DNA of 64,000 bases from a virus. Its lineage: Duplodnaviria > Caudoviricetes. The notes beneath the pieces are model-generated. The model did no database searches, was not told where the DNA came from, and saw nothing but the letters and a program-made list of their open reading frames with translations. Positions 1 through 64,000 of this stretch are shown one piece after another. Each line of letters opens with the position of its first letter. The stretch's first letter is position 1. Where the stretch lies: positions 64,001-128,000 of IMG/VR virus record IMGVR_UViG_3300032307_000764. One strand, given 5' to 3'. Position numbers and translations under genes: made by a program.

Positions 1-11600: not shown

Positions 11601-12420
11601 TGGCGGAGTTTCAGGAACCGAAGCATATGATATAGAAAGTGATTCGGACGAGAATGTTTATATTACTGGATCATTTGCAGGAGCAGCTTATTTCTCACCG
11701 GATACTGTGTATTCTAGAGGAGGCGATGATATCTATTTAACTAAATTTAATAAGGATGGAACTATTGTAGATATAGTTACTGCCGGAGGTATTAATAATG
11801 ATAGGGGAGCAGATCTTGTATTAGACAAGGATGAGAATCTTTATTTAACGGGATATTTCGAGGGCCAAGCAGAATTTTCTCCTTATTTAGTTTTATCTCC
11901 TCCTGGAACAAGCCTTGATGCTTTCCTTGGAAAAATACCTAAGGAGAGATTTAAAGAAGGACTTAAAATAGGAGCTATACAATCTTGGTCGGGGTCTCAT
12001 TCCTGGTCGTGGAAAGAAGATAGATTTTATGAAAGAGAATTTGAAATTCCATTAGCTTCTACAATTTTTATCAATCCTATAGATTCTTTAATACCTGGTA
12101 AGAAAGATCATATTTGGACTTTAACTGATACTGAAAGCGGGGAGGTGATTGTGAAGATTAGAAAGACACCTTATTTTATATGGACGTTTACTAATCCTGG
12201 ATTCTATACAATAAGCTGTCAGTTACAAGATGCTAACGGAAATCTATATGACGTAACTCACGATGGTAAAATAAGAGTAATAGATCATAAGGAACCTTTT
12301 GCAGGAGATTTAACACCAGAAATAGTTAATCCTGATGACTTCTTAAAAAGATCAATATACTATGATCGAAAAGAAATGGGGTTTCCCCCATTATCTAAAT
12401 TCGATATAGGAATGCCTTAA
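5629..12420 (+). CDS. Giant (2263 aa) baseplate/adhesion protein: gp7-like N-terminus, Reg_prop-type and SBBP-type beta-propellers, PKD-like C-terminus
   Basis: YLGSYKSLFNAIKFFGYYDLRIKEYW (gp7/P2-I-like); NSGLPINDVFSITIDKLGHKWIGTSAGL repeats; DSDENVYITGSFAG...DIYLTKFNKDG repeats; FIWTFTNPGFYTISCQLQD. Confidence 0.65.
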   Translation: MTTQNLLFFDKKGDQYNFAWNGDYWEGSVLFPIVSEKLFEVENIFVIEKFLNNLSEVEYGFPHADGISPGSPVWRTRWESDYDDKIDVSSIIYTYELGIDSNLDSPVLVKATNVEFYPEVVPGDTISSPSGLVVSSDITSSSMQINIALNSDSEGIYDRTLIFEDYTDPNNPVTILRVSFHGEVEGEDGRLSVLLDNFGRTFNVSDSFIVRETDIKEELPNYEIINNKRKELLLTGESIFPYLGSYKSLFNAIKFFGYYDLRIKEYWLNVHVDSADVLTPLQQNNKILNQLGKTNLEGQNSLELISSLLKDENEGKFKQVEIYGKKSDGTFGLKKQFEEIFPSKSYKKTALFGLFYDINREVEGQDEDQYGYPIVEDAFAFSPEEVLIKLFGLKERLKRDYLPLNARIVDITGEGIYFNIYKTRGWVDQLGIDEVKSGIEVDFTVTPQIGYIEDLRPFYTKPNQSGLLYPNINGTETGISFLGNTVDPYSYFQEYPVNSIPELEKAINNFYTNVSNGVLPKFLGDGDYDYPGYKLFSNGSDYVFPAGFPVVIKDNTFDLSWEEVSGSWTSLDTTITTTNLDIASYTSTVADNPGTPLQTVNSTSTITLSNSFPQSITINIGIGNDWFDPTSTEVIFVRVESIASPGNLLLGYSTSVDYNTGTGNLTIQVINTRGSGEYSNWNVTPTNLTFNPYTFQYFENYIHSGGFYSWDRLPYLDFYEIEWTISKDDDRPYYFQIRGQLPELDTLPHFLPYSGIYNVQCRVWDTLNSISLGIKKNVINVSKREIELNTITRFRESETYDWNNSLLKWDSYPSQWLFPVENTDTVKNISDFIQNFPEYSNNHEEGQNCEVLTHLPEVKATVTFDMGVTSTPISSIVSVPVGGGYSLAVVTTSSNHGLTSGETVWIYDSSGAPYGIFPITVLSSNTFEIPQLVMTAITGGEVYGSGTVKVIADGLEIANCSFQGDINSTTSLVYSTINSSPLNPKYKVITLVDSVTNIGQKTFTIQAPNNSGSTWNGKSLVLQTTGSITTSSSNILFSGGLNERDEYLNYDFGSLPKPEMKYWGTKKLAWDTFEDFEFAKAYAHTWDMLDYHNDWLGGFDLYSLQYGDIIKVSQQTPGIVMQETDSPANNYLDLSEAADQLNNSVDENIKRFDYIVRGYSELPNNFYPNQNPISPDLNTNPGPKNITSTFYKIPTYSPITFYPTSVGWDGDGDIWVTGEDVVKFDGLNFTNYDSSNSIMPGVGLQTNTIKIDRNDVKWIGIENTMTPLVQLNDLQPTLSKSYSVTDFIDNGGNAVCPPINSSIKVIEINSQSGDIFAAFVSVSSPSYDGLLFYDSHAKSWHLYTVANSDLPSDDITDLKLEFYDINKWYLWIGTSAGVSRFDGVRFKNYNSTNSGLPINDVFSITIDKLGHKWIGTSAGLVYWDKIRWTVWDHITNPELISGRIANIVDTGNSNIWFTVDPTSSPRGDAQLYFFDGYYFTLVSYRNDGTTLIKPDGSYYGKTMLSAPWKTIKNGETTFPKNLIFLTDDGEIGKLDYVIPHIHATSKFPGTNGWDFVYHQTTIPLPAIEYFKDAPEEYSLLGYNMVVGPMVDNITLNSDYTRPIMPSVDRYSWSKPNWQRYNVNYLKDQFPSLNLDNVFLYAPLRDILSGKATYENYWRNSQVERIAQKKSRDLFQNFEWVITLGNSDPDQGIKVTVDLEGDVVTIGDFNGTIFMGEVNNIGSQDVYLTTAEQGVYVAKYNKGGVLQWARAITSTVIQGPIYARSVITDAYSNIYVVSDNSLTGFIEINKYDSDGVLLNTINLPVTPNQFIGDIKVDQYENLFICGSFEGTLTLGSVVLDSPSQSVGYLAKLDSTLTFIWAKKLSDADASQANELAVLKDGYLYLTGTFNGDLDLDPITLTTTSTADMFIGKFNTADGTCIWGESFAGTSLTEFKFPSICVDPKGHVLVTGSFQGTMEIENESITSFVGSGIFDVFVLKLLSTGKLIWLKMCGGVSGTEAYDIESDSDENVYITGSFAGAAYFSPDTVYSRGGDDIYLTKFNKDGTIVDIVTAGGINNDRGADLVLDKDENLYLTGYFEGQAEFSPYLVLSPPGTSLDAFLGKIPKERFKEGLKIGAIQSWSGSHSWSWKEDRFYEREFEIPLASTIFINPIDSLIPGKKDHIWTLTDTESGEVIVKIRKTPYFIWTFTNPGFYTISCQLQDANGNLYDVTHDGKIRVIDHKEPFAGDLTPEIVNPDDFLKRSIYYDRKEMGFPPLSKFDIGMP

Positions 12421-13088
12421 GTGGTATATTCCCTATAAACATCTAATATCTCAGGTACAATAGGATGCCTGTGATTTTTCTTTAAGCAAATAACTTTAAC
12501 TCCAGGAATTCTAGCAGCAATGGTATTCATGAAATCTAGACCAGATTCTTTTTTGTTTTTTAAATCTATCTGCGAAGTGTCTCCACAAATCATAATTTTA
12601 GATCCAATTCCTAGTCTTCCTAGAACCATTTCCATTTGGCTCATAGTTACGTTTTGTGCTTCGTCTACGATAACACAAGAATTAACTAATGTTCTCCCTC
12701 TCATGAAAGGAAAAGGCAATATTTCTATAATACCCTCTGATAATAATTTTTCAATCTTTGTTTTGTCATAGATCATTTCAAGATTGGAATAAATCGGAGC
12801 TAACCAAGGATCCATTTTTTCTTTCAAATCCCCGGGTAGAAACCCAATATCTTCTTTTGCCACTGTGGGTCTTGTGATTACCAATTTTTCAATTTCCCTG
12901 TTAAATAACATGTCTAAAGCTATTTGTACTGCTAGTAACGTTTTACCAGATCCAGCAGCTCCCTTAAGCACATTAACTGGATTTTCCAGAATAATAGCTT
13001 TAGCTTCTTTTTGTTCTTCGTTCAGGTTGATTTTAAATTTGATAGGATTTTTTGGCTTTCTTTTTTGTGTCCAATTGTTTTCGGTCAT
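12417..13088 (-). CDS. phoH: PhoH-family ATPase
   Basis: GAAGSGKT Walker A, ITRP, GFLPGDLKEKMDPW, MRGRTL, VDEAQN, GDTSQID, HRHP. Confidence 0.95.
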   Translation of the reverse strand: MTENNWTQKRKPKNPIKFKINLNEEQKEAKAIILENPVNVLKGAAGSGKTLLAVQIALDMLFNREIEKLVITRPTVAKEDIGFLPGDLKEKMDPWLAPIYSNLEMIYDKTKIEKLLSEGIIEILPFPFMRGRTLVNSCVIVDEAQNVTMSQMEMVLGRLGIGSKIMICGDTSQIDLKNKKESGLDFMNTIAARIPGVKVICLKKNHRHPIVPEILDVYREYTT

Positions 13089-13105
13089 AAGATTCTTTTT
13101 TTTTC

Positions 13106-13126
13106 GGAAACATATTCGATGTTTCC
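13106..13126. other. Stem-loop in the divergent intergenic region upstream of phoH
   Basis: GGAAACAT-ATTCG-ATGTTTCC, perfect 8-bp stem. Confidence 0.5.
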
Positions 13127-13170
13127 CAGTTTAATAAATATCCTGTCTTTTCCTATTGTAATAAATACAG

Positions 13171-13178
13171 GATATATA
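13171..13178 (+). promoter_or_regulatory. Putative late promoter GATATATA
   Basis: 19 nt upstream of ATG 13198; overlaps the ATATCCTGT/ACAGGATAT inverted repeat. Confidence 0.55.
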
Positions 13179-13197
13179 TCAAAAAAAGAAAATTCAA

Positions 13198-14115
13198 ATG
13201 GCAATCACAATTACAGAAATTCTTGGAACAGATTCGATATCAGGATCAAGACTAACTATTAATGCTAACTTTTTACTTCTAGAGAACGCTTATAATGATT
13301 TAGAAGACACGTTTAATATTAACGTGTTGACAGGATCGATGGACGTATCAAGTGCATCTAGTGGACAGATCAAAGCTAAATCTCTACTTGCTAATAGTTT
13401 AGTCATGCCTTCTTCAGGTTCACCAACTATACAAGTTTATGGAACTGGTGCTAGTGCAGGATTTATGATAGCTTCTAGCACTGTAGCTTCAGCTACTGGT
13501 ATCTTCTCTAATACTTTACAAGTTAACTCAATGTCAGCTTCAGGAGCAGCAACTTTTGGTGCTACTGCTACTTTCTCTAGTTCATTAAACATAGACGGAA
13601 GAATGTCAATGGGTGCTTCTGGTAATTTTGTTAATACCAACAGAAAAGCAACAGTAGGATCTACTACAGCTTTTCCTTCTGCTCCTGGAGCAGGTGTAAC
13701 TGGAACTTATTCATCTCCTTACCAATTAACTCTAACTGAAAATGTTATTTATATACAATCTGATTATGTTTCGAGTGCGCCAGCCGATTCTACTAATGCT
13801 ACAGGATTTTTCTTTTATGCTACAACAGGTGCTGGAGCAACTGCTTCTGATATCCCTGCAGGTTATACCGTAACCCTAATTGACACAGCTACCACTGCAG
13901 GATCAATTACTACAGGAGTTACTGGACCTTCGCCTTATTATTATACTGGATTTTCAACTGGTGACGCATCTTATACGGATCCTATTATACAAACATCCGG
14001 AAATCCTTATAAAACATCGCTTACTCTTATGTGGGAGCCAAGAATAGATCAAACAGGATCTATACAAAAGGGATCTTGGGTGGTTGTTAACTCTACTCAA
14101 GGCTTCACATTCTAA
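13198..14115 (+). CDS. Virion structural protein (short fibre-like, Ser/Thr/Ala/Gly-rich)
   Basis: N-terminal MAITITEILGTDSISGSRLTINANF fibre-attachment-like module; low-complexity beta-rich body; structural context. Confidence 0.55.
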   Translation: MAITITEILGTDSISGSRLTINANFLLLENAYNDLEDTFNINVLTGSMDVSSASSGQIKAKSLLANSLVMPSSGSPTIQVYGTGASAGFMIASSTVASATGIFSNTLQVNSMSASGAATFGATATFSSSLNIDGRMSMGASGNFVNTNRKATVGSTTAFPSAPGAGVTGTYSSPYQLTLTENVIYIQSDYVSSAPADSTNATGFFFYATTGAGATASDIPAGYTVTLIDTATTAGSITTGVTGPSPYYYTGFSTGDASYTDPIIQTSGNPYKTSLTLMWEPRIDQTGSIQKGSWVVVNSTQGFTF

Positions 14116-14131
14116 TAAAGAAAATTAATCA

Positions 14132-16315
14132 ATGGCAAAAACACCGTTCATAAGACCGATAGCAGTACAAGGAGGTACATTTTATACCTTCTCTTCTGCT
14201 GCAGAGGATCTAACTTTAACTTTTAATAATTCATTAAAAAAGTTTACTTTCTCTAAGTATGCTCTTTTAAAATTACCAGAGTTTGGTAGTCCGACTTACG
14301 GAGAAAATACTTTACAATTTAATGCCATAGATACTACATTTATCGATGCTGCAGATGGTGATTTTATTTTGTCTAATCCTAATAATTTAAGTCCTTCTCC
14401 AGAAATATCTTTCCAGAACTACTGCTTAAATTTAGAATCGACAATAATATCTGATCCTAATTATAATCCAGAATTAAAAAGAAATGTATCTGAGAGGGTA
14501 TTTTGGAAATGGGTAAAGGAATTAGGAGGCGTTAGATACAGATCTGCAAATACAAATGAGGTAGTTGCATCTTTAAATCAAACCACTACAACAACTGTTA
14601 ACGGATATCCTTATTCTGATAAGAGATGGGTAGAGGAAGACACTTTACTAACAGGTAACGGAACACCTACACCAAGATACGAAAGAATAGTACAGTATAT
14701 AGGAGATATAGATGTTGTTAACTCTGTACAGAATCAGGCTAATGCTTATTCTGAGGTTTATATACATGTACCAACTTCCGATGGAGCAACCCCGTATGTT
14801 TTATTTAAGACTGTTGCGGACGAAAATTATTATCCAGACAGAACATGGACACATAACCCTCCAGACCCAACAGATACTGAATACATTCAAGGTAGAGACG
14901 CAGCAAGCGGTTTATACGGACCTAACGGTCTACCTAAACTTGCTATATTTGACCAGGATGTTTTAGGAGATCCTGGAGTTAGTGGATCTTCTGCTACTGG
15001 ATCATTTAGTAATAACTGGTATTCCCCGAGGGACGAAGCAAATTCTTATTTTAGTGATCCTTCTTTCTTTGATGGTACTAACTACGAATTAGAAAAATAT
15101 TTATCAGCTTCCGGTCCTGCAGGATATTCAGTAACGTATAAAAGAAGTAACCTTGACGGGGTTCAGATAGATTTCGATCCTAGCTCTTATAAAGCTATAC
15201 AGAGCTATGTAGGTATATCAACTATAGAAGAATGGAACGGTACACCTACAACAACTTCATTCGAATTTAATGCAGTTCTTGTTTATTATAATGTTTACGA
15301 TCCGAATAACCCTACAGATTATGAAACTAATCTTTATGGAATTTTATTCTTAAATGATCCTGAACCAGTATCAACAAATGCTTCTAAATTACCTTCTTTT
15401 AAGAAATTTAAGCCAGATCCAATTACCAAATTAAATGGTAATTCATACGGATTTAAAATAAATCTAAAGTTTGATACTGACGTAGAAAGTACGGGGGTTG
15501 AACAGGCTATTAATGACTATTCTTCTTTCTCTCTTTCTATATTTATGGACGCAGCAACAGTTTTACAAGATGCTGCTAAAAACTTAAATGATAGAACATT
15601 GGAGATTATAAATCTCCAGGATCAAATAAATGCTTTAACAGATCTTGTTATTAATACCGAAGATAGTTCGGAAATAAAATCAAGATTAACGGTAGTTGAA
15701 GATTCTTTACAAGCTAATCAGGCGTTATTTGATAACACACAGGATATTCTAAGTTTAATAGAAAAGAATAGTGATGATATTAACGATATTTTACAAAATC
15801 AAACATCGGTTCAAATGTCTTACAACCTTGATCTTTTAAAAGACGGGGACGGTACAGCTGTTGATAGAACTACTCCTAATATTTTAAGAGTTGATGTAAC
15901 TCAGCAAGATTATAACATATCTCAAAATTCAGTATTTACTATAAATCCGGTAGCGGGAAATACATTGCCACTTGTTCTTTATACTAATTATTTAAAACAC
16001 AAGAACAACGGTATTTCTATTACTGCTAATAACGATATAGTTATTAAGATTGATGATAGCTTAAATAAATGGAAAAAAGGACAGGTTTTAAGATTAGTTA
16101 TAGGTGATGATATAGATCTTGGGAATTATTCTCTTGTAGTTTTAACAGATGCTCTTGGAGTATATCCTACTGGAACCCCTTCAGGAGTACCATACTCAAC
16201 TGTAGTTGCTGGATTTGTTAATTCACAATTCTCTAGCTCTTCGTATAAGCCTATCTTTGATATAGTTTGTATCGATGATGTCAATTTAACTTTTGAAGTA
16301 GACCAAATAAAATAA
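14132..16315 (+). CDS. Virion structural protein (tail/baseplate-associated) with coiled-coil segment
   Basis: 727 aa in the structural operon; coiled coil LEIINLQDQINALTDL...; no enzymatic motif seen. Confidence 0.5.
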   Translation: MAKTPFIRPIAVQGGTFYTFSSAAEDLTLTFNNSLKKFTFSKYALLKLPEFGSPTYGENTLQFNAIDTTFIDAADGDFILSNPNNLSPSPEISFQNYCLNLESTIISDPNYNPELKRNVSERVFWKWVKELGGVRYRSANTNEVVASLNQTTTTTVNGYPYSDKRWVEEDTLLTGNGTPTPRYERIVQYIGDIDVVNSVQNQANAYSEVYIHVPTSDGATPYVLFKTVADENYYPDRTWTHNPPDPTDTEYIQGRDAASGLYGPNGLPKLAIFDQDVLGDPGVSGSSATGSFSNNWYSPRDEANSYFSDPSFFDGTNYELEKYLSASGPAGYSVTYKRSNLDGVQIDFDPSSYKAIQSYVGISTIEEWNGTPTTTSFEFNAVLVYYNVYDPNNPTDYETNLYGILFLNDPEPVSTNASKLPSFKKFKPDPITKLNGNSYGFKINLKFDTDVESTGVEQAINDYSSFSLSIFMDAATVLQDAAKNLNDRTLEIINLQDQINALTDLVINTEDSSEIKSRLTVVEDSLQANQALFDNTQDILSLIEKNSDDINDILQNQTSVQMSYNLDLLKDGDGTAVDRTTPNILRVDVTQQDYNISQNSVFTINPVAGNTLPLVLYTNYLKHKNNGISITANNDIVIKIDDSLNKWKKGQVLRLVIGDDIDLGNYSLVVLTDALGVYPTGTPSGVPYSTVVAGFVNSQFSSSSYKPIFDIVCIDDVNLTFEVDQIK

Positions 16316-16321
16316 GATAAA

Positions 16322-19300
16322 ATGTCAGGTACAAAAAATTCATTCTCATCTTTAATAGCTCAATTTCTAAGAATTCAGAAGAATTCTATGGAAATAGTTA
16401 ATAAGCTAAATGAGGTAACGACATCTTCTAAAGATTCTGTAGAGATAGAATTCTTGATGGACGATAACACGTCACAAAACATTCAAGTTCCATCGTACGG
16501 ATTTTTAAAATCGGAGATCAATAGATTAGATCAAAATGTCCAGGCATTATCTGGTTTGGAGAACAATACAGCAAATATTAGAAAATCCGATGGTACTGTT
16601 GCTAAAATTTATCAAGCAACCGTATTAAAAGATCCTGCATCTCCTACAAGCTTACAGGTTCCTTCAACTTTTCAAGCTAGAAATAATTGGTTCTTCGAAT
16701 CTTTTTTAAATCCTTTACTTTACATCTCTATAGATGTTGAGAATCAAATACCTGCAAATGCAGAGAAGGTTTTTGTTAAAAGAATAATAGCAAATACTCA
16801 ATCTGATGTACAGAAACAATATTTTGATAACAATTTAAAAGGAAGAAACGATTTAAGTGATAGTGACTTTATAGCAGCTTTAGAAAGTCAAGGTATCCAA
16901 TACTTTACTGACGAGCAAATAAACGATCTAGAGCTAAGAACAATACGTTATACTGGATCATTTGGGGTTCTTAATATATTCGATGAGGAAACACAAACTA
17001 CTGAGAATGGAATCACTACAACTAATACAATAAGAAAGTATAAATTAAATACTTTAAGATATACTGATACCCTTGCAAACACGGCTAATTCGAGAACTCT
17101 TACTAAAGGTGATACTTTAATTACTTCTGGAGGTACTAAATATGAAATCAGTTCTATTGACTCCACCTCTCAAACGGTTGTATTAAAAAGATTGTTTGGC
17201 TTTGATGCTATACAAATAGGAAGCAATTCACTGACAATTTATTCTAACGTATTATCTGATAGAACTGTCGATGTTAATGTCGGATATGACGAAAGAGAAG
17301 CTATTTTTATTAAATCTATCGATGCTGATTTTAACGTAGCTTCTAGTAGTTATAGTCCAGGTGTTTGCTTTTGGTCTAATGAATTACAGATAAACACATC
17401 AGATGGTGTCAAAACACTGGATTCTTTTTATAAATCACAGGTCTCTGACTTTGGTAAAATATTTATAGCTTCTGCAAAAGAAAATGTGATACCTGCTGTT
17501 TACGGACAAACACCGAGTGCACCTTCTGTTTCAGCATCAAACTTTAAGGTAGTTAAGATCAATTCACAGATTACTGATTCTAAAGAAAACGGGGAATTTA
17601 AGAATAAGATACAAGTTAAGACCTCTATTAAGAATGAGATCTCATCTATAGATAAAGCTATAGATCAGACGAGAAAACAACTTAACGAATTAACAACTAA
17701 ATCCACTGCTAAAACTCCCACAGCTGAGTTTAAAAAGCTAAATGATAAGTTAGTATCACTCACTAAAGATAAAGCAAATAGAACTGATCTTTTAGCTACT
17801 ACGATTACTGACATCAATAATTTAACAGTAACAACTCCGGAATTAACTCAGGCACCTATTTATAGGGTCAGAGGTTTTTGGCCTATTCCTGCACCTATCG
17901 TTGATCCTAAAACGGGAGAACAAAACATTGTACAATTTAATGTTAGATATAGATATCTTTCGTTAACTGGTAATTCTACTGGAACAACTCAGATAGATTA
18001 TATTGACAATGACGGTGTTCAAAAACCTGGTCAATTTACAAACTGGACTCAATTTGTAACTGATTTAAGAAAGAAAGAATATGATCCTAATACTGGAACA
18101 TACATTTGGAAGATAGAAGATGTTAGTGATGCTAACACTGTTAACATTAACCAATTGGATATTCCAATTACTAAGGGCGAAAAAGTAGAAATCCAGGTAC
18201 AGTCTATTTCGGAAGCTGGATGGCCAACTAACCCTTTAACTTCTGCATGGTCAACATCTGCAATTGTAGAATTTCCTGCAGATCTAAGTGTTCAGGTTGA
18301 TAACAGAGCTTACATTGCTCAAAACGAATCTGATAAAGCTTTAGTTCAAATCCAAGGTGATTTACAAGCTAAAGGATTGGATCAGCATTTATCTACCTCC
18401 TTTACCTCTGGAGACAAATATTATGCTCATACTACTTCCGCTATAGCATCAGGATTTTTCGATGCTTCAGGAACTGCTATAGATCTTTTCCAGAAATTAA
18501 CACAGATCGATAACGAATTACAGTCATTAAGAGCATTGGTTGCAAAAGCAAAAGGAACTTTAGGAGTTTATATAAGAAGCGGAAGCACAACAAACAAGAT
18601 AAATCCAGGAAGTACAGTAAATCTTTTTGCAGGATATTACGATCAGCTTATTGATTTATCAAATCCTAGTAACCAAGGAAAGATTGCTACTGTTATCTAT
18701 TATCTAGAATTAAGAAACGAAGCAGCTACTCCTTTAGAACTTTCATCACTAATTGCTGGGGGACAATCAGTTAAAGCCCCAACTACAATTAGTGGATTAA
18801 CTGATTATAACAATAACAGGAAGTACGGGGATACACCAATACAACTATCAGGTATAACTGCTGCTGCAGTTCCAGTAGGAACCCCAGCTACTCCAGGATC
18901 TTTTATACAGGCTTCAGGATATCAAAGTGCAAACGCATACTCGCAATTCATCTACCCTAGATACAAAAGTGTAGGACTAGATGAGGATCTATATTTTGAT
19001 CCACTAACGAGCGGTACTGGATGGAATATTTCGAACGGATCTTCTGTTAGCGGTGTTAATTATCCTATAAACCAATATGGTATTATTATGCCTTTTAATC
19101 CTTCAACAACTACTGTTACAGGATCAGGTCCTAATCCTAATATATGGAATGGGTCTTATTCGACATCTACACCTACTGGAAATGGAAATCTTAATGAATT
19201 CTGTATACACATTTCACACCCTGATATAAATGATTCGAATGGTAATACTTTCCCTGATTTAGAAACACCTAACGTTCTTTCGGGAGGGCCTATGAAGTAT

Positions 19301-19837
19301 CCTTCATTTAGACATGCTTTAGGATTTGAGGTAGATACTTCAATAACATCTTCGGTTACCACTAGCGGTCAAACTCTTTCTACACAGCAGCTAAAATATT
19401 ATGGACCTAATTCTACCAGTTCTTTTGGAACCGATGATAATGCTTACCCTAGTAAATTAGGTTTTATTGATTCTGACGAGTATTTATGCGGTAAATATTC
19501 TTGCGGATCTTACCTATTTTTATCTCCTACAGATCATTCTGCAATACAGATAGAGGGATCAACACAGCTTGCTAAGAAGACTCTGAATTTTGGACAGGAA
19601 AATGCGATTACTGTACCTTTAATTTTCCAAATGAGAGCTCAAGATAAACTTGGGTTTATTGGAGGTTGGAGAGCGGCAGGAAATCTTAAGAATATTACTT
19701 ACAGTAAAAAAGTGGGAATAGATATACAAGTTAGGAATGAGGATTTATTTTCATTTGACGTCCTTGTAACAGGAAGCTACACTAAAACATCTTTAGTTTC
19801 TCCTGCTTATTCGCAGACTGTAATAACTAATAAGTAA
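16322..19837 (+). CDS. Large virion structural protein (coiled coil plus FN3/Ig-like segments)
   Basis: 1171 aa; VRGFWPIPAP...VQFNVRYRYLS and VEIQVQSISEAGWP are beta-sandwich-like. Confidence 0.5.
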   Translation: MSGTKNSFSSLIAQFLRIQKNSMEIVNKLNEVTTSSKDSVEIEFLMDDNTSQNIQVPSYGFLKSEINRLDQNVQALSGLENNTANIRKSDGTVAKIYQATVLKDPASPTSLQVPSTFQARNNWFFESFLNPLLYISIDVENQIPANAEKVFVKRIIANTQSDVQKQYFDNNLKGRNDLSDSDFIAALESQGIQYFTDEQINDLELRTIRYTGSFGVLNIFDEETQTTENGITTTNTIRKYKLNTLRYTDTLANTANSRTLTKGDTLITSGGTKYEISSIDSTSQTVVLKRLFGFDAIQIGSNSLTIYSNVLSDRTVDVNVGYDEREAIFIKSIDADFNVASSSYSPGVCFWSNELQINTSDGVKTLDSFYKSQVSDFGKIFIASAKENVIPAVYGQTPSAPSVSASNFKVVKINSQITDSKENGEFKNKIQVKTSIKNEISSIDKAIDQTRKQLNELTTKSTAKTPTAEFKKLNDKLVSLTKDKANRTDLLATTITDINNLTVTTPELTQAPIYRVRGFWPIPAPIVDPKTGEQNIVQFNVRYRYLSLTGNSTGTTQIDYIDNDGVQKPGQFTNWTQFVTDLRKKEYDPNTGTYIWKIEDVSDANTVNINQLDIPITKGEKVEIQVQSISEAGWPTNPLTSAWSTSAIVEFPADLSVQVDNRAYIAQNESDKALVQIQGDLQAKGLDQHLSTSFTSGDKYYAHTTSAIASGFFDASGTAIDLFQKLTQIDNELQSLRALVAKAKGTLGVYIRSGSTTNKINPGSTVNLFAGYYDQLIDLSNPSNQGKIATVIYYLELRNEAATPLELSSLIAGGQSVKAPTTISGLTDYNNNRKYGDTPIQLSGITAAAVPVGTPATPGSFIQASGYQSANAYSQFIYPRYKSVGLDEDLYFDPLTSGTGWNISNGSSVSGVNYPINQYGIIMPFNPSTTTVTGSGPNPNIWNGSYSTSTPTGNGNLNEFCIHISHPDINDSNGNTFPDLETPNVLSGGPMKYPSFRHALGFEVDTSITSSVTTSGQTLSTQQLKYYGPNSTSSFGTDDNAYPSKLGFIDSDEYLCGKYSCGSYLFLSPTDHSAIQIEGSTQLAKKTLNFGQENAITVPLIFQMRAQDKLGFIGGWRAAGNLKNITYSKKVGIDIQVRNEDLFSFDVLVTGSYTKTSLVSPAYSQTVITNK

Positions 19838-19846
19838 AATTGAAAA

Positions 19847-22800
19847 TTGGCAAGGAAGATAATAAAACAAACGGCTTCTTTTGGAGTACTAAGAGCAAAT
19901 CCGAGAATATCTGGTAACGTAAAAATTACCGTAGATTCTAATAGTGATATATGGCTAAATTCCATAGATTCTAACCCAGAGATGTCCAATCGTGCCTATA
20001 AGGCATTTAGAATCACGACTGAGTCAACTTTTGATAAGGATTTATATAACTTTTTTAACGAAGGTAAAACTCCAACACAATTTGTATTTGGATTGGTTGG
20101 CGAGGACTCACCGGTACAGAATCAATTAAACGACCTTTCTCAGGTTTATAATTTTACTTATAGTTCTGGGGTTAGTCCTTTAATATCTGATAGCTACTCA
20201 GAAGATTTCTCTTATCTTGCACCTCTATGGTTAGGAAGTGATATACCTGACTATTTTGTAATATTTAAAGTCAATGATCCTATAGATTATTCTTATCAAG
20301 TGCCAGTAACAACACTAGAAATAGGAAAGACATATAAAGTATTACAAGATCCATCGGTTGATATTAATTCATCTGGATATGCTCCATATCAAGTATCCAG
20401 TGGATCTGTTACATATACGGATGGACAGGTTTTTACTGCTACTGTATCAACATTTACTATTTTACAAGGACAGGGAATCGTTACATTAATGGATCCTTTA
20501 TATAATTTGGCAAATGTTGAGAATTCTTCAGATCATTTTTACGATAAGATATTACCTAAGTCAACAGCAGTTGCTACTTTCGATCTAACTGAGAATTCTA
20601 ATATCGGTAAATATCTAAGAAAAATAAAAAATTCTTCAGGATTTAGCGAGAGCTTAATTGATGTTAGATTCGAGGAAGGACAACTTACAACATTTAATGG
20701 AGTAAATTACCAATCTGGTGTTTTTGATAAAAAAGGAGACTATCTTTTAGATTACTATCAAAATCCAGAAACACAAATAGCATTTGAAGATTTCGTAACT
20801 GATGGGTTTAGATCTAATGGAATAATTAGTTGTAAATTATTAAATCTTGAATTTTTATTCAGTGACGTCGAGGCTAAAGATTATACAATTAATAGATACT
20901 TCGGACTTTATGTTAATGCAGCCGAAATGGCAAGCTTTAAGCTGAGTGGTGATGCCTTATACAAAAGTTTAGGATCTTCTGGTAACACTCCAGTGCCTCA
21001 AAGAAATGATAAGGGATATTTTTATCAGGATACAAAATATTATCAATATAACGATAATGGAGTTAGACTTTATGTAGATCCTAATTATATCTCCGGGGTT
21101 CTTCCTAGTTCTTACGATGTAAATGTTTTAGAGTCAACAAAATTATTTTGGATAAAAGATAAAAACGGAAGCTTCCATTCTTTGAAAAGATCAGATACCT
21201 ATTCAATATCTCCTCAATCTAATGGATCTGATTATGGATTATCTGGTACTGAAAATCAGTTAGTTATACAAGACACATCCGTAGATATTTCTCTTTTTAC
21301 TGGAAAAGACGAAGCCACTAAAAAACAATACCCTGGTGCAACCACTGGAGATAAAGGTAGGGGATATTCTGTAATAAGAATAGGATCAAGCTTAATCTCT
21401 AGTTACGAGGACTGCTTTGTTTTTTATAATCCATTAGGATTTTACGGTAATCCTGGAGGTAAATATGATTTAATTAAGGCATCAGATTTATCTTCTGTAG
21501 TAGACGAATGGATTCCAGGTAGCTATTATTCTCAAGATGGAGCTTATTATTATAACCCTTTAGGTACTCCTGAGGAAGTCGCTAAATCTTTATCTGGGGT
21601 TTTTAATAGTTTTAATTATAATTCATTCGAAGCTTTTCAAAGCGGTGATGAAGTAGTTATAAGAACAAGAGCAACAGGTACACAGGAAAATACCAAATAT
21701 TATTTAGACTTTTTCCAAGATTTTACTAATTCTCAAAGAATGCCTAATTCTAGAAGAGGAATAGTTTTTATTAACGAAAAAGATGTATGTGATATAAATC
21801 AAAGACAGTCTTTCTTAGGAGGATCCAATTATTCTAATACGAGAGTTAAAGTAAAAATAGAAGATGCTAACAAGATAGAGGTTGGAAAAACTTTTATTGA
21901 GACTGTAAGAAATACATCAACAGATACTTATAGTGGGCTTCCTGAATATTCAAATAAATCAGCTTCAGTAGTAGTAGGGAAATATAGATTTATAGATCAA
22001 TACGCAAAAGATGAAAACGGGACAATAATAGGACTTAAGGATTTTGAAACACACGCTACTTTAGAAATAGCTAACTTCACTGAAAGTATTTCCTTAGGGT
22101 CATCAAGCAATATATCAGCTTTTAATACATTTGATATCGATCTTGGTATTTTTTCTTTCTATGGATTAAGAGAATTAGATACAGACTTCTGGTATAGCCA
22201 ATACGGTTATACACCAACACAAGAATATTATAAATATTTAGACGTACAACCTGAGGGGGTTACTAAAATAATTCCTGGAAAATCTTACTTTGTTTCTTCT
22301 GGAACAGAGATATCTTATGATATTTATAGCTCTATATCGGGTCCTACTTTTTTTGAAGGAGTTGCTGGGTCTGATTCTTATACTCTTATAACTTCTTCAA
22401 CTGGTGCTGAATCTAATGTTTTTCCTACATTAAATTCTAGGGGTAATATAACATCTGGTGTAACAGTTTCTAATTTCGATAATGCTTTCTACCCAGACCT
22501 AGATGCTTTCCCGGGATTTTACGGGATACAATCCCTACAATTTATTAATAACCAGATAGGTATAGATACAAAATATCAACAGCTAAATTTCGGTAAATTA
22601 GATTCAGAATATGATTATACACAGGATAATTACAATCCTGATTATGCTATAAATAGTAGAGTAAGCCCGTATATTACTAAATGGGTTTATAGAGGGGGAA
22701 CAGATATCAGAGGTAATGGATATAGGTTAAACGCAAACGTTGCTTTTAGTCCTCTTAATTTTTCTCCTAGTTTTTTTAGAAGAACACAAGATCCTCAGTA

Positions 22801-25456
22801 TTTTACTCACGAATGGTACCAGTTACAAAAACCACCTTATTCTTTACCTGAAGAAAATTTACATAAGGATAAAAGTTATTTAGCAGGAGAGATTAATCTT
22901 AATGATCTTTATGATGCTAATCCTTCGCTAAGAGATTATTTCTTAGATTACTTTTCAATAGAGGGTGAGGACTTTGTTAATTATTATACAGGAAGTAATA
23001 CTGTAGAAAATATAGACCTAACTGAAAGATATACTGTTTTCAATTACAATACAGGGAATGGCTTTTCTGAAACTTTATTCAGAGGTGCTAAAGCTAGAAT
23101 AAAAAGAACATTTACTGATTATGCTCAAGGAGAATCAGTAAAATATATAAACGACGATAGATTTTATGAGGGATATAAATTCTCATGTGTTATTATACCT
23201 GTTGAAAATATAAAAGATGAAATACAAGCTCCTGTTAAGATAGAAATAGTAGAAAATAGGACTTTTAAAAATATAACTTTTGTTGTTAAGGTTCTTATAG
23301 ATGATATGAGAGCATTAAATTTTGAGGAGATTAGTCCAGATAATCAGTATTTAGATCTAGATTATTTTTTACTATATTCCTTAAAGGATAAATTAGATAA
23401 GCAATTCTCTCCTATATCCTCTTCGCCATCTTGGCTTCCTAGCTCTTTGATAGAATTACCTAAAGTCGGTGATGTTAAACTATCATCTGCACTAAATATA
23501 ACATCAGTTCCTAACCAGCAGGGATTATTCTCTGCTGTAAATAATGGAACATTAGGACAGCAAGGAGTAATATATTCTATAGATAATCCTGAATATGAAT
23601 CAGATTTAAGGGACGAAATTAACTTTACTTATTTGCCTTCTACTATACCTACTTCTGGTAGCTCAGTTGGACCAGGATCTTTCTATGGATTGGTAGGTCC
23701 TACAGGAACTACTGGGGGTTATACATTGCCTTTCCCTACCGGGGTTGGGCAGGATTTTATAAATTTTACTAGCACAGATTCTTTCTATTTCTTTAACTTT
23801 AATGATATAGGATTACCAGGTCCATTAAACGTTCCTACACTTGCTAATTACAATACAGTTTCTAATATACCTGTGTATCAGAGAGAAGGAGGAAAAGGAT
23901 ACTGGAGTAAGGTATTAGAGAAGATATCTTTTGCTAATCTATCCTTTTGGGTAAATACTGGGTATCCTTATATAGAATACAAATCTTACGTTTGGAACGA
24001 AACAACTAAAACAACTGATCTATTAAATGACCAGTTTGTTATTGAATTTTTACAACCATCAGCTTTTGAACAAAATACTATATTAATAACTGAGGAAGTA
24101 ACAAATAAGCCTCCGGAGTTTTCTGCAACTAATGTAGGATATACAGTTTCTGAAGTTTCTGGACAAACAGAGCTTTACAGATATAGCGGGGAATACGTTC
24201 CTAGCTTTAGAGAGATATTAAAATTTGAGAATGTTAAATATGATGGTCCTTTATGGACTGTACCCGATTACTATACATTCTCTGTTAAAGTTGTGTCTAA
24301 AACAGTAAGTTCTATCAATTACGATCTAGGATCTAACTATTGCTACGAGATAAACGGAACAATCCAAAATAAGATAACTTTAGTAAAAGGTATAACTTAT
24401 TATTTTGATCTTAGTGATCCGTCTAATTTAAACAATCAGATATATTTCTCCGAAAGTAATATAGGAAATAACTTTTCAATCGACGGGATTACTCAGGGAT
24501 ATACCCTATTTGGAACACCAGGAACTCCTGGATCATATGTACAATTCGATGTTCCTTACGATCTTCCAACAACGGTCTATTATGTTTCTAACGGAGACAA
24601 ATATATGGGTAACTCTATTAAGTCTATAGACCCTATAGAATATTCTTATTGCTCTTTTGGTCCTTATAGAGACGATTTCGGTAAGGTTAAAAATGTAAAT
24701 TATTATAAGTATTCAACTCAATGGATATACGGGATAGGGAAAGACTCTCCTTATAATCCTATTTATAATTTAATAAACGAAACACCAGTGGATAAAAGGG
24801 ATCTTTCACTGTTTGAAAGTTCTTGGGATCCTGGATTTTATAGACAATATACTTCACCTACAGCTTATACAAGCTTACCTGGTACTAGAAGTATGAAAGA
24901 AGAAAAATCTTTCTTCGGAAGTAAAGTAATGCAAACGCCTGATACTATAAATTCTCAAAAACAGATAGTTTATCCTAATTCTTTAGATGGAGTTCTTGAT
25001 CTAAATTATGACAATTACCCTAACTATGAGATATTATGGGAAAATACATCTACTGAGATCAAGGGTGTTTTGCTAATGGATAGAATGATAACTAGATATT
25101 TCCTAGAAAATGGAGGTAAACAAACTTTTGATCAATTTATAATTCCTGAATTTGGATTTGGCTCGTTGACTGATGTTAACGATGACTTCTCCGAATATAT
25201 GAAATTAAACGTTATTCCAATATTCCAATCTAAGAATAATGGATCATACCTGAAGAAAGTTCCGGTAGCAAATCCCGAATCACTAACACCTATAATAGGT
25301 AATTTACAGGATTATCAAAAATTAATCAATGGATATTACCCTTCACAGGATATTAGATACACCAAAGTAAATGAGTTAAGATATGAATTTAGGATACCTA
25401 AGGATCCTTCATTCAACTATTCATTAGCTTTTTCTATACAAATTGGAAAAATTTAA
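19847..25456 (+). CDS. Very large virion structural protein containing a cupredoxin-like fibre domain
   Basis: 1869 aa, TTG start; ITLVKGITYYFDLSDPSN...GTPGTPGSYVQFDVPYDLPTTVYY segment. Confidence 0.5.
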   Translation: MARKIIKQTASFGVLRANPRISGNVKITVDSNSDIWLNSIDSNPEMSNRAYKAFRITTESTFDKDLYNFFNEGKTPTQFVFGLVGEDSPVQNQLNDLSQVYNFTYSSGVSPLISDSYSEDFSYLAPLWLGSDIPDYFVIFKVNDPIDYSYQVPVTTLEIGKTYKVLQDPSVDINSSGYAPYQVSSGSVTYTDGQVFTATVSTFTILQGQGIVTLMDPLYNLANVENSSDHFYDKILPKSTAVATFDLTENSNIGKYLRKIKNSSGFSESLIDVRFEEGQLTTFNGVNYQSGVFDKKGDYLLDYYQNPETQIAFEDFVTDGFRSNGIISCKLLNLEFLFSDVEAKDYTINRYFGLYVNAAEMASFKLSGDALYKSLGSSGNTPVPQRNDKGYFYQDTKYYQYNDNGVRLYVDPNYISGVLPSSYDVNVLESTKLFWIKDKNGSFHSLKRSDTYSISPQSNGSDYGLSGTENQLVIQDTSVDISLFTGKDEATKKQYPGATTGDKGRGYSVIRIGSSLISSYEDCFVFYNPLGFYGNPGGKYDLIKASDLSSVVDEWIPGSYYSQDGAYYYNPLGTPEEVAKSLSGVFNSFNYNSFEAFQSGDEVVIRTRATGTQENTKYYLDFFQDFTNSQRMPNSRRGIVFINEKDVCDINQRQSFLGGSNYSNTRVKVKIEDANKIEVGKTFIETVRNTSTDTYSGLPEYSNKSASVVVGKYRFIDQYAKDENGTIIGLKDFETHATLEIANFTESISLGSSSNISAFNTFDIDLGIFSFYGLRELDTDFWYSQYGYTPTQEYYKYLDVQPEGVTKIIPGKSYFVSSGTEISYDIYSSISGPTFFEGVAGSDSYTLITSSTGAESNVFPTLNSRGNITSGVTVSNFDNAFYPDLDAFPGFYGIQSLQFINNQIGIDTKYQQLNFGKLDSEYDYTQDNYNPDYAINSRVSPYITKWVYRGGTDIRGNGYRLNANVAFSPLNFSPSFFRRTQDPQYFTHEWYQLQKPPYSLPEENLHKDKSYLAGEINLNDLYDANPSLRDYFLDYFSIEGEDFVNYYTGSNTVENIDLTERYTVFNYNTGNGFSETLFRGAKARIKRTFTDYAQGESVKYINDDRFYEGYKFSCVIIPVENIKDEIQAPVKIEIVENRTFKNITFVVKVLIDDMRALNFEEISPDNQYLDLDYFLLYSLKDKLDKQFSPISSSPSWLPSSLIELPKVGDVKLSSALNITSVPNQQGLFSAVNNGTLGQQGVIYSIDNPEYESDLRDEINFTYLPSTIPTSGSSVGPGSFYGLVGPTGTTGGYTLPFPTGVGQDFINFTSTDSFYFFNFNDIGLPGPLNVPTLANYNTVSNIPVYQREGGKGYWSKVLEKISFANLSFWVNTGYPYIEYKSYVWNETTKTTDLLNDQFVIEFLQPSAFEQNTILITEEVTNKPPEFSATNVGYTVSEVSGQTELYRYSGEYVPSFREILKFENVKYDGPLWTVPDYYTFSVKVVSKTVSSINYDLGSNYCYEINGTIQNKITLVKGITYYFDLSDPSNLNNQIYFSESNIGNNFSIDGITQGYTLFGTPGTPGSYVQFDVPYDLPTTVYYVSNGDKYMGNSIKSIDPIEYSYCSFGPYRDDFGKVKNVNYYKYSTQWIYGIGKDSPYNPIYNLINETPVDKRDLSLFESSWDPGFYRQYTSPTAYTSLPGTRSMKEEKSFFGSKVMQTPDTINSQKQIVYPNSLDGVLDLNYDNYPNYEILWENTSTEIKGVLLMDRMITRYFLENGGKQTFDQFIIPEFGFGSLTDVNDDFSEYMKLNVIPIFQSKNNGSYLKKVPVANPESLTPIIGNLQDYQKLINGYYPSQDIRYTKVNELRYEFRIPKDPSFNYSLAFSIQIGKI

Positions 25457-25472
25457 TGAGGTGTGAATTTTT

Positions 25473-25480
25473 GATATATA
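25473..25480 (+). promoter_or_regulatory. Putative late promoter GATATATA
   Basis: 18 nt upstream of the tail fibre ATG. Confidence 0.55.
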
Positions 25481-25498
25481 ATAGAACTATAACTAGAG

Positions 25499-28315
25499 AT
25501 GCCACAGATTAACATATTAAACATTCTCCAAGGAGATAATCAATCAACAATAGTTGATAAACTTAACTATAATTTTGATCAGATCCTAAGTGCTGGTGGA
25601 GGTCCTCAGGGACAAAGAGGAATCGAGGGTCCAACTGGACCTATAGGACCTCAAGGACCTCAGGGGGTTCAAGGACCTCAAGGACCTTCTGGAACCAAAT
25701 GGTTCGTACAAGAGACATCGCCCGCTTCAGGAGGTATTACTGGATCAAATCCTTGGCAATTCCCAACAATTGGTGATTATTGGCTTGATCCTGATTCAGC
25801 AACACAGGAAATTTATGTTTTTAGTGCAACTGGATGGGTTAATACAGGATACGGTCTAGCTGCGGGAGACTTATTCCAAAAAGTTACTCCAATAGATATT
25901 AGTGGTGGAGGAACGGGTCAGGGTATACTAATAGCAGGAACAGCTTCTAATCAATCTTTAGTTTTATCTGATAATAGTGTTAATGATTACACCCCTGGTG
26001 GATCGGGAATAAAAAACATCAACTACGAGAATGCAAAATTGAAAATTGCAACAGAAAATTCAAGAACTAAAATATTAAGTTTTGGTAGAGCAGATTTCGA
26101 TACTACAGTGGGTGGATCAGGAACAACAGGTAATCAAAGGAATCCTTCTATAGATTGGGATGCTTCAGTTTCTGGGTCTAATTATTACGATATTTCTTTT
26201 AGAAACCCTGGAGGATCTATATCAATATCATCGCTATCTTCTGCAGCTTCTGGAGGTGTTAATATATTTGCAAATGGCGAGATTAGCTCTGAATCATCTG
26301 CTGATAACATCATATTAAAAACAGCTTCTATTAATAAAGGCATATTTGTTAATACAGCATCTAATGGTGGATTTATAGAATTTAATACTAACGGATCAAC
26401 TAATCAAGCTAATGCACCATTGTTTGCAAATGCAACGGGAGTAGGTATAGGATTAGGAACAGGAGAATTTAAACAAGGTGGAGCTGATGCAAGAAAGCTT
26501 GGTGTATATGGAAACGTAAGTATATCTAAAACAGTTTCAAAGCATACTGGAGATTTATTCACAGGTGATTCTTTAGCCCCCTTAAATAATGATAAGGGTG
26601 TTTTATTTGTCGAGGGATTTGGTGCTTTCGGTCATAACAATCCTACAGGTGTTCCTGCAGGTACATTATTTCCTACGACAGGTGCAGCAGAAGCGCAAGG
26701 AAGATTTCCCCAGGTTTGGGTTACTTCTCCTAACTATGGACCGGGATTACAAGTAAAAACATTAGGTAATGCTACATATACTTCACGTACCGTTATAGGT
26801 GACGGTGTATTCGATTATAATGCAGCAGGAGGTTTAAACGGAGTTGCTGGTACAGGATCAGATATAACTCAAGAATTTTTTGTAAGTAGCCACAATTTTG
26901 CTGCTAATGCTCCTATAATGAGTTATCAGCATAAGGTTTCAAACTCTTCGAATACTACAGGTACTGCCCCGGTATTTGCTGTGACTACATATTCTAATGC
27001 TGGTGTATATAATAGTAATACATCTGTGCAGAAGACTGTAATTCAGACTAGGAATTCAAATGCTTCTTTAATATTGCAAGCTAACTCTACAGGTCAGCCA
27101 GACAATAATAATGTTTCTATAGGAGCTAGAGAAAATTCTATGATATCTGTTTATGGAGGCCCTACTGGATCTACAGAATTCGGTACTGTATCTATTGGAT
27201 ATCAATCTAATACATATAAAGGGACTACAGGTAGCATAAGTTCTCTTGGTAATTTTCAGCCTCTAAGCGTGCTATCCCCTTCTATTAAGAATCGTGTTTA
27301 TGCTGATCATGCTCTTACCATTGGAGGCGTTCAAACAATAGGAACTTCTGATCCCAATTCATTATTTACTTCTGGAGTAAATCAGAGCTCTCCTGTGGGT
27401 GCGGTTTCTATGTTAAAGATTCATAGAAATTTGGGGGTATCAACTACAACATCAGGAACAGGTACATACGTAGGAAGTTCTAAAGGTCTTACTCCAATTG
27501 GAAATGATTATCCTAATGGATTAGAGATAACATCTTATATTCCTAATTCTTTTTCTTTAACTACAACTGGAAATAGATCAGTAGCTTTCGCAGTAGGTGC
27601 TTCAACTAATATTGCTAGCTCTACGGGTGCTAAGCTATATGCTAATACTACAGGTTTCTTTGTATCGGATACTGGTGAAAATATTGCGATAGGATCACAA
27701 CTGGATTTTACTACTGCATTAAATGTATCTGGTGCAGGATCTGATTTTGCAATCAGAGCAAAAGGGTCGATAGGGGTAACTGGTAACGTTGGTGTAACTG
27801 GAGATCTTACTGTTAGCTCTGACGGTATTTTCGGAGCTACTGCTTATGCAAACGGAGGGGAGATTACTACAGCATTAAAAGTTGGGACAACTGGAGGATC
27901 TGGATCCGTGACAATAAACGGAACTAGTCCAATAAAGAAAATAAATGCTGGTTACTGCTTTTTCTTTTTTAATGCAAATACTGGGCAAGATCCTCAGATA
28001 TATTATCCAGGGGGCGGGCCAACATCCACTGAATGGCCTTCATTTCCTTCTGGATTTGGGGTAAACGTAGTTTCTGGATCATCTAGTGCCAACGCAGCTG
28101 CTATAGTAATAACTCATCCTGTACAAGATGTACAAAAAACAGTTGTAAATATTACAGGAAGATATGCAGGAGGTGGATTTGATGATTCACTTACTACTTT
28201 TTTTACAACACAGCCCCAATCTACAACTACAGTGATTTATTTAAGATCCCCTTTATGGGCTGATAATAATAACGTTAAACTAGGTTTCAATTTTACATTT
28301 ATTGAATATGTATAA
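25499..28315 (+). CDS. Tail fibre protein with collagen-like repeat
   Basis: N-terminal MPQINILNILQGDNQSTIVDKLNYNF, then (GXY)10 collagen and a Gly/Thr/Asn-rich body. Confidence 0.75.
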   Translation: MPQINILNILQGDNQSTIVDKLNYNFDQILSAGGGPQGQRGIEGPTGPIGPQGPQGVQGPQGPSGTKWFVQETSPASGGITGSNPWQFPTIGDYWLDPDSATQEIYVFSATGWVNTGYGLAAGDLFQKVTPIDISGGGTGQGILIAGTASNQSLVLSDNSVNDYTPGGSGIKNINYENAKLKIATENSRTKILSFGRADFDTTVGGSGTTGNQRNPSIDWDASVSGSNYYDISFRNPGGSISISSLSSAASGGVNIFANGEISSESSADNIILKTASINKGIFVNTASNGGFIEFNTNGSTNQANAPLFANATGVGIGLGTGEFKQGGADARKLGVYGNVSISKTVSKHTGDLFTGDSLAPLNNDKGVLFVEGFGAFGHNNPTGVPAGTLFPTTGAAEAQGRFPQVWVTSPNYGPGLQVKTLGNATYTSRTVIGDGVFDYNAAGGLNGVAGTGSDITQEFFVSSHNFAANAPIMSYQHKVSNSSNTTGTAPVFAVTTYSNAGVYNSNTSVQKTVIQTRNSNASLILQANSTGQPDNNNVSIGARENSMISVYGGPTGSTEFGTVSIGYQSNTYKGTTGSISSLGNFQPLSVLSPSIKNRVYADHALTIGGVQTIGTSDPNSLFTSGVNQSSPVGAVSMLKIHRNLGVSTTTSGTGTYVGSSKGLTPIGNDYPNGLEITSYIPNSFSLTTTGNRSVAFAVGASTNIASSTGAKLYANTTGFFVSDTGENIAIGSQLDFTTALNVSGAGSDFAIRAKGSIGVTGNVGVTGDLTVSSDGIFGATAYANGGEITTALKVGTTGGSGSVTINGTSPIKKINAGYCFFFFNANTGQDPQIYYPGGGPTSTEWPSFPSGFGVNVVSGSSSANAAAIVITHPVQDVQKTVVNITGRYAGGGFDDSLTTFFTTQPQSTTTVIYLRSPLWADNNNVKLGFNFTFIEYV
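25601..25693 (+). repeat. Collagen-like (Gly-X-Y)10 coding repeat
   Basis: GPQGQRGIEGPTGPIGPQGPQGVQGPQGPSG. Confidence 0.9.
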
Positions 28316-28523
28316 GGAATGGTTCATACAAAGATATTCAGATATTCATGATGACCTGAATAAATTAGAAATGGAAATAGAAGAGCATTTAAAAAATAAA
28401 AGTGATCTACTATCTGATGATAAAAAATTAGAAGATCTGAAAAGGAAGACAATAGATACGATAGATCTATTAAATAAAACAAGAGAAGATGAAAGAAGAA
28501 TCTTTAATTACGAAAATTCTTAA
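28308..28523 (+). CDS. Small coiled-coil hypothetical protein
   Basis: ATG at 28308 preferred over the track TTG at 28302; heptad-like sequence. Confidence 0.5.
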   Translation: MYKEWFIQRYSDIHDDLNKLEMEIEEHLKNKSDLLSDDKKLEDLKRKTIDTIDLLNKTREDERRIFNYENS

Positions 28524-29286
28524 AAGAAAGGATTTAATTCTTTTAGGAGGTGTAGCTATACTTTGTTTAATGTTATTTAAACAATGTAATAACGCTTCTA
28601 ATTTGAAAAAACAATTAGAGATCCAGGATATGAATTTGGATGCTTTAAACGACACTGTACGACTTCAAAAAAATAAGGCAGGTGAGGATACTTATGTGAG
28701 AAAAACTCTTCTTGCAACTAAAGACAATTTAGAAAAACTAAATAAAGATCTTGCTGACGAATTAAAGAAAGTTAAAGGACAGGTTCTTGTTTTACAAAAT
28801 GTCGAAACAGTAATAGAAACAGACACACAATACGTAAACAATTATCTCACTGTTTATGCAGACGGAAGTTATAGTTTGGATTGGAAATTCGATACAATAT
28901 TTTCACCTAATAACTACAGAAAATTCTCGGGAAATAGCTTCTTTAAAATAGATTCCATCACACATAAAGTAACCCCAGGATCAACTAGAATAAATCAGGA
29001 TGAATTAGGATTCTCTTTCATAACCGGTATTAGAGAAAAAGATAAAGCCCTTGAAATATTTGTTACCCCAAAATATCCAGGAATGAGAATTACTGAAATC
29101 GAAGGAGCAATTATAGATCCTCATAAATCGGACGTTTTAAAATCAATGTTTCCAGATAAGAAATTCTCCGTTGGTCCTTACGTTGGTGTTGGTATAGGAA
29201 CGGGTTACGGATTAAACGGAAGCTCTATTACCGGCGCTATGTTTAATGTAGGTTTCTCGTTACAGTATTCTTTGTTTAAATTTTAA
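28489..29286 (+). CDS. Membrane-anchored coiled-coil protein with C-terminal beta-hairpin; candidate spanin
   Basis: TM segment LILLGGVAILCLMLF, coiled coil, C-terminal FSVGPYVGVGIG...FNVGFSLQYSLFKF ending in Phe. Confidence 0.5.
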   Translation: MKEESLITKILKRKDLILLGGVAILCLMLFKQCNNASNLKKQLEIQDMNLDALNDTVRLQKNKAGEDTYVRKTLLATKDNLEKLNKDLADELKKVKGQVLVLQNVETVIETDTQYVNNYLTVYADGSYSLDWKFDTIFSPNNYRKFSGNSFFKIDSITHKVTPGSTRINQDELGFSFITGIREKDKALEIFVTPKYPGMRITEIEGAIIDPHKSDVLKSMFPDKKFSVGPYVGVGIGTGYGLNGSSITGAMFNVGFSLQYSLFKF

Positions 29287-29300
29287 GGAGATATAATAAG

Positions 29301-29309
29301 GAATATATA
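29301..29309 (+). promoter_or_regulatory. Putative late promoter GAATATATA
   Basis: 4 nt upstream of ATG 29314. Confidence 0.55.
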
Positions 29310-29313
29310 AGGC

Positions 29314-31662
29314 ATGGCTAGTTACACATCAACACAAAGGTTCGTTAAGTTAACAGATTACTTGTTACTGGAGTACGATTATACTACTGCTCCAAACCCT
29401 GAACAGTATTACGTTAACACTGGAACTCCTGCTGTTGGCTTTGAAAAAATAGTAAATGGATATTTTGATAATTCTGTTCAAATATTAAACAATCCAGCAT
29501 CTCAAGCTACAACTAATAACGTAAGAGATCTTAGCGTTGTACAGACGGATAAAAATAGATTTGTAACTTTAGATATGGATTATCTTGTCCAATATCTTGA
29601 TACAGATCCTAAATTAACATCGGTTTCAAATTTACCAGTAGTATTTCCCTCTAATATAGGAGTTTACTACGATTCATTAAAATTTCATATTATTTCCGGA
29701 TATAACTTTGATAATATCGACGGTATTATTCTTCAGGTTAAATTCCAAGAGCGAACTGGTAAAAAGGCAACTGTTTTACAATTAATAGTAACTAGTGCGG
29801 ATGTTACATTACCTGTATTAAATCCTAATCCCATTTATTTAGGTGGAGCTTTATATGACCATTACATAGAGGCTAAGATACCTGCTTTTGCAAACATGGT
29901 ATACGAGTTTGATATTCTTGCAGGTACTCCAGCACAGGCTAATACTTTAGGAGCTAAGATTTCTTCGGATGGTAAAGGATTTTTAAAAGATGCACCTGTA
30001 GAATTTACAGTATTTGAGATAAACCAGACGGTACTTAAAAATGGGTATGAAAATTACGTTGCTCAGACAAGATCACAGCTTGGTATATTCCCTAGGGATA
30101 ACTATTCTTCTTTATCGGCGGTAATCCAGCAGAACTCATTCTATAATTATCTTGAATACTATCCAACTTGGGATGGTAATTTTCTTGAGGATTTCTTAAC
30201 TGCAGAAGGAAAAGTTGGTGTAACTTACTATGTTGTTAATGAAATAGAGGTAAAAGAACAGGTAGGATTAACTTACATTACCACTTATAATTTTACAAAT
30301 ACACAGACTCAAGATTTCAATGCCCCTTACATATTTAGACCTGTTATAGTAAATCCTCTATCAACTTCTTTTGTTGTTAATTATACCATGAGATTAGTAA
30401 ACAAAACTAATCAGAATCAGATTATCAGAAGATCTTCTTTTAGCTCTTTCGATGTTAACAAATTTGGAAGAGAAAACAATGTTATAACATTAACTACTGG
30501 GGCATATGCTCAGAAAGTTTATAATAAAGTTGTACAAGCACCTAATGTTGTATCTCCAGTTGGAATTAATCCTACGGTTGCTGCTCCTATCGAAAGGAAG
30601 GTACCTGTTTTTTATAAAGACAATAACATATCAATAACACAAGAGAATATAACAATTGATAAGGACGGAAATGTTGTTTCTGAAACTTCATCTCCATCTT
30701 CGGCCACTGTTTACGGGCAGGGGAATGCTAAGATATTAATAGATCCTTTCGATAACTTCTATAAATTTACTGTTTATGTTTTAAGGGATGGTACAACCCT
30801 AGAGATATTGGACCTTGGTACATCTCTTACGTATTACATGGTATTTATTGACAATTCCGGACAGGAAGTAAGAATCGAAAATATAAAGAATAAGACTAAT
30901 ATATCGAATCCGTCTGCCGGACAAGTTGCTTTTAAATTAGTTGATACAAATTCTAAGAAAGTTCTAGGATTCTCTTCTAGAAGTTTTTATATAATTTCTA
31001 GAACACCCGACGGAATAGAAACTAAGTTATATTCAGGAACATGGCAGAACCAAGCAGAGTTTTCTGCCACAGTAACAACAACTGGTACAGCCGGAACTGC
31101 AGGAACATCAGGAACTGCAGGAACAAGTGGAGTTTCATCTTCCACTACCACAGTTACCCCTGCATCTACTACAGGAACAGCAACTACTACTACCGGATCA
31201 CAAGTAACCTCGAGTGTTCCTACAACTAAGGTAGTTAAACCACTTAAACCTTATGTTTTAGGAAGTAGTGCAATACTTAGTGTTAAACCAACATCTGAAG
31301 TTAATACAACCGGAGGATACGTTACTAGTAAGAATGGTGTTAATGTGAATGCTTCAAACACTAAATCTAGCACTCAATCTAATAACATAGATATTGCAGC
31401 ACTTGCTGATTCTATATCTGGTAAAGAAGCACAAGGATTAAATGTACAGAAAGTAGTTAATTACTATTTCACTCCTGGAGCTCCTGGAGCAGTTTTATTT
31501 AAAGGTATAAAACCTAGTGAATTCTTAACTGCAGCTCTACAGATTCATCCTAAATTAGAGAATGGTGAATTTGATAAAACTTACATTCAGTATTGTAATG
31601 CTTTAGATTTTCCAGTAACTAACGATCCTACTGCAACAGCAAATAAAGGAAAAGGAAAATAA
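29314..31662 (+). CDS. Virion structural protein with Thr/Gly/Ser-rich linker
   Basis: 782 aa; GTAGTAGTSGTAGTSG...TTTT linker; late motif upstream. Confidence 0.5.
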   Translation: MASYTSTQRFVKLTDYLLLEYDYTTAPNPEQYYVNTGTPAVGFEKIVNGYFDNSVQILNNPASQATTNNVRDLSVVQTDKNRFVTLDMDYLVQYLDTDPKLTSVSNLPVVFPSNIGVYYDSLKFHIISGYNFDNIDGIILQVKFQERTGKKATVLQLIVTSADVTLPVLNPNPIYLGGALYDHYIEAKIPAFANMVYEFDILAGTPAQANTLGAKISSDGKGFLKDAPVEFTVFEINQTVLKNGYENYVAQTRSQLGIFPRDNYSSLSAVIQQNSFYNYLEYYPTWDGNFLEDFLTAEGKVGVTYYVVNEIEVKEQVGLTYITTYNFTNTQTQDFNAPYIFRPVIVNPLSTSFVVNYTMRLVNKTNQNQIIRRSSFSSFDVNKFGRENNVITLTTGAYAQKVYNKVVQAPNVVSPVGINPTVAAPIERKVPVFYKDNNISITQENITIDKDGNVVSETSSPSSATVYGQGNAKILIDPFDNFYKFTVYVLRDGTTLEILDLGTSLTYYMVFIDNSGQEVRIENIKNKTNISNPSAGQVAFKLVDTNSKKVLGFSSRSFYIISRTPDGIETKLYSGTWQNQAEFSATVTTTGTAGTAGTSGTAGTSGVSSSTTTVTPASTTGTATTTTGSQVTSSVPTTKVVKPLKPYVLGSSAILSVKPTSEVNTTGGYVTSKNGVNVNASNTKSSTQSNNIDIAALADSISGKEAQGLNVQKVVNYYFTPGAPGAVLFKGIKPSEFLTAALQIHPKLENGEFDKTYIQYCNALDFPVTNDPTATANKGKGK
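31084..31131 (+). repeat. (Gly-Thr-Ala/Ser)5 coding repeat
   Basis: GTAGTAGTSGTAGTSG. Confidence 0.8.
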
Positions 31663-31672
31663 TAATAAGTAG

Positions 31673-32224
31673 ATGATTTTAAATGCTAGGCAGAATGGTT
31701 TTATCTTTAACTTTCCGAAGTCTTTTATTTCGGATGATGTTATAGCAAAATATGAGGGATACATTAAAAGAATGCCTATCCCTTATGATACTGTTAATGA
31801 TTTTATTAATGCTACTATACAGCAGGTAAACTTTCCTACTCTTAGAACTATTGATACTACAGAGCAGATTAGACCTGGTGGGTTTAAACAAAGTTATAAA
31901 AGTTCAACAACTTTACAAAATTTAATTCAGAGAGATTTCACGGTTACTTTTAAGCTAGGAGAGGGGTTTATTAATTATTGGGTCATCTATGAGAATATGG
32001 TTAAGTTTCTAGATTTTCAGAATCCTGAACAATACCTACCTGATTTTAGATTGCTTCTATTAGACAACGAGGGTATTATTATGGCTAGTGTTATTTTACA
32101 GCAGCCAATATATACTTCATTGTCGGAGATTCAATTAAACTATGCCTCCTCTACCCCGCAATTTTCCACATTCAGCGTGGGCTTTAAATGTAATTACGTA
32201 AATTTAAAACTTGAAATTGGATAA
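31673..32224 (+). CDS. Tail tube / tube-initiator-like protein (gp19/gp54 fold)
   Basis: FINATIQQVNFPTL...QRDFTVTFKLGEGFINYWVIY...FSTFSVGFKCNY matches tube-fold strand order. Confidence 0.5.
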   Translation: MILNARQNGFIFNFPKSFISDDVIAKYEGYIKRMPIPYDTVNDFINATIQQVNFPTLRTIDTTEQIRPGGFKQSYKSSTTLQNLIQRDFTVTFKLGEGFINYWVIYENMVKFLDFQNPEQYLPDFRLLLLDNEGIIMASVILQQPIYTSLSEIQLNYASSTPQFSTFSVGFKCNYVNLKLEIG

Positions 32225-32897
32225 TATAATCGGAATAGATTTCTCATTAAATAGCCCAGGATTTTGTGTATTAACAAAAGATGCCTGTAAATGGATAAGT
32301 CTACATAGAACTACTAACATCATAGATAAGATGTTAAAAAAAGACGGATCACCTTTTAAAGTATTGGGAGATAATGGTACCGTTAGTATTAATATCATAC
32401 CCAAAAAAGAATTTACTGGAGAATACCACGACAAGGAAAGACAGAAGATATTAAATGCAATATATTTTTCAGAAGTTGCATTGGACCTATTAGATCCATA
32501 TCTTAATTATAATTCTATTGTTGGTATGGAAGGTTTATCTTTTGGGTCTAGCGGGAATTCTTTAATAGATATTTCTATGACAACTGCTCTTATAAGAGCG
32601 GGAGTAGTTAAAAGGATCAATCCTGATAATTTCTATGTACTCTCACCAACAACACTTAAGAAGTTTGCAGTTAAAGGAAATGCTAAAAAGGATGAATTAT
32701 ACAATGCCTTATTGGAAAAAAAATCAGAGGATATAAGAATTAAGCCTCTTTTGAAGTTATTAAGTGAATACAAAGACACATGGGTAAAAGGAGCTGGAAA
32801 GGTAGAAAACCCATGTTCTGATATAATTGATGCGACTTGGATTTGTTTTTTTATAGAAGAAAATTTAGAGAAACTTTTGACAGGTAGCAAGATATAA
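32211..32897 (+). CDS. ruvC: RuvC-like Holliday junction resolvase
   Basis: IIGIDFSLNSPG, VGMEGLSFGS, PTTLKKFAVKGNAKKDEL, DIIDA: RNase H-fold catalytic D/E/D/D. Confidence 0.85.
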   Translation: MKLDNIIGIDFSLNSPGFCVLTKDACKWISLHRTTNIIDKMLKKDGSPFKVLGDNGTVSINIIPKKEFTGEYHDKERQKILNAIYFSEVALDLLDPYLNYNSIVGMEGLSFGSSGNSLIDISMTTALIRAGVVKRINPDNFYVLSPTTLKKFAVKGNAKKDELYNALLEKKSEDIRIKPLLKLLSEYKDTWVKGAGKVENPCSDIIDATWICFFIEENLEKLLTGSKI

Positions 32898-32934
32898 CTA
32901 TTAATTAAAAACAATTTAAAAAATTTTAGGAATT

Positions 32935-33894
32935 ATGGAAGAAAATTTTGACATCTTTAATCTGGACAACGAAGCATTTGTTAAACAGGAAGTAAAAAAG
33001 GACGAGGACGAGTTTTTATACAAACCTTATCCAGAACTAGGAAAAGACGGTGTTTACAAATCTCTAGTGAGATTTTTACCTAACATCACTAATCCAAAAA
33101 AATCTAAGATCCACCAATATTACGTTTGGTTAAAGGATCCAGTAGACGGAGCAAATCATAAAGCTATTTGCCCTTCTACAGTAGGAAAAAAATCTATTCT
33201 TAAAGACATCTTTTGGAAACTTAAGAACTCAGCTTCTGCTAAAGACCAAGAGCTTGCTAAAGCTTTCTCAAGAAAAGAAGATTTCTATTCTTTAATTCAA
33301 GTAGTTAAAGATTCAAATCGCCCAGATCTAGAGGGAAAAATCATGATATTCAAGTTCGGTAGAAAAGTTAACGATATGATCGAACAACAAATCAAACCAG
33401 AATTTGGTAACCCTTCTAACCCTTATGATTTATTCGAAGGTAAAAACTTTGGATTACACGTAAGAAAAGTTGGAGAGTGGAACAACTATGACCTTTGTCA
33501 ATTCGTTGGTGATAAAATGCCATTAATGATCGAAGGAAATCCAGTTGAAAGAACTGAAGAAGGAAGAGATAACGTTACTTCATATTTAAAAACAGGTCCT
33601 TTGGATCTTGATAAATTTGATTATAATGATTGGTCAGCTGAAGAACACGACAAGATCATGAGAATCATTAGAAACACAATTCCTGACGGAAGAATTGTTT
33701 CTGAGATTATCGGAGGAAGCGTAGATTCTAAACCATCTGCTCCATCTGCATCTGCTGATTCATTCTTTGAAGAAGCAAACGAAAGAGGATCAACATCAAC
33801 TTTAGAGGAAGATGAAGCTCCTGCTGCTAAACCAGCTAAAACCCCAACTAAAAAAGCTAGTCCTTCTCTAGACGATTTATATAACGACCTATAA
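32935..33894 (+). CDS. Single-stranded DNA-binding protein, T4 gp32-like
   Basis: VRFLP, YSLIQVVKDSNRPDLEGKIMIFKFGRKV, NPYDLFEGKNF, WNNYD; acidic tail SLDDLYNDL. Confidence 0.85.
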   Translation: MEENFDIFNLDNEAFVKQEVKKDEDEFLYKPYPELGKDGVYKSLVRFLPNITNPKKSKIHQYYVWLKDPVDGANHKAICPSTVGKKSILKDIFWKLKNSASAKDQELAKAFSRKEDFYSLIQVVKDSNRPDLEGKIMIFKFGRKVNDMIEQQIKPEFGNPSNPYDLFEGKNFGLHVRKVGEWNNYDLCQFVGDKMPLMIEGNPVERTEEGRDNVTSYLKTGPLDLDKFDYNDWSAEEHDKIMRIIRNTIPDGRIVSEIIGGSVDSKPSAPSASADSFFEEANERGSTSTLEEDEAPAAKPAKTPTKKASPSLDDLYNDL

Positions 33895-33916
33895 TAAAAA
33901 ATAAAAATGGATCGTT

Positions 33917-34990
33917 ATGGAATCAAAGACTGTAAGCAACCTATCTGTAGATAGAGTTAAAGGAATAGTTTCCTCTGCTTTGCTTAAGTTCTTTGGGAAT
34001 GACTCACAAAGATTAAAAATCTACCAAGGGGGCAACAGACTAAACTTCTGTTGCCCTTATTGTGGAGATTCAACAGACGCAAGGAAAAAAAGAGGAAATT
34101 TATACACGGACACTCTTACATACAAGTGTTATAATGGTGGATGTGGTGTTTTTAAAAATCTTAATCAATTTACTCGGGACTTTGAAATACAGTCGCTTCT
34201 ATCTACTGATGAGATTGCTGAGATTGCAGAGATATCTAGGAATTCTACTATAAGGAAAAAAATCAGAAATTCCTTAGACTACTTCTTTTCCGAAAACTAT
34301 AAGGATATTCTAGTTTCCAGAGACTACTTAAAGTACAAATTAAAACTTAAAGAAGTTACTGGAACATTTGCAGAAAAATGGATACTCGAAAGAAACCATG
34401 TTCCCGATGATAAATTTCTATGGGATCCTAATAGAAAGAACCTTTATCTTTTAAATCTTTCAGGAGACGATACAAAAGTAATAGGACTACAGATAAGACC
34501 TATAGTAAAGAAGAATGGAGGTAGTAAGTATTACACTTATAAATTAAGCGGAATATACAAGAATCTACTAAAAGAAACTAATCCTGAGATAATACTTAAA
34601 GCTGAGGAGGTTGATCCTATATCTAGTGTATTTGGATTTTCTACTGTTGATTTAGATTCCATGATTACTGTTTTTGAAGGACCTATGGATGCTTGGCTTT
34701 GTCCTAATTCCATAGCTCTTTGTTCTATCAATAATCCTTTCCCTTTTGATGTTACAAATAAAAGATGGATGCTGGACGGAGATGGAATAGGAAGACAAAA
34801 ATCTAGGGAATTTTTAGAAAATGGTGAACAGGTATTTCTATGGGGTAAGTTCTTAAAAGATTGTGATTTACCTGAGAGGGAGAAATGGGATCTAAATGAT
34901 ATAGTTAACTATGTTAAATCAACAGGGAAGAAGATCAAAAGACTTGATAATTATTTCTCTGCTGATAAATGGGATATTATAGATATATGA
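33917..34990 (+). CDS. DNA primase, T4 gp61-like
   Basis: Zn finger CCPYCGDS...YKCYNGGC; TOPRIM VFEGPMDA, LDGD, KWDLND. Confidence 0.9.
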   Translation: MESKTVSNLSVDRVKGIVSSALLKFFGNDSQRLKIYQGGNRLNFCCPYCGDSTDARKKRGNLYTDTLTYKCYNGGCGVFKNLNQFTRDFEIQSLLSTDEIAEIAEISRNSTIRKKIRNSLDYFFSENYKDILVSRDYLKYKLKLKEVTGTFAEKWILERNHVPDDKFLWDPNRKNLYLLNLSGDDTKVIGLQIRPIVKKNGGSKYYTYKLSGIYKNLLKETNPEIILKAEEVDPISSVFGFSTVDLDSMITVFEGPMDAWLCPNSIALCSINNPFPFDVTNKRWMLDGDGIGRQKSREFLENGEQVFLWGKFLKDCDLPEREKWDLNDIVNYVKSTGKKIKRLDNYFSADKWDIIDI

Positions 34991-35172
34991 AAGCTAAAGT
35001 TAATAACGGTAAATTCAAATTCCCAGTAGGTATTAAGGGAGAATTAGATCTACCAGATTTGGATATTTCTGAAAATTTTTCTAGTTCTATAGTAAAAGAT
35101 AAGATAGATTCCGAAGTTAAGGAAATAGGTAAAATAAAAAAGAATAAATGTCAGAGCAACAGCCTAATGTAG
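34987..35172 (+). CDS. Small hypothetical protein
   Basis: ATGA overlap with the primase stop suggests start 34987 rather than the track start 34969. Confidence 0.4.
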   Translation: MKAKVNNGKFKFPVGIKGELDLPDLDISENFSSSIVKDKIDSEVKEIGKIKKNKCQSNSLM

Positions 35173-35618
35173 AACAGAAAATAGATTTCAATCAAAAATT
35201 TGAAGTTGAGAGAGGAGAGTGGACGGAGAAAATCCGAGAGCTTTCTATAAGAATGAAAAATATACGTGAACTTGCAGAGGTTCAGGTGGATTTATATTCC
35301 AATAGACAGCTTCTTTTAGAGTACTCTTCCAAGTTAGGTCAAGTAATGGTAAAGCTTAATGCTAAATTCAGAAAGGATAGGGCAGAGAGACTAAAATACT
35401 ACTCGGAAAAAACCCAAGTTAAATATGGTGCTAATGAAAAGACACCTTTAATTGAAGGGGATCTTTCTGAGTTAAAAGAAAGAATGGATATAGTTGAGGG
35501 ACAGATTTCTTTCCTTAATGAAACCATGAAGACCGTCGACCATATGTTGTATGGTGTGAAATCTAGAATATCATTAGAAGAATATTTAAGATCAGGAGCG
35601 GTTAAAAATAATTACTAG
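35148..35618 (+). CDS. uvsY: Recombination mediator UvsY-like
   Basis: All-helical; YYSEK...EKTPLIEGD and LNETMKTVDHMLYGVKSRI; directly upstream of UvsW. Confidence 0.6.
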   Translation: MSEQQPNVEQKIDFNQKFEVERGEWTEKIRELSIRMKNIRELAEVQVDLYSNRQLLLEYSSKLGQVMVKLNAKFRKDRAERLKYYSEKTQVKYGANEKTPLIEGDLSELKERMDIVEGQISFLNETMKTVDHMLYGVKSRISLEEYLRSGAVKNNY

Positions 35619-35620
35619 TA

Positions 35621-37162
35621 ATGTTAAAATTTGTAGTAAGTGAAGATAAAAATTGGTTGAGCCTTATAGATTACGACGAGGATTTTGAGAGAAAACAAAT
35701 TGAGATATCATTAACTAAAAAAATACATAATCACTTTTTTCATCCCTTAGTTAAGAAAAAGCATTGGGATGGTTCAATATGCTTTGTTGATAAAAGAGCT
35801 CCTATATGGAGAGTTCCTATCGGACTATGGTCAGAGCTTTATCAAATATGTCAAAAATATAAGATAGAGATTCAAATAGATGGATTAGGAAAGATAATAG
35901 ATAACGAATTTACACTGGAGTCTTATACAGAATGGTGTAACAATTTTTTCAAAGATGGAGTTGGTGGTGATCCTAATAAAATGCCAAGGGATTACCAGAT
36001 AGAAACTGCATGGAAGATTATTAAATTTAAACTTTCAGTATCTGAGGTTGCAACAAGCTCTGGTAAAACTCTTATAGCCTTTATGGTAATGGCTTATCTT
36101 AAAGAGGTTAGAAAAGTTAAGAAATTCTTAATGGTAGTTCCTAATACCAACTTGGTTATACAAGGAGCTGAGGATTTTGAAGAATACGGATTAGAGAAAT
36201 TAGAAGATTGTGAGATCCAACAGATTCATGGATCAAACAAGAAAAAAATATCAGGTGGATTAATGATAGGAACATATCAATCCCTTGTTAAAATGGATCC
36301 TGAATTTTTTGATGATGTGGAAGCAGTTTTTGTTGATGAGTGTCACCAAGCACAGAGTGCTTCTATCAAAAAGGTTGTTGCTTTGTGTAAAGACTCTATG
36401 TGGAGATTCGGACTATCTGGAACTTTAGCTAATAAGAATACTGCTGAGTATTTAACTATTCAGCAATTTCTCGGTCCTCTAATTATGGAGATATCCCCTA
36501 AATTTCTATTTGATAATAAATATGCAACACCTGTTTCAATTAAGATAGTTAAGATGGATTGGATGGATCCTGAAGTTAAGGAAAAACTATCCAAGCTTAA
36601 GGAGGAGAAAACAGAGATGGAAGGTAACGAGCTTTTCAATCTTGAGAGAAAGCTTGTTGTTAACTCTGACAAGAGGCTAAACTATATCATCAACTTCGTT
36701 CTTAAGACCTCTAAGAATTCGTTAATACTCTTTCAGTCTGTAGGAGAGGGATACGGTAAAAGAATATACGAGGGAATTCGAGATAGATCAAGCGACAGGG
36801 AGGTTTATTATATTGATGGTGATACCGATCCAGATAGGAGGGATATTTTCACTAAAAGAATGGAAGAGGGAGTTAATAAAATAATGGTAGCTTCCTTTGG
36901 TACTATGTCAACAGGTATCTCGGTTAAGAACATACATAACATATTTCTTACAGAATCCTATAAGTCTGAGGTTTTAATTAAACAGAGTCTAGGAAGGGGT
37001 ATGAGATTATATGAAGGTAAGGAAAAAGTAAATATTATAGATTTTGTAGACGACTTTAGCTGGGAAGGTAAGGATAATTACCTAATGAAGCATTCTAAAG
37101 AAAGAATAGAGATTTATAAAAAAGAACACTTTGATTACAAGATATATGAGATCAAAATTTAG
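35621..37162 (+). CDS. uvsW: SF2 DNA helicase UvsW-like
   Basis: PRDYQ, ATSSGKT, DECH, GLSGT, STGISVKNIHN, QSLGRGMR. Confidence 0.92.
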   Translation: MLKFVVSEDKNWLSLIDYDEDFERKQIEISLTKKIHNHFFHPLVKKKHWDGSICFVDKRAPIWRVPIGLWSELYQICQKYKIEIQIDGLGKIIDNEFTLESYTEWCNNFFKDGVGGDPNKMPRDYQIETAWKIIKFKLSVSEVATSSGKTLIAFMVMAYLKEVRKVKKFLMVVPNTNLVIQGAEDFEEYGLEKLEDCEIQQIHGSNKKKISGGLMIGTYQSLVKMDPEFFDDVEAVFVDECHQAQSASIKKVVALCKDSMWRFGLSGTLANKNTAEYLTIQQFLGPLIMEISPKFLFDNKYATPVSIKIVKMDWMDPEVKEKLSKLKEEKTEMEGNELFNLERKLVVNSDKRLNYIINFVLKTSKNSLILFQSVGEGYGKRIYEGIRDRSSDREVYYIDGDTDPDRRDIFTKRMEEGVNKIMVASFGTMSTGISVKNIHNIFLTESYKSEVLIKQSLGRGMRLYEGKEKVNIIDFVDDFSWEGKDNYLMKHSKERIEIYKKEHFDYKIYEIKI

Positions 37163-37168
37163 ATTTTG

Positions 37169-37176
37169 GATATATA
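37169..37176 (+). promoter_or_regulatory. Putative late promoter GATATATA
   Basis: 21 nt upstream of ATG 37198. Confidence 0.55.
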
Positions 37177-37197
37177 AAAGGAAAGAAAAGAATCTAA

Positions 37198-37797
37198 ATG
37201 AAAAATATTCAAGATTACAAAAGATTTTGTCTCAATGAAGCTGAAGAACTAATGTGGACTAGGCATCTTGGTAACAATGCTAACAGTTACGAAGACAGGG
37301 CTAAAAATTACTATAATTTATCTAGCAGTCCTGGTATACTTTCTAAAACACAGAATTTCTTCCAGAAAATGGAAGACAGAATCAACAACATGGCTAGAGT
37401 AGGTAAAGGACTTGCTCAACAAAATAGATCAGGAAGATCGGGTAACTTAGATACTGGATACGAAAATCTATTTGGACTAGTTTCTGTTGTTCCTAATGTT
37501 CTTAAAAGAGTTTTTGGTCCAACTAAATTCGAAATAGCTAAAAAAGCTCCAGCAAAGGATGACGAGGTTAATCTTGAATTCATGAGACACACTAATGAAG
37601 ATTTTGCTAAGAGTGAACTTCCTAACATTAGATCTGAAAAGCAATTAGAAGATAATATCGCTGACCTTTATCAAAAAGGTGAAGTTAAAAAAGGAGAAGT
37701 ACCTGTACTTGATGATATAGCAATGAATAGAATTAATCTATATTATACAAGACAAGAAAACCCAAACCAGCCAATATTCCAACCAAATAATCTATAA
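37198..37797 (+). CDS. Hypothetical protein, putative internal head protein
   Basis: N-terminus MKNIQDYKRFCLNE resembles the T4 capsid-targeting sequence. Confidence 0.55.
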   Translation: MKNIQDYKRFCLNEAEELMWTRHLGNNANSYEDRAKNYYNLSSSPGILSKTQNFFQKMEDRINNMARVGKGLAQQNRSGRSGNLDTGYENLFGLVSVVPNVLKRVFGPTKFEIAKKAPAKDDEVNLEFMRHTNEDFAKSELPNIRSEKQLEDNIADLYQKGEVKKGEVPVLDDIAMNRINLYYTRQENPNQPIFQPNNL

Positions 37798-37799
37798 AA

Positions 37800-38546
37800 A
37801 TGAAAAAATTCTCTTCAATAGTAGAAAAGAAAAAACAAGAATTACACGAAAACCAGGTAATAAACGAGAGAAATCTTTATCTTGACTTTGCAAAGAAATA
37901 CCATAAAAAACATGGTGTATCTGGACCTTTTGATAAAAAATTCCAAGGAGATAAAAAGGCTCAGGAAGAATATATGGAAGGACTAGGTAAGGCTTGGACG
38001 GAGCACAAAGAAAAGAAAGGTATCAAGAATAAGTCTGAAAAGGGTAAGTTTGATTTTGCTAAGAAAAAAATGAACGAATCTAAGGCTTTTGATATGGCTA
38101 AGCAAATGATAGGAGATGGCGGAGAGCCTAACTATCACTTCGTTACGATGTGCGACGACTATCTTTTTGAAAAAGATGGAGAAATGCTAAGATATAGCAA
38201 AGATATGATGGCAGCACCGCTTAAAATCAAAACTACGCCTACTTTAGGAGCTTATACGTTCGGCCCTTTCATGAACATTGAAGAATCTAAAATGTTTGCT
38301 GCTAGTATCGAGTTAGATGAAATCAATGGACCTAGAATGGTTACTATCGAGGACAGAAAAACAGGTGAGGTGTTTACTAAATATTTAACTTGTAAGCTTC
38401 AACCAGTTTGGGATGAACACGAGGAAGAAAACTTTGAGTCTATCGAAGACGAAGACGAAGAAGAATTTGAAGATCCTAATTCAGAGTACACTTACGGTGA
38501 CGAGACTGAGGACGAAGAAACAGAAGACGACGGAGAGGAAGAATAA
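37800..38546 (+). CDS. Hypothetical protein, putative internal head protein with acidic tail
   Basis: MKKFSSIVE start, several (I/L/M)xE sites, very acidic C-terminus. Confidence 0.55.
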   Translation: MKKFSSIVEKKKQELHENQVINERNLYLDFAKKYHKKHGVSGPFDKKFQGDKKAQEEYMEGLGKAWTEHKEKKGIKNKSEKGKFDFAKKKMNESKAFDMAKQMIGDGGEPNYHFVTMCDDYLFEKDGEMLRYSKDMMAAPLKIKTTPTLGAYTFGPFMNIEESKMFAASIELDEINGPRMVTIEDRKTGEVFTKYLTCKLQPVWDEHEEENFESIEDEDEEEFEDPNSEYTYGDETEDEETEDDGEEE

Positions 38547-38548
38547 AA

Positions 38549-38992
38549 ATGTTAACTCCTTCACAAAGCCAAGCTCTTTATCCTGTACTTCAACATTACA
38601 CAGGAACTAAGATAAATTCTATCTCCGATATGGGAGATGGACTTATCTTTAGTACCTCTTGGGGCGAGTCTGGTTTATTGGTTGAGAATAATAAAGGTGA
38701 TTGGGAGATAATAATAGGCCAGGAATTAGTGGATAGAATAGAAAAAGAAGTATTCGAAGCATTAGTTAAACCTGAGACAAAGAGTAACATTGAGGAATAT
38801 ATTAAGATTTTAGATCATTTAGCTAAAGATTCTAAAGTAAGTTATAGATCTAAAGTTTTAGTTTCCCAGATACTTGGTATACTAGAAGAATTTATTTTAA
38901 ACTCTAATTTTGTACCAAAGAAAGAAATAAAGTTTGGACCTTTTTGGATTTTTAGCTATAAAGGAAATAAGTTCATAAACTCATTAAATTAA
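38549..38992 (+). CDS. Hypothetical protein
   Basis: 147-aa ORF tightly packed in the operon. Confidence 0.55.
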   Translation: MLTPSQSQALYPVLQHYTGTKINSISDMGDGLIFSTSWGESGLLVENNKGDWEIIIGQELVDRIEKEVFEALVKPETKSNIEEYIKILDHLAKDSKVSYRSKVLVSQILGILEEFILNSNFVPKKEIKFGPFWIFSYKGNKFINSLN

Positions 38993-38993
38993 A

Positions 38994-40991
38994 ATGTCAG
39001 GAATAAAACACTTATCGGACATCTTTCAAGATAAAGGAAAAAGCTTCATTGAAAAGCTTTTTAGTAAAGAATTGACCGTAACGGAAAATCTTGATGGATC
39101 TACTTTCTCTTTTGAGAGAGATTTTACTGGAAATAATATTTCTTTCTATAAGAAAGATCAAGAAAATCCTATTACTAAAGTAGATAGGATATTAATGTCA
39201 TATTATGAAAAGCCTATAAACTATATAGATGCTTTACCAGAATCAACAAAAGAAGAAATTCCTAAGGGATGGAGATTTGGCATGACGTATTTTCCTAATA
39301 CTAAACCTGTTAGGATAGAATACGAAAGAGTTCCTAAGAACCATTTAATATTAACCCACGTACTGGTTAGAGATGAATTTGGGGAAACCGAAAGGATAAT
39401 ACAAGATAAGGAAGAGCTTGATCGATGGGCGGACAAACTTGGCGTAGAAAGAGCTCCTATTATTTTCCAAGGAAAACTTAATGAGGATCAGAAATTATCC
39501 ATAATGGATTTCCTTTCTACTCCGCTAATGGATTTAAAGAATAGATTTAAAACTGAGAGCTTCTCTAAATATCTTATTTCTATTTTAAATCCAGAGATAG
39601 TTAAAACAACACTAGGTAAAGATCTTCACGGAGAAATTGATTCTTTAGTTTTCCGATTCGACGACGAGGGTAAAGAAGAGACAATCTTAGCTAAAATGGT
39701 CGATCCTGTTTTCTATGAAATGTCCAAAGATAGAAAAGCATCAAGATCCTCGCATTTTCCTAGTGACATATATTCCTTGTGTTTAATAGATGTAATGAAT
39801 TTCATACTAGAAAAGGGTGTAGAATCTTTTGATGCTCAAGGTATAGAGCCAGAGGAAAGATATATCAATTTCGTATTTTCTGTATTTAAAAGCTTTATTT
39901 ATGACGAAGGTGAAAGATACTTAGGTGTTGATTTCGATAAACCTGATTATTTAAAATCCGAAGAATTTGCATTAAATAAAGATCTAATACAAGACACAGA
40001 GGTTATTTCATATTTGGATAAGGACGAATCATATATTGATATACTTCAAATGATCCTTAATTCATTCAGAAAGTTTAAAAGAAAGCCACACGGATTTTTT
40101 ACTGAGGGACTAATAAAACAATTTAATCAATTAGTTGAAGAGATAGCTTCTTATATCAATGCTAAAAGAAAAGAAAGGATAGAAGAATCTCTAGGATTAC
40201 CTTCCTTTGTTTGGTTTAAAAAAGCTGGATCTAGATTTAATGTAGATTACGAAGAAGAGACTGAAGAGATAGAGGAAAACTTGTTATCAGATGTGTCTGA
40301 TAATACAGATATTCTTTTAGAATCTGAAAACGTTAATCCGGAGAAAGAGGAAGAGGAAGACACGTCAGAATTCTTTTCGTTCAAAGATTTTAAAAAAGTA
40401 GTTTCTACTAATAAAGAGAAAAAGAAAATTAAAATACTTAACGAGTCTAACGAGAGTGTCAATGTTATAATTGGTAAATTTCAGCCTTTCAATAATGGAC
40501 ATTTAAAAATGTGCTCAAGAGTTAAAAAAGAAAACAATCTTCCTATATTTTTATGCGTAGTACACCCAGGTGGAGATGCTAATAACAAATTTCCATTCTC
40601 TGAAGAGCTAGTTAGAAAATCTATAGGATCTTTGGTTTCCGAGAACGATAAAATGTTTGCAGGATATGAAATAGTTCCTAGCAACCTATTAGAGGATGCA
40701 ATTAATATCGTTTCAAAGAAAGCAAATCCTGCATCAGTTTGTATAGGAGAGAAGGATTTTGAAAATATGTTACTTCAAAGAGAATGGATCAGAAATAAGT
40801 ATGATCTTAACGGAGGAGATATAGAGATATTTAAAACACCAGCATGGTCTGATAATAATTTAATTAGAGATTATGTCAGAAATGGTGATTTCCAAGAATT
40901 TAAGAGTAAAGTTCCTAAATCTATTGCTGTACTGTTTAATGAATTCAATAGAGAAATGCAGGATCTCGAAAATCCTAGCGAGGATATATAA
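38994..40991 (+). CDS. RNA-ligase-like domain fused to a cytidylyltransferase (HIGH-superfamily)-like domain
   Basis: VTENLDGSTFSF (ligase motif I-like, K replaced by N), EIDSLVFR, LAKMV; C-terminal IGKFQPFNNGHLKM. Confidence 0.6.
   Translation: MSGIKHLSDIFQDKGKSFIEKLFSKELTVTENLDGSTFSFERDFTGNNISFYKKDQENPITKVDRILMSYYEKPINYIDALPESTKEEIPKGWRFGMTYFPNTKPVRIEYERVPKNHLILTHVLVRDEFGETERIIQDKEELDRWADKLGVERAPIIFQGKLNEDQKLSIMDFLSTPLMDLKNRFKTESFSKYLISILNPEIVKTTLGKDLHGEIDSLVFRFDDEGKEETILAKMVDPVFYEMSKDRKASRSSHFPSDIYSLCLIDVMNFILEKGVESFDAQGIEPEERYINFVFSVFKSFIYDEGERYLGVDFDKPDYLKSEEFALNKDLIQDTEVISYLDKDESYIDILQMILNSFRKFKRKPHGFFTEGLIKQFNQLVEEIASYINAKRKERIEESLGLPSFVWFKKAGSRFNVDYEEETEEIEENLLSDVSDNTDILLESENVNPEKEEEEDTSEFFSFKDFKKVVSTNKEKKKIKILNESNESVNVIIGKFQPFNNGHLKMCSRVKKENNLPIFLCVVHPGGDANNKFPFSEELVRKSIGSLVSENDKMFAGYEIVPSNLLEDAINIVSKKANPASVCIGEKDFENMLLQREWIRNKYDLNGGDIEIFKTPAWSDNNLIRDYVRNGDFQEFKSKVPKSIAVLFNEFNREMQDLENPSEDI
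40983..40990 (+). promoter_or_regulatory. Putative late promoter GATATATA (continues as TATAAATA)
   Basis: 14 nt upstream of ATG 41005; contains a T4-type TATAAATA. Confidence 0.6.
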
Positions 40992-41004
40992 ATAAAAAAT
41001 AGAA

Positions 41005-41694
41005 ATGAGAAGAATCCTCGGATGGAGCGAGTTTAAATTATTCGAACAAGTTTATTTAGATAAAGACGAGCCTAAAGGAAATAGTATATCAGAAGATGCG
41101 TTTAAAAAAATGCGTCTTTGTTGTTTTGATATCATGGGTAAATACCCATTTTTTAGAAAACTTCTTTCTGATTTAGTAATCAGAGAAAATAGAAACCTTC
41201 CATATAAAACTATGGCAACGGATGGTGTTAGTATTCACTACGATCCCGGATTTGTTCTTGCAAAAAGTGAAGCGGAAATTATATTTGTTATTTGTCATGA
41301 GATAATGCACAATGTATTATTCCACTTTGCTAGAAAAATGCCAGATCCTAATCTATGGAACGTAGCAGCAGATTATGCTCTTAACCAATTATTAGAGGGT
41401 GTCGGAACAATGCCTAAAGAAGCTTTATATCCTGGGTGTGGATATCATCCAGATGATAAGAAGTTTGTTAATCTATCAGCAGAACAGATCTACGAATGGC
41501 TAGTTAAATCTGGTGCTAAACCACCAGAAGAACCTGAAGGAGATGGAGATTCTCAAGATTCGGAAATAACAATTGGAGATATAATAAGAGATACATCTAC
41601 TAATACTTATGGTGTAGTAAGATCTATAGACTCTGCAACTGGAGAAATTGAATTTGATCCTATTCCTAAATCGGATGTATCTAAATATTTATAA
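41005..41694 (+). CDS. Putative HExxH metallopeptidase (DUF2201_N-like), stand-alone
   Basis: TMATDGVSIHYDPGF, VICHEIMHNVLFHFAR, WNVAADYALN; CTS-like N-terminus MRRILGWSEFKLFE. Confidence 0.8.
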   Translation: MRRILGWSEFKLFEQVYLDKDEPKGNSISEDAFKKMRLCCFDIMGKYPFFRKLLSDLVIRENRNLPYKTMATDGVSIHYDPGFVLAKSEAEIIFVICHEIMHNVLFHFARKMPDPNLWNVAADYALNQLLEGVGTMPKEALYPGCGYHPDDKKFVNLSAEQIYEWLVKSGAKPPEEPEGDGDSQDSEITIGDIIRDTSTNTYGVVRSIDSATGEIEFDPIPKSDVSKYL

Positions 41695-41702
41695 AAGAAT
41701 CG

Positions 41703-42764
41703 ATGAAAGCTAAAATAATAGACGTTAAAAAAATAGTTAAGTCCCAGAAATCACCATCAGGATCCGGACAATCGACTAAGCCACCTAAAAATATTGAGGG
41801 ATGGGAAGATGAGGAAGAAACTGAAGGAGAAGAAGAATCTGGAGAAGAAGAAAGCGGGGAAGAATCTGGCGATGATAAACAATCAGGTAAAGGTTCAGGT
41901 AAAGGTTCTGAAAGAGGATCAGGTGATGAATGGGAAGAAGTAGATCCTGCTCAACCTGGAGCAACTTACAAAGTTACACCTTGGCAACAACCATCCGGAC
42001 ACACTGTAATAGGTGAGGTACTTCCTACAGGATCTTTAGGAGATGGAGATGCTGGAGATAGAGATGCTGATGCTAAGAAGGATCAATGGAAAGCTGCTAC
42101 AACTGCTGCAGAATCACAATCGAGAGGTAATATACCTGGGGGAATTAGAGCTGCTCTTAAAAGAATGAGAACTTCTGTTGTTGATTGGAGAAAAGAGTTA
42201 GAAGTATTTATAGATGATGCTATATCTAAAAGTAAATACACTCTACCATCTAGAAGATTCTTAGGTGGTGGTAAAGCACAATATGGATATAAGAGATTCA
42301 AAGAAGATTTCGAATGTGTAGTAGTTGCTATAGATACATCTGGATCTATTTCAGATAGTATGGTTGCTCAATTCCTAGGAGAAGCTAAAGCTATTGTTGA
42401 TGCCTATTCTCCTCAAGATCTTTATGTTATTTTCTGTCATACTAATATCTACAGAGTTGATCATATACAGCCTGGAGATCCTATAGAGGTAGGAAAACTT
42501 CAAAGTGGTGGTACTGAATTTTATCCTCCCTTTAAATGGACTGAAGAGAATCTTTTAGATAAAGGAATAGTACCTTCTGTATTTATTTATTTTACTGATG
42601 GCGAAGCTAATTTCCCTAATGCTTCTGAATACGGTATAGGCGAATATGAGGATAAGTGTATATGGGTTCTTCTTACATTTAATGGTGAACCTTTCAGATA
42701 TGAAGTTCCTTTTGGAAATAGAATAGACATTACTCTTCCAAACAAGGAAGTTAAAGATATATAG
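41703..42764 (+). CDS. VWA-like domain protein (DUF2201 C-terminal type) with acidic linker
   Basis: VDWRKEL, LPSRRF, MIDAS VAIDTSGS, GGT, YFTDGE. Confidence 0.85.
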   Translation: MKAKIIDVKKIVKSQKSPSGSGQSTKPPKNIEGWEDEEETEGEEESGEEESGEESGDDKQSGKGSGKGSERGSGDEWEEVDPAQPGATYKVTPWQQPSGHTVIGEVLPTGSLGDGDAGDRDADAKKDQWKAATTAAESQSRGNIPGGIRAALKRMRTSVVDWRKELEVFIDDAISKSKYTLPSRRFLGGGKAQYGYKRFKEDFECVVVAIDTSGSISDSMVAQFLGEAKAIVDAYSPQDLYVIFCHTNIYRVDHIQPGDPIEVGKLQSGGTEFYPPFKWTEENLLDKGIVPSVFIYFTDGEANFPNASEYGIGEYEDKCIWVLLTFNGEPFRYEVPFGNRIDITLPNKEVKDI

Positions 42765-42773
42765 TGATATATA
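42756..42773 (+). promoter_or_regulatory. Tandem putative late promoter GATATATAGT-GATATATA
   Basis: Two adjacent copies, ending 22 nt upstream of the AAA ATPase ATG. Confidence 0.6.
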
Positions 42774-42795
42774 GAAAGAAGAAAAAAATAATAAA

Positions 42796-44313
42796 ATGAA
42801 ACGTATTTACAATTTTAATGAGTTTGTTAACGAAGGATATCTTGAAAAGATCGGATCAAAGATCTCTGGATGGATTCAGTCTTTAAAGACAGCAATAAAA
42901 AACGGATTAGTAAGATTAATCCCATCTGGAACTAAAGCAGGTAAACCTATGGCAGTTGCATTTGATCCAGATAAAGGATCTATCGAGCAACAGTTATTGG
43001 ATTTCTTTGCAGGTACTCCTTATGCAGAAATGGCAAATGAGGCTCAAGTTCCTTTAACTTATCCAAAAAGTGAAGACGTTCTAGATGTTAAAGAGCCGGA
43101 GCTTAAGAAGATGATTAAAACTCGTCTTAAAGCTGTATTAAAAGCTGGTGACGAAGGAAACTACCAAGGTGTATTAGATGTTAAACCTATATTCATTTTT
43201 GGAGCTCCTGGTATTGGTAAAACCCAAATCGTTGCTCAAGTATGTGACGAACTAGGAAAAGAAATGTACGGGAAACCATTAAACTTAGCTTTCGTTGATG
43301 GTGAATTTGCTGAGCCAGTTGACTTTGCAGGTGTACCTTCAGTAGTAGACGTTTCTGGCCCTTCAGAAGAAGACCCATACGGAAGAGGTATTACAAGATC
43401 TAACGTATCTGTAAACCTTTTGCCTAATGATAATGGTAAAGATGATATGGGTGGAATTCTTTTCATCGATGAGTTAAACCGTATGCCTCAAGAGGTTATT
43501 AAAGTTTTCATGAAACTTGCTCAAAGTAGAAGACTTGGTCAAACTTACACAATACCTTCAAAATGGTATATCGTTGCTGCTGGTAACAGAGCGGAAGATG
43601 ATCCAAGAGAAGTTAAAGCAATGGGTACAGCTCTTAGAGACCGTTTCTCTGTTGTTAACTTTGTACCTTCTGTTACTGGATGGAAAAAATATATTGAAAG
43701 TGGAAGATTAAAAGATGTTGTTATCCCTGAGTTATTAGACTTCTTGGAATTCCAACAAGAATATTTCCACAATCTTGATCCTGCTAAGCAAATGATTAAA
43801 TACCCAACTCCTAGAGCTTGGACTGATGCTGCAATGGGATTAAGAAGAGTATTAGACGAACTTGCTACTGAAGGAGTAACTGAATTATCTGATAGAGATA
43901 TTATTAGTGCATTCCAAGTAGAAGTTGGATATGATGCTGCAGCAGCATTCTTAGATTTCTATAAAATCGCAAAAGAAATTCCTGTTAAGGATTTAGTATT
44001 GCCTTTCACTAATCCTGAAAGAGCACCTTTACCTGACGATAAGAAAGATCCTAAGTCTGGAAGACCTAGAGCTGATTATGCACACGCATTACTTTCTGCT
44101 ATCATCAGAAAAAGTAAAGATACTGAATTAACAGCTACTGAAGTGTGTAACTTTGCTACTTACTTACAAAGAGTTAATTCACCAGAATGGGGTAATGCTG
44201 CAATCTCTAATTTATTTAAAGAGCACGCTTACTTGAAAAAAGATGCTAAGGCAATCCAATGTATAGCTCCTCTAGCTGATAAATGGGGATCAGAGCTTGG
44301 AACAGAACTTTAA
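42796..44313 (+). CDS. MoxR/AAA_5-like AAA+ ATPase
   Basis: Walker A GAPGIGKT, Walker B ILFIDELNR, sensor IVAAGNR, R-finger ALRDRF, PTPRAW; CTS-like MKRIYNFNEFVNE. Confidence 0.88.
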   Translation: MKRIYNFNEFVNEGYLEKIGSKISGWIQSLKTAIKNGLVRLIPSGTKAGKPMAVAFDPDKGSIEQQLLDFFAGTPYAEMANEAQVPLTYPKSEDVLDVKEPELKKMIKTRLKAVLKAGDEGNYQGVLDVKPIFIFGAPGIGKTQIVAQVCDELGKEMYGKPLNLAFVDGEFAEPVDFAGVPSVVDVSGPSEEDPYGRGITRSNVSVNLLPNDNGKDDMGGILFIDELNRMPQEVIKVFMKLAQSRRLGQTYTIPSKWYIVAAGNRAEDDPREVKAMGTALRDRFSVVNFVPSVTGWKKYIESGRLKDVVIPELLDFLEFQQEYFHNLDPAKQMIKYPTPRAWTDAAMGLRRVLDELATEGVTELSDRDIISAFQVEVGYDAAAAFLDFYKIAKEIPVKDLVLPFTNPERAPLPDDKKDPKSGRPRADYAHALLSAIIRKSKDTELTATEVCNFATYLQRVNSPEWGNAAISNLFKEHAYLKKDAKAIQCIAPLADKWGSELGTEL

Positions 44314-44316
44314 TTA

Positions 44317-44589
44317 ATGAAAAAATTCAGTGAAATTAAGGAAGGTCATACCTCAAAGTATGACCTTTCTAATAGTAAAAGACTATTAGAAGAAGCCAGA
44401 GACAGGATCAATTCCGTTAGGGAGGAGTTTTCTGCGATGGAAGATGCTGATATAACTGAATTGGAGGAAGCATGGAACCTTATAGATAAATACTACGGAA
44501 ACGTGGTTAGAGGGGAAATATTCAAAAGAAGAAAAAAGAACCAATACATACCTAATACATCCGTTCGTATTCCGGAGAGAGGTTTTTAA
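44317..44589 (+). CDS. Hypothetical protein, putative internal head protein
   Basis: MKKFSEIKE start; helical. Confidence 0.55.
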   Translation: MKKFSEIKEGHTSKYDLSNSKRLLEEARDRINSVREEFSAMEDADITELEEAWNLIDKYYGNVVRGEIFKRRKKNQYIPNTSVRIPERGF

Positions 44590-44593
44590 TTAA

Positions 44594-44601
44594 GATATAT
44601 A
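44594..44601 (+). promoter_or_regulatory. Putative late promoter GATATATA
   Basis: 4 nt upstream of ATG 44606. Confidence 0.55.
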
Positions 44602-44605
44602 AAAT

Positions 44606-45139
44606 ATGAGACATATTAAATTATTTGAACAATTCCTAAATGAGGATGGATACGGTAGAGATTTTTTCGTAAAAAAGAAAGAGGGTAAATTATCCCAATA
44701 TTTCTTTAAGATCGAAGGCGAGGAAGAAGAGCTAGGATTTGTAGTTAATATAGGTAAGCTTTCTAGAAACATAACGATTGAATCTGCTGAGAATAGTTAT
44801 GCAGTTCTTTCTGTAGAGCCTATTAGAGAGTCTGTAATGGACGATTATTTAGTTAAAGACTCTGATTTTAAATCTAGAGAAGATGAAGTGTTTATGCTTA
44901 CTAAATCAGAGCTTATGAGATTCTATAAAATCGTTGGTGAGTGTATCAAAGATTATTTGCAATCTAATCCCAAGGTTTCTATCATCTATGATGAAATGCC
45001 TTTAAATATTGATATGGATTTCGAAGAGTATATGGAAAAAGCTAAATCTTTGATGGATGATTGGAGTTACGACAAATGGAGTATACAACAAGGTCCAGAA
45101 AGTAAAATAGTAATCTATTCTAGAAGAGATCATGAATAA
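44606..45139 (+). CDS. Hypothetical protein, putative internal head protein
   Basis: MRHIKLFEQFLNE start. Confidence 0.6.
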   Translation: MRHIKLFEQFLNEDGYGRDFFVKKKEGKLSQYFFKIEGEEEELGFVVNIGKLSRNITIESAENSYAVLSVEPIRESVMDDYLVKDSDFKSREDEVFMLTKSELMRFYKIVGECIKDYLQSNPKVSIIYDEMPLNIDMDFEEYMEKAKSLMDDWSYDKWSIQQGPESKIVIYSRRDHE

Positions 45140-45449
45140 TAATATTCTGTCATATAACGAATTTATCACAGAATCAAGAATACCTATAGCTTGGGCTAAA
45201 CCTTCACAGGTTACGACTAAGGTTCTTTCTTTTATAGCAGAGAAGGAGAAGGTTACTAAAAAGGAATTAATGGAATTTCTTGATAGTATTCCAGAGGATG
45301 CCTCCGGAAAAAAACCAACTATGTCTTGGGTTAGAAATCAGAAGAAGTATATTAAATATAAGGTACAGGAAGAGGAAGCAAATTATTTTTCTTTAACCCC
45401 TTTAGGAAGGAGAGTTCTGAAATCCTTTAAAATCAATGAAACAAATTAA
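45132..45449 (+). CDS. Winged-helix-like DNA-binding protein, putative internal head protein
   Basis: TKVLSFIAEKEKVTKKELMEF...YFSLTPLGRRVL wHTH pattern; MNNNILSYNEFITE start. Confidence 0.55.
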   Translation: MNNNILSYNEFITESRIPIAWAKPSQVTTKVLSFIAEKEKVTKKELMEFLDSIPEDASGKKPTMSWVRNQKKYIKYKVQEEEANYFSLTPLGRRVLKSFKINETN

Positions 45450-45483
45450 GGTTTCGTCTCTATGATATAGAAAATATATCAAT

Positions 45484-45663
45484 ATGGAAACTTACGAAAA
45501 AATTAAAGAATTAGTAGCAAACATGGAAAAAGACATGGATGCTTTCTACGGTAAAGGTAATAAATCTGCAGGAACTCGTGTTCGTACAGCTTGCCAAGAC
45601 CTTAAAAAATTAGCTCAAGATCTAAGAGTTAATGTACAAGAAACTAAAAACGCTAAAGCCTAA
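45484..45663 (+). CDS. Histone H1-like protein Hc1 family (Bacteroidota type); absent from the ORF track
   Basis: 59 aa translated by hand: METYEKIKELVANMEKDMDAFYGKGNKSAGTRVRTACQDLKKLAQDLRVNVQETKNAKA; F..KGNK.AGTR.R signature. Confidence 0.85.
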   Translation: METYEKIKELVANMEKDMDAFYGKGNKSAGTRVRTACQDLKKLAQDLRVNVQETKNAKA

Positions 45664-45668
45664 TTACG

Positions 45669-45899
45669 ATGGGATATTACATTTGTAAAGTAAGCTTTTT
45701 CTCTGGAGAAGTTTCTAAAAGTACAGGGAAAGCAAAAGCATCAAAGTCTGAGATCTTAGTAGAAGCGGAAGCTGTTACTGAAGCTGAAACAAGATTACAT
45801 GCTCATCTTGCTGGAGATAATGCAACTGCTCATTTAGATTTCGAGGTTACTGCAGTAGCTCAATCTAAAATTGAATCAGTAGTTCATATCAAAGGATAA
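45669..45899 (+). CDS. DUF4494-like protein
   Basis: YYICKVSF...KSEILVEAEAVTEAETRL...FEVTAVAQSKI follows the Bacteroidota DUF4494 pattern. Confidence 0.6.
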   Translation: MGYYICKVSFFSGEVSKSTGKAKASKSEILVEAEAVTEAETRLHAHLAGDNATAHLDFEVTAVAQSKIESVVHIKG

Positions 45900-45914
45900 G
45901 ATAAACTATCAATT

Positions 45915-45954
45915 AAAAACTCCTGACGGATATATAATCTATCAGGAGTTTTTT
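45915..45954 (+). terminator. Intrinsic terminator with GATATATA motif inside the loop
   Basis: AAAAACTCCTGA...TCAGGAGTTTTTT 12-bp stem plus T-run; the loop contains GATATATA at 45929-45936. Confidence 0.75.
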
Positions 45955-45965
45955 GTATACCCTGG

Positions 45966-46247
45966 TTGAAAGAAAAAATGAAAAAGAAAAAATCTTATAC
46001 TACTGGATCTTATACTCCTCCAACTTCCCCTGTTAAAATACCAAAAGGAAGTAAGGGATTCGATATGATTAAAAAATCATTATCTGAAGAGGAAGCACCA
46101 GAGACCGGTGCATATGAACCTCCAATTTCACCTGTTAAGATTCCTAAGGGTGATACGGGTTTTAATACAGTAAAGAATGGATATAGAAGATTCATTTGGT
46201 CTTGGAAAGAATATATAGGTAAAAAACCGAAATTCCCTAAAACATAA
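45966..46247 (+). CDS. Hypothetical protein with duplicated Pro-rich motif
   Basis: TGSYTPPTSPVKIPKGSKGF / TGAYEPPISPVKIPKGDTGF; the start may be ATG 45978. Confidence 0.55.
   Translation: MKEKMKKKKSYTTGSYTPPTSPVKIPKGSKGFDMIKKSLSEEEAPETGAYEPPISPVKIPKGDTGFNTVKNGYRRFIWSWKEYIGKKPKFPKT
46002..46175 (+). repeat. Intragenic 102-nt-period duplication
   Basis: Two copies of the TGxYxPPxSPVKIPKGxxGF coding unit, 34 codons apart. Confidence 0.75.
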
Positions 46248-46248
46248 T

Positions 46249-46611
46249 ATGCCAGCAGTATCTAAAACACAACAAAGATTAATGGGACAGGCTCACGGAG
46301 TACGTAAGTGGATGGACACTAACGGAAATGAAGGACTAGATCCTAAAGACATTAAATCAGCATATAGAGAAACTATTGTTGATATAGCAAAAAACATGAA
46401 GAAAAAATCACTTAAGGATTTTGCTAGTACTGAGCATAAAGGACTTCCTGAAGAGATTGAAGAAGGCCTAGGGGAGGTTGGTAATCCTGGTGAGGTTCCA
46501 ACAATATATCCTTATCTTAATCCATCAGCTAATAAGCCCAAGAAAAAAACTTTAGCCTCTAAGATGCAGAATTTAGCGGATTATAGAGAATTTATGTCGA
46601 ATAAAAAATAA
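46249..46611 (+). CDS. DUF3008-like protein
   Basis: MPAVSKTQQRLMGQAHG and LKDFASTEHKGLPE match the DUF3008 pattern. Confidence 0.65.
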   Translation: MPAVSKTQQRLMGQAHGVRKWMDTNGNEGLDPKDIKSAYRETIVDIAKNMKKKSLKDFASTEHKGLPEEIEEGLGEVGNPGEVPTIYPYLNPSANKPKKKTLASKMQNLADYREFMSNKK

Positions 46612-46616
46612 TTATT

Positions 46617-47087
46617 ATGGAAGAAAAATTAGACGAAGACTGCGGATGTGGTGGTGTTACTGATAACATTAGAAGCTTTTCTGGTTCAACACCATCTAGA
46701 TATTCACAAGATCCTTTAGTGGGAACTAGAGTAAATTTAGTAGATGGCCGATCTGGTAAGGTCGATGATTCTATTAGAAATAATACTGGAGAAGTTATTG
46801 GATATGTTATAGAGGGTGATAGAGGAACCTATAGAGTATTTAAAAATAAAATAGCTGGTCCTATCCAGGAGAGTGGAGGGCCAATGGCTTCTTTAGGATC
46901 TACTCCAGGAATGGGGAATGTTATACCTCCAGGACCGGGGAGAACTGGATCAGGGGATCAATTTCCTTCACTAGAGGTTGGTACTCCTGCTGCTAAAAAG
47001 AAAAAGAAGAAGAAAGATAACAATCCGATAGATACTTCTTTAATGGACTTTAAAACATTCCTTAGCAGAGGTAAAGGTAATCAATAA
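46617..47087 (+). CDS. Hypothetical protein with SH3-like core and basic tail
   Basis: VGTRVNLVDGRSGKV...YVIEGDRGTYRVF; KKKKKKK tail. Confidence 0.5.
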   Translation: MEEKLDEDCGCGGVTDNIRSFSGSTPSRYSQDPLVGTRVNLVDGRSGKVDDSIRNNTGEVIGYVIEGDRGTYRVFKNKIAGPIQESGGPMASLGSTPGMGNVIPPGPGRTGSGDQFPSLEVGTPAAKKKKKKKDNNPIDTSLMDFKTFLSRGKGNQ

Positions 47088-47108
47088 GAATTTTTGTCTT
47101 ATCAATAT

Positions 47109-47139
47109 AAATCCAAGTGACAAAATCGCTTGGATTTTT
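47109..47139 (+). terminator. Intrinsic terminator
   Basis: AAATCCAAGTGA-CAAAA-TCGCTTGGATTT followed by T's. Confidence 0.7.
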
Positions 47140-47192
47140 CTATTTTATAAGGTTGGTATTTAATTTGACGGTAAAATATAAAAAATAAAATT

Positions 47193-47525
47193 ATGTTTGA
47201 ATCAGAAATTAAATTACCGTTTTTCCTTAACTCTTTCGTTAGAAAGTTTTCACAGGGATATTTTAGTAAGAATGGGACTTTAATATTTGAAGTTCCTGGA
47301 TTTTCAAAAGATGATATTAAAATAGATCTTGATGGTCACGTTATGCACGTACACGGAGAGAAAGAGATCTATGGCGAGAAGTTTGAAATTGATAAGAAGT
47401 TTGCTTTAAACCATGGAGTATTAGATCAAGAAAATCCTATTACTGCTAAGGTAGAGAATGGTCTTCTTTACATCAATTTAAAAAAATCTACAAAACCTAA
47501 GCAAACTTCTGTGGAAATTTCTTAA
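47193..47525 (+). CDS. Small heat-shock protein (Hsp20/alpha-crystallin)
   Basis: FEVPGFSKDDIKIDLDGHVMHVHGEK...ITAKVENGLLYINLKK. Confidence 0.88.
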   Translation: MFESEIKLPFFLNSFVRKFSQGYFSKNGTLIFEVPGFSKDDIKIDLDGHVMHVHGEKEIYGEKFEIDKKFALNHGVLDQENPITAKVENGLLYINLKKSTKPKQTSVEIS

Positions 47526-47534
47526 TTTAGCTTC

Positions 47535-47918
47535 GTGCAAAAATTAAGTATAATACAAGAAGAATATAAAGATGATCCTTGGAAGGTGCTAGTCTGTTGT
47601 ATATTACTCAATCAGACTAGCAACCGACAAGTTAGACCTCTGATATCTCATTTCTTTAAAACATGGCCTAATCCGGCTTCTATTATTAGAGAAGATCTTA
47701 TTAATATAAGTACATTTATAAAGAGCACAGGATTTCAAAATATTAAGGCACACAGAATCAAGCAATTCTCCATATCATGGGAGATAGGAATAAGGGATCC
47801 TCATAAATTTCCTGGAATTGGAGAATATGGTAGGGAAGCATGGAGAATATTTGTAGATCAGGATCTAGATTTTACCCCTAAGGATAAGAAGCTAAAAATG
47901 TATTTAGATTCTATGTAG
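47535..47918 (+). CDS. MBD4-like HhH-GPD DNA glycosylase
   Basis: GTG start; DPWKVLVCCILLNQTS, HhH FPGIGEYGREAWRIF, DKKLKMY. Confidence 0.8.
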   Translation: MQKLSIIQEEYKDDPWKVLVCCILLNQTSNRQVRPLISHFFKTWPNPASIIREDLINISTFIKSTGFQNIKAHRIKQFSISWEIGIRDPHKFPGIGEYGREAWRIFVDQDLDFTPKDKKLKMYLDSM

Positions 47919-47926
47919 AATATATA
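47918..47926 (+). promoter_or_regulatory. Putative late promoter GAATATATA
   Basis: 4 nt upstream of ATG 47931. Confidence 0.55.
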
Positions 47927-47930
47927 CTAC

Positions 47931-48527
47931 ATGAATCATTTACTAAGGTTTGAAAATTACAAACCAATATACGAGAAAATCCAACCAATCACAGCTAATT
48001 GGTTTATAATTGACGGAGAAGGATCTTTTGAAAAAAAAGAACAATCCGGTTTTTTTGTATTTAATCGTGTTGGTACATTCTCTATAATCTATAATAAGAA
48101 AGCTTCTGATTCTGAAGAAGCAAGAATAGATTTTTACACATCGAAGGAAAATTCAAAGGATAAAAACACTATCTGTGAATGTAAGATTTTAACTAAGAGC
48201 GGAGAGGAAAGAACTGTTAGAAAGTTCACTGATATTACTCCAGATAATGTTTGGGATATCATCACTTCATTCTTCGATTATTGTGATCTGGAGAAATCAG
48301 AAAAAGAAGTAACTGATAGATTCCTATTAGGTTTTTCTAAAACATTAAAAGAGGTTTTAAAATTTGAGAGCAGTGATCAATTGCCTTCAGCATTTAAAAG
48401 TTTTTATAAGTTTATTTTGGAATGGTCTAAGAAATCTGATCCGAAGATAGAAATTAAAGCTACAAACAACAATTACGAGCTTTTAGATTTGATTAAAAGA
48501 TTTATGAGTAATTTCAAAAAATCTTAA
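47931..48527 (+). CDS. Hypothetical protein, putative internal head protein
   Basis: MNHLLRFENYKPIYE start. Confidence 0.55.
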   Translation: MNHLLRFENYKPIYEKIQPITANWFIIDGEGSFEKKEQSGFFVFNRVGTFSIIYNKKASDSEEARIDFYTSKENSKDKNTICECKILTKSGEERTVRKFTDITPDNVWDIITSFFDYCDLEKSEKEVTDRFLLGFSKTLKEVLKFESSDQLPSAFKSFYKFILEWSKKSDPKIEIKATNNNYELLDLIKRFMSNFKKS

Positions 48528-48829
48528 GCAGATTCTCTTTTCTTTAATTGGGATAAAAAATCCTTCCAGACAACTAAACCTTCTTTAATACCCGATTTAG
48601 GGAATTTATGAAATTCTGCCCTGTGTGACATTATGTAAGCAGCTATTATTGCATCTTTAAGTTCAATCTCCTTTTTATCCAGCATCTCTTGAAGTCTCCT
48701 TACTGATTTTAATGCCTCGTCACGGTTCGAGAATCTTAGTCCTCTTGGATACTTTGTATCCTTGGAGAAAGGCTTAACATCATTTAGGTAAACCTGCTCA
48801 AAAAGTTTGTATGTTAGAATTTTTTTCAC
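48524..48829 (-). CDS. Hypothetical basic protein, putative internal head protein
   Basis: Start re-assigned to GTG at 48829 (MKKILTYKLFEQV), 4 nt after a minus-strand GAATATATA. Confidence 0.55.
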   Translation of the reverse strand: MKKILTYKLFEQVYLNDVKPFSKDTKYPRGLRFSNRDEALKSVRRLQEMLDKKEIELKDAIIAAYIMSHRAEFHKFPKSGIKEGLVVWKDFLSQLKKRESA

Positions 48830-48833
48830 ATAG

Positions 48834-48842
48834 TATATATTC
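48834..48842 (-). promoter_or_regulatory. Putative late promoter GAATATATA (minus strand)
   Basis: Forward TATATATTC; oriented with the minus-strand gene. Confidence 0.55.
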
Positions 48843-48893
48843 TTTACCAAAATAAATCGAAACCTCTTAGGGGTATCAGTGTAAGATAGAAGT

Positions 48894-50300
48894 ATGATTA
48901 TTGATATAGAAAATTCAGGTACTTCTTTAGTTGTCTCCCATTATACAGAGGAAGGAGACGTAAATTTGTTAAAGTTACAAGTCCCTAAAGCGCTTCAGTT
49001 TGTTTGGCAGAAAACATCTGCTAGTGACCGTTCAAGAGATCCTGAGTGGATGTCTTGGGATGGATGCCCGGTTAAAAAATCTTCAACCTACAAGTTTGAT
49101 AAATATCGAATTGTAGAAATATTAGAAGCATTAGATCCGGAATTAACTAAGCCTCTTTGGGATTATCAAACACCTAAAAAATACTTTGTCGATATTGAGG
49201 TTGAAATAACTGACAACCGAGCGGATTCATTGGACACTGAAAATTCTAAAAATAGAATACTATCAATTGGTATGGCTTCATCCCAGGGTAAAATTCTTGT
49301 TATAGGATTAGAAGATATGAGTTCTGATAGAATTCTAAAAATAGAGAAAAGAATAAAGGATCACTTTGAGGGTCAAAAAGGTGAATGGACTTTTAATTAT
49401 AGAAAGTTTGAAAGCGAGTTTGATATGCTTTACACTTTCCTTTCTAAGCTCGTTCCTAAAATGCCTTTAATAACTGGATGGAACTGGTTTGGGTATGACT
49501 GGCCTTATATTATAAACAGAGCAAAGAGATTAGGAATAGATCCTAAAATTGCTTCACCAAGCGGAGTTCTTTTAGGAAAGAATCAAATTCCTATGCACGT
49601 ATTAATGGTGGATTACCTTGAGATTTATAAGAAGTGGGATAGAGTAGTAAAAATTAGAGAGTCTAACTCGTTAGATTATGTTGCTAATCAAGCCATAGGG
49701 ATTAAAAAGATCGCTTATAATGGAACATTAAAGGATTTATATGATTCAGACTTCGAAACGTTCATATTCTATAACGCAGTTGACTGTGCTCTTGTACATT
49801 ATATCGATAAAAGACTTGATACCCTTTCTACATTCTTTAAAATTGCAGAGGTAAGTAGGGTGGAGATTAACAGAGCATTATCTCCTGTTTGGACTACTGA
49901 AGTTCTTATGCTAAGAAAATTCTTGGAAAGAAAACAGGTAATCGTAAATGAAAGAAAAGAAGAGACACACGTTAAATTCGAAGGAGCTTATGTTAAGAAG
50001 CCAGAGAGAGGATTATATGAATGGATCGCTTGTTTCGACTTTGCTTCACTGTACCCTAACACGATGATGCAATGGGGAATTTCTCCAGAGGTTTATATTG
50101 GTAAGAATCTTAAGAATATACCTGAAGGAGCAATTAAAACTTCGTCGGGGGCAGTCTTTTATAGCAAGGAAGGAAGAGAACCTATCCTGAGAGAAATTCT
50201 AAAAGGACTTTATGCACAAAGAAAAGCAACAAAGAAGAAATATTTTGAATGCGAAAAAGAGATAGAAAAAATAAAAAAAGTAATTAAAGAAAAATCATAA
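48894..50300 (+). CDS. Family B DNA polymerase, N-terminal subunit of a split gene (gp43A-like)
   Basis: ExoI DIEVE, ExoII GWNWFGYDWPYI, ExoIII YNAVD, motif A DFASLYPN; ends in the fingers helix without KxxxNSxYG or YGDTDS. Confidence 0.88.
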   Translation: MIIDIENSGTSLVVSHYTEEGDVNLLKLQVPKALQFVWQKTSASDRSRDPEWMSWDGCPVKKSSTYKFDKYRIVEILEALDPELTKPLWDYQTPKKYFVDIEVEITDNRADSLDTENSKNRILSIGMASSQGKILVIGLEDMSSDRILKIEKRIKDHFEGQKGEWTFNYRKFESEFDMLYTFLSKLVPKMPLITGWNWFGYDWPYIINRAKRLGIDPKIASPSGVLLGKNQIPMHVLMVDYLEIYKKWDRVVKIRESNSLDYVANQAIGIKKIAYNGTLKDLYDSDFETFIFYNAVDCALVHYIDKRLDTLSTFFKIAEVSRVEINRALSPVWTTEVLMLRKFLERKQVIVNERKEETHVKFEGAYVKKPERGLYEWIACFDFASLYPNTMMQWGISPEVYIGKNLKNIPEGAIKTSSGAVFYSKEGREPILREILKGLYAQRKATKKKYFECEKEIEKIKKVIKEKS

Positions 50301-50303
50301 ATT

Positions 50304-50768
50304 ATGGCAAACACAGACAACAAATGCGCAGATCTTCCAGTAGAAGATTTCCACACAGGAGTAAATGATACTCTTGGCTTGATTTACAACAAGCAAACAG
50401 AATTACAAGCAAGATATGGATTTGATTTTAAAGATTGGACTTTGAAGCAGATCGCAGATTTCTGGATGGTTAATAAACATGCACTAAGTGATGAATTAAA
50501 CGAAATGTTTGATGCACTTGGAGGTGTCAACGACGGAATTGGATCTGCTGGTTGGAAATACTGGAAAGGAGACAATAAAAAAGCTGCAGAAATGAAGATC
50601 TCTGATCTTAGCGAAAACGATAGATTGGAACTATTTTATGAATGGATTGATGGATTACATTTCTTTATGAATTTTGGTATTTCTATGGGAATGACAAGTA
50701 AGGATATTGTTAATCTTTATATGGCAAAAAATGCTGAAAATCATGACAGACAGGAGAGAGGATATTAA
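50304..50768 (+). CDS. Dimeric all-alpha dUTPase/dCTPase (T4 gp56/MazG-like)
   Basis: DELNEMFDAL, WKYWK, EWIDGLHFFMN, YMAKNAENHDRQERGY. Confidence 0.82.
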   Translation: MANTDNKCADLPVEDFHTGVNDTLGLIYNKQTELQARYGFDFKDWTLKQIADFWMVNKHALSDELNEMFDALGGVNDGIGSAGWKYWKGDNKKAAEMKISDLSENDRLELFYEWIDGLHFFMNFGISMGMTSKDIVNLYMAKNAENHDRQERGY

Positions 50769-50820
50769 TATATAAATGACCCCTTTATCAATAAGAAATA
50801 ATAAAATATAAAAAATTAAA

Positions 50821-51801
50821 ATGGAAAAGTTACTTACCCCCAATCCGAGAAGATTTTCACTATTCCCTGTACAACAGCATGATATGTGGACGATGTATAA
50901 AACTGCAGAGGCTTCTTTCTGGACTGCGGAGGAAATAGATTTAGCTCAAGATATTACTCATTGGAGAGATAAATTAAATGACAATGAGAGATATTTTATT
51001 AAGCATGTAATTGCTTTCTTTAACAATTCTGATGGTATTGTTAATGAGAATCTTGCTGCTAACTTTTTTAACCAAGTACAATATCCGGAGGCAAGATGCT
51101 TTTATGGATTTCAATTAGCAATTGAAAACATACACGGAGAGACTTATTCATTATTAATTGATAGCTATATAAGAGACGAGGAAGAGAAGGAGCATTTGTT
51201 TAATGCCATTGATACCGTTCCTTCAGTTAAAAGAAAAGCTGATTGGGCTTTGAAATGGATAGAAAATGGATCTTTCGTAGAAACGTTAATTGCATTTGCT
51301 GCTGTTGAAGGTATATTCTTTTCCGGATCATTCTGTTCTATATTCTGGCTTAAGAAGAGAGGTCTAATGCCTGGACTTTGTTTTGCTAACGAATTAATCT
51401 CAAGAGATGAGGGATTACATTGCGATTTTGCTTGTTTACTTTACTCTAAACACATCGAAAATAAATTGTCAGAAGAAACAGTGAAGCAGATCATTATGGA
51501 AGCTGTAGAGATAGAAAAGGAGTTTGTAACTTCATCCTTACCAGTTAGACTTATTGGAATGAATTCAGATCTTATGTGCGAGTACATCGAATTCGTAGCT
51601 GACAGACTTTTAATATCATTAGGATGTTCTAAAGTATTTAATACTAAGTGTCCTTTCGATTTTATGGTAAATATTGCATTGGAGAATAAAGGGAATTTCT
51701 TCGAAGGAAGAGTAGGTTCCTACCAAAAATCAGGAGTAATGGACAGCACTAAAGAAAATGGAAATAGCGGAAAAACTTTTTCGTTAGATGCTGATTTTTA
51801 A
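50821..51801 (+). CDS. nrdB: Ribonucleotide reductase class Ia beta subunit
   Basis: [44 protein letters not shown]. Confidence 0.97.
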
Positions 51802-51823
51802 CCCTGGTTAGAATATTCTCGTC

Positions 51824-51831
51824 GATATATA
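51824..51831 (+). promoter_or_regulatory. Putative late promoter GATATATA in the nrdB-nrdA gap
   Basis: Exact motif, but 178 nt from the nrdA ATG. Confidence 0.4.
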
Positions 51832-51857
51832 AAATTAAATAAGTTCACTGGTTTATG

Positions 51858-51926
51858 AGAGATATCGCTAACATTAGAAATAGAATTTTTATACATTCCT
51901 CCTTAAAATTTATTTCTGATATCTCT
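51858..51926. other. Long imperfect hairpin in the nrdB-nrdA intergenic region
   Basis: AGAGATATC/GATATCTCT outer stem; AGAAATAGAATTTTTA/TAAAATTTATTTCT inner stem. Confidence 0.45.
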
Positions 51927-52009
51927 AAACTAAACAATTAATTTTTTTTGGAAACAAAGAAACTGTTGGATAAAAAGTCCCTAAAAGAAAAAGTAAAATA
52001 AAAAATAAA

Positions 52010-54379
52010 ATGGAAGTAATAAAAAGAGATGGCTCGAGAGAAAGAGTTAAACTAGACAAAATTTTAAACAGAGTTAAGAAACAATGTTATGGTTTAAATA
52101 TGGATTATATTGAACCAATGGAAATCGCTAAGAAGGTTATTCATGGTTTATATGACGGAATTTCATCAGTAGAGCTTGATGTTTTAGCAGCAGAAACAGC
52201 AGCTGCTTTAACTCCGACCCATCCTGACTATTCAATATTAGCAGCTAGAATTAGTGTTACTTCCTTACATAAAAGAACTCCAAAAAGCTTCTCTTCTGTA
52301 ATTGAACAATTATACAATTATGTAGATCCTAAGACAGGTTTAAAAGCCCCAATGATTGCTGATGATGTATACAAAATCATATCTGAAAATTCTAAGGATA
52401 TAGATTCTCAAATCATTACTGATAGAGATTTAGACTATGATTATTTTGGTTATAAGACTTTAGAAAAATCATACCTTTTAAAAATCGATGGGCAACCTGC
52501 TGAGAGACCTCAGCAAATGTTAATGAGAGTTGCTATTGGAATTCATAAAGAAGATTTAGCTTCTGCTTATAAAACATACGATTTAATGAGCCAGGGTTAT
52601 TTCACTCATGCTACACCTACTTTATTTAATTCTGGAACTAGAAGACCTCAGTTATCTTCTTGTTTCTTAGTCTCTATGGATGATGATTCAATCCAAGGAA
52701 TCTATAAAACATTATCAGACGTAGCACAAATCTCTAAAAATGCAGGAGGTATCGGTTTACATATTCACAACGTAAGAGGTACCGGAGCTTACATTAAAGG
52801 AACAAACGGAACCTCAAACGGTATCATCCCGATGTTAAAAGTATTTAATGAAACTGCTAGATACGTTGATCAAGGTGGTGGTAGAAGAAAAGGATCGTTT
52901 GCTATTTACTTGGAGCCTTGGCATTGTGATGTTGAGGACTTTTTAAATCTTAGAAAGAACCACGGTAAAGAGGAAATGAGAGCTAGAGATCTTTTCTTAG
53001 CTTTATGGACGCCGGATTTATTCATGGAGAGAGTTAAGACTGACGGAGAATGGACTTTATTCTCTCCTGACGAAGCACCAGGATTAGATGATGTATATGG
53101 TGATGACTTTGTTAAGCTTTATACAAAATATGAAGCGGAAGGAAGAGGAAGAAAAACAATTAAAGCACAAGAGCTTTGGTACAAAATTATAGAAGCACAA
53201 ATTGAAACTGGAACACCTTATATGCTTTATAAGGATGCAGCTAACTTAAAATCAAATCAAAAAAATCTAGGAACTATTAAATCTTCTAATCTTTGTACAG
53301 AGATTATGGAGTATTCGGATTCTAAAGAAACTGCAGTTTGTAATTTAGCTTCTATCGCATTACCTAAATTCATCATACCTGGTAAGAAACCTAAATATGA
53401 TTTTAATGCTCTTAAAGATATAGCTTATACAGCAACTATTAATCTAAACAGGGTAATTGATGTTAACTATTATCCTACTAAAGAAACTAAAGCTTCTAAT
53501 ATGAAGCACAGACCGATTGGTATTGGAGTTCAAGGTTTAGCAGATACATTTGCTATCCTAAAAATACCTTTTGAATCTGATGAAGCAAAAATGCTAGATA
53601 GAGATATTTTTGAAGCAATCTATTACGGAGCTATGTGTGCTTCTGTTGATCTTGCAGAAAAAGAAGGTGCATATCAAACATTTAAAGGATCTCCGTTATC
53701 TAAAGGCCTATTCCAATTCGATCTATGGAACGAATCACCTAGTACAAGATGGGACTGGGAGGAGCTAAGAGAAAGAGTTAAAACATTCGGAGCTAGAAAC
53801 TCTTTATTGCTTGCTCCTATGCCTACTGCATCTACAAGTCAGATTTTAGGAAACAACGAATGTTTTGAGCCTTTTACTTCGAACATTTATATTAGAAAAA
53901 CATTATCTGGAGAATTTCCAGTAGTTAATAAACATTTAGTTAAAGATCTAGTTAAAATAGGATTATGGAACGAGGGTCTTAGAGATAAGATCATAATCAA
54001 TAACGGATCTGTTCAGGATATCGTAGAAATTCCTGAAGATCTTAAAACTATCTACAAAACTGCTTGGGAAATGAGTCAGAAGATTATTATTGATCATGCT
54101 GCAACCAGAGCTCCTTTCATATGTCAAAGTCAGAGTATGAATTTATTTGTACAAGATGCTAACTTTGCTAAACTCTCGTCAGCTCATTTTTATGGATGGG
54201 ATAAAGGATTAAAGACTGGAAGTTATTATATAAGAACTAAAGCTGCTACTACAGCTATTAAAGGTCTTGGTATAGACACTACCAAGTCACAAGAAATAAC
54301 AAAGACTGAGGATGAAAACTACAGCGATTTGCTTTGTAGTATTGACAACCCAGACGATTGTATCGCTTGTGGATCATAA
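52010..54379 (+). CDS. nrdA: Ribonucleotide reductase class Ia alpha subunit with ATP-cone
   Basis: VIKRDG ATP-cone, [37 protein letters not shown]-terminal CIACGS. Confidence 0.97.
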
Positions 54380-54392
54380 ATAATAACCCATA

Positions 54393-54986
54393 ATGAAAAT
54401 CAAAAATTTTAAAGAGTTTGGCTCCCTTGGCACTCCTTGTGTAATTTTTGTAGGACCTCCTGGATGTGGAAAAGGAACACAGGCGGAAATAGTTTGTAAA
54501 AAAACCGGTATGAAGCACGTTTCTACCGGTGATATCCTTAGACAATCTGAAGATGATGAAGTTAAGGAGATGATGAAAACTGGAAAGCTATTACCGGATG
54601 ATCTAGTATCGAAGGAGCTTGAAAAGTTTATTAGGAAAAATAAAAAATCTAAGGGATTTGTTTTTGATGGATATCCTAGAAACCTTAAACAAAAAACTTT
54701 ATTGGACAAAATAATGTCTAATAATAATTTGGAGACCGTTAATATTTTCTTTTTAAATGTTCCAGAAGAAACATTGAAGGAGAGAATTAAAGAGAGAGGA
54801 AAAACATCAGGAAGAGCTGATGACAAAGATCCTGAGGTATTTAAGGTTAGGATGGAAGAATATAAAGATCAAACGCTTCCTATGATTAAATCTATGAAAA
54901 AACTTAATACCTTCTTAGAGATATCTGGGGAGAAAGATCTTGATGAAATCACTGAGATTATATTTGATAATCTGGGTGAAATTTAA
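54393..54986 (+). CDS. adk: Adenylate kinase (short-LID type)
   Basis: GPPGCGKGTQ, HVSTGDILR, GKLLPD, FDGYPR, GRADD. Confidence 0.93.
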   Translation: MKIKNFKEFGSLGTPCVIFVGPPGCGKGTQAEIVCKKTGMKHVSTGDILRQSEDDEVKEMMKTGKLLPDDLVSKELEKFIRKNKKSKGFVFDGYPRNLKQKTLLDKIMSNNNLETVNIFFLNVPEETLKERIKERGKTSGRADDKDPEVFKVRMEEYKDQTLPMIKSMKKLNTFLEISGEKDLDEITEIIFDNLGEI

Positions 54987-55024
54987 TCCAATTTTTTATC
55001 TATAAATGTTAAATTGAAAATAAC

Positions 55025-56254
55025 ATGTCAAAATCAGTAAGCAAAAAAAAGGATACTAAGCAACCTTCTATATGTTTAGTTATGATCGTTAAAAACGAAT
55101 CTAAAGTAATCAGAAGATGTATCGATTCAGTTAAAGACTATATTAATCATTGGGTAATATGTGATACTGGTTCTACTGACGGAACACAGGATCTCATTAA
55201 AGAGATAATGAACGAATATAATATCCCAGGTGAATTACACGAAAGACCTTGGGTAGATTTTGGTTATAACAGAACTGAGAGTTTAAATTATTCCGAAGGA
55301 AAATCTGATTATAGACTAATCATAGATGCCGACGATGTTTTAGTAGTCGAAGGGGAAAATCCTTTTATGAATTTAACTGAGGATGCTTATAAGATTAAGA
55401 TCAGATTAAATTCTTTAGCTTATTATAGAACTCAGTTAGTTAAGAGCGATCAGAAATGGAAATATGTAGGGGTATTGCATGAATATATCTCAGGTCCTAC
55501 AGATATCAAGGTATCTGAAGAATTTTTAGAGGGAGTTGAAATGCACGCTGCAGTTTCTGGACATAACAGAGACATCAAAGGAAAGGATAAGTATTATAAC
55601 GATGCTTTAATTTTCGAAAAAGCTATTCTTACTACACCGAAAGAAGAACTTCCTATAGATCTTGAAAGAAGATATGTTTTCTATATGGCACAAAGCTATA
55701 GAGATGCAGGAATGAATGAAAGATCCATTGAAGCTTACCAAAGAAGAGTAGATCTGGGTGGATGGGCAGAAGAGGTATACATCTCAAAATATTGGATTGC
55801 TAGGCAAAAACAAATCTTAGATAAATCTGATGAAGAGATTATTGATGCTTACCTAAAAGCATGGGAATATAGACCTAACCGTTTAGAAGCTCTTTATCAT
55901 CTAATTAAATTCTTAGGATCTAGAAAAAGATATGCTTTAGCTTTTGCTTTATCATCAGTTGGTATGAAAACTGGACCTTGTTCAGATATTCTTTTTGTCG
56001 AGGATGATATCTGGAAATGGAGAATGCCAGATGAGTATTCTGTACTAGCTTACTATAACGGAAATGCAGAAGAAGCTTATAAAACAACTAATATTATTAT
56101 AAATTCTAGCTTATTTGCTAATATTAATAAAGCAGATCAGGAAAGAATTATGAAAAATATGGATTTTTATAGTAAAGCTTTAGAGCCTAAAGAAGAAACA
56201 CAAACCGAAGTTGTAGAAGAATCTGTTAAAAATGAGGAATTGAAAGAATCTTGA
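55025..56254 (+). CDS. Glycosyltransferase family 2 with TPR-like C-terminus
   Basis: CLVMIVKNES, DTGSTDGT, DFGYNRT, IIDADD, GVLHEY; TPR helices RYVFYMAQSYRDAG, RPNRLEALYHL. Confidence 0.88.
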   Translation: MSKSVSKKKDTKQPSICLVMIVKNESKVIRRCIDSVKDYINHWVICDTGSTDGTQDLIKEIMNEYNIPGELHERPWVDFGYNRTESLNYSEGKSDYRLIIDADDVLVVEGENPFMNLTEDAYKIKIRLNSLAYYRTQLVKSDQKWKYVGVLHEYISGPTDIKVSEEFLEGVEMHAAVSGHNRDIKGKDKYYNDALIFEKAILTTPKEELPIDLERRYVFYMAQSYRDAGMNERSIEAYQRRVDLGGWAEEVYISKYWIARQKQILDKSDEEIIDAYLKAWEYRPNRLEALYHLIKFLGSRKRYALAFALSSVGMKTGPCSDILFVEDDIWKWRMPDEYSVLAYYNGNAEEAYKTTNIIINSSLFANINKADQERIMKNMDFYSKALEPKEETQTEVVEESVKNEELKES

Positions 56255-56262
56255 GATATATA
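56255..56262 (+). promoter_or_regulatory. Putative late promoter GATATATA
   Basis: 16 nt upstream of ATG 56279. Confidence 0.55.
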
Positions 56263-56278
56263 AGTAAAAATTATATCA

Positions 56279-56761
56279 ATGCAGATTTTAAGATTTTCCG
56301 ACTTCATTAACGAACAGTCTGTTTATAATGTAGGTGTTCCTGTTTACATGGGAACTGCAATCAATCCAGAGAAAACTATCAAAAGAAATAAGCTTTTACC
56401 TGAGTTACAGGATTATTTAGCTCAAGTTATGGCTGGAACTCTTTCAGAAATTACTTTAGTTGCTGAAATTCCAACACAGGGTAAAAATGCTCCTCAGTAT
56501 CTTAAGGATATTTATTCTGAAATGGGTTACGATCCTTCTAAAGAGGAGGACGTTTACGATGAAGAGAATGATACTTTCTTAGGTAATAGAGATAGAACTG
56601 GTGACGAGCCTTCTAGAAACATATTCGTAGATTCTGAGTTCATTGTTAAGGACGTAGATTTAACTAAGAACGTAATTTTAGGAACTCCTTATTCTTTAAA
56701 AAGAAAAGGAATTGTTATCGAGATCGACCCAGCAATGGTAGATGAGGTTTTCATTAAGTAA
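56279..56761 (+). CDS. Hypothetical protein, putative internal head protein
   Basis: MQILRFSDFINE start. Confidence 0.55.
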   Translation: MQILRFSDFINEQSVYNVGVPVYMGTAINPEKTIKRNKLLPELQDYLAQVMAGTLSEITLVAEIPTQGKNAPQYLKDIYSEMGYDPSKEEDVYDEENDTFLGNRDRTGDEPSRNIFVDSEFIVKDVDLTKNVILGTPYSLKRKGIVIEIDPAMVDEVFIK

Positions 56762-57135
56762 TGGATTTTAAACAGCAGGAAGATTCTGAAGATTTCTATT
56801 TAGCTAAAATAGGTGATCACACATTCGTTTTGGAAGAATGTAAAGATTTTCCGAAAGGACTTTCACATAGAGAGCATCTCCTTGAAAACGAGGGGATGCT
56901 TTTTAATTTTAGTGATCCTGGGGATAGAACTTTCCATATGAGGGATTGCTTAATACCATTAGATATTCTTTTTATTAAAGATGGTAAGATTAACAAAATA
57001 TATCACGAATGTCAACCTTGTGAAATTGACGAATGTGACAAATATGTAGGTGAAGCAGATTCAGTAGTTGAACTACTAGGAGGTACTTGCAAGAAAAATA
57101 ATATTAGCGAAGGCCTAATATACCGACATTTTTAA
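56761..57135 (+). CDS. DUF192 family protein
   Basis: KGLSHREHLLENEGMLF, FHMRDCLIPLDILFI, VVELLGG. Confidence 0.85.
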   Translation: MDFKQQEDSEDFYLAKIGDHTFVLEECKDFPKGLSHREHLLENEGMLFNFSDPGDRTFHMRDCLIPLDILFIKDGKINKIYHECQPCEIDECDKYVGEADSVVELLGGTCKKNNISEGLIYRHF

Positions 57136-57276
57136 GAAACTTTTCCACAGTTTATCTCTTAAATTTTTATGATAAAAGAATAAATGCTAGATCCCCAGAT
57201 CATAGCTATTGATTAGATATCTTTACGTGGGATTTAATATTTACAATTTAGAATTTAAAAAAATCATTAGAGTAAA

Positions 57277-64000: not shown

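What the first reader, a model, noticed from the sequence alone, without database searches (positions are those of the whole stretch)
41005..44313. Three-gene peptidase + VWA + MoxR-like AAA+ machine, with the usual fusion split and two parts carrying packaging tags
Seen: the HExxH peptidase (41005) and the MIDAS-intact VWA protein (41703) are separate ORFs in different frames with an 8-nt gap. They are followed by an intact AAA+ ATPase with its own tandem late motif. The peptidase and ATPase have CTS-like N-termini and the VWA protein does not. The peptidase gains a KOW/SH3-like tail (EITIGDIIRD...GVVRSID). Known: DUF2201_N and VWA are normally one polypeptide encoded beside an AAA_5/MoxR ATPase, and MoxR-VWA pairs remodel protein substrates. 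Inference: a virion-delivered ATP-dependent remodelling/proteolysis system acting on a host target (defence or translation machinery) or on head maturation; the untagged VWA adaptor may ride along by binding.
Basis: partly seen in the sequence, partly recalled or inferred. Interest (0 to 1): 0.75.

Follow-up and report, generated by a model that had tools for sequence, protein, structure and literature searches.

The report
Split, capsid-tagged phage protease-ATPase module
A large uncultured freshwater phage carries a known three-part module (zinc peptidase, adaptor domain, ATP-driven motor), but the peptidase and adaptor are conserved as two separate genes predicted to bind each other, and the peptidase and motor carry a leader like the one phage T4 uses to load proteins into its head, so the module may travel inside the virus particle.

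Summary
41005-41694 encodes a 229-aa HExxH zincin (front part of DUF2201_N). After an 8-nt gap and in another frame, 41703-42764 encodes a 353-aa protein with the rear part of DUF2201_N plus a VWA-like domain with an intact MIDAS. 42796-44313 encodes an intact 505-aa MoxR-type AAA+ ATPase.

The split is not an assembly error or a decaying gene. Two independent assemblies share the junction. About 70-100 protein clusters and 10 non-redundant split loci keep it, with varying gaps and frames. 58 other phage loci are fused.

Split forms alone have a conserved small beta tail on the peptidase and a conserved N-terminal strand on the VWA half. Complex prediction supports binding of the two halves (ipSAE 0.83, best control 0.00) and places a conserved VWA-half motif in the catalytic cleft.

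The peptidase and ATPase start with a leader close to the T4 capsid-targeting sequence, in a phage with T4-type head protease and capsid genes. Packaging remains an inference.

The fused MoxR plus peptidase-VWA pair in jumbo phages was already described (Iyer et al. 2021). The split, the docking parts and the tags are the new variant. The scan's first readers noted the same split module in another genome.

The parts
40983..40990 (+). GATATATA promoter-like motif 15 nt before the peptidase start
   Evidence: Genome-wide, 46 of 56 copies lie within 60 nt upstream of a same-strand gene start, including the gp21-like head protease gene and most tag-bearing genes.
41005..41694 (+). Peptidase half: 229-aa zincin, front part of DUF2201_N
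   Evidence: About 70 clusters of stand-alone homologues of 227-292 aa. AF2 model pLDDT 84, nearest folds minimal zincins (selecase Z 7.9, abylysin Z 7.0).
41005..41046 (+). CTS-like leader of the peptidase (MRRILGWSEFKLFE, residues 1-14)
   Evidence: Conserved in orthologues of all split loci but one. Low pLDDT, detached from the fold. Resembles the T4 CTS MKTYQEFIAE.
41296..41325 (+). Metal site HEIMH...H (H98, E99, H102, H107)
   Evidence: Invariant in 24 stand-alone peptidase halves.
41560..41691 (+). Beta tail of the peptidase half (residues 186-229), specific to split forms
   Evidence: Conserved motif with invariant G191, G203 and D209. Absent from the linkers of fused forms. Three strands plus a helix in the model. 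Weak KOW match, Z 4.6. Part of the confident interface in the complex model.
41695..41702 (+). 8-nt spacer between the two halves
   Evidence: Identical in two independent assemblies. Relatives have gaps of 0-10 nt in most loci (47 and 387 nt in two) and differing frames.
41703..42764 (+). VWA half: 353 aa, rear part of DUF2201_N plus VWA-like domain; no own promoter motif and no leader
   Evidence: About 100 clusters of stand-alone homologues.
41703..41741 (+). Conserved N-terminal strand of the VWA half (residues 1-13)
   Evidence: The start MKxKI..v.k is conserved and changes together with the tail type between subclades. Residues 1-13 are in the confident interface.
41742..41996 (+). Acidic/Gly-rich low-complexity linker (residues 14-98), equivalent to the linker of fused forms
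42003..42044 (+). Conserved GEVLPxGxLG motif (residues 101-114), predicted to lie in the peptidase cleft
   Evidence: residues 104-112 run along the peptidase edge strand 69-73, and V106 touches E99, H102 and H107 at under 1 A expected error. The motif is conserved.
42318..42731 (+). VWA-like domain (PF09967) with MIDAS D211/S213/S215, T271, D299
42756..42773 (+). Two GATATATA motifs in tandem before the ATPase; the first overlaps the VWA stop codon
42796..44313 (+). Long-form MoxR-type AAA+ ATPase (505 aa)
   Evidence: AAA_5 above cut-off, phrog_1297 at E 4.5e-45, more than 120 clusters of ~500-aa homologues. AF2 model pLDDT 79.5. Best PDB matches are NorQ and CbbQ2.
42796..42834 (+). CTS-like leader of the ATPase (MKRIYNFNEFVNE, residues 1-13)
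   Evidence: Conserved in long-form ATPases, followed by a conserved xNE|G site. pLDDT under 50.
43201..43473 (+). Walker A (residues 136-143) to Walker B (residues 221-226) of the AAA+ core
   Evidence: Invariant columns.

Best explanation
This is a conserved gene-fission variant of the phage MoxR-associated zincin-VWA protein (DUF2201/COG3864), in a T4-type jumbo phage.

Shown:
- The ancestral single protein is encoded here as two tightly spaced, probably co-transcribed genes. The cut lies in the low-complexity linker inside DUF2201_N.
- The cut is kept across a whole clade.
- Split forms alone have a small beta tail on the peptidase half and a conserved N-terminal strand on the VWA half.

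Predicted:
- The halves re-form one unit through the ancestral interface plus these two new parts.
- A conserved GEVLPxGxLG segment just upstream of the VWA domain lies in the catalytic cleft like a latency plug or substrate.

Inferred by analogy with NorQ-NorD, where the ATPase remodels the linker next to the VWA domain:
- The MoxR hexamer grips the VWA domain and pulls on that linker. ATP hydrolysis then gates or positions the zincin on a target held by the MIDAS site.

Inferred from the leaders:
- The peptidase and the ATPase carry T4-type capsid-targeting leaders ending in the head protease's likely cutting site, and they have the same promoter motif as head genes. They would therefore be made late, loaded into the prohead and trimmed.
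- The untagged VWA half would be carried in by the peptidase.

My commitment for the last step is that the set is ejected with the DNA and works in the newly infected cell. My odds for the separate steps:
- real conserved split: 0.95
- halves bind: 0.8
- packaged: 0.6
- acts after ejection rather than in the head: 0.35-0.4
For: Split and conservation:
- Searches show the split.
- Stand-alone halves form about 100 (VWA) and 70 (peptidase) clusters.
- 10 non-redundant split loci against 58 fused ones.
- The split rows fall in one well-supported clade of 13 rows in the tree.
- Two independent assemblies have an identical junction, and relatives differ in gap, frame and stop codons.

Docking parts:
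- The tail is present only in split forms, and the tail type changes together with the VWA N-terminus.

Binding:
- ipSAE was 0.80, 0.83 and 0.83 against a best control of 0.00. In the tool's calibration this mark was reached by 58 of 80 solved complexes and 2 of 110 mismatched pairs.
- The runs share at least 71% of contacts, and the partner pLDDT is 70-71.
- The interface includes the tail, VWA residues 1-13 and the cleft.
- No DUF2201 structure has been solved, so the pass does not come from a remembered complex.

ATPase:
- The motifs are intact, and the best structural matches are NorQ and CbbQ2. The NorQD mechanism is described in PMC13036017.

Leaders:
- The T4 CTS MKTYQEFIAE packages any protein fused to it (PMC8442874).
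- The genome has gp21-type protease and gp23-type capsid genes.
- The capsid protein N-terminus holds an LNE|S site, and head-module proteins carry the leader.
- The leader motif occurs in 19 of 327 N-termini against 21 of 2906 internal windows, p 7e-12.
- The leader is found on the module's proteins in every long-ATPase locus, fused ones included, and in none of about 58 ordinary loci.
- The promoter motif is shared with the head protease gene.

Action in the host:
- In a Schitoviridae phage the fused module sits among middle/replication genes, not structural ones.
Against: - No virion has been examined, so packaging, trimming and ejection are all inferred.
- The complex result is a model's own confidence. 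The language model has seen fused relatives, so it mainly shows that the ancestral intramolecular packing is retained.
- Explicit tail-to-N-strand pairs were not listed, so that pairing is my inference from the interface lists.
- The cleft-plug reading rests on one prediction method.
- The late timing of the GATATATA motif is inferred from the genes it precedes, not measured.
- Iyer et al. assign the fused pair to virion assembly, and the archaeal virus ATV has a MoxR-VWA pair cited in phage papers for tail development. Both fit an assembly or maturation role as well as mine.
- A 57-kDa ATPase must pass the tail unfolded and reassemble as a hexamer afterwards.
Confidence: 0.5

Rival explanations
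1. The module is a cytoplasmic, late-acting assembly chaperone and processing protease for virion parts, as proposed for the fused pair in T4-related jumbo phages. It is not cargo. On this reading the N-terminal motif brings the enzymes to the assembling scaffold or prohead only transiently, or serves another purpose shared by late proteins.
For: Iyer et al. 2021 propose this role for the fused pair, and they and later phage papers cite ATV's MoxR-VWA pair as needed for tail development (PMC7824862). The promoter motif is shared with head and tail genes. An HSP20 gene lies 3 kb downstream here, and directly beside the module in cyanophage S-TIM5.
Against: In T4 the CTS is sufficient for stable encapsidation of any fused protein. 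The leader ends in the same xNE site as the capsid protein's propeptide. The fused module of Schitoviridae lies among middle/replication genes.
Confidence: 0.27
2. The module is packaged but works inside the head. It would remodel and cut scaffold or internal proteins during maturation, beside the gp21-type serine protease, and is not meant for the next host.
For: The same evidence for packaging applies. Giant phages show extensive head-protein processing (PMC7824862).
Against: The same module in untagged form is widespread in small phages with simple heads and in non-structural gene blocks. ATP supply inside a filling head is doubtful.
Confidence: 0.15
3. The split is an artefact, a decaying gene, or only apparent. 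Either an assembly indel is responsible, or programmed frameshifting or readthrough re-fuses the two ORFs into the usual single protein.
For: The gap is only 8 nt. The genome is reported by earlier notes of this scan to carry an amber suppressor tRNA (not tested here).
Against: Two independent assemblies have an identical junction. The split is kept from 98% down to about 33% identity, while both halves stay intact. The stop here is TAA, and one relative has TAA TAA. The frame relation differs between relatives (same frame, +1, -1), so no single recoding event fits. The VWA frame is open for only 18 nt upstream of its ATG.
Confidence: 0.03

Closest known systems
MoxR AAA+ ATPase plus metallopeptidase-vWA protein of group 2.2 (T4-related) jumbo phages (Iyer, Anantharaman, Krishnan, Burroughs, Aravind 2021, Viruses 13:63, PMC7824862); Pfam DUF2201_N + DUF2201, COG3864 beside COG0714
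   Same: The same three domains (zincin HExxH, VWA with MIDAS, MoxR ATPase), gene adjacency and phage type. The fused form occurs in 58 of 68 non-redundant phage loci surveyed.
   Different: Here the zincin and VWA parts are separate genes, cut inside DUF2201_N. The peptidase half has an added beta tail, and the VWA half a conserved N-terminal strand. The gene order is peptidase-VWA-ATPase instead of ATPase first. The ATPase is a long form (about 505 aa against about 330-380) with a ~120-residue N-terminal extension. Peptidase and ATPase carry CTS-like leaders.
NorQ-NorD and CbbQ-CbbO (CGN-type MoxR ATPases with a VWA partner; PMC13036017, PMC9976466; PDB 9qh6-9qhg, 6l1q)
   Same: These are the best structural matches of the ATPase model. 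The partner is a VWA domain with MIDAS, and a linker next to the VWA domain is the element the motor remodels.
   Different: Those systems insert metal or reactivate an enzyme and have no peptidase. Sequence similarity is too low for a PDB sequence hit. Binding of this ATPase to this VWA domain was not tested.
Phage T4 capsid-targeting sequence of internal proteins IPI-III and Alt (MKTYQEFIAE, cut by gp21; PMC8442874, PMC3012670)
   Same: An N-terminal leader of about 10-14 residues with aromatic-x-x-aromatic and a final hydrophobic-x-Glu. It occurs in a phage with gp21-type protease and gp23-type capsid genes, on many unrelated proteins.
   Different: The T4 cargo is small basic proteins and an ADP-ribosyltransferase. 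Here the cargo would be an AAA+ motor and a zincin. Neither cleavage nor packaging has been observed.
Minigluzincins (selecase, proabylysin, projannalysin; PDB 4qhf, 4jiu, 4jix)
   Same: They are among the nearest solved folds for the catalytic domain (Z 7.0-7.9; an aspzincin, 1g12, ties at Z 7.9). 4jiu and 4jix are deposited as zymogens. From memory, they are self-inhibited by their own C-terminal segment lying in the cleft, which resembles the predicted position of the GEVLP segment.
   Different: The Z scores are in the range the tool calls common, and there is no sequence-level relation. Here the plug would sit on a separate polypeptide tied to a VWA domain and an ATPase.
Acidianus two-tailed virus MoxR-type ATPase and VWA protein
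   Same: A viral MoxR-VWA pair cited in phage papers as needed for tail development. That the ATPase is present in the ATV particle is my recollection and was not checked here.
   Different: It is an archaeal virus with no peptidase domain, no T4-type head and no leader-based loading.

Membership tests
DUF2201 / COG3864 zincin-VWA proteins | HExxH metallopeptidase domain (PF13203) | tested here: met
   E 1.5e-22, 80.9 bits against a cut-off of 23.2. H98, E99, H102 and H107 are invariant.
DUF2201 / COG3864 zincin-VWA proteins | VWA-like domain (PF09967) with a MIDAS motif | tested here: met
   E 2e-16, 60.7 bits against a cut-off of 26.4. DxSxS, T and D are invariant.
DUF2201 / COG3864 zincin-VWA proteins | Both domains on one polypeptide | tested here: not met
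   Two ORFs. phrog_1314 is covered at positions 9-160 by one and 162-391 by the other. This is a split derivative, not a canonical member.
DUF2201 / COG3864 zincin-VWA proteins | Encoded beside a MoxR/AAA_5 ATPase | tested here: met
MoxR-type AAA+ ATPase (AAA_5, CGN-like) | Walker A, Walker B, sensor 1, arginine finger, sensor 2 | tested here: met
   GAPGIGKT, D225-E226, N264, R265/R283 and R340 are invariant or nearly invariant.
MoxR-type AAA+ ATPase (AAA_5, CGN-like) | Profile and fold closest to MoxR members | tested here: met
   AAA_5 scores 38.2 bits against a cut-off of 22. Relatives also carry PF07726 and PF20030. The top Foldseek matches are NorQ and CbbQ2, E about 1e-6, TM by target 0.52-0.58, ahead of generic AAA+ proteins only narrowly.
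MoxR-type AAA+ ATPase (AAA_5, CGN-like) | Hexamer that binds its VWA partner | not testable with these tools
T4-type capsid-targeting sequence | Short N-terminal leader resembling MKTYQEFIAE and ending in hydrophobic-x-Glu | tested here: met
   ATPase MKRIYNFNEFVNE and peptidase MRRILGWSEFKLFE. N-terminal enrichment has p 7e-12.
T4-type capsid-targeting sequence | gp21-type prohead protease and gp23-type capsid protein in the same genome | tested here: met
   PF03420 at 37.5 bits and PF07068 at 129 bits.
T4-type capsid-targeting sequence | Leader is cut off and the protein is found in the head | not testable with these tools
   This needs virion proteomics. The phage is uncultured, and no close cultured relative was found.
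KOW/SH3-like small beta barrel (tail of the peptidase half) | Five-stranded barrel fold | tested here: inconclusive
   The model shows three strands plus a helix. The only match is the Spt5 KOW domain, Z 4.6 over 44 residues. The atlas search gave nothing. The barrel may be completed by the VWA N-terminal strand.

The most novel reading that the evidence does not exclude
A bacteriophage loads a complete ATP-dependent protease-like machine into its capsid: a MoxR AAA+ motor, a VWA adaptor and a latent zincin. Loading uses T4-type leaders on two of the three parts, and the third is held by a docking module that evolved after gene fission. The phage then ejects the machine with its DNA, so that it cuts or remodels a host protein before any phage gene is expressed.
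Probability: 0.3. Interest if true: 0.8.

Novelty: new variant of a known kind. Interest (0 to 1): 0.58.

Why it matters
Phage MoxR-VWA-peptidase pairs are very common: 423 phage records match the ATPase. Yet none has an assigned function, and RefSeq often mislabels the peptidase-VWA protein as 'HNH endonuclease'.

This clade offers three handles on the problem:
- The natural split separates peptidase from adaptor, which makes reconstitution experiments simple.
- The predicted cleft plug, next to the linker that MoxR motors are known to remodel, gives a testable model of ATP-gated proteolysis.
- The leaders predict that an AAA+ motor is virion cargo. If true, that would widen the known range of ejected phage proteins from small inhibitors and single enzymes to a multi-part machine.

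It is also a clear case of gene fission followed by the gain of docking elements.

Tried and rejected
- Nucleotide search of the 3.3-kb stretch against 50,697 phage records found no match.
- Sequence searches of the PDB with the VWA profile and the ATPase found nothing usable.
- NCBIfam has no family for the peptidase or VWA halves.
- Foldseek of the peptidase model against the PDB gave no match at E <= 0.001. Only the exhaustive aligner gave zincin matches of middling Z.
- The atlas search with the tail alone gave no usable hit.
- The complex tool was unreachable five times before the job ran.
- An assembly error was rejected.
- Pseudogene decay was rejected because both halves are conserved and intact down to about 33% identity.
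- Programmed frameshift or readthrough was rejected because gap, frame and stop differ between relatives.
- I looked for a general HSP20 link. HSP20 lies within 5 kb only in the close clade and in cyanophage S-TIM5, which is too little to build on.
- Whether fission happened once or twice is unresolved. Parsimony needs two changes, but the well-supported branches allow one origin.
- No cultured phage with the split form is in the phage collection; the best match is 32% identical.
- Literature searches for DUF2201 in phages and for MoxR in virion proteomes gave no functional data.


Full report
WHAT IS THERE

The window is bases 64001-128000 of a 248-kb linear IMG/VR virus record, about 85% complete. 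It has about 33% G+C, and genes run almost only on the + strand in this part. The genome has a T4-type prohead protease (Peptidase_S77, 37.5 bits) and a gp23-type major capsid protein (129 bits). Near-identical contigs come from freshwater metagenomes.

1. ORF 41005-41694 (229 aa).
- It matches DUF2201_N at E 1.5e-22, but only profile positions 16-150 of 271.
- It has HEIMH plus H107, all invariant in 24 homologues.

2. ORF 41703-42764 (353 aa).
- It follows an 8-nt gap and is in another frame.
- It matches the VWA-like DUF2201 domain at E 2e-16. It also matches DUF2201_N positions 192-261 weakly (21.4 bits, just under the cut-off of 23.2).
- Its MIDAS residues (D211, S213, S215, T271, D299) are invariant.

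3. ORF 42796-44313 (505 aa).
- It is an AAA_5 ATPase with all catalytic motifs intact.

PHROG 1314 (394 positions) is covered at 9-160 by the first ORF and 162-391 by the second. This is therefore a clean fission of one family. The cut lies inside what Pfam calls DUF2201_N, not between the two Pfam domains. The cut point corresponds to the low-complexity Gly/Pro/acidic linker of fused relatives.

THE SPLIT IS REAL AND SELECTED

- Two independent assemblies (ERZ937545 and ERZ27292209) have the same 229 + 353 + 505 aa layout and a base-identical junction.
- Stand-alone VWA halves of about 300-370 aa form roughly 100 clusters at 90% identity. Stand-alone peptidase halves of 227-292 aa form about 70. 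Many lie on contigs of 100-350 kb.
- I surveyed 80 viral loci, plus others fetched along the way. The split form appears in two gene orders. One is peptidase-VWA-ATPase (this window, L003-L013). The other is ATPase-peptidase-VWA (L015, L016, L018). All remaining loci are fused, usually with a short (330-380 aa) ATPase upstream.
- Junctions differ. Gaps are 0, 1, 2, 6, 8, 9 or 10 nt (47 and 387 nt in L009 and L018). The halves are in the same frame or shifted either way. Stops are TAA, TGA or TAA TAA. No single frameshift or readthrough event could re-fuse them.
- A maximum-likelihood tree of the VWA domain (68 non-redundant rows) puts all 10 split rows in one well-supported clade of 13 (99/94 support). 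The three fused rows in that clade are from very large phages (L001, L028, L032).
- The eight peptidase-VWA-ATPase rows form a well-supported subclade (98/89).
- Whether fission happened once or twice is unresolved.

WHAT CAME WITH THE SPLIT

- Every split peptidase half ends in a small conserved module after a Pro-rich spacer. The consensus is vGDxI.D....YGxVxSID..tGe..yDPIP, with G191, G203 and D209 invariant.
- The linkers of fused forms lack this module.
- AF2 (pLDDT 84) models it as three strands and a helix. The only structural match is the Spt5 KOW domain at Z 4.6. 'KOW/SH3-like' is therefore plausible but not established.
- Every split VWA half starts with a conserved short segment (MKxKI..v.k).
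- The tail ending and this start change together between subclades. There are three types.
- In L018 a third small ORF, itself with a leader, lies between the two halves. It ends in the same tail as the L015 peptidase.

DO THE HALVES BIND?

- Complex prediction with my own alignments gave ipSAE 0.80, 0.83 and 0.83, against 0.00 for the best of three controls. In the tool's calibration this mark was reached by 58 of 80 solved complexes and 2 of 110 mismatched pairs.
- The runs share at least 71% of contacts, and the partner pLDDT is 70-71.
- No DUF2201 structure has been solved, so this is not recall of a known complex. The model has surely seen fused relatives, however, so what it shows is that the ancestral intramolecular packing is retained.
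- The confident interface holds the peptidase edge strand 69-76, the metal site 98-109 and the tail 185-229.
- On the other chain it holds residues 1-13 and 76-155.
- The lowest-error pairs put VWA-half residues 104-112 along the edge strand. V106 sits against E99, H102 and H107. These residues belong to the conserved GEVLPxGxLG motif.
- The motif therefore occupies the catalytic cleft in the way a substrate or a latency segment would.
- The nearest solved folds of the catalytic domain are minimal zincins such as selecase and abylysin (Z 7-7.9). Two of them are deposited as zymogens. That they are self-inhibited by a segment of their own in the cleft is my recollection, not a result obtained here.
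- The pairing of the tail with residues 1-13 is my inference from the interface lists. Explicit pairs were not given.

THE ATPASE

- The AF2 model has pLDDT 79.5. It best matches NorQ in NorQ-NorD complexes, and CbbQ2 (E about 1e-6, TM by target 0.52-0.58).
- In NorQD the VWA domain inserts a finger into the hexamer pore, and the motor remodels the linker next to the VWA domain (PMC13036017).
- Transferred to this system, the motor would pull on the very segment predicted to plug the zincin. This gives a concrete, testable model of ATP-gated proteolysis. It is inference only.
- The ATPase has two promoter-like motifs and the peptidase-VWA pair has one. That fits the 6:1 stoichiometry I recall for NorQD and CbbQO, but this is a hint only.

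THE LEADERS

- The T4 CTS is MKTYQEFIAE. It is cut once by the head protease, and any protein fused to it is packaged (PMC8442874; PMC3012670).
- The ATPase starts MKRIYNFNEFVNE and the peptidase MRRILGWSEFKLFE.
- A strict form of the motif occurs in 19 of 327 N-termini against 21 of 2906 internal windows, p 7e-12.
- The capsid protein has an LNE|S site near residue 42. Proteins of the head module carry the leader followed by LNE|G.
- The leaders are low-confidence, detached segments in both models.
- Across loci, the leader is on the peptidase (or on the fused protein) and on the ATPase in every member of the long-ATPase clade. That includes fused L001, L032 and L044. It is on none of about 58 ordinary loci.
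- The tag therefore predates, or is independent of, the split. In fused relatives it would carry the whole peptidase-VWA protein.
- After the split, only the peptidase keeps the tag. This makes binding of the VWA half to the peptidase the natural way to keep it aboard.

THE PROMOTER MOTIF

- GATATATA lies 15 nt before the peptidase start, and twice before the ATPase (23 and 33 nt).
- Its overall count in the window is not clearly above chance: 13 against 7.4 expected, with 3 of 100 shuffles reaching 13.
- Its placement is not random. Genome-wide, 46 of 56 copies lie within 60 nt upstream of a same-strand start. These include the head protease gene, structural genes and most tag-bearing genes.
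- 'Late' is therefore a reasonable label, but it has not been measured.

WHAT IS KNOWN

- Iyer et al. 2021 already reported a MoxR ATPase paired with a vWA protein that has an N-terminal metallopeptidase, in T4-related (group 2.2) jumbo phages. They proposed a role in virion assembly with proteolytic processing, citing ATV's MoxR-VWA pair.
- The module is also common in small phages. In the N4-like Salmonella phage FSL SP-058 it sits among middle/replication genes. There it is labelled 'HNH endonuclease', an error that follows PHROG 1314.
- I found no functional study of it.

VERDICT

- The module is a known kind.
- The conserved fission, the docking parts that came with it, the long tagged ATPase and the predicted cleft plug are a new variant.
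- Packaging is likely but unproven (about 0.6).
- I favour action in the newly infected cell. The untagged module of small phages is a non-structural middle gene, T4 CTS cargo acts after ejection, and ATP is available in the cell.
- An assembly or maturation role remains a serious rival.
- First readers of this scan noted the same split module in another genome (e1-5410272, e1-5410281). The TAA TAA AAG ATG junction they describe is the one I saw in L003.

Noticed in passing
window 47193-47525: An HSP20-type small heat-shock gene lies 3 kb downstream of the module. It keeps this position in relatives L003, L008 and L013. In cyanophage S-TIM5 an Hsp20 gene sits directly before the MoxR ATPase and the fused peptidase-VWA gene. 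This may be a recurrent chaperone neighbourhood.
   Followed up: partly
window 38994-40991: A 665-aa protein with a weak C-terminal cytidylyl/adenylyltransferase-like domain (residues ~490-650) is the conserved upstream neighbour of the module in close relatives (661-667 aa). Its large N-terminal part has no family match.
   Followed up: partly
whole genome G000; window 13171, 25473, 37169, 40983, 42756, 42766, 44594, 45929, 56255, 59064, 62358: The motif GATATATA lies 2-53 nt upstream of a same-strand gene start in 46 of 56 copies. It precedes the head protease gene, structural genes and most genes that start with the CTS-like leader. In several cases it ends only 5-6 nt before the ATG, which would mean very short or absent leaders on the mRNA.
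   Followed up: partly
L018 4338-4724 (IMGVR_UViG_3300044638_008123): Between the peptidase and VWA genes of this relative lies a third small ORF. It has its own CTS-like leader and a Gly/Pro-rich body, and it ends in the same beta tail as the L015 peptidase. This looks like a three-way split of the ancestral protein.
   Followed up: no
L028, L031, L032 (e.g. L032 1255-4247): These large phages keep the fused peptidase-VWA gene but have two paralogous long ATPases upstream, both with leaders. The fused protein's linker holds L-F-E|G-type sites, so the head protease might cut there and produce post-translationally what the split clade encodes as two genes.
   Followed up: no
window 41775-41805 (VWA half residues ~25-35): A short motif PxNxExW, with P28 invariant, is conserved in the otherwise low-complexity linker of the VWA halves. 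It is not part of the predicted peptidase interface, and its role is unexplained.
   Followed up: no
L087 6932-8068 (NC_021772.1), L088 5927-7075 (NC_019516.2), NC_023719.1 gp576: RefSeq and PHROG 1314 label the zincin-VWA protein as 'HNH endonuclease'. The proteins match DUF2201_N plus DUF2201 and have an HExxH zincin site, so the label appears to be a propagated annotation error.
   Followed up: partly
window 45484-45899: Small genes downstream of the module are called Hc1 histone-like (59 aa) and DUF4494 (76 aa) in the precomputed Pfam hits of orthologous loci.
   Followed up: no
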